From Pseudoalteromonas translucida KMM 520 (GTDB taxonomy: Bacteria > Pseudomonadota > Gammaproteobacteria > Enterobacterales > Alteromonadaceae): 32,000 bases of DNA. The stretch covers positions 1,650,001-1,682,000 of the forward strand of contig NZ_CP011034.1 in NCBI RefSeq assembly GCF_001465295.1, written 5' to 3'. Both the position numbers and the translations under genes were made by a program. Below, piece by piece: positions 1 to 32,000 of this stretch. The number at the start of each line of letters is the position of its first letter. Within the stretch, counting starts at the first letter, position 1. The notes under the pieces were generated by a model. It saw only the letters and a list, made by a program, of their open reading frames with translations. It ran no database searches and had not been told where the DNA came from.

Positions 1-617
1 CTGATTCATGTCGCCTTAAAGTAGGTAAAGAAATGTTTACTTACTTTGGCCCTGCATTTGTAAAAGAGTTAATTGATTTAGGTTTTGATGTATTTTTAGA
101 TTTAAAATTTCATGATATTCCTAATACAGTGGCAAAAGCAGTGACTGCAGCGGCAAAAATGGGTGTATGGATGGTTAATGTACATGCAAGTGGTGGCTTT
201 GAGATGATGAGTAAAGCAAAACAAGCACTAGCTCCATTTGGCGATAAAGCCCCATTATTAATTGCTGTTACCGTGCTAACGAGTATGGATGAGACAGAGT
301 TAAAGCGTTTAGGCGTAGAAAAAACACCACAAGAGCAAGTTATTTATTTAGCGAAGCTGGCAAAAGAAGCGGGGCTTGATGGTGTTGTTTGCTCTGCTCA
401 AGAAGCACAACAATTAAAAGCAGAGTTAGGCGTAGGCTTTAAGCTAGTAACGCCTGGTATTCGCCCAGTAGGAAGTGATGCCGGCGATCAAAAACGCATT
501 ATGACTCCTAAACAAGCTATAGATGCAGGTAGCGATTACTTGGTGATCGGACGTCCAATTACTCAAGCAGACAATCCTGTTGCTGTTTTAGCAGATGTTA
601 ATAAATCTATAGAATAA
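1..617 (+). CDS. pyrF: Orotidine-5'-phosphate decarboxylase, 5'-truncated by the window edge
   Basis: The reading frame is open from nt 3 ([17 protein letters not shown]...). The translation carries the PyrF hallmarks [12 protein letters not shown] and [11 protein letters not shown], and it aligns in my memory with E. coli PyrF. Stop codon at 615-617. Confidence 0.93.
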
Positions 618-662
618 CTTAACAAAAATTCAGACTTTATTGCCAGAACCCTTGCGAGATGT

Positions 663-1085
663 TTGTTTTATGTTACATTAATAAAATCAAAATGCAGTAA
701 GGGTTTTATTTTGAGACTAATATTAGGTTCTATAGTGATTATTGTTGCTGGGTTTTCAGTAAACAAATATGTTTTTTCTAGTAAAGTGTATGATGGAGTG
801 ACGACAGTTACGGATATTGTTGCTATATATCCCGTAAATATATTCGATTTTAAACAAACAATGCAAAATTACGCATATCACCTTTGTTATAAAAATGAGG
901 ATAGATTAAGTCAGCAGCATGTATCTACAAATGAATGTGTAGATAGCCACGATAGCCTTAAACGAGAGTGTGAAGATAAAGTGTTTCGTTTAGCGCCATT
1001 AAATTTACAAAATAAAGAAGACGTACTCAATTACTCTAAGCAATATACACAATGTACTTTGCCGTATAAATATATTATTGGGTAG
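663..1085 (+). CDS. Hypothetical small membrane-anchored or secreted protein with 4 Cys in the extracytoplasmic part
   Basis: 140-codon ORF with no in-frame ATG near its 5' end. Candidate starts are TTG 663 or TTG 711; the latter has AAGGG 8 nt upstream. One N-terminal hydrophobic helix (LILGSIVIIVAGFSV) is followed by a polar Cys-containing domain. I recognise no family. Confidence 0.4.
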   Translation: MFYVTLIKSKCSKGFILRLILGSIVIIVAGFSVNKYVFSSKVYDGVTTVTDIVAIYPVNIFDFKQTMQNYAYHLCYKNEDRLSQQHVSTNECVDSHDSLKRECEDKVFRLAPLNLQNKEDVLNYSKQYTQCTLPYKYIIG

Positions 1086-1149
1086 TGAAAGGTTAGTTAT
1101 AAGCGCAAAGTGCAGCACTTAGGCTACACTCAACGCATAATAATAAATA

Positions 1150-1980
1150 TTATTTTAAGCGAATGGATTTCGCTTCAATTTCTATCAATCCTAGTTTAAA
1201 TAATCCACCAATTGCCTTTTTATAATTAGCTTTACTGGTCGAAAATATTTTCTTAATTGTTTCAGGATCTGACTTATCGCCTAAAGCAATAACGCCACCT
1301 TCCTCTTTTAGCTTCTCCATTATAACATCGCCAAGGTTACTAACTTTAGCCATACCTGGTTTCTCTAAAACAACGTCAATTTTGCCATCTTCACGTACTT
1401 TTTGAATAAAGCCTTTTAATTTTTGCCCTACAAATAAGCTTTTAAATACCATATTGTAAAAAATAACACCAAAGTGAGATTCTTCAATAAGGACTTTGTA
1501 ACCAATGTCTGTTTTGCCGGCTATGATCAAATCGACTTCTTGTAAATGAGTATATTGCGGCTCATCTTTAGATAAAAAACGATTAAAGTTGTTTGATGCA
1601 CAAATACGCTTACTGGCATTATCTAGGTACAAACGCACTAAATACGAATGGCCTTCTTGCATACGCGGTTTTTGCTCATTAAACGGCGCTAGTACATCTT
1701 TTTCTAAGCCCCAATCTAAAAAGGCACCAATACTATTAATTTCTTTAACACGCAGTAGGGCATATTCACCTACTTGTGCATGAGGCTTTTTAATTGTTGC
1801 TGTAGGTAAATTAGCATTATCTAAAAATATAAATACGCTAATGCTATCACCAGCTTCAAGCTCATGTTTTATTTCTTGTTTTGGTAAAAATACTTCGCCT
1901 AAATCGTGGCCGTCTAGGTAAGCACCTTCGTTACTAACTTCTTTTACAAATAAGGTTTGTGTGGTTCCAAGGTAACTCAT
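1150..1980 (-). CDS. S1 RNA-binding domain protein (CvfB/YitL family)
   Basis: 276 aa with repeated S1-like OB segments (GEYALLRVKEINSIGAFLDWGLEKDVL; GQKLKGFIQKVREDGKIDVVL) and a C-terminal winged-helix-like tail (KANYKKAIGGLFKLGLI). It starts 2 nt downstream of the helicase stop, so the two are probably co-transcribed. Confidence 0.75.
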   Translation of the reverse strand: MSYLGTTQTLFVKEVSNEGAYLDGHDLGEVFLPKQEIKHELEAGDSISVFIFLDNANLPTATIKKPHAQVGEYALLRVKEINSIGAFLDWGLEKDVLAPFNEQKPRMQEGHSYLVRLYLDNASKRICASNNFNRFLSKDEPQYTHLQEVDLIIAGKTDIGYKVLIEESHFGVIFYNMVFKSLFVGQKLKGFIQKVREDGKIDVVLEKPGMAKVSNLGDVIMEKLKEEGGVIALGDKSDPETIKKIFSTSKANYKKAIGGLFKLGLIEIEAKSIRLK

Positions 1981-1982
1981 AA

Positions 1983-3329
1983 TTATTCCTGTTCAGGCTT
2001 TTTTCTGCGGCGCATAGGAGTATCGCCATCAATATTAATAGGGGCTTTAATGGGAGCTGATGGTTTTTTAGGCTTAGCTTTGCGTTTAAACACTGGCTTT
2101 TTAGCTGCTACTGTTTTTTCTGTGGCTAAAACTGCAACTGGTTTCTTTTCTTTAATCCCTTTAAATTTAGCTTTTAAGCCATCAACGCTATCAAACTTTA
2201 ATTCATCATTTAAGAATGCTTTAATTGCTAAATAACTTGGCCAATCTTTAGGGCCTACTAACGACAGTGCGCTGCCTTTAAAACCAGCACGACCTGTTCG
2301 CCCAATTCGGTGAACATATTCTTCAGCGTGTTTAGGTAAATCAAAATTTATAACATGGGTAACACTGAGTAAATCTAAGCCACGTGACGCAACATCTGTG
2401 GTTATTAATATTTTGAAGTTTTCACGGCTAAACGCATCCATAATATCGAGGCGCTTATTTTGTGCTAAATCACCCGCTAATGGCTGTGCTTTAAAACCTT
2501 TAGCGCAAAGCGCTTCGCTCAAACGGCTGGTATCTGCACGGGTAGCTGTAAATATAATACATTGGCCAACATCGTCTTGATTCAAAAAGTGCTCAAGCAA
2601 GGCTTCTTTATGATCAAGATGATCAGCAAGGTACAAGCTTTGTTTAATATCTGAGTGTTGCTCGTTTGCAGCGCTGAGCATTATTTGCTTAGGCTTTTTT
2701 AATAAGTTGCGCGACAGTGCATCTACTTGTGCATGATCCAGCGTAGCCGAAAACAATAATGTTTGGCGCAGGCGATGGTCGGCCAAGTCATTAATCATTT
2801 TAAGCTGTTCGGTAAAGCCTAAATCCAGGATGCGGTCTGCTTCATCAAAAATAAGTAGCTCAAGGCCGCTCAATTGTAACGTACGCTTTGTAAGGTGATC
2901 GGCTAGACGACCTGGTGTTGCAACTACAAACTGCGGATCGTTTCTAAGCGCTTTAATTTGGTCATTAAAATTTTCGCCGCCGAGTATTTTTACGGCTTTA
3001 ATGTTTGTACCCGCTATTAATAAACGCAGTTGTGTAAATACTTGCGTAGCAAGCTCACGTGTTGGAGCAACAATAAGTACCCGAGGATCGCGTTTACTGA
3101 GTGCTTTTTGTTTCATTACTCGTTGAACAGCGGGTAATAAAAACGCCAAGGTTTTGCCTGACCCTGTTTTAGACTGGGCGAAAATGTCATGCCCTGCAAG
3201 TGCTGTAGGCACTGCATGTGCTTGAATGTCGGTAGGCTGGGTGATCCCTTGATGTGCTAGTTGTGTTTCAAGGCGATTATCAATCCCAAGATCAGTAAAG
3301 TGCAAGGTGTGTTTCTCCAAAATGAGCAA
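1983..3329 (-). CDS. DEAD-box ATP-dependent RNA helicase with a basic C-terminal tail
   Basis: Carries the Q motif (TQPTDIQ), motif I (SKTGSGKT), PTRELA, DEAD (FDEAD), SAT and HRIGRTGRAG, plus a Lys/Arg-rich tail. There is no in-frame ATG at the 5' end. The true start may be TTG at 3305 (MHFTDLG...), which has GGAG 9 nt upstream, rather than TTG at 3329. Confidence 0.9.
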   Translation of the reverse strand: MLILEKHTLHFTDLGIDNRLETQLAHQGITQPTDIQAHAVPTALAGHDIFAQSKTGSGKTLAFLLPAVQRVMKQKALSKRDPRVLIVAPTRELATQVFTQLRLLIAGTNIKAVKILGGENFNDQIKALRNDPQFVVATPGRLADHLTKRTLQLSGLELLIFDEADRILDLGFTEQLKMINDLADHRLRQTLLFSATLDHAQVDALSRNLLKKPKQIMLSAANEQHSDIKQSLYLADHLDHKEALLEHFLNQDDVGQCIIFTATRADTSRLSEALCAKGFKAQPLAGDLAQNKRLDIMDAFSRENFKILITTDVASRGLDLLSVTHVINFDLPKHAEEYVHRIGRTGRAGFKGSALSLVGPKDWPSYLAIKAFLNDELKFDSVDGLKAKFKGIKEKKPVAVLATEKTVAAKKPVFKRKAKPKKPSAPIKAPINIDGDTPMRRRKKPEQE

Positions 3330-3502
3330 GTTATATCTTTAATTCTATCGGCGCATTATAGCCCACAGAGGCGTATGGCTAACAGTAAAATGCAAATTAT
3401 AAGGCTAATTTTTGCATTTAATCACAAAAAGCGTAAAATACGCGCCCAAGATGCGCCGGATTTACGATTCGGTATATATTAAAAAGCAAAATAGGAATAA
3501 AT

Positions 3503-4510
3503 ATGACGGCTGTTCATAAAGATAATTTAACCAGCGAGCACTTTATAGTGTGTGCACTGTATAAATTTGTAGCATTACCTGAGTTTGAAGCGCTTAGAAA
3601 ACCATTACTAGATGTAATGGAGGCAAATGAAGTTCGCGGTACTTTACTAATCGCCTCTGAGGGTATTAATGGTACGGTTTCAGCTAAACGTGCTGGCATA
3701 GATAATCTTCTCAAATGGCTTGAACAACAGCCAAGCCTTGATAACATTGTTACTAAAGAATCTTACGATGACGAATGCCCATTTTACCGCACCAAAGTAA
3801 AACTAAAAAAAGAAATTGTGACTATGGGGGTTGAGGGCATCGATCCGCTAAAAGTAGTGGGTAGTTATGTTAAGCCAAATGAATGGAACGCATTAATTTC
3901 AGACCCAGATGTGATACTTATAGATACCCGCAACGATTACGAAATTGAAATAGGTACTTTTCAAAACGCGGTTGATCCTAACACCAAAACATTCCGTGAA
4001 TTTCCGCAGTGGGCTAAAGAAAACCTTGATCCAAGCAAGCATAAAAAAGTAGCTATGTTTTGTACCGGCGGTATCCGCTGTGAAAAATCAACAGCGTATA
4101 TGAAAGAGCAGGGCTTTGATGAAGTGTATCACCTTGAAGGCGGCATTTTAAAATACCTTGAAGAAGTACCAAAAGATGAAACCATGTGGGAAGGCGAATG
4201 TTTTGTATTTGATAATCGCGTAGCGGTTAATCACGACTTGCAAAAAGGCTCGTATGACCAATGTCATGCGTGTCGTATGCCGATCACCGAAGACGAAAAG
4301 TTAAAAGCTGAATATATGGAAGGCGTGTCGTGTCATCATTGTATTGATAATGTAAGTGATGAGCAGAGAGAACGTTTTGCTGAGCGTCAAAAGCAAATAG
4401 AGCTTGCACAAGCGCGTGGCGAAGGCCATATTGGTAATGAGGCTCAGGCTATTTTACAGCAACGTAAAGAGGCTAAAAATGCTAAAAAACAAGCCCAGCG
4501 TAGTAAATAA
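3503..4510 (+). CDS. trhO: Rhodanese-domain protein of the YceA/TrhO family (tRNA uridine-34 hydroxylase)
   Basis: 335 aa. UPF0176-type N-terminus ([11 protein letters not shown]...[12 protein letters not shown]), rhodanese active-site loop CTGGIRCEK, and a C-terminal Cys cluster (CHACRMP...CHHC). Confidence 0.85.
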
Positions 4511-4529
4511 TATTTTATTAAATTAATTT

Positions 4530-4557
4530 AAAAAGAGTCTTTATTGACTCTTTTTTT
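4530..4557 (+). terminator. Rho-independent terminator after trhO
   Basis: AAAAAGAGTC (4530-4539) pairs with GACTCTTTTT (4546-4555) around a 6-nt loop and runs into a T tract. Confidence 0.7.
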
Positions 4558-4667
4558 GTATCCACTGTATGTTTTAACCTAAGATTGATAATGTTAGCCT
4601 TTAGGTAATACCTATTGCATTAAATTAGTATAAAACACATCATAATATCGCTATGTAGGAAGCAACT

Positions 4668-6563
4668 ATGCAAGCCGAACAAATAGAAATAGCGCAGTTT
4701 TTAGCACAACACCCTCCTTTTAACGATTTACCCACTAAAGCGCTTAACGAGCTGGCGCAACAAGTTGAAGTTGCATACTTTAGAGCGCAAACAGAAATTT
4801 TACAGTTAGGCCAAGATATTGCCGACTTGTACGTTATAAGAAGCGGTTCGGTAGAAATGTATCGTCGTAATGGCGAGCTTTATAATCGTTTAGCTGTGGG
4901 TGGAATATTTGGCCAAATGGGCCTATTGATGAACCGCAAAGTGCGCTTTCCGGCCACTGCACTTGAAGACACGTTGGTTTATTGTATTAATGTTGAATTG
5001 TTTAATCGTTATTGCGATGAGTTTGATGCATTTGCTGATTACTTTGAAACCGACGGCAATGTACGTTTGCACCAAGCTATTGTTGAGCAAGCCGATAGTA
5101 ACGATTTAACGACAGCAAAAGTAAAATCGCTTATTCATCGCGATGTAGTGACAGTATTAACCACTTCTACGGTGCAAGATGTTGCCAAATTAATGAGTGA
5201 AGAAGCGGTTTCATCAGTACTGGTTACAGATATAAATAAGCCCGTTAACGACGATCCTGAAGAAGATGATGGCCAAGTAGTTGGTATAATTACCGACCGA
5301 GATTTACGTAATAAAGTGGTTGCCCCAGGGCTGTCGTTTGACACTCAAGCACAGCATATTATGTCTACTAACTTAGTGATTTTAGATGCTAATGCCTACG
5401 TTTTCGAAGCTGTATTAGCTATGTTAAGAGATAGCCTACATCATTTGCCGGTAGTGCAAAAACGCAGGCCGATTGGGGTAATATCACTGTCTGATATTTT
5501 ACGTTACGAGTCGCAAAGTAGCTTGTTATTAGTGCGTGGTATTTTGGCCCAGCAATCAGTGGAAGACTTAACCCATTATGCCCGCCAGTTACCTAATGTA
5601 TTTGTACGTATGGTTAACGAAGATGCAAACTCTCATATGGTTGGTACAGCCATGGCAGTGATTGGCCGTACTTTTAAGCAAAGGCTATTAATATTAGCTG
5701 AAGAAAAGTATGGGCCAGCTCCCGTGCCTTATTGTTTTATTGCTTTAGGCTCCATGGCACGCGATGAGCAACTTATAGTGACGGATCAAGATAATGCGCT
5801 TATTTTAGATGACAGTTACAACGATGAGTTGCATAACGAATACTTTCAAAATATTGCAGACTTTGTTTGCGATGGTTTAGCACAATGTGGCTACACCTAT
5901 TGTGATGGCGAAATTATGGCGTCATTCAAAAAGTGGCGTAAAACTCGCTCCCAGTGGTTTGAGCAATTTGCAGATTGGATAGCAAAGCCAAAGCCACAAA
6001 CGTTATTACACAGCTCCATATTTTTTGATTTGGACGGCGTTTGGGGTAAAACAAAATGGGCCGATGAGCTCAAAGTCTTTGTTGCTAAACAAAGCAAAGC
6101 AAATAGGGTGTTTTTGGCAAATATGGCTGCTAATGCGCGTAATCGAACGCCGCCTCTTGGGTTCTTCAAGGGTTTTGTTTTAGAGCATAACGGCCAGCAT
6201 AAGCACTCAATGAACTTAAAACGCCGTGGTACCGCACCACTTTCTGATGTAATACGGGTGCATGCATTAGCGATTGGTTCACGAAAACAAAACTCGTTTG
6301 ACCGCCTTGAGGATATAATTGCTGCAAAAAGCTTACCCGAGGGTAAAGCACAAGATTTACGTGATGCACTGGAATATATAGCTATGATGCGAATTCGTCA
6401 TCAAGCATTACAAATAGAGCAAGGTGAAGAACCCGATAATAATTTAGATCCACATCAACTTTCACCGTTTGAGCAGCGTAATTTAAAAGAGGCATTTGCG
6501 ATCCTTGAAAAAGCGCAAAATTATCTAAAATTTAGCTTTATTTCAAATACAAGTGTGAAGTGA
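4668..6563 (+). CDS. Cyclic-nucleotide-binding / CBS-pair / DUF294-type nucleotidyltransferase protein
   Basis: 631 aa. N-terminal cNMP-binding-like fold (YVIRSGSVEMY...GGIFGQMGLL), then two CBS repeats (VTDRDLRNKV, HHLPVV...GVISLSDIL). A pol-beta-type NTase motif follows (ALGSMARDEQLIVTDQDNALIL), then a helical C-terminal substrate-binding-like domain. Confidence 0.8.
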   Translation: MQAEQIEIAQFLAQHPPFNDLPTKALNELAQQVEVAYFRAQTEILQLGQDIADLYVIRSGSVEMYRRNGELYNRLAVGGIFGQMGLLMNRKVRFPATALEDTLVYCINVELFNRYCDEFDAFADYFETDGNVRLHQAIVEQADSNDLTTAKVKSLIHRDVVTVLTTSTVQDVAKLMSEEAVSSVLVTDINKPVNDDPEEDDGQVVGIITDRDLRNKVVAPGLSFDTQAQHIMSTNLVILDANAYVFEAVLAMLRDSLHHLPVVQKRRPIGVISLSDILRYESQSSLLLVRGILAQQSVEDLTHYARQLPNVFVRMVNEDANSHMVGTAMAVIGRTFKQRLLILAEEKYGPAPVPYCFIALGSMARDEQLIVTDQDNALILDDSYNDELHNEYFQNIADFVCDGLAQCGYTYCDGEIMASFKKWRKTRSQWFEQFADWIAKPKPQTLLHSSIFFDLDGVWGKTKWADELKVFVAKQSKANRVFLANMAANARNRTPPLGFFKGFVLEHNGQHKHSMNLKRRGTAPLSDVIRVHALAIGSRKQNSFDRLEDIIAAKSLPEGKAQDLRDALEYIAMMRIRHQALQIEQGEEPDNNLDPHQLSPFEQRNLKEAFAILEKAQNYLKFSFISNTSVK

Positions 6564-6570
6564 TTTTTCT

Positions 6571-7281
6571 ATGAGCAAGCAAAAGCAAGCAATAGTTGAC
6601 TGGTCGCTTAGGTATCAGCAATTAGCAAATGGCAGTGAAAGTGCATTGTTACAGCAGTTTTATGCATCGGCTTTTAATCAGCCTGGTGCAGCAATAGCTG
6701 ATGTGCCATTTGTAGCAATGGACTTTGAAACCACCGGCTTAGATAGCGAAGCAGATGACATAGTGAGTGTGGGTTTAGTGCCTTTTAACTTACAGCGAAT
6801 ATACTGCAAGCACAGCCGCCATTGGGTAGTACAACCGCGCAGAAACTTACATGAAGAATCTATAATCATTCATGGTATTACGCACTCAGAGGTTGATGAT
6901 GCACCAGACTTTAATCGTATTATTGAGCCATTGCTTGCCGCGCTAAGCGGTAAAGTAGTGGTGGTACATTATGCAGCAATAGAGCGGCCATTTTTAAATA
7001 ATGCGTTGCTACTTAGGCTGCACGAAGGCATAGAGTTTGCGTTAGTTGATACTATGGATATTGAGAAAAGAGCATTAACAGCACGTCAGGGTTTAATAGG
7101 GCGGCTATTTAACTCTAAAATAGGCTCGTTGCGATTAAACGATTGTCGTAAGCGCTACTCACTCCCTGCGTATAATAATCATAATGCCTTAACAGATGCA
7201 TTGGCCACAGCTGAGTTGTTACAAGCGCAGCTGAGTCATCATTATCGCTTAGATACGCCGATAGATGATTTGTGGGTATAA
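6571..7281 (+). CDS. DEDDh 3'-5' exonuclease (DnaQ/epsilon-like domain protein)
   Basis: 236 aa with Exo I (VAMDFETTGLD), Exo II (VVVHYAAIERPFL) and Exo III (HNALTDALATAELL). It starts 8 nt after the preceding stop. Confidence 0.85.
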   Translation: MSKQKQAIVDWSLRYQQLANGSESALLQQFYASAFNQPGAAIADVPFVAMDFETTGLDSEADDIVSVGLVPFNLQRIYCKHSRHWVVQPRRNLHEESIIIHGITHSEVDDAPDFNRIIEPLLAALSGKVVVVHYAAIERPFLNNALLLRLHEGIEFALVDTMDIEKRALTARQGLIGRLFNSKIGSLRLNDCRKRYSLPAYNNHNALTDALATAELLQAQLSHHYRLDTPIDDLWV

Positions 7282-7299
7282 ACTTTATTTTATAGCTAT

Positions 7300-7331
7300 A
7301 AAAAAACGCCGCATAACTTGCGGCGTTTTTA
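7300..7331. terminator. Bidirectional rho-independent terminator between convergent genes
   Basis: AAAAACGCCGCA (7302-7313) pairs with TGCGGCGTTTTT (7319-7330) around a 5-nt loop. A and T tracts lie on both sides, so it can serve the exonuclease (+) and the BCCT gene (-). Confidence 0.8.
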
Positions 7332-7372
7332 TTAGTACTTTTTATAGTTACCAGTAAGGGTAATAAGTACGG

Positions 7373-8953
7373 TTACTTTTTAGTACGAGGTTCAGTACGT
7401 AAGCCCAACACTAAGCTTAAACACATAAACAACAATACAATAGTAAAAGGTAATCCGGCAGATATAGCGCCAGCTTGCAGCGCTTGTATAGCTTCAGTAC
7501 CACCTATCCAAAGTAGTGCGGCAGCTACCGCACCTTGGGTCACAGCCCAAAAGATACGTTGTGGTACAGGTGCATCAATTTTGCCACCAGCGGTGATCGA
7601 ATCAATTACCAATGAACCAGAATCCGATGACGTAATAAAAAACACCAATACTAAAATAATCGCTACAAACGATAAAATGTTAGACAAAGGTAATGCATCA
7701 AACATTTGGAACATAGCAAGTGGTACTTCAGTAAGGCCGTTAGTACCTAGCTCACCTACATTATTAACCACCTGATCAATAGCAATACCGCCGTATATAG
7801 ACATCCACAAAATAGTAACAGCAGTAGGCACTAGTAATACCGCAATTAAAAATTCACGTATAGTACGACCACGAGAAACACGCGCAATAAACATACCTAC
7901 AAACGGTGACCAGGAAATCCACCACGCCCAGTACGATACAGTCCAGCCGTGCATCCAGGTTTCATCTTCACGACCATGAGGATTACTTAAAGGAATAATA
8001 TTTTCTACATAGCCCATTATGGTAGTAGGAACATTACCTATAGCAACAGCAAAGCCAACTAAAAATACAAACACAAGTAAAACCAAGGCAATTAACATAT
8101 TGGCATTACTAAGTACTTTTACTCCGCCATCAATCCCTCTAACTACCGAAATAATAGCTAAAAGTGAAACCCCAATAATAACTAAAATTTGTGAACCAAC
8201 ACCGCCAGAGGTACCAAATACATGATCTATACCTGCAGAGGCTTGTTGTGCTCCTAACCCTAGTGAAGTTGCAAGACCAAAGAGTGTTGCAAGCACAGCT
8301 AAAATGTCGATAAGGTGGCCAGGCCATCCCCATGCTCTATCACCTAAAATAGGATAAAAAATAGAACGGATAGACAGTGGTAAACCTTTGTTATAAGTAA
8401 AGAATGCAAGTGAAAGTGCGACAACTGCATAAATAGCCCACGGATGCAGACCCCAATGGAACATAGTTGCGCCCATTGCTAGTTTTGCAGCCTCTGGTGT
8501 ATTAGGAGCTACATTTAAAGGTGTTTCAAACCAGCCAGTATAATAAGCAAGCGGTTCTGCAACACCCCAAAACATTAGGCCAATACCCATACCTGCAGCA
8601 AATAACATAGCTAACCATGAAAGGCGAGAGTGAGTAGGTACTGCATCATCTCCCCCTAAACGTATTTTACCGTAAGGCGATACAATTAGTGCTAAACAAA
8701 AAATAACGAAAAAGTTAGCAGCCCACATAAATAAGGCGTCAAAGTTATTAATAATATCTGTTTTTATACTATCAAGTGCAGACTTAGCTGTTTGTGGATC
8801 GGTAACTAAAATAGCGATCAAAAAGATGACAATCAGACCAGCACTTATGCCGAAAACAGAGTTATGTATATCTAACCCCCATTTTTGTACGTTGTCTTGA
8901 CCTACGGTATAGTCCGTACTATCAATACTATATTTGTCATGCTCTTCGCTCAT
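7373..8953 (-). CDS. BCCT-family (betaine/carnitine/choline-type) transporter
   Basis: Polytopic membrane protein with the BCCT signature WTVSYWAWWISWSPFVGMFIARVSRGRTIREF. The ORF opens at 8965, but the ATG at 8953 (MSEEHDKY...) has GAGG 6 nt upstream, so I prefer it. Confidence 0.9.
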   Translation of the reverse strand: MSEEHDKYSIDSTDYTVGQDNVQKWGLDIHNSVFGISAGLIVIFLIAILVTDPQTAKSALDSIKTDIINNFDALFMWAANFFVIFCLALIVSPYGKIRLGGDDAVPTHSRLSWLAMLFAAGMGIGLMFWGVAEPLAYYTGWFETPLNVAPNTPEAAKLAMGATMFHWGLHPWAIYAVVALSLAFFTYNKGLPLSIRSIFYPILGDRAWGWPGHLIDILAVLATLFGLATSLGLGAQQASAGIDHVFGTSGGVGSQILVIIGVSLLAIISVVRGIDGGVKVLSNANMLIALVLLVFVFLVGFAVAIGNVPTTIMGYVENIIPLSNPHGREDETWMHGWTVSYWAWWISWSPFVGMFIARVSRGRTIREFLIAVLLVPTAVTILWMSIYGGIAIDQVVNNVGELGTNGLTEVPLAMFQMFDALPLSNILSFVAIILVLVFFITSSDSGSLVIDSITAGGKIDAPVPQRIFWAVTQGAVAAALLWIGGTEAIQALQAGAISAGLPFTIVLLFMCLSLVLGLRTEPRTKK

Positions 8954-9225
8954 GCAATACCTCATTTGTTGTTCTAACCCTGGATGTTACCCAGTGTCGT
9001 AATTAATTATATTAGTCTTGTAATTATATTAGTTTAAACACAAATAATTAGAAGACTAACTAATCTGATTTTTGATCATTAACTTTACTAGTGTATGAGT
9101 TAAATACTAAATGTAAATGATTTTGTATTTAGACTGCTGATATTATAGTCAAAATGGTGATATTTGTTGCTTTTAAGTATAAAAAACAAACACTCTCTAA
9201 CTTGTTAAATTAGTTTACTATTTAC

Positions 9226-9540
9226 TAGGGCCTGTTGATCTTTCAAGGTTAAATTTGCAGCCGTGTGTTTGGTATTAAGGCAAGGCAGAGCCTATGTGGT
9301 GTGGTTATTCCCCATAAATAGGCGATAACGCAGCATCAATGCCAAACATACGCTGCCCGAAGGGTTCTGCCTAGGAGCGATTGACTCTTTGTTGCCTACA
9401 TGGATGTAGGTAAGGGGCGTGAGCAGGACGCGGAAGCTTTGCTCGGTTTTTACTTAGCCCACTAGGTTACAAATCTCGCGCCGCGATTAAATCGCCCCTA
9501 GTTTGAACAAATTTTAATCCGCAAAGGCCAACAGGCCCTA
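9226..9540 (+). ncRNA. Candidate structured RNA or repeat element, closed by a 12-bp perfect inverted repeat (class unknown)
   Basis: TAGGGCCTGTTG (9226-9237) pairs with CAACAGGCCCTA (9529-9540), and the helix extends to about 9256/9509. Internal stems are 9257-9276/9338-9356, 9392-9400/9405-9413, 9413-9419/9493-9499 and 9421-9425/9440-9444. G-T wobbles are compatible with the + strand only. Local G+C is far above the flanks, and no ORF of 60 aa or more is present. Confidence 0.4.
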
Positions 9541-9654
9541 ATACATATACGAGAACACTTATAAATCAGCGCATATTATCCGAGAATAGAATTATAAAAA
9601 CACATAGGTAAATAATTACTGTCACGAAGTATGTAAATACTAATAAGCTGCTAA

Positions 9655-9685
9655 TTAAAGGTGCCTAATATAACCGCACCTTTAA
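9655..9685 (+). promoter_or_regulatory. Perfect 10-bp stem hairpin or palindrome in the egtB upstream region
   Basis: TTAAAGGTGC (9655-9664) pairs with GCACCTTTAA (9676-9685) around an 11-nt loop, about 78 nt upstream of the egtB ATG. No T tract follows on either strand. Confidence 0.35.
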
Positions 9686-9762
9686 TCTAGGAATACTTAG
9701 TATATGATTTAACATTAGGTTATATTTTAACAGTAAAGTAGTTAAAGGAGTAAATTGCGACT

Positions 9763-11037
9763 ATGACTAATGATATTAAACATTTAGTTGGAAAAAATGA
9801 GCTTAGTGATCATTTTAAATCGGTACGTAAATATAGCCTATCACTCATTAGTGCGTTAAGTGCAGAAGACTGTCAATTACAAGTAATGGCCGATGTAAGC
9901 CCAAGTAAATGGCATCTTGGGCATACCAGTTGGTTTTTTGAAACATTTTTACTTGGCATTCATAGCCGTAATTACAAAGTATTTAACCCTGAGTTTAAAA
10001 TATTATTTAATTCTTACTACAACGGAATTGGTGAGCAATTTAAGCGGGGTAACAGAGGAAGCCTATCGAGGCCGAGTCTTGATGACGTAATAGCATACAG
10101 ACGATATGTTGATGAGGCCGTTATTAGCGTGTTAAATACTGCAATAACCCCAGAAATAGAGCAAATAATTACTCTTGGCCTAAATCATGAGCAACAACAC
10201 CAAGAGCTAATGTTGATGGATATTAAGTATAACTTTTCTATTAACCCAATATTTCCTGCGTACCAATCACTAAAGCCAACTCAAATACCAAACCAGCAAT
10301 CCAGTGCCGCTATAAAATTTATAAACTTTGACCAAGCAATTATAAATATAGGGAGCAATGCTGAAAACCAATTTGCCTACGATAACGAACAACCGAAACA
10401 CCCGGTGCTGGTTCATCCATTTAGCTTTGCTAATAGATTAGTGACTAATGCAGAGTATTTAGCCTTTATTAATAGCTCTGGCTATAGCAACCCGCAACAT
10501 TGGCTAAGTGATGGCTGGGCACATATACAGGCTAATAATTTAACACAGCCATTGTATTGGTATTATATAAACGGGGAGTGGTTTGAGTTTACCCATTACG
10601 GACTATTACCCCTTAACTTAGCCGCGCCGGTTTGTCATGTTAGTTACTATGAGGCTAGCGCTTATGCAAGTTTTGTTAATGCACGCCTGCCTACAGAGTT
10701 TGAATGGGAATATGCAGCCCAACAACACGCACCAAGCAATACAACACATTCGTCACTTTTATTGCCAAATATGGCCGATAGTAGCGCTGCTATTGGGCAG
10801 CTTACAGATAGCTGCTGGCAATGGACAAACAGTGCTTATTTACCTTACCCTGGTTTTAAGCCAATTGCAGGCGTGGCAGGAGAGTACAATGGTAAGTTTA
10901 TGAGCAATCAAACGGTATTACGTGGCGGTTGTGTGCTTACTCCTGCAAATCATTTACGTACAACCTACAGAAACTTTTATTATCCCCATCAAGCCTGGAT
11001 GTGTAGTGGTATAAGACTCGCTAAGGATAAAATATGA
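9763..11037 (+). CDS. egtB: Hercynine oxygenase / sulfoxide synthase EgtB (DinB_2 plus FGE-sulfatase-like domains)
   Basis: 424 aa. The DinB-type N-terminal domain has metal-ligand-like His motifs (WHLGHTSWFFE; NHEQQHQELM). The C-terminal FGE-like domain carries VTNAEYLAFI, WEYAA, GQLTDSCWQWT and VLRGGC. It overlaps egtD by ATGA. Confidence 0.85.
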   Translation: MTNDIKHLVGKNELSDHFKSVRKYSLSLISALSAEDCQLQVMADVSPSKWHLGHTSWFFETFLLGIHSRNYKVFNPEFKILFNSYYNGIGEQFKRGNRGSLSRPSLDDVIAYRRYVDEAVISVLNTAITPEIEQIITLGLNHEQQHQELMLMDIKYNFSINPIFPAYQSLKPTQIPNQQSSAAIKFINFDQAIINIGSNAENQFAYDNEQPKHPVLVHPFSFANRLVTNAEYLAFINSSGYSNPQHWLSDGWAHIQANNLTQPLYWYYINGEWFEFTHYGLLPLNLAAPVCHVSYYEASAYASFVNARLPTEFEWEYAAQQHAPSNTTHSSLLLPNMADSSAAIGQLTDSCWQWTNSAYLPYPGFKPIAGVAGEYNGKFMSNQTVLRGGCVLTPANHLRTTYRNFYYPHQAWMCSGIRLAKDKI

Positions 11038-12020
11038 GCCAAATGACAACAGTAAAGCAGTGCAATATAAATACCACTATAAGCAACTGTGAATTTTTAA
11101 CGGATGTAATAAGTGGCTTAACTCAGCAACAAAAATCACTCCCCTGTAAATATTTTTATGACGACAAAGGGGCAGCACTATTTGAGCAAATAACAAGGCT
11201 GCAAGAGTATTACGTAACCCGTACCGAGCTGGCTATTTTAGAAAGGCACTCAAAAGAGATTGCACAAATCCTACCTGAAAATCTATCAATAATAGAGCCC
11301 GGTTGTGGTTCAGGAAAAAAAATAGCCCACTTATTAGCTCATATGAGCAAAGTGAAAACGTTTGTGCCGTTCGAAATATCTACAGAAATGCTTAACTATT
11401 CATTAGCGCATTTATCGCCGTTATTTCCTGAGCTGGTTATTGCTCCGTTATTGGGCGACTTTACCGATAGCGCAATAGTTAAGCAGCTTATTAAAGAAAC
11501 CGCCCTCGATAGCCAAACTAATTTAGTGTACTTCCCAGGCTCCACCATAGGTAATTTTAACACGCTTAAAGCCATTGAAATAATGAGAAACTTTCAGCAT
11601 TTATGTGGTGTAAATGGCTATGTTTTAATTGGGATTGACTTGGTAAAGCAGCGGCAAGTGCTGTTAGATGCATACGACGATAAACTCGGTGTAACCGCTG
11701 CATTTAATAAAAACTTATTACAAAGAATCAATAACGAACTAAATGGGTCATTTAATTTAGCTAATTTTAAGCATGAATCACGTTATAACGAGCAGCATAA
11801 CCGTATAGAAATGCACTTAGTGAGCCTTTGCGATCAAGCAGTAATAATTAATAACCAACAAATTAATTTTAAACAAGGTGAGAGTATTCATACCGAAAAC
11901 TCTCATAAGTACACGCTAGAATCGTTTAAACAGCTTGCTGCACAAGCAAACTTAAGTTTAGAGCAAACATGGCAAGACGATAATAACTACTTTGCATTAT
12001 GCCTGTTAAGGCCGCTATAA
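11034..12020 (+). CDS. egtD: L-histidine N-alpha-methyltransferase EgtD
   Basis: 328 aa with EgtD-type motifs (YFYDDKGAALFEQITRLQEYYVTRTELAIL; SAM-binding EPGCGSGKK; FPGSTIGNF; IHTENSHKY). It is translationally coupled to egtB. Confidence 0.88.
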   Translation: MSQMTTVKQCNINTTISNCEFLTDVISGLTQQQKSLPCKYFYDDKGAALFEQITRLQEYYVTRTELAILERHSKEIAQILPENLSIIEPGCGSGKKIAHLLAHMSKVKTFVPFEISTEMLNYSLAHLSPLFPELVIAPLLGDFTDSAIVKQLIKETALDSQTNLVYFPGSTIGNFNTLKAIEIMRNFQHLCGVNGYVLIGIDLVKQRQVLLDAYDDKLGVTAAFNKNLLQRINNELNGSFNLANFKHESRYNEQHNRIEMHLVSLCDQAVIINNQQINFKQGESIHTENSHKYTLESFKQLAAQANLSLEQTWQDDNNYFALCLLRPL

Positions 12021-12024
12021 TTTA

Positions 12025-12870
12025 TTAGTAAATAACAACTTGGTTGTTGTTAAATTTATAGTTTAACAACGCGCCATTAGGTGATTGCTGTATAAGCGTA
12101 ACTTTATTTAAACCGTATAGTCTAAATAATAATGGCGCAATAACCGATACTGCTGAACCCGTTGCAGTATCTTCGTTTACACCAAACTGCGGGGCAAAGT
12201 ATCTAAAATGTGCAGTGGCATTTTGTGCTTGGGTATTTTGTACTGTTAGCGCAATAACCGCATTTTTATGCAGCTGGCTTAGGGCTTTAAAATCAACATG
12301 TAAGCGTGTTAAATCGTCTTGTGCATTGAACAATAACAAGGTGTAACCGTTTTTATTGGCACTGCTGTACGCGGCTTTTATTGATAATGAAAACACTCGC
12401 TGTAATTTACGGTAGCAGGGGGATTCTATCGACTCAATACTTGCTAATACTAGCTGAGCTTGTTGCCTTTTAATTTTTATTTTAAAACGCTCATTACATC
12501 CTGTAATAAATACCTGTGGGCAATAAAAAAAATAATTAAGTAAAAAGTTAGCTGCGGCTAAAGTGCCATGCCCACAGCGTTTAATTTCGCTTGTTTGGTT
12601 AAACCAGCGAATTTTACAATAAGGTTTAGTTATCTCATTTTTATTTAAAAATACAGTCGCAGGGTGATTCGATTTTGACGCAATATATTGCATTAATTTA
12701 GAGGTTAAGCCCTTTTTATAAATAACAATTAAAGCACTTGAACCGGCTAAGTTAGCTGTGTGGTTATAAAAAACAGCTTGGGACGATGTGAGTGTTATAA
12801 AGCGCCACTTAAGCCATGCTGGCTTGTGTGGCGCTAAACAAATTCGCTTAGCTTTTGCTAGCATACGCAT
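12025..12870 (-). CDS. PhzF-family (phenazine biosynthesis-like isomerase/epimerase fold) protein, divergent
   Basis: PhzF/YddE-like blocks are present: RWFNQTSEIKRCGHGTLAAANFL and FRYFAPQFGVNEDTATGSA. The ORF opens at 12927, inside asnB. The plausible ATG starts at 12870 and 12864 still overlap the asnB 3' end by about 17-23 nt. The stop lies 4 nt from the convergent egtD stop. Confidence 0.65.
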   Translation of the reverse strand: MRMLAKAKRICLAPHKPAWLKWRFITLTSSQAVFYNHTANLAGSSALIVIYKKGLTSKLMQYIASKSNHPATVFLNKNEITKPYCKIRWFNQTSEIKRCGHGTLAAANFLLNYFFYCPQVFITGCNERFKIKIKRQQAQLVLASIESIESPCYRKLQRVFSLSIKAAYSSANKNGYTLLLFNAQDDLTRLHVDFKALSQLHKNAVIALTVQNTQAQNATAHFRYFAPQFGVNEDTATGSAVSVIAPLLFRLYGLNKVTLIQQSPNGALLNYKFNNNQVVIY

Positions 12871-14521
12871 CGTTATGAATGAGCGCAGCACGCCCAGAAG
12901 GGTCAGCATTGTTTTGAAACGACGCATCCCATGCCAGCGCTTCAGGTGTTGAACACGCTACCGATTTGCCATAAGGTACACATTTAGCGGCGGCATCACC
13001 AGGAAAGTGAGACTCAAAAATAGCGCGGTAAAAATATGCTTCTTTAGAGTCGGGGGTATTTATAGGGTATTTAAACTTTGCATTGGCAAGCTCTTGATCG
13101 CTTACTTGCTCGTTTACAAACTCTTTTAAGGTATCAATCCAGTTATAACCTACACCGTCTGAAAACTGCTCTTTTTGACGCCACAACACTTCCTCTGGTA
13201 AATAACCTGCAAAGCCTTCACGTAAAATATGCTTTTCTATTTTGCCCTCTGTACACATTTTAGCTTGTGGGTTAATACGCATTGCCACATCCACAAACTC
13301 TTTATCTAAAAATGGTACGCGTGCTTCAACTCCCCATGCTGCCATCGACTTATTGGCACGTAGGCAATCAAACATATGCAGTTTAGATACTTTACGGTTA
13401 AGCTCTTCATGAAACTCTTGTGCATTCGGCGCTTTATGAAAATACAAATAGCCACCAAACAGTTCATCTGCTCCTTCGCCAGATAGCACCATTTTAATAC
13501 CCATGGCTTTAATTTGTCGGGCCATTAAATACATAGGCGTAGAGGCGCGAATAGTGGTTACATCGTAGGTCTCTATGTGATAAATCACTTCGCGCAGAGC
13601 ATCAATACCTTGCTCAATAGTAAATATAATAGGGTGATGAATAGTGCCTATCATATCGGCTACTTTTTTAGCCGCCGCTAAATCGGGTGAGCCTTCAAGA
13701 CCAACTGAAAAAGAATGCAACTTAGGCCACCATGCATCGCTTTCGTCGTTATCTTCAATTCGTTTTGCCGCAAAACGCTGGGTTATAGCCGATATAAGCG
13801 ACGAGTCTAAGCCACCAGAGAGCAATACGCCGTAAGGCACGTCGCACATAAGCTGGCGTTTAACGGCAGCCTCTAGTGCGCTTTTAACATCTTCGGCCTT
13901 TGCGCTGTTATTTTTAACGGCATCAAAGCTTTGCCAATCGCGTTTGTAATAAGCTTTAAGCTCGCCATCTTTACTGCTTAGGTAATGCCCAGGCGGAAAT
14001 TCTTCAATGTGCTTACAAATTGGTGAAAGGGCTTTTAGCTCTGAGGCCACGTAAAAGTTACCGTGTTCATCGTGTCCGGTGTAAAGCGGAATAATACCAA
14101 TATGATCGCGGCCAATAAGGTAACTGTCATTTTCTTCATCGTATAAACAAAAGGCAAAAATGCCATTTAAGTCATCTAAAAAGTCGGCACCTTTTTGTTT
14201 GTAAAGCGCTAAAATAACTTCGCAGTCAGATTCTGTTTGAAAGATAAAATCGGTGGTTAAATTAGCCGCTAATTCTTTATGATTATAAATTTCACCGTTT
14301 ACCGCTAAAATATGTGTTTTTTCTGGATTATATAAAGGCTGTGCACCGCTAGAAACCCCTACAATAGCTAAGCGTTCATGTACTAAAACTGCTTTCTTCG
14401 ATGCATAAACACCTGACCAATCAGGGCCACGGTGCCTTAATAACTTCGACATTTCGATGGCTTGCGTACGTAACTGCGCGGGATCAGATTTAATATCTAA
14501 CACCCCAAAAATTGAACACAT
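12848..14521 (-). CDS. asnB: Asparagine synthetase B (glutamine-hydrolysing)
   Basis: 557 aa. N-terminal MCSIFGV provides the Cys2 Ntn nucleophile, and SGGLDSS is the PP-loop. Overall it is collinear with E. coli AsnB as I recall it. GAGGGG Shine-Dalgarno sequence upstream. Confidence 0.95.
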   Translation of the reverse strand: MCSIFGVLDIKSDPAQLRTQAIEMSKLLRHRGPDWSGVYASKKAVLVHERLAIVGVSSGAQPLYNPEKTHILAVNGEIYNHKELAANLTTDFIFQTESDCEVILALYKQKGADFLDDLNGIFAFCLYDEENDSYLIGRDHIGIIPLYTGHDEHGNFYVASELKALSPICKHIEEFPPGHYLSSKDGELKAYYKRDWQSFDAVKNNSAKAEDVKSALEAAVKRQLMCDVPYGVLLSGGLDSSLISAITQRFAAKRIEDNDESDAWWPKLHSFSVGLEGSPDLAAAKKVADMIGTIHHPIIFTIEQGIDALREVIYHIETYDVTTIRASTPMYLMARQIKAMGIKMVLSGEGADELFGGYLYFHKAPNAQEFHEELNRKVSKLHMFDCLRANKSMAAWGVEARVPFLDKEFVDVAMRINPQAKMCTEGKIEKHILREGFAGYLPEEVLWRQKEQFSDGVGYNWIDTLKEFVNEQVSDQELANAKFKYPINTPDSKEAYFYRAIFESHFPGDAAAKCVPYGKSVACSTPEALAWDASFQNNADPSGRAALIHNDAYASKS

Positions 14522-14678
14522 AGACTACCCCTCATTCTTGTTTTTATGTGTATTGCAAAGCAAAATAGCCCTGCGACTCACCTTTGTTTTAGCAGAATTA
14601 ATAACGTAAGTCACACCGCATTTACAAAATAATAAGAATAATTTATGCACCAATATAGCCCGTATTGCACCAAAATGA

Positions 14679-15347
14679 TTAATGTGTGGTGCCGGTTGCT
14701 ATTTTTACATCGCGCTCATTACTCAAAGCTTCGGCTATCATTACTTTTAGCGCATTTATTACCACTTCTTCACTCATGCTTGGTGCGCCATTGTGGTGCA
14801 CAGCTTGGCTTGGCAAATAAGGAATATGAATAAAGCCGCCTTTCATTTTTGTATAGTTTTCGTTTATATAATGCAGCAAACCATACATCACATGGTTACA
14901 CACATAAGTACCGGCAGTATTAGAAATGGCCGCCGGAATATCGCTTTCATGTAAGGTGCTTAACATGCGTTTTATTGGTAAATTGCTAAAATAAGCATCG
15001 GGGCCATTTTTTGCAATTGGGGTATCAATAGGTTGCTTACCGGCATTATCTCTAATGCGCGCGTCGTCTATATTAATCGCAATGCGCTCTATAGATATTT
15101 CGCTGCGTCCACCGCCTTGGCCAACACATAAAACTATCGCCGGATTATGCGCTTCTATCGCGTGGTGTAGTTGTGCAATAGAGGTATTAAACTCACACGA
15201 TAATTCAATAGCGCATACTCTATGCTTCATTATTATATGGTCGTCGAGTTTTTGCACTGCTTGCCAAGAGGGGTTTATGGTTTCGCCATCAAAAGGAGCA
15301 AAACCGGTAATTAACACGCACGCCATAGGGTAAGTTGATTTAGTCAT
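14679..15347 (-). CDS. pcp: Pyroglutamyl-peptidase I (pyrrolidone-carboxylate peptidase)
   Basis: 222 aa with VLITGFAPFDGETINPSW, LCVGQGGGR, ISNTAGTYVCNHVMY (catalytic Cys context) and GGFIHIP. Confidence 0.9.
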   Translation of the reverse strand: MTKSTYPMACVLITGFAPFDGETINPSWQAVQKLDDHIIMKHRVCAIELSCEFNTSIAQLHHAIEAHNPAIVLCVGQGGGRSEISIERIAINIDDARIRDNAGKQPIDTPIAKNGPDAYFSNLPIKRMLSTLHESDIPAAISNTAGTYVCNHVMYGLLHYINENYTKMKGGFIHIPYLPSQAVHHNGAPSMSEEVVINALKVMIAEALSNERDVKIATGTTH

Positions 15348-15455
15348 TGAACACCACGCTATACATTAAATAATATTAACGGCGAGTAAGGTTACTGCCG
15401 TAGGAATTTGTACTTTTATTACACGGTATCTACCTTTAAATCGAGCATAACCTCT

Positions 15456-16394
15456 TTATTTTTTATTATTGCTATTATTTAGTGCCAAACTGAGCTGATA
15501 TAAATGAGCATTTTGTTTATGTTGGGCTGTGCGTGCTTGCTCTAAGGTTACATACTCAAATTCTATATTATCGGCTGCTCTAAACTGTGCAAATTGATGT
15601 AAGTCAGCACTGATCACTGTACCTAGTAGCGGATAGCCACCGGTAGTTTGGGCATCATTAAGTAATACTATGGGCTCTCCGTTGGGGGGCAGTTGTATGC
15701 TCCCTGGGTTTACAGCCACAGAAGGTAATGAATGTGTGTGCATCAGGTTATCTGCATTATTTACTAACCTTACGCCCATTCTATTGCTGTTAGGGCTGGC
15801 TTTAAATTTACCTGAAGTAAAACTATGCAAAAGTGTTTTACCTAATAACTTTGCGTACGGGCTAGGGTGCAAGCGGATAATTTTACGCTGCGGCGGAGCA
15901 AGAGCCCCTGTTTTTATAAAAGGGCCATTAAAAGGCTTAATTGGGATGCAGTCACCACTGTTGAGTGCTTTGCCATCGAGCCCACCAAAGCATGCATTTA
16001 AATCAGTTGATCGGGAGCCCATTATTAGCGGGCACTGCACGCCACCTTTTACTGCAATATATGCTCTTAAACCGGCTCGTCCTATAGCAAAGCTTAATAC
16101 TTGTTTATTTTTAATAGCGTATGTCCAACCAGGGTAAATAGATTGATCATCAAGCTTTGCTTGCAAATCTGCGCCTTGAATGGCAATGACAGTATCGCAG
16201 TTAAATTCAAGCTCACATAAGCCCACAGTTACTTCAAGCACCGCATCGTTGTCGTTATTACCAAGTAGCCGATTAGCTATTAATTGTGCACAGGGGTCTA
16301 AACTGCCTGCTTTACTTACTCCTAAATGACGATAGCCAATTCGGCCAAAATCTTGAATAGTGAGTTGTACGCCTGGTTTTAGTACTTTTATCAT
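15456..16394 (-). CDS. pxpC: 5-oxoprolinase subunit C (KipA / allophanate hydrolase subunit 2 family)
   Basis: 312 aa of AHS2/KipA type (VLKPGVQLTIQDFGR..., NRMGVRL, QTTGGYP). It overlaps pxpB by ATGA (16391-16394). Confidence 0.85.
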   Translation of the reverse strand: MIKVLKPGVQLTIQDFGRIGYRHLGVSKAGSLDPCAQLIANRLLGNNDNDAVLEVTVGLCELEFNCDTVIAIQGADLQAKLDDQSIYPGWTYAIKNKQVLSFAIGRAGLRAYIAVKGGVQCPLIMGSRSTDLNACFGGLDGKALNSGDCIPIKPFNGPFIKTGALAPPQRKIIRLHPSPYAKLLGKTLLHSFTSGKFKASPNSNRMGVRLVNNADNLMHTHSLPSVAVNPGSIQLPPNGEPIVLLNDAQTTGGYPLLGTVISADLHQFAQFRAADNIEFEYVTLEQARTAQHKQNAHLYQLSLALNNSNNKK

Positions 16395-17053
16395 GCGCCT
16401 GCTCCTTGATTTTTTAGCGCTACAAACTCAAGGGTATCGCCTGGTTGCATTAAGCAAGGCTGCGAACGAGTGCTGTTAAATAATGTGGTATTTGTGTGGC
16501 CAATAATATGCCAGCCACCGGGAGTGTCGCTAGGGTAAATACCGGTTTGGGCAGCGCCAATAGCCACCGCGCCTTTTGGTACTTTAATGCGAGGCTCAGC
16601 GCGCCTTGGCGTATGTAGGCGTGTATCTAAACCATGTAAATAAGCAAACCCGGGCTGAAAGCCTAAAAACAAAACATGGTACTGAGCTTGGCTATGTATA
16701 CTAATTACCTCATCAATACTTAAATTATGAAAGCTGGCTACATAAGCAAGATCTTCACCCTCGTATAGGGTTTCTATTAAATGGTGTTTACCAGTAAAAG
16801 CACTGCTTTTAAGCTCATCCCATAACAATGGCAATGCCTCTAGCCATTTAGTTAACCCCGCAGATGACTTTAAATACAAGGTGAGGGAGTTCATCCCCGC
16901 AACTAAGTCGGTAAACTCTGCCGTGTTTTTACAGTGCGCTGCTAAAGCCCAAATCTTCTTTTGTATAGTTAATACATTGTTTGCATCTAAATGTGCTGCA
17001 TCTATTAATAAACTATTGTTACTAAGTGCATAAATGGTAGGAGCCGAACTCAT
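16391..17053 (-). CDS. pxpB: 5-oxoprolinase subunit B (KipI / allophanate hydrolase subunit 1 family)
   Basis: 220 aa of AHS1/KipI type (YHVLFLGFQPGFAYL, PRRAEPRIKVPKGAVAIGAAQTGIYP, PGGWHIIG). Confidence 0.85.
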   Translation of the reverse strand: MSSAPTIYALSNNSLLIDAAHLDANNVLTIQKKIWALAAHCKNTAEFTDLVAGMNSLTLYLKSSAGLTKWLEALPLLWDELKSSAFTGKHHLIETLYEGEDLAYVASFHNLSIDEVISIHSQAQYHVLFLGFQPGFAYLHGLDTRLHTPRRAEPRIKVPKGAVAIGAAQTGIYPSDTPGGWHIIGHTNTTLFNSTRSQPCLMQPGDTLEFVALKNQGAGA

Positions 17054-17303
17054 AAAACAAACCTGTTAATACAACATATTTCAAAGCTAACATAGTTCTA
17101 TTGATTTATTTACCCATTGCGACCAGCAAAATGGATTAAGAGATAAAATATAAACCTTATAGGCCGCTCACTCGTATTTAATTACTTACCAAGTTGAAAT
17201 AATAATTCAACAGGTAAGGTCTTTATTAAAGCCTGTTACTATTTTTTGTTGAAAATACATTCGCAACAGTAACCGGCCTTAGCATTTATTTATGAGGTAG
17301 TTT

Positions 17304-18587
17304 ATGTCGCATCAGGGTTTAATTTATTTATCTAGCGTTGCTATTTTATTTAGCGCAAGCAGCGTTGCTTTATCAATGGAAAAAGTAGTGCAAAGTAATG
17401 TTCAAGCGACTATGCACGTAGAAACGCTAGTACTTGGCTCAGGTTGCTTTTGGGGTGCTGAAAAGCGCTACGAAGCACTTAATGGTGTTATTGATGCTGA
17501 GTCAGGTTATGCCGATGGAAACGGCTTTAAAGCTACTTACAGCAATATAACCAGTCAATCACGCCGCTTTGACGAGGACAATTACGCCGAAGTTGTACAA
17601 GTTACCTATAACAGTAATATTATTAGCGCAAAGGAGCTACTCGAAAACTACTTTGAAAGCCACGACCCAACACAAAAAAATCGCCAAGGTAACGATATAG
17701 GTACTCAGTATCGCTCAATTGTTTTAACCACCACTATTGAGCAAGCAAAAGTAGCAAAGCAAGTTAAATCGCAATATCAACAACTGCTTACACAAGCAGA
17801 ATACGGTACTATTGCAACTATCATTAAGCCACTTAACACTTTTTATGCAGCTGAAGAATATCATCAAAATTATTTAGAAAAAAATCCAAATGGCTATTGC
17901 CCTGATCACTCAACTGGCGTGGTGTTTAACAAAAAAGCGCCCGAACAAGTAGATAACTCCGCTTTATTAATGGGTAAACAAATAGTGGTATTAGACTCAC
18001 GCGAATACTGCCCATACTGTGAAAAATTTAAAAGCACTGTAGCGAACGACTACAAAGGCAGTATTGCTATGAGCTTTCGCCACGCCGATCAACTCCAAGG
18101 TTTAACCATTAAGTCGGCAACGTGGGCAACCCCCACTATTTTATTTTTAGAAAATGGCACTGAAGTATACGGACGTCAAGGCTATGCAAGCCCAGAGGCA
18201 TTTTACAAAGCCCTTGGCGCATTTAAACTAGGCGATAGTGAAGCCTATAAAGTTGCATTTAATTCAAAAACCGATCGCGCTTATTGCAAAGAATACAAAA
18301 TTTTTAAAAATACACCCGATGGCACCTTTGTCGATAAGCTCAGTGGCGAGCCGTTATTTGATACACGCGATAGGTTTAACTCTGGAACTGGGTGGTTATC
18401 GTTTACGCATCCAATAAAAAGTAGCGTTACTGAACATGACGACAGTAGCTGGGGAATGACCCGCATTGAGCTGCGCTCTAAAAGTACTGGCATACACTTA
18501 GGGCATTTATTCCCCGGGGAAGGCCCTCGCGGTACAGACCGTTATTGTATAAACGCCACGGTACTTGAATTTATGCCAAGGGATTAA
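17304..18587 (+). CDS. msrAB: Secreted tri-domain peptide-methionine sulfoxide reductase: MsrA, thioredoxin-like (CPYC), MsrB
   Basis: Signal-peptide-like N-terminus (LIYLSSVAILFSASSVALS). MsrA is marked by GSGCFWGAEKRY and EYHQNYLEKNPNGYC. A central thioredoxin-fold segment carries CPYC. The MsrB-type C-terminus has GTGWLSF, HLGHLFPGEGP and RYCINATVLEF, and lacks the two Zn CxxC pairs. Confidence 0.85.
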   Translation: MSHQGLIYLSSVAILFSASSVALSMEKVVQSNVQATMHVETLVLGSGCFWGAEKRYEALNGVIDAESGYADGNGFKATYSNITSQSRRFDEDNYAEVVQVTYNSNIISAKELLENYFESHDPTQKNRQGNDIGTQYRSIVLTTTIEQAKVAKQVKSQYQQLLTQAEYGTIATIIKPLNTFYAAEEYHQNYLEKNPNGYCPDHSTGVVFNKKAPEQVDNSALLMGKQIVVLDSREYCPYCEKFKSTVANDYKGSIAMSFRHADQLQGLTIKSATWATPTILFLENGTEVYGRQGYASPEAFYKALGAFKLGDSEAYKVAFNSKTDRAYCKEYKIFKNTPDGTFVDKLSGEPLFDTRDRFNSGTGWLSFTHPIKSSVTEHDDSSWGMTRIELRSKSTGIHLGHLFPGEGPRGTDRYCINATVLEFMPRD

Positions 18588-18606
18588 ATAAAATACACTG
18601 ACATAT

Positions 18607-18643
18607 AAAAGCCCAGTAAAGTTAACTCTTACTGGGCTTTTTA
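18607..18643 (+). terminator. Rho-independent terminator after msrAB
   Basis: AAAAGCCCAGTAA (18607-18619) pairs with TTACTGGGCTTTT (18629-18641) around a 9-nt loop, followed by T residues. Confidence 0.8.
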
Positions 18644-18678
18644 ATTAAGGCTTTAATTAACAGCAGTATTGAATTAAT

Positions 18679-18956
18679 TTACAGACTTGGTTTGTGTGTT
18701 TTTAAAGTAGCTACAACCCACTTAGCAAATAAATCAAGCGAATTATTTACATTACTAGGCTCTTGTTGCACTAAATAGTACTTATCTTTAGTGGTAAGCG
18801 GGCGCTCGAATAGCGCTATACCAAGTTGCTTTTTAGTTGTTTAATTTGATGACTTACAGGCAAAGGAATTAAATACACTTCATTTACTGCATGCTTAAAG
18901 CTTAAACTTCGTGCCGCGAAGCAAAATGAGCGAAGACCACGTATAGGAGTTTGCAT
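18679..18956 (-). pseudogene. Decayed LysR-family (GcvA-like) regulator: HTH N-terminus, frameshift, large internal deletion
   Basis: MQTPIRGLRSFCFAARSLSFKHAVNEVYLIPLPVSHQIKQL reads as a LysR HTH, then the frame stops. The next frame continues KQLGIALFER and joins directly to a LysR C-terminal-like tail (KDKYYLVQQEP...LFAKWVVATLKTHKPSL*). The total is about 92 codons, against roughly 300 for an intact LysR. Confidence 0.7.
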
Positions 18957-19074
18957 GTTTTCCAATATAAAGTTGTTTGAGTCGCCTATATAAGGCAATA
19001 ACTGAACCAATTATTAAAATCAATAATATCAGAAGGTTGAAGTTTTTACTGCATTAAGTTCACAATAATGGTGC

Positions 19075-19106
19075 AACAAGGTAACAAGGTAACAAGGTAA
19101 CAAGGT
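19075..19106. repeat. Perfect 8-bp tandem repeat, (AACAAGGT) x4, flanked by GGTGCA on both sides
   Basis: Read directly: units at 19075-19082, 19083-19090, 19091-19098 and 19099-19106. GGTGCA occurs at 19070-19075 and 19107-19112. Non-coding. Confidence 0.95.
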
Positions 19107-19176
19107 GGTGCAGGGCAGTTACAAGTTAGGACAAAATTTCAGCTTCTCAAAATAATAATAAAACCCAGAAAATAGG

Positions 19177-19202
19177 CAAAAAAAATCCCTCGTTAGAGGG
19201 AT
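19177..19202 (-). terminator. Rho-independent terminator at the end of the liu-sco operon
   Basis: On the - strand, ATCCCTC / GAGGGAT (19185-19191 and 19196-19202) form a stem with a 4-nt loop, followed by an 8-T run (A run 19177-19184 on the + strand). Confidence 0.8.
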
Positions 19203-19269
19203 TTTGGGTAACTCAGCGCCATTGGCACTGGGAATGAGGTCGGTACAAGGTAAAGTTTAAACCTAGGGC

Positions 19270-19926
19270 TTAAAACACCATTTCTGGTACATCACCGTCA
19301 ACAAGTAATTTACCTGCTGTTTTACTAATAATTTCATCTACAGATACGCCCGGAGCGCGCTCTAACAGATGAAATGCGCCGTCTTTAACTTCTAGTACGG
19401 CTAAATCTGTGACTATTTTTTTAACGCAATTAACGCCTGTAAGCGGTAATGTGCAGGCCTCTAATAGCTTTGAGTCGCCGTGCTTACTGGCGTGGGTCAT
19501 GGTTACAATAATATTTTGTGCGCCTGCAACTAAGTCCATTGCGCCGCCCATGCCTTTAATTAGCTTTTTAGGGATCATCCACGACGCTATGCTACCGTTT
19601 TGATCTACCTCAAAAGCCCCCAGAACGGTTAAGTCTACATGACCACCGCGTATCATGGCAAAACTATCTGCACTATTAAATATGGCTGCACCTTTTGCAG
19701 CTGTCACGGTTTCTTTACCCGCGTTAATCATATCGGCGTCTAGCTCTGCTTTAGTTGGGTATGGTCCCATGCCTAACAAGCCATTTTCGGACTGTAACAT
19801 AACTTCAATATCGTCTGGAACATAGTTTGCGACGAGTGTCGGAATTCCTATGCCTAAATTAACGTAATAGCCATCTTTAAGCTCTTGTGCAACGCGCATT
19901 GCTACTTGTTCACGTGATAATGCCAT
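19270..19926 (-). CDS. scoB: 3-oxoacid (succinyl-CoA:acetoacetate) CoA-transferase subunit B
   Basis: 218 aa. Family-I CoA-transferase beta subunit with the SENG catalytic-Glu motif (MLQSENGLLGMGP). Confidence 0.9.
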   Translation of the reverse strand: MALSREQVAMRVAQELKDGYYVNLGIGIPTLVANYVPDDIEVMLQSENGLLGMGPYPTKAELDADMINAGKETVTAAKGAAIFNSADSFAMIRGGHVDLTVLGAFEVDQNGSIASWMIPKKLIKGMGGAMDLVAGAQNIIVTMTHASKHGDSKLLEACTLPLTGVNCVKKIVTDLAVLEVKDGAFHLLERAPGVSVDEIISKTAGKLLVDGDVPEMVF

Positions 19927-19943
19927 AATATTAATGCTCCTGC

Positions 19944-20642
19944 TTAATCTCGTGTGGTAACACGCTCAATGCGTTTTTCAAAGTTGCCTTTAATAACGCG
20001 GTTTACATAAATGCCTGGGGTATGAATTTGGCTTGGCTCAAGTTCACCCGGCTCTACAATTTCTTCCACTTCGGCTACCGTAATTTTACCAGCAGTTGCA
20101 GCAAGTGGATTAAAGTTCATAGCTGTATGGCGAAACACTAAATTACCAAAGCGGTCGGCTTTCCATGCTTTAACAATAGCAAATTCACCGGTTATCGACT
20201 CTTCTAAAATATAAGGGCGACCATTAAATTCTTTTACATCTTTACCCTCGGCAACAGGCGTACCGTAACCTGTTGCGGTGTAAAACGCTGGAATACCCGC
20301 ACCACCAGCACGCATTTTTTCTGCCAATGTACCTTGTGGTGTAAGCTCTACGTCAATTTCACCACTGAGTAACTGTTGCTCAAATAGGGCGTTTTCGCCA
20401 ACGTATGAGGCAATTACTTTTTTAATTTGTTTGTCTTGTAATAAAATGCCTAAACCAAAGTCATCAACACCGCAGTTATTAGACACCACAGTGAGCTCTT
20501 TGGTTTTCATTTGCTTAATTTGTTTAATTAAGCCCTCAGGAATACCACATAAACCAAAACCACCGGCAATTACGGTATCGCCGTCTTTTAATCCTGCCAT
20601 TGCAGCTTCGTAACTAGAAACTACCTTATCAAATCCGGCCAT
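19944..20642 (-). CDS. scoA: 3-oxoacid CoA-transferase subunit A
   Basis: 232 aa. Alpha-subunit blocks are present ([40 protein letters not shown]). GAGGAG Shine-Dalgarno sequence upstream. Confidence 0.9.
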
Positions 20643-20730
20643 GAGTCACTCCTCATTGTGTGCTTAAATTGTTTAACTAACTACATGATAGTTAGTTTAT
20701 AAGTACTTTGTATAAAAATTATTTGGGATG

Positions 20731-21627
20731 TTATTTCGCTTGCAATGCAATCGACACTTTACTTACGGGTTGTTTGCCAAGCGCTTTTGTTATTTGCCAT
20801 CCTGCATCACTAAGCCTTTGTAAATCAATTGCGTGCTCAATGCCAAGCCCTTGCAGTAAGTAAACTACGTCTTCGGTGGCAACATTTCCTGACGCCCCTT
20901 GAGCGTAAGGGCAACCACCAAGGCCTGCTACTGCCGCGTCAACCGTTGCTATACCTAAGTTTAGTGCCGCGTAAATATTTGTGAGCGCTTGGCCGTAAGT
21001 GTCATGAAAATGCACTGCAAGCTGCGACTTATCAATGTGCTGTAATAGTAAAGTAAGTAACTCAGTTACCTTTTTGGCTGTGCCTACACCTATGGTATCG
21101 CCAAGGCTTATTTCATAACAGCCCAGTGCGAGTAGCTTTTGGCTAACATAAAGTACAGCTTGAGGGTCTATTTCGCCTTCATATGGGCAACCTAAAACAC
21201 AACTTACATAACCGCGTACACGAATGTTATGCGCTTTGGCAAATTCCATAACTTCGCTAAAGCGCTCAATACTTTGCTCAATACTGCAGTTAATGTTTTT
21301 TTGACAAAACGATTCGCTAGCCGCTGTAAATATGGCAAATTCTTTAATTCCAGCAGCATGCGCTGCTTGTGCGCCTTTTAAGTTAGGTGTTAACGCACTT
21401 AAGTTTACATCGGGCAAATTAAGAGCCGATATCACATCAGCTGAGTCTGCCATTTGCGGCACCCATTTAGGGGATACAAAAGCACCGGCTTCAATGTCTT
21501 TTAAACCCGCAGCAGCAAGCGCGTTAATAAGCGCTACTTTGTCGGCAGTGGTTACTGCTTTTTCGTTTTGTAGGCCATCGCGCGCGCCTACTTCAACAAT
21601 ACGTACTTTTTGCGGAAAAACGCTCAT
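20731..21627 (-). CDS. liuE: Hydroxymethylglutaryl-CoA lyase
   Basis: 298 aa with VRIVEVGARDGLQNE, ISLGDTIGVG, HFHDTYGQALTN and GLGGCPYA. Its start overlaps the liuD stop (TAATG). Confidence 0.93.
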   Translation of the reverse strand: MSVFPQKVRIVEVGARDGLQNEKAVTTADKVALINALAAAGLKDIEAGAFVSPKWVPQMADSADVISALNLPDVNLSALTPNLKGAQAAHAAGIKEFAIFTAASESFCQKNINCSIEQSIERFSEVMEFAKAHNIRVRGYVSCVLGCPYEGEIDPQAVLYVSQKLLALGCYEISLGDTIGVGTAKKVTELLTLLLQHIDKSQLAVHFHDTYGQALTNIYAALNLGIATVDAAVAGLGGCPYAQGASGNVATEDVVYLLQGLGIEHAIDLQRLSDAGWQITKALGKQPVSKVSIALQAK

Positions 21628-23633
21628 TATGCGCCTCCCTCAGCAGGGTCACTTGCAACTGTCGTATCTTCAACAATAGCCAATAACGCGCCATGGCTTA
21701 CCAGTTCACCTTCGGCAAAACAATAGCTTTGTAAAATACCATCGTGCGGGGCATTGAGCGTATATTCCATTTTCATCGCTTCAATAATAACCACAGGATC
21801 ACCTTTGGTAATGCTACTGCCAAGCTTAACTAAGTGTTTTACTACCGTACCATTTAGTGGTGCAGCTAAAGGCAGGGCATCGCTTTGATGATCGCTAATA
21901 TAGTGTTTATTTACTAGCTCTAGGCGAGTTTGCAGTGCTTTGTGCATTACGGTGATCACGTTATTAACGCGACTTACGTGGGCTGTGTGTTTTTCGCCGT
22001 TTATAAATACACTACAAAGGCCATTATTTAAAGTGCCTTGAACATTAAATACGTGCTCATTATGGGTAATACTGTAGCCATTTTTCGTTTTAACCGCATT
22101 AAGGGTTAAATCAACAAACGCAATTTTAACGCTTTGCGGTGCATTAAGGGCAAAGCCACTTAGTTGTTGCCAAGGGCTTGCATTTGGCGCTTTGTCTTGG
22201 GTGCTAACTAACTGCTCTAAATAAGTAAAGGCTGCAATAAGCTGGCTTGCTTGGCGCAAAGATTGATCAACCGACACTAACGAATCGCCTTGCTCGGCAA
22301 TAAAGTGAGTGCTAGGCGCGCCTTGTTTAAAGCTAGGGTGCACAGCTAAGTTATGTAAAAAGCCAATGTTAGTACTAAAGCCCGCTAAGTGAAATTGCTC
22401 AAGCGCGTGTTGTAAACGGCTCAGCGCTTGTTCGCGATTGTCATCATGCACAATTAACTTGGCTATCATGGGGTCGTAATATGGGCTAATTTCATCACCG
22501 GCTGCAATGCCAGTATCAATGCGCACAAACTCACTGTTTAGCGGGGTATAAAGTGCTTCAATTGTGCCTGAGCACGGAATAAACTCATTAGCAGGGTCTT
22601 CAGCGTAAATACGCGCTTCAAAGCTGTGGCCTTGCAATTTAATATCGGCTTGTTTGAGTGGCAGTGTTTGCCCGCCCGCAATATTAATTTGCCACGTAAC
22701 TAAATCAACACCAGTAACCATTTCGGTAACCGGGTGCTCTACTTGCAGGCGCGTGTTCATTTCCATAAAGAAGAACTCATCGCCACACAGTAAAAATTCA
22801 ACCGTACCTGCACCGCGATAGTTTATGGCAAGTGCACAACGTACCGCAGCTTCACCCATTTCTTTGCGCAACTTGTCTGATAAACCCGGGGCAGGGGCTT
22901 CTTCAATTACTTTTTGATGACGACGTTGCAACGAGCAATCACGATCGCCTAAATAAACACAGTTACCGTGGTTATCGGCAAACACTTGTACTTCTACGTG
23001 GCGTGGTTGGTTAACGTAGCGCTCTAGCAATACTAAGTCGTTACCAAAACCAGCAACGGCTTCACGCTGTGCGCCTTCAAGTGCGCTAATAAATTCATTG
23101 GCATGATTTACCACGCGCATGCCTTTACCGCCGCCACCAAATGCTGCTTTGATCAGTACCGGATAGCCAATTTTTTCGGCCTCTGCTTGTAAAAAAGCAG
23201 GATCTTGCTTGTCGCCATAATAACCAGGTACTAATGGCACATTAGCCGCGGCCATAATTTCTTTAGCACGCGTTTTAGAGCCCATTGCTTCAATGCTGCT
23301 TGCTGGTGGCCCAACAAATACAATATTATTTGCTTCACATGCGTTGGCAAACGTGCTGTTTTCAGACAAAAACCCATAACCAGGGTGAATACAATCTGCG
23401 CCGCTGTCTTTTGCTACTTGCAGTATTTTATCGGCAACTAAATACGAGTCTTTACTTGGCGCTGGGCCAATGTGGTAGGCTTCGTCAGCCATTTTTACAT
23501 GCTGCGCGTGTTTATCAGCATCGGAATACACAGCAACTGTGGTTAAGCCCATTAATTTAGCACTGCGCATTATTCTGCATGCTATTTCACCACGGTTAGC
23601 AATGAGTATTTTTTGTAATTTATTTACGTTCAT
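21627..23633 (-). CDS. liuD: 3-methylcrotonyl-CoA carboxylase alpha (biotin carboxylase plus biotinyl) subunit
   Basis: Biotin carboxylase N-terminus (KILIANRGEIACRI), ATP-grasp motifs, and a C-terminal biotinyl motif (EAMKME). The ORF opens at 23654, but the ATG at 23633 (MNVNKLQK...) has AGGA 7 nt upstream and avoids overlap with liuC. Confidence 0.93.
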   Translation of the reverse strand: MNVNKLQKILIANRGEIACRIMRSAKLMGLTTVAVYSDADKHAQHVKMADEAYHIGPAPSKDSYLVADKILQVAKDSGADCIHPGYGFLSENSTFANACEANNIVFVGPPASSIEAMGSKTRAKEIMAAANVPLVPGYYGDKQDPAFLQAEAEKIGYPVLIKAAFGGGGKGMRVVNHANEFISALEGAQREAVAGFGNDLVLLERYVNQPRHVEVQVFADNHGNCVYLGDRDCSLQRRHQKVIEEAPAPGLSDKLRKEMGEAAVRCALAINYRGAGTVEFLLCGDEFFFMEMNTRLQVEHPVTEMVTGVDLVTWQINIAGGQTLPLKQADIKLQGHSFEARIYAEDPANEFIPCSGTIEALYTPLNSEFVRIDTGIAAGDEISPYYDPMIAKLIVHDDNREQALSRLQHALEQFHLAGFSTNIGFLHNLAVHPSFKQGAPSTHFIAEQGDSLVSVDQSLRQASQLIAAFTYLEQLVSTQDKAPNASPWQQLSGFALNAPQSVKIAFVDLTLNAVKTKNGYSITHNEHVFNVQGTLNNGLCSVFINGEKHTAHVSRVNNVITVMHKALQTRLELVNKHYISDHQSDALPLAAPLNGTVVKHLVKLGSSITKGDPVVIIEAMKMEYTLNAPHDGILQSYCFAEGELVSHGALLAIVEDTTVASDPAEGGA

Positions 23634-23641
23634 AATTAATC

Positions 23642-24412
23642 CTACAGTTGCCATTGTGGTGGACGTTTGTCAAAAAAAGCGCTTAAGCCTTCTTGGCCTT
23701 CATCCGATACACGAATTTTGGCAATACGATGAGCGGTAAGCTCAATTAGCTCATCGGTTATTTCTTTATTTGCTACATCGTTAATAAGTGCTTTTGCCGC
23801 TTTTACTGCAACCGGGCCATTATCAATCAATGTTTGCAGCATAGCGTCGAGTGCACATTCTAAATTACCGGTTACTTGATGAATTAACCCAAGTTGCTTA
23901 GCGGTATGCGCATCAAACACCTCGGCAGTTAAAAAGTATCTGCGCGCTGCACGCTCACCAATGGCTTTAATTACATAAGGGCTAATAACCGCAGGAATAA
24001 GCCCTAGCTTTACTTCGCTTAGGCAAAATTGTGCATTGTCTTGGCATATTGCAATGTCACAACAGGCAATTAAACCTAAAGCGCCGCCAAACGCAGCACC
24101 TTGCACGGCACAAATAGTAGGGTGCGGGCTTGTTGCTAACACTTGCATTAATTTAGCTAACTGCATTGAATCGGCTAAATTATCGTTAACATTGTTATCT
24201 GCCATCGATTTCATCCAGGCTAAATCGGCACCGGCTGAAAAATGTTTGCCCTCAGTTTTTAACACCAAGGCGCGAATATCGAGCGTATTAGCATGTTCAA
24301 TACATTTTATAAGCTCTTGAATGACTTCGCTGTTAAATGCATTGCGTTTTTCTGGGCGGCTTAAAACGAGTACCGCCACATTTGATTTTGTTATTTGTAG
24401 AGTAACTGACAT
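23642..24412 (-). CDS. liuC: Methylglutaconyl-CoA hydratase (crotonase family)
   Basis: 256 aa crotonase fold (FSAGADL, GAAFGGALGL). Its position between the MCCase subunits supports the call. Confidence 0.85.
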   Translation of the reverse strand: MSVTLQITKSNVAVLVLSRPEKRNAFNSEVIQELIKCIEHANTLDIRALVLKTEGKHFSAGADLAWMKSMADNNVNDNLADSMQLAKLMQVLATSPHPTICAVQGAAFGGALGLIACCDIAICQDNAQFCLSEVKLGLIPAVISPYVIKAIGERAARRYFLTAEVFDAHTAKQLGLIHQVTGNLECALDAMLQTLIDNGPVAVKAAKALINDVANKEITDELIELTAHRIAKIRVSDEGQEGLSAFFDKRPPQWQL

Positions 24413-24424
24413 TTTGCGCTCCGA

Positions 24425-26032
24425 TTACATTCTAAATACGCCAAATTTCGACTCTTGCACTGGTGCATTACTAGCGGCACTTAAGGCAAGTCCTAAAACG
24501 CTACGTGTGTCGGCAGGATCAATAATGCCGTCATCCCATAAGCGGGCACTGGCATAATACGGATGACCTTGCTCTTCGTACTGATCAATAATTGGCTGTT
24601 TAAAGTCACTTACCTCTTGCTCGCTCATGCTTTGGCCTTTACGGGCTAAACCGTCTTGCTTAACTTGCGTCATTACACCGGCTGCTTGCTCGCCGCCCAT
24701 TACAGAAATACGCGCATTAGGCCACATCCACATCATGGTAGGTTCAAATGCACGGCCACACATGCCGTAATTACCTGCGCCATATGAGCCACCAATCAGT
24801 ACGGTAAATTTAGGCACATCGGCACACGATACCGCCATAACCATTTTAGCGCCGTGTTTAGCTATACCTTCGGCTTCGTATTTTTTACCTACCATAAAGC
24901 CGGTTACGTTTTGTAAAAACACTAAAGGAATGTTGCGCTGCGTACATAGCTGAATAAAGTGCGCGCCTTTTTGCGCCGACTCACTAAATAAAATACCGTT
25001 GTTAGCGACTATACCAACGGGGTGGCCATAAATACTCGCAAATCCCGTTACTAGGGTTTCGCCAAAGTAGCGTTTAAATTCGTCAAACGACGAATCATCA
25101 ACTGTGCGCGCTATTACTTCGCGTACATCAAATGGCTTTTTAAGATCGGTGCCAACAATGCCGTAAAGCTCGTTAATATCAAAACGAGGTGCTTTAACTT
25201 CCTCTAGCAACGGCGCAGTAGGGCGGGTGTAGTTAATACGCGCTATACATTGGCGCGCAATCGACAACGCATGTTCGTCATTTTGGGCGTAATGATCGGC
25301 AACCCCCGATGTTTTACAGTGCACGTCGGCACCACCAAGCTCTTCGGCGGTTACTACTTCACCGGTAGCAGCTTTAACAAGAGGCGGGCCCGCTAAAAAT
25401 ATAGTGCCTTGATCTTTTACAATGATACTTTCATCGGCCATGGCCGGTACATACGCCCCGCCTGCGGTACATAAACCCATAACCACTGCAATTTGTGGAA
25501 TACCTTTACCCGACATACGCGCTTGGTTGTAAAATATACGGCCAAAATGCAGTTTATCTGGAAATACATCATCTTGCTCTGGCAAGTTTGCACCGCCTGA
25601 GTCAACTAAATAAATGCAGGGTAAATGGCAACGCTCAGCAATATCTTGCGCGCGTAAATGCTTTTTAACCGTTAGCGGAAAGTAAGTACCGCCTTTAACC
25701 GTAGCATCGTTCGCAATAATCATGCATTCAACACCTTTAACACGGCCAATACCGGCTACTACACCAGCACACGCAATTTCTTGCTCGTAAACACCAAAGG
25801 CGGCAAATTGCGAAATTTCTAAAAACGGCGAACCTTCGTCAATTAAGGTACTAATACGGTCGCGTACAAATAATTTACCGCGGCCTTCGTGGCGCTCTTT
25901 TAATGCAGCGCCGCCACCTTGGCTAATGGTTGCCACTTTATTACGTAAATCATCTACCAACGCCGACATATTTTTATGGTTTTGTACAAACGTTGGATCG
26001 TGAGGATTAACGCTCGATGTTAAAATCGTCAT
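24425..26032 (-). CDS. liuB: 3-methylcrotonyl-CoA carboxylase beta (carboxyltransferase) subunit
   Basis: 535 aa carboxyltransferase ([41 protein letters not shown]). Confidence 0.93.
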
Positions 26033-26042
26033 TATTTAATCC

Positions 26043-27218
26043 TTAACGGCTTTCAGTGAAAAGTTCGCGGCCAATTAGCATACGGCGTATTTCTGAGGTA
26101 CCTGCACCAATTTCATATAATTTAGCATCACGTAGTAGGCGGCCCGTTGCGTATTCGTTTATGTAACCATTGCCACCTAAAATTTGAATTGCATCTAGCG
26201 CCATTTTAGTTGCCAGCTCTGCTGCATATAAAATAGCACCGGCAGCATCTTTACGGGTGGTTTCACCGCGATCACACGAGCGAGCCACTGTATATACATA
26301 CGAGCGCGCGGCGTTCATTTGCGTATACATGTCGGCTACTTTGCCTTGAATTAACTGAAACTGACCAATAGGTGTATCAAACTGTTTACGCTCATGAATA
26401 TAAGGTACAACAATATCCATACACGCTTGCATAATACCCAGTGGGCCTGCTGCAAGCACTACGCGCTCGTAGTCTAGGCCGCTCATTAATACCTTAACGC
26501 CTTCGTTTAAGTTACCTAAAATATTTTCTTCGGGTACTTCGCAGTTTTCAAATACCAGTTCACACGTATTTGAGCCTCGCATACCAAGTTTGTCGAGCTT
26601 TTGTGCGGTTGAAAAACCAGGAAAGTCGCTCTCTACAATAAATGCAGTAATACCTTTTGCGCCGGCTGTTAAATCGGTTTTAGCGTAAATAACTAAAGTA
26701 TGCGCATCTGGACCATTGGTGATCCACATTTTATTACCGTTTAAAATGTACTTATCGCCTTTTTTCTCGGCTTTAAGCTTCATTGAAACTACGTCAGACC
26801 CCGCATTTGGCTCGCTCATAGCAAGGGCACCAATGTGCTCACCGCTAATAAGCTTAGGCAAGTATTTTTCTTTTTGGGCTTGCGTGCCATTACGGTTAAT
26901 TTGGTTTACACACAGGTTTGAATGCGCACCATAGCTTAGGCCAATAGAAGCACTTGCACGGCTAATTTCTTCCATGGCAATAACATGCTCTAAATAACCT
27001 AAACCAGCACCGCCAAATTCTTCAGCTACTGTCATTCCCAGTAAACCCATTTCGCCCATTTGTGGCCAAAGTTGATTTGGGAAAGCGTTATCAAGGTCAG
27101 TTTTTTCGGCTAGTGGGGCAATTTCTTGGCTGGCAAAGCTGTTTACATGTCCGCGGATCATATCGGCGGTTTCGCCAAGGCCAAAGTTCATTTCTTTATA
27201 TAGTGAAATAGTGCTCAT
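26043..27218 (-). CDS. liuA: Isovaleryl-CoA dehydrogenase
   Basis: 391 aa acyl-CoA dehydrogenase ([13 protein letters not shown], catalytic-Glu region [12 protein letters not shown]). It is the first structural gene after liuR. Confidence 0.9.
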
Positions 27219-27257
27219 GATTCATTCCTGTGTGATTGATTAAGTTAATACCGCGTA

Positions 27258-27692
27258 TTACTCATCTATTTTATTAAGTGTGTCGCGGCAACGGCGCTCG
27301 GCTGTTACCAATTCCATAAGAACAACTTTAATGTCGTCCATTTGTTGTGATAGGTCGGCTTTTTTCTCGCTAATAAGGTCCAGCATAGTTACCAGTTGCT
27401 TAGCACTTGATTTGTCGGCGTCGTAAAGTTCAAACAAACGTCCTGTTTCTGCCAGCGTAAAACCTAAGCGTTTACCACGTAAAATTAATTTTAAGCGTAC
27501 TTTATCGCGTTTAGAGTAAATACGGGTTTGGCCATTTCTACTTGGCGTAACAAGCCCTTGGTCTTCATAAAAGCGGATAGAGCGGGTGGTAATGTCAAAC
27601 TCCTTTGCGAGCTCGCTAATACTAAAAGTTTGTTCATTATTGGCAGGCACAGTGGCCGACGTTGCAAAGCTTGTTTGATTATCTGGTTTCAT
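27258..27692 (-). CDS. liuR: MerR-family transcriptional regulator of leucine catabolism (LiuR)
   Basis: 144 aa. MerR HTH (FSISELAKEFDITTRSIRFYEDQGLV) plus a coiled-coil dimerisation helix. It heads the liu operon. Confidence 0.85.
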   Translation of the reverse strand: MKPDNQTSFATSATVPANNEQTFSISELAKEFDITTRSIRFYEDQGLVTPSRNGQTRIYSKRDKVRLKLILRGKRLGFTLAETGRLFELYDADKSSAKQLVTMLDLISEKKADLSQQMDDIKVVLMELVTAERRCRDTLNKIDE

Positions 27693-27735
27693 AATAGTGT
27701 TTTACCTCATTCGAAGAACCCCAATATAAGTGAAG

Positions 27736-27751
27736 TTTACGTAAAGGTAAA
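27736..27751. promoter_or_regulatory. Candidate LiuR operator upstream of liuR (imperfect palindrome TTTACGTAAAGGTAAA)
   Basis: It lies 44 nt upstream of the liuR start codon and shares the TTTACG/CGTAAA half-site with the site at 27911. Confidence 0.5.
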
Positions 27752-27910
27752 GCAAGATGTTTGTGTAATACTTTAGACTAATGAAAATGGCGAGTAAACT
27801 TTCATTAAAGTTAGGCTTTAAAGCCTGCGCAGGCGTTTTTACTGAAGTGTAATGAAACATAATACAAATAAGTTTACAGTTTTTACAGTCAACTAAAAGT
27901 TGATTTTAGA

Positions 27911-27933
27911 TTTACGTTGGCGTAAACGTAAAT
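27911..27933. promoter_or_regulatory. Candidate LiuR operator(s) upstream of the thiolase operon
   Basis: TTTACGTTGGCGTAAA (27911-27926) has perfect 6-bp arms and is immediately followed by an extra ACGTAAA half-site. A further CGTAAA lies at 27946-27951. The cluster is about 90-110 nt upstream of the thiolase ATG. Confidence 0.5.
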
Positions 27934-28022
27934 ATTATGTATGCTCGTAAACAGATTATAAATAAATTGTTTGGCTCAGCGCATTTAATTGCACGGTGCC
28001 AATTACTAAATGGAGCCTTTTT

Positions 28023-29204
28023 ATGACTACTGAAGCCGTTGTTATTGTAGCAGCAAAACGCACCCCTATGGGTGGATTTATGGGCGCACTTAATGATGCG
28101 CAATCAACTGAGCTGGGGGCAACCGCTATTGCTAGTGCATTAGCAGAAACAGGCCTAAGCACAGATGCAATTGATGAAGTAATTATGGGCTGTGTATTAC
28201 CCGCTGGTGTAGGCCAAGCGCCTGCTCGTCAAGCAATGTTAAAAGCAGGCCTAGCACTTAGCACTGGCGCTACCACTATAAATAAAGTGTGTGGCTCGGG
28301 CTTAAAAGCGGCAATGTTGGCACATGATCTAATTAAAGCGGGCTCTATTAATTCAGCAGTAGCTGGTGGCATGGAAAGTATGAGTAATGCACCGTACTTT
28401 ATTCCTAAAGCACGTGGCGGCATGCGCATGGGACATGGCGAAATTAAAGATCACATGATGAGCGATGGCCTTGAAGATGCTTACGACAACAAAGCAATGG
28501 GTTGTTTTGCACAAGACACCGCCGATGAATACGGTATTGGCCGTGAACAAATGGATAACTTTGCACTAAGCTCGCTAACCAAAGCAAAAGCCGCAATTGA
28601 AAACGGCAGCTTTAATAACGAAGTTGCACCGCACACTATGCAAACACGCAAAGGCGACGTTACCGTTGCCATTGACGAGCAACCAGGTAACGCCCGCCCA
28701 GAAAAAATTCCGAGCCTACGTGCCGCATTTAAAAAAGACGGCACTATTACAGCCGCTAACTCATCGTCAATTTCAGACGGTGGCGCAGCACTTATTTTAA
28801 TGAGCGAGTCAAAAGCTAAAGAGCAGGGCTTAACCCCGCTTTGTAAAATTGTAGCGCACAGCACGCATTCTCAAAAACCAAGCGAATTTACAGTAGCGCC
28901 AGTGGGCGCAATGAACAAGGTACTAGAAAAAGCCGGTTGGACTACAGACGATGTTGACCTGTGGGAAATTAACGAAGCGTTTGCCATGGTTACTATGCTT
29001 GCTATTAACGAGCTTAAACTAGATGAAAGCAAAGTAAACGTAAATGGCGGTGCTTGTGCATTGGGCCACCCAATTGGTGCAAGCGGCGCACGTATTTTAG
29101 TAACGCTTATTCATGCACTTAAAAATCGCGGTCTTAAAAAAGGCGTAGCGTCTTTATGTATTGGTGGCGGTGAAGCCGTTGCCATGGCAGTAGAAGCACT
29201 TTAA
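28023..29204 (+). CDS. Acetyl-CoA C-acetyltransferase (thiolase II)
   Basis: VIVAAKRTPMGGF, the active-site Cys context INKVCGSGLKA, NEAFA, GGACALGHPIGASGARI and CIGGGEA. The ATG at 28023 has GGAG 7 nt upstream. The ORF track opens earlier at GTG 27996. Confidence 0.92.
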   Translation: MTTEAVVIVAAKRTPMGGFMGALNDAQSTELGATAIASALAETGLSTDAIDEVIMGCVLPAGVGQAPARQAMLKAGLALSTGATTINKVCGSGLKAAMLAHDLIKAGSINSAVAGGMESMSNAPYFIPKARGGMRMGHGEIKDHMMSDGLEDAYDNKAMGCFAQDTADEYGIGREQMDNFALSSLTKAKAAIENGSFNNEVAPHTMQTRKGDVTVAIDEQPGNARPEKIPSLRAAFKKDGTITAANSSSISDGGAALILMSESKAKEQGLTPLCKIVAHSTHSQKPSEFTVAPVGAMNKVLEKAGWTTDDVDLWEINEAFAMVTMLAINELKLDESKVNVNGGACALGHPIGASGARILVTLIHALKNRGLKKGVASLCIGGGEAVAMAVEAL

Positions 29205-29287
29205 TTTTTATCACAAAATAATAATCAATGCAGCGCTAATTATAATAATAAAGCTGCACTAACACTCTTATAAAACAGGATTTAATT

Positions 29288-30778
29288 ATGCACCAAGTAC
29301 CACTACTGATTAACGGCGAATTTATTCAATCAAGCTCAAAAGAACTTATTGACGTAATAAACCCAGCCAACCAAGAAGTGCTAGCTCAAGTACCTTGCAC
29401 CACAGACGCAGAAATGGACGCAGCTATTGCCTCGGCTTCAGAAACGTTTAAAACGTGGAAAGATGTGCCAATTACTGAACGTGCGCGCATTATGATGAAA
29501 TACGCTGCGCTATTAAAAGAGCACCACGATGAGCTTGCCACTATTATTTGTCATGAGCTGGGTAAAACCTTTGAAGACGCTAAAGGCGACGTATGGCGTG
29601 GCATTGAAGTAGTTGAGCAAGCGGCTAACGCACCGTCATTAATGATGGGTGAAACCATGGAAAACGTAGCGCGTAAAATCGATACGTATTCTTACATGCA
29701 ACCATTAGGTGTGTGTGCGGGTATTACGCCGTTTAACTTTCCGGCAATGATCCCATTGTGGATGTTTCCGCTGGCAATTGTGTGTGGTAACACCTTTATT
29801 TTAAAACCGTCTGAGCAAGATCCACTTACACCAATGCGCTTAGCTGAGTTATTTATGGAAGCTGGCGCGCCAAAAGGCGTGTTACAAGTAGTACATGGTA
29901 CAAAACCACAAGTAGATCGCATACTAGAGGATAAAGCAGTACGCGCTATTTCGTTTGTTGGCTCGTGTGGCGTTGGCGCTTATATTTATTCAAAAGGCAC
30001 AGCAAACCTTAAACGTGTACAAGCGTGTGTGGGTGCTAAAAACCACATGGTTATTATGCCAGATGCCAGCAAATCGCATGTTGTAAATAACTTAGTTGGC
30101 GCGTCGGTTGGTGCAGCTGGCCAGCGTTGTATGGGTATTTCGGTTGCGGTATTTGTTGGCCAAGCAAAAGACTGGGTTGATGAAATTAAAGCAGGTTTTG
30201 AAGGTGTACGCCCAGGCGTATGGGATGATGCAGGTGCAGCGTATGGCCCGCAAACGTCACCAGCTGCCAAAGCACGTATTTTATCGCTTATTGCCGGTGG
30301 TAAAGAGCAAGGTGCTAAATGTTTAATTGACGGCTCAAACTTTACGGTTGAAGGCTACGAGCAAGGTAACTGGGTAGGCCCAACATTGTTTACCGATGTT
30401 ACTAAAGACATGGACTTATATAAAGAAGAAATTTTTGGTCCAGTACTGGCGTGTATGTTTGTAGATACATTAGATGAAGCCATTGCCCTAATAAACGACA
30501 GCCCATATGGTAACGGCACATCGCTGTTTACCTCAAGCGGCGCAGTTGCACGTAAGTTCCAACACGAAATTGAAGTAGGCCAAGTAGGTATTAACGTGCC
30601 AATTCCGGTGCCACTGCCGTTCTTTTCGTTTACTGGTTGGAAAGGCTCGTTTTATGGCGACACTCACACTTATGGTAAGCAAGGTATTCGTTTTTATACC
30701 GAAACTAAAACCATTACTTCACGTTGGTTTGAAGACGACATAGCGTCGGGTCCAAATATGAGCATTAACTTAAAGTAA
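29288..30778 (+). CDS. mmsA: Methylmalonate-semialdehyde dehydrogenase (CoA-acylating)
   Basis: 496 aa aldehyde dehydrogenase with [27 protein letters not shown] (catalytic Cys) and EEIFGPVL. The valine-catabolic neighbourhood supports the call. Confidence 0.9.
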
Positions 30779-30826
30779 TTACTCATAATAAATAGTTTAA
30801 AAAAGCATAATTAATAATAAAGAAGG

Positions 30827-30857
30827 GCACGAAGGTAACTCCTATTACCTTCGTTGC
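30827..30857 (+). other. Intercistronic hairpin between mmsA and the acyl-CoA dehydrogenase
   Basis: CGAAGGTAA (30830-30838) pairs with TTACCTTCG (30845-30853) around a 6-nt loop, extended by GCA/TGC with one bulge. There is no clean T tract, so it looks like an attenuator or stability element rather than a strong terminator. Confidence 0.4.
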
Positions 30858-30904
30858 TCTTCACTAATCACCTAGACAACACATAACTAATTGAAGAGGT
30901 CTAT

Positions 30905-32000
30905 ATGGACTTTAATTTATCAGATGATCAGCAAGCATTTGCTCAAACAGCACGTCAGTTTGCTGACTCAGAACTCGCACCTTACGCCGCTAAGTGGGAC
31001 CGCGAACATATTTTTCCTAAAGACACGATTAAAGCTGCAGGCGAACTTGGTTTTTGCGGCCTTTACACGCCAGAAGAAGCCGGTGGACTTGGCTTATCGC
31101 GCTTAGACTCAAGCATTATATTTGAACAACTTGCTATGGGCTGTACAGCAACTACCGCCATGTTAACCATACATAATATGGCCACTTGGATGGTAGCAAG
31201 CTTTGGTACTGACGCCGCTAAAGACAAATACTGCGAACAACTGGTTACAGGCGACTTACTGGCATCGTATTGTTTAACCGAGCCAGGCTCTGGCTCAGAC
31301 GCCGCATCGCTAAAAACCAAAGCAGTACGCGATGGCGACGAATACGTAATTAACGGCTCAAAAATGTTTATTTCGGGCGCGGGCGAAACCGAAGTATTAG
31401 TGGTGATGGCGCGCACCGGATGCGATGGCCCTAAAGGTATTTCGGCCTTTATAGTACCAGCCGACGCTAAAGGCGTTGAATACGGTAAAGCCGAAGAAAA
31501 AATGGGCTGGAACGCACAACCTACACGCTTAATTAGTTTTGAAGATGTGCGTATTCCGGCGCATAACTTATTAGGTGCAGAAGGCGAAGGTTTTAAATTT
31601 GCTATGCAAGGGCTTGATGGCGGGCGCATTAATATTGCAACTTGTTCAATTGGCACGGCGCAAGCGGCGCTTAATACGGCCCGCGAATATTTAAAAGAAC
31701 GTACTCAGTTTGGTAAACCACTAGCCGCGTTTCAAGCACTGCAGTTTAAAATTGCCGATATGAATACCGAGCTTGTAGCCGCGCGCCAAATGGTAAGGTT
31801 GGCTGCATTTAAGCTTGATAATAACGACAGCGAAAAAACCACGTATTGCGCCATGGCAAAACGTTTTGCAACCGATGTAGGCTTTACAGTATGTAACGAC
31901 GCCCTGCAAATTCATGGTGGCTATGGTTATATTAAAGAATACCCATTAGAGCGCCATGTACGTGATGTACGTGTACACCAAATTTTAGAAGGCACTAACG
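30905..32000 (+). CDS. Acyl-CoA dehydrogenase (isobutyryl/2-methylbutyryl-CoA type), 3'-truncated by the window edge
   Basis: This ORF is not in the ORF track because it runs off the window. My own translation from ATG 30905 (GAAGAGG upstream) reads MDFNLSDDQQAFAQTARQFADSELAPYAAKWDREHIFP...CLTEPGSGSDAASL...QFGKPLAAFQALQFKIADM...IHGGYGYIKEYPLERHVRDVRVHQILEGTN. Confidence 0.88.
   Translation, partial: MDFNLSDDQQAFAQTARQFADSELAPYAAKWDREHIFPKDTIKAAGELGFCGLYTPEEAGGLGLSRLDSSIIFEQLAMGCTATTAMLTIHNMATWMVASFGTDAAKDKYCEQLVTGDLLASYCLTEPGSGSDAASLKTKAVRDGDEYVINGSKMFISGAGETEVLVVMARTGCDGPKGISAFIVPADAKGVEYGKAEEKMGWNAQPTRLISFEDVRIPAHNLLGAEGEGFKFAMQGLDGGRINIATCSIGTAQAALNTAREYLKERTQFGKPLAAFQALQFKIADMNTELVAARQMVRLAAFKLDNNDSEKTTYCAMAKRFATDVGFTVCNDALQIHGGYGYIKEYPLERHVRDVRVHQILEGTN

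Follow-up and report, generated by a model that had tools for sequence, protein, structure and literature searches.

The G+C-rich block that lies between the divergent BCCT transporter gene and egtB of Pseudoalteromonas translucida KMM 520 is a MITE: 311 bp of non-coding DNA with terminal inverted repeats and a duplicated TA target, for which we found an empty site, dispersed copies and an autonomous element with matching termini. We consider it highly probable that this MITE is of the ISSod6 type, a judgement that concerns its identity and excludes the role of its fold. The block is located in a 32,000-nucleotide stretch of contig NZ_CP011034.1, referred to here as the window, to which all coordinates apply. 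An earlier note made from the letters of the window had read the block as a structured RNA or a leader of egtBD, with a TA-flanked MITE of the IS630/Tc1-mariner type as the alternative. The latter was correct in kind, given the terminal inverted repeats, TA duplication and empty site described below.

The block differs sharply in composition from its surroundings, with 49% G+C at 9228-9538 against 25% (8966-9225) and 28% (9541-9762) in its flanks; hand counts made earlier (10 G+C in 9001-9060, 31 in 9361-9420) are exact. It lies approximately 260 nt upstream of the BCCT gene and upstream of egtB, with 225 nt between its end and the egtB ATG. The longest ORF within it is 21 aa. ARAGORN found no tRNA or tmRNA, a search of a phage collection with the element gave no match, and a scan of 8900-9800 for promoters and terminators gave counts no better than those of shuffles and found no terminator. 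Homologues of the flanking egtB product carry the name EgtB in their source annotations. The features of the locus are as follows.

7373-8965, minus strand: BCCT transporter gene, flanking context outside the element (ORF list; Pfam PF02028 on the called 526-aa gene)
9226-9227, no strand: left copy of the duplicated TA target (empty-site alignment against scaffold L131)
9228-9538, plus strand: MITE body, 311 bp (full-length nhmmer match, model positions 1-269, E = 2.9e-86; family alignment; ORF list)
9228-9247, plus strand: left terminal inverted repeat GGGCCTGTTGATCTTTCAAG, 5' strand of the closing helix (family consensus GGGNNTGTTGAYCTTT; terminus common to ISSod6 and to Pseudoalteromonas and Vibrio IS5-family elements)
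9257-9356, plus strand: Domain A, a long imperfect hairpin, consensus helices 3-6 (family alignment mapped to the window)
9357-9363, plus strand: mini-hairpin CC-GAA-GG inside the conserved GCTGCCCGAAGGGTTC motif (stem invariant, but part of the search pattern)
9364-9508, plus strand: Domain B, a long-range hairpin, consensus helices 8-14, including 9373-9387 with 9485-9499 (family alignment mapped to the window)
9392-9438, plus strand: optional 47-nt two-hairpin module TTGCCTACATGGATGTAGGTAAGGGGCGTGAGCAGGACGCGGAAGCT (length-class comparison across copies)
9519-9538, plus strand: right terminal inverted repeat CGCAAAGGCCAACAGGCCC, 3' strand of the closing helix (family consensus; helix 1; insertion sequence termini)
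9539-9540, no strand: right copy of the duplicated TA target (empty-site alignment against L131)
9763-11037, plus strand: egtB, flanking context outside the element (ORF list; Pfam DinB_2 and FGE-sulfatase)

The pairings drawn in the earlier note are all present in the window. The 12-nt arms TAGGGCCTGTTG (9226-9237) and CAACAGGCCCTA (9529-9540) are perfect complements, and a repeat finder lengthens them to 38-nt arms with 76% complementarity. Domain A includes the stem 9257-9276/9338-9356, together with conserved internal-loop strands CAAGGCAGAG and CGATAACGCAG; the stems 9392-9400/9405-9413, 9413-9419/9493-9499 and 9421-9425/9440-9444 were likewise found, as was the complementarity of 9284-9293 with 9362-9371 that had been proposed as a pseudoknot. 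The family shows zero double-sided changes in the latter, whose columns were partly fixed by our search pattern, so that this count carries no weight for or against it. The window copy belongs to the 315-nt length class (both TAs counted) and has the optional 47-nt module, which contains the 9-bp hairpin and half of the 7-bp stem. That 7-bp stem (9413-9419/9493-9499) exists in the window, but it uses a module that is absent from most copies, and the family pairs 9493-9499 with 9373-9379 instead. The interior of the element also holds a TTTGTTGA motif.

The insertion can be read directly by comparison with a metagenome scaffold (L131) whose EgtB is 98% identical. This scaffold has the same spacer without the element, with a single TA and with flanks that are 100% identical, such that its ATTTAC-TA-ATACAT aligns with ATTTAC-TA-[element]-TA-ATACAT in the window. 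The alignment shows that insertion at a TA in the BCCT-egtB spacer duplicated that TA. Target duplications of 4 bp (YTAR or CTAG) or 9 bp were ruled out because they are incompatible with this empty site. Among the 121 full-length copies of the family, C (70 copies) or T (35) usually precedes the TA, and G (65) or A (43) usually follows it. In two strains the element sits in different spacers within one shared neighbourhood. More distant relatives (L132 and L133; EgtB 72% identical) have BCCT-egtB spacers of approximately 407 nt, from which the element is probably missing, and two further loci (L002 and L004) were set aside as empty-site evidence because their flanks were too divergent for defining the junction. 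The insertion is polymorphic among close relatives, and we infer that it is recent on the scale of the host lineage.

The copy search suggested in the earlier note, which was meant to distinguish a single syntenic copy from many, revealed many dispersed copies beside unrelated genes. We identified at least 120 stretches in one-genome-per-species contigs from approximately 15 genera, and 93 places in 20 chromid or plasmid records, with a maximum of 23 per record, a number seen on a chromid of Pseudoalteromonas sp. Bsw20308. Using nhmmer, we collected at least 138 copies, of which 121 are full length with sharp ends, bounded as TA-GGGNNTGTTGAYCTTT...AAAGRTCAACANNCCC-TA. Their hosts include Pseudoalteromonas, Vibrio, Shewanella, Grimontia, Alishewanella and other marine Gammaproteobacteria. 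The genome sample was chosen with a pattern that fixed two core motifs, so the invariance of those motifs is not evidence. Copies with the 47-nt module fall into length classes of 314-315, 326 and 363 nt, and those without it measure 266-270 nt; the orthologous copies L009 and L077 differ only by the module and two substitutions. One divergent lineage, L120, retains the core while its termini have diverged. L120 had been considered as the same core with unrelated termini, but the alignment shows diverged versions of the family termini. No further copies of the L120 type were found in plasmids, and a metagenome scan gave 0 matches. A search for the terminus motif outside the known copies returned chance matches and one mini TIR-TIR element only.

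These observations bear on the proposal that the block serves this locus specifically, either as a riboswitch or cis-regulatory leader for egtBD or by regulating the BCCT gene. Its placement between the divergent BCCT and egtB genes, its extensive structure and its orientation toward egtB would all suit such a role. However, the close relative lacks the element in the same spacer, all other copies adjoin unrelated genes, and orientation with respect to neighbours is unbiased: 31 copies are co-oriented, 25 are anti-oriented, 27 lie between convergent genes and 17 between divergent genes. The earlier note had recognized no known RNA class in the block, and Rfam agrees, with no gathering-score match in the window and, at E values up to 10, only chance-level matches to the window, Vibrio and Alishewanella copies (for example rimP, mir-5911 and snoTBR7). 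Together, the empty site, the dispersed copies and the unbiased orientation refute, as the origin of the element, a structured RNA or egtB leader specific to this locus, a reading that we regard as extremely improbable, and we infer that the element has no specific relation to the ergothioneine genes.

To identify a partner for the family, we searched with the terminus only. This gave seven matches on the megaplasmid of S. oneidensis MR-1, abutting the gene for the ISSod6 transposase, a protein with DUF4096 (PF13340) and DDE_Tnp_1 (PF01609) domains that scores 278.6 bits against NCBIfam NF033580 (cutoff 110). IS5-family elements of approximately 880 bp with the same termini are ISSod6 itself, an element in the chromid of Pseudoalteromonas sp. 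HL-AS2 and one on a V. alginolyticus plasmid; we take them to belong, probably, to the IS427 or ISL2 subgroup of the IS5 family. They have the terminal inverted repeats GGGNNTGTTGATCTTT.../...AAAGATCAACANNCCC in common with the MITE, with similarity extending over approximately 35-40 bp at each end, and they duplicate TA as the MITE does; the terminus variants TC/GA and CG/CG occur in both. Whereas the ISSod6-type elements encode a transposase, the window element has no transposase gene, and the MITE interior (approximately 190-270 nt) has its own conserved fold and has no obvious resemblance to what lies inside the insertion sequences, as judged by eye from the ends of three of them. Autonomous elements and MITE copies are co-resident in the chromids of Pseudoalteromonas sp. 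HL-AS2 and HL-AS1. The HL-AS2 record holds the IS5-family element at five places and the MITE at eight; the insertion sequence there is of the CG/GC terminus variant, and the MITE copy fetched from the same record is TC/GA. A brute-force search for inverted-repeat pairs 850-1900 bp apart yielded noise only and no partner.

Each of the three insertion sequences that we fetched has a TA on either side. The one from Vibrio sits within traC, and its flanks, when rejoined via a single TA, match intact traC at 402 of 402 bases, showing that the autonomous IS5-family element duplicated TA in traC. From just the shared termini and target duplication, we propose that an ISSod6-like DDE transposase, supplied in trans, may bind both termini of the MITE and move it. 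The terminal inverted repeats involved would be the 20-24 bp (GGGNNTGTTGAYCTTT...) that are the same in the ISSod6-type insertion sequences, and the preferred target would be Y-TA-R, with CTAG favoured.

TA duplication combined with a CTAG-like target preference is classic for IS630, and on these grounds the block could be a MITE of the IS630/Tc1-mariner superfamily, as the earlier note had it. MITEs of that superfamily, such as RUP of S. pneumoniae, likewise have a TA duplication and terminal inverted repeats; the transposase superfamily differs, being the IS5 family here. The assignment fails on the GGGNNTGTTGA termini, which recur unchanged in IS5-family elements with a transposase that combines DUF4096 and DDE_Tnp_1. 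TA duplication is also not diagnostic, as the IS5-family partner duplicates TA too, and a regex search of approximately 1 Mb of fetched loci found no ORF with the YSPxxNPxE signature. We therefore judge an IS630/Tc1-mariner origin to be very unlikely. Single-stranded DNA movement by an HUH (IS200/IS605-like) transposase would place the insertion 3' of a TA, with the element bringing its own terminal TA and no duplication taking place. Formally, such a process could yield the filled and empty sites (TA followed by an element GGG...CCCTA), and a folded single strand would explain the conserved hairpins. On the other hand, target choice is symmetric, with Y preceding the left TA and R following the right one; the element also has long, symmetric inverted repeats, and its termini are identical to those of the DDE-type element that duplicated TA in traC. 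Movement by an HUH transposase thus appears highly implausible.

The multi-helix fold is real at the family level. The window copy folds at -125.7 kcal/mol on the plus strand (z = -5.4) and -113.3 kcal/mol on the minus strand (z = -4.5), and none of 100 shuffles folded as well on either strand; the corresponding alifold energies for the family are -169.7 and -161.5. Pairing over the 98 consensus pairs reaches 91.6%, compared with 37-44% in slid controls, and 64 of the 98 show double-sided changes. The covariation score of 0.308 compares with 0.045-0.074 in slid controls and was reached by none of 500 shuffles, and parsimony places 256 Watson-Crick-to-Watson-Crick double changes on single branches, against 8-13 in slid controls. 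Double-sided changes occur in 13 of the 21 pairs of the closing helix (helix 1), in 10 of the 18 pairs of helix 3 (93.5% of cells paired) and in 12 of the 13 pairs of helix 10 (93.8%), and pairing stands at 94.2% in helix 5 and 92.4% in helix 6. The strands of helices 1, 3 and 10 are separated by approximately 85 to 270 nt. In the family alignment, conservation across orders is 90% or higher at many unpaired positions. The covariation check that the earlier note had suggested thus found abundant compensatory change, in support of its closing helix, its long stem and the overall branched architecture.

What such a fold may do is a separate matter. The core of approximately 190-270 nt, unrelated to the insertion sequence, is built from the closing helix, in which the termini pair, together with two long hairpin domains and the mini-hairpin; its architecture and several unpaired motifs are kept across genera and orders with abundant compensatory change. 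In our interpretation, lineages that still transpose would have to retain this architecture, and copies, once inserted, would then decay roughly neutrally, in line with the singleton counts given below. Against neutral decay, two orthologous copies of the MITE share 99.3% identity where their flanks share 95.5-97.3%, a difference for which gene conversion between copies could account. It is a tentative possibility that the core, of approximately 190 nt, is a functional folded nucleic acid required for propagation, either an RNA (as a regulator, stabilizer or cofactor) or a single-stranded or cruciform DNA substrate for the ISSod6-like transposase or a host factor.

Another reading of the conserved core is a functional plus-strand RNA carried by the MITE, produced by read-through or from a remnant of the insertion sequence's left-end promoter, which may work on behalf of the element or of the host, for instance by stabilizing or insulating transcripts, as a small RNA, or as an RNA cofactor. 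The very strong covariation, which involves both local and long-range helices, and the conserved unpaired positions favour such an RNA. Four G·U pairs are near-fixed on the plus strand and no A·C pair is fixed, which hints at one folding strand; the plus strand also folds slightly better, the orthologous copy described above is more conserved than its flanks, and L120 keeps the core despite its diverged termini. However, changes from Watson-Crick to G·U and from Watson-Crick to A·C are equally frequent (1066 versus 1033, 3696 versus 3672, and 6370 versus 7814). The excess of G-T over A-C pairs in the earlier note therefore survives as the four near-fixed wobble pairs and not as a general trend, and the plus-strand transcript that it had drawn from them is not supported. 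Private mutations break stems at the rate expected by chance (0.42 singletons per paired column and 0.36 per unpaired column, with 49 of 83 stem singletons breaking a pair). Inspection of the family consensus revealed no conserved promoter, and the scan of 8900-9800 found no terminator; the unbiased orientation and the lack of an Rfam match for three divergent copies also weigh against a functional RNA. The left-end promoter remnant is at best a doubtful candidate, as its -10 box is poor and its start would fall inside the best-supported helices, leaving a transcript without their 5' strands. Given this balance, we consider a plus-strand RNA carried by the MITE unlikely, and equally so its service to element or host.

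The fold may instead be functionless, consisting of nested DNA palindromes whose complementarity is maintained by mutational processes, for example intrastrand template switching at hairpins and gene conversion among copies. The loops of the mini-hairpin occur as reverse-complement pairs (GAA 61 and TTC 10; AAA 14 and TTT 11; also AAC and GTT), a signature of loop inversion. Most double changes map to a single branch, and intermediates are few. Changes to G·U are as common as changes to A·C, and a whole 47-nt hairpin module differs between orthologous copies. Template switching, however, leaves unexplained the unpaired motifs that are kept across orders, fits poorly with the widely separated strands of helices 1, 3 and 10, and gives no reason why a single architecture should persist from Vibrionales to Alteromonadales. 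We find a functionless origin of this kind rather doubtful. Given the symmetry of the wobble counts and the inverted loops, we lean somewhat towards a role or origin at the DNA level over a strand-specific functional RNA; candidates would be a transposition substrate that is bound by protein in a folded or cruciform state, or repair templated by hairpins.

Several known families of short repeats resemble the one described herein. Correia elements (CREE) of Neisseria are similarly short, non-coding and intergenic, with terminal inverted repeats, a TA duplication and folding transcripts (PMC10969869), but they are 100-155 bp, form a simple hairpin, are confined to Neisseria and have no identified partner transposase, whereas the window family is 266-363 bp, branched, linked to an identified partner family and spread over several orders. 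The ERIC/IRU sequences of Enterobacteriaceae and Vibrionaceae are non-coding imperfect palindromes with a conservation across genera that is unusual for selfish DNA, as in the window family, and their copy number varies by taxon (PMC10969869). In contrast, ERIC measures approximately 127 bp and lacks a defined target duplication; no partner transposase is known for it, and we found no sequence similarity between it and the window family. By analogy only, the HEARO/omega RNA of IscB and the central domains of CORE-SINEs are conserved structured cores that travel with a mobile element, as the core does here. In at least one lineage of the window family (L120) the core is more conserved than the ends, as in element-borne structured RNAs; unlike HEARO, it has no Rfam match, HEARO included, and no RNA-guided protein accompanies it.

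The copies described here establish a large MITE family of marine Gammaproteobacteria and tie it to ISSod6-like IS5-family transposases; we did not find a description of it in Rfam 15 or in the literature searched, and it may have been described elsewhere before. In the window, the block should be annotated as a mobile-element insertion and not as an egt regulatory RNA, and any effect of the element on egtB or BCCT expression may be only incidental. These data also illustrate that a transposon family can yield the strong covariation and high fold z-scores that usually flag riboswitches and non-coding RNAs, a warning for RNA-discovery pipelines. The conservation of the core, with its 98 pairs, approximately 256 inferred compensatory events and unpaired motifs kept from Vibrionales to Alteromonadales, is unusual for a MITE, and an ordinary deletion derivative of an insertion sequence would need no such core. 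If the core is indeed needed for propagation, the family would represent an ancient "core-domain" MITE lineage, like CORE-SINEs or like HEARO before its role was known.

The G+C-rich multi-helix block between the divergent BCCT and egtB genes, which an earlier note had described from the sequence, was confirmed. Its proposed closing repeat, TAGGGCCTGTTG (9226-9237) with CAACAGGCCCTA (9529-9540), consists of perfect complements, every stem listed is present in the window sequence, and the hand counts of G+C (10/60 and 31/60) were exact. The arms extend to 38 nt with 76% complementarity and form the top inverted repeat that a repeat finder returned for the window. With 49% G+C, the block stands out from its flanks (25% and 28%). 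Its ORFs do not exceed 21 aa, and either strand folds far more stably than shuffles, at -125.7 kcal/mol for the + strand (z = -5.4) and -113.3 kcal/mol for the - strand (z = -4.5). Rfam 15 gave no match in the window at the gathering score and, at E up to 10, a single chance-level match outside the block. A promoter-like site aimed at the BCCT gene lies at 9246-9217 (-) (score 9/12), with its -35 (TTGAAA) in the left terminus of the element and its -10 (AATAGT) in the flank; promoter-like sites around the element are no more numerous than in shuffles.

A metagenome scaffold (L131) carries an EgtB 98% identical to that of the window, in the same gene order, and a BCCT-egtB spacer of 498 nt. This spacer reads ...ATTTAC TA ATACAT..., with flanks 100% identical to those of the window, where the filled site reads ...ATTTAC TA [GGGCC...311 nt...GGCCC] TA ATACAT.... 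The comparison therefore delimits the element proper to 9228-9538 and shows that TA was duplicated; a 4-bp or 9-bp target duplication is incompatible with this empty site. In the 121 copies compared, the left TA is preceded by C in 70 and by T in 35, and the right TA is followed by G in 65 and by A in 43; the target is a symmetric Y-TA-R, with CTAG favoured. In one kinase-cstA-cupin neighbourhood, the element occupies a different spacer in each of two Pseudoalteromonas strains. On the MITE-free scaffold (L131:4275-5292), ~580 nt separate egtB from a downstream egtD homologue called at only 145 aa, compared with 319 aa in the window's source genome (L001); the short call may stem from a disruption or from faulty assembly.

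The block had been put forward as locus-specific, and blastn revealed instead a dispersed repeat beside unrelated genes. A sensitive search found copies at 93 places in 20 plasmid or chromid records of Pseudoalteromonas, Vibrio, Catenovulum and Saccharobesus, at 68-85% identity and none of them annotated, with up to 23 places in the densest record, a 906-kb chromid. Ten aligned copies have common sharp ends and unrelated flanks. Scanning a collection of one genome per species with a pattern of two invariant core motifs returned at least 120 stretches, the genera among the matches listed being Shewanella, Vibrio, Grimontia, Enterovibrio, Pseudoalteromonas, Thalassotalea, Alishewanella, Rheinheimera, Bowmanella, Aliidiomarina, Oceanisphaera, Alkalimonas, Algicola, Agarivorans and Psychromonas. 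At least 138 copies were recovered by nhmmer, 121 of them complete and with flanking sequence. Their main length class spans 266-270 nt; longer ones, including the 315-nt class of the window copy, contain optional inserts. The copies adjoin unrelated genes, among them cstA, ppsA, ABC-F and a TetR gene, and show no preferred orientation towards the flanking ORFs (31 are co-oriented and 25 anti-oriented; 27 lie between convergent genes and 17 between divergent ones). The empty site in L131, the dispersed copies and the lack of orientation bias refute the interpretation as an egt leader or a novel RNA specific to this locus; the terminal inverted repeats, the TA duplication and the empty site mark the element as a MITE. 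Unusual arrangements include a direct tandem (L028, 4864-5131 and 5136-5396), an inverted pair ~750 bp apart that could act as a composite (L078, 5198-5456 (+) and 6206-6484 (-)), and a mini element with little beyond both termini back to back (L071:5683-5731, GGGTCTGTTGAGCTTT ... AAAGGTCAACAGACCC).

The earlier note had offered a MITE as its alternative; that part stood, and the proposed IS630/Tc1-mariner superfamily did not, the termini being of the IS5-family, ISSod6-like type. An IS630-type partner was initially expected, and ~1 Mb of loci contained no IS630/Tc1 catalytic signature. With the 38-nt left end alone, blastn found seven places on the Shewanella oneidensis MR-1 megaplasmid, adjoining a gene annotated 'IS5-like element ISSod6 family transposase'. 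ISSod6, which probably belongs to the IS427 or ISL2 subgroup, is 879 bp long (c-TA-GGGTCTGTTGATCTTTCGAG...CAGCAAAGATCAACAGACCC-TA-a) and encodes a 252-aa transposase with DUF4096 and DDE_Tnp_1 domains (NF033580 at 278.6 bits). Homologues at 64-75% identity were located by tblastn on the chromid of Pseudoalteromonas sp. HL-AS2, which has five places of the ISSod6-like homologue and eight MITE places in the same record, and on a V. alginolyticus plasmid, which holds another ISSod6-like copy. Both elements have the same termini, in a GGGCG variant also seen in MITE subfamilies, with TA on both sides. The Vibrio element interrupts traC, and its flanks, joined through one TA, agree at 402/402 bases with an uninterrupted traC from a V. 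parahaemolyticus plasmid, indicating that the autonomous elements duplicate TA too. Similarity between the MITE and the insertion sequences covers ~35-40 bp per end; judged by eye, the MITE interior shows none.

The left end also matched Acinetobacter plasmids by blastn (~85% over 33 nt, under 'IS5 family transposase' annotations), so this terminus type may also be common in IS5-family elements of non-marine bacteria. Primers for deletion of Legionella pneumophila lpg2920-21 contain TTTAGGGTCTGTTGAC, identical to the left terminus of the family (PMC12457610, Methods primer table), which may reflect a related element there or chance. On the HL-AS2 chromid, the gene directly downstream of the ISSod6-like element (L135:1402-1553) has the annotation TnpB-family RNA-guided endonuclease, probably by chance, through the clustering of mobile elements.

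We applied RNAalifold to 268 core columns of the 121-copy alignment. The consensus fold has four parts: the termini form a closing helix, and the rest consists of domain A (a long hairpin), a CC-GAA-GG mini-hairpin and domain B (a long-range hairpin). Its energies are -169.7 (+ strand) and -161.5 (- strand). Over its 98 pairs, 91.6% of cells are paired, versus 37-44% with the 3' partners slid; double-sided changes occur in 64 pairs versus 33-45, and the covariation score is 0.308 versus 0.045-0.074. None of 500 shuffles reached the observed values. Internal helices 3, 5, 6, 10, 12 and 14 each contain several Watson-Crick pair types, and parsimony on a neighbour-joining tree placed 256 double Watson-Crick-to-Watson-Crick changes on single branches, versus 8-13 on that tree for slid controls. 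At the level of the family, the fold is real. It retains the closing helix and 19-bp stem drawn in the earlier note and not the stem 9413-9419/9493-9499, since the family pairs 9493-9499 with 9373-9379. The proposed pseudoknot shows no double-sided changes, which is uninformative, its columns being fixed by the search pattern, and the 9-bp hairpin falls in an optional module. Two family features lie in the window as follows:

Window 9392-9438: optional 47-nt two-hairpin module, present in some copies at a fixed site
Window 9359-9361 (columns 151-153 of the family alignment A3): loop of the invariant CC-NNN-GG mini-hairpin

A TTG repeat bounds the 47-nt module. P. shioyasakiensis and P. gelatinilytica have orthologous copies (L009:3000-3267 and L077:7534-7848) that are 99.3% identical and differ by the whole module, which was therefore gained or lost in place. 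A sister module of 48 nt (ATTCTTACATGGATGTAAG...CAGTTATCG) occupies a fixed site in some copies, and copies of 363 nt occur in L002, L004, L061 and L124. Module-like sequence also stands alone on a Saccharobesus plasmid and at L052:1481. Copies in Vibrio and Grimontia contain 13-17-nt G+C-rich inserts, such as GAGCTGGGCGCCCCCGC and AGGCGTCCCCATC, at two fixed positions (A3 columns 161-174 and 402-414; for example L053, L103, L114, L126, L027 and L065), with both or just one per copy. At a Pseudoalteromonas MAG contig end, L120:600-915 (-) combines the usual core with strongly diverged yet self-complementary termini (TA-AGAGCGAAATGAACTCTAT... and ...ATAGAGTACATTTCGCTCT); plasmids and a metagenome scan yielded no second copy of this variant.

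The fold could be read as that of a strand-specific RNA. However, single-sided changes from Watson-Crick to G·U and to A·C are equally frequent per divergence band (1066/1033, 3696/3672, 6370/7814), and copies lie without orientation bias. Inspection of the family consensus revealed no conserved promoter, a scan of window 8900-9800 no terminator, and Rfam no family match for three divergent copies. The decay of single insertions appears roughly neutral: paired and unpaired columns have similar singleton frequencies (0.42 and 0.36 per column), 49 of the 83 singletons in stems disrupt a pair, only 25% of the single-sided differences that separate close neighbours keep the pairing, and on the tree changes from Watson-Crick to mismatch far exceed reversions (352 and 61). 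DNA-level hairpin processes could also act on the element, as the mini-hairpin loop occurs in reverse-complement pairs (GAA 61/TTC 10, AAA 14/TTT 11, AAC 3/GTT 2), which suggests repeated loop inversion. Several observations argue for real constraint on the core. Across orders, many unpaired positions reach 90% conservation or more, the two search-pattern motifs excluded, and covariation extends to helices with strands about 85 to 270 nt apart. Close neighbours show 56 double changes where ~11 are expected (~5-fold), and 39 of the 56 are compensatory. On the + strand, four pairs are close to fixation as G·U, whereas none is fixed as A·C; in one orthologous pair of copies, identity is 99.3%, compared with 95.5-97.3% in the flanks; and the L120 lineage keeps the core although its still self-complementary termini diverged strongly. 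In our reading, lineages that continue to transpose preserve the architecture, be the molecule RNA or DNA.

By every sequence-level criterion the element is a MITE and a non-autonomous relative of ISSod6-like IS5-family elements, and it does not qualify as an IS630-type MITE, an egt leader or a member of any Rfam family. It shares TA duplication and terminal repeats with Correia elements, and cross-genus conservation with ERIC, but is larger than both, is branched and has an identifiable partner. Transcripts of prokaryotic MITEs typically form stable stem-loops (PMC10969869, a 2024 review), so a folded MITE is of an already known sort. Our literature search found no description of this MITE family, though an earlier one may exist. 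A core so conserved, and with such heavy covariation, is unusual among MITEs and can readily be tested.
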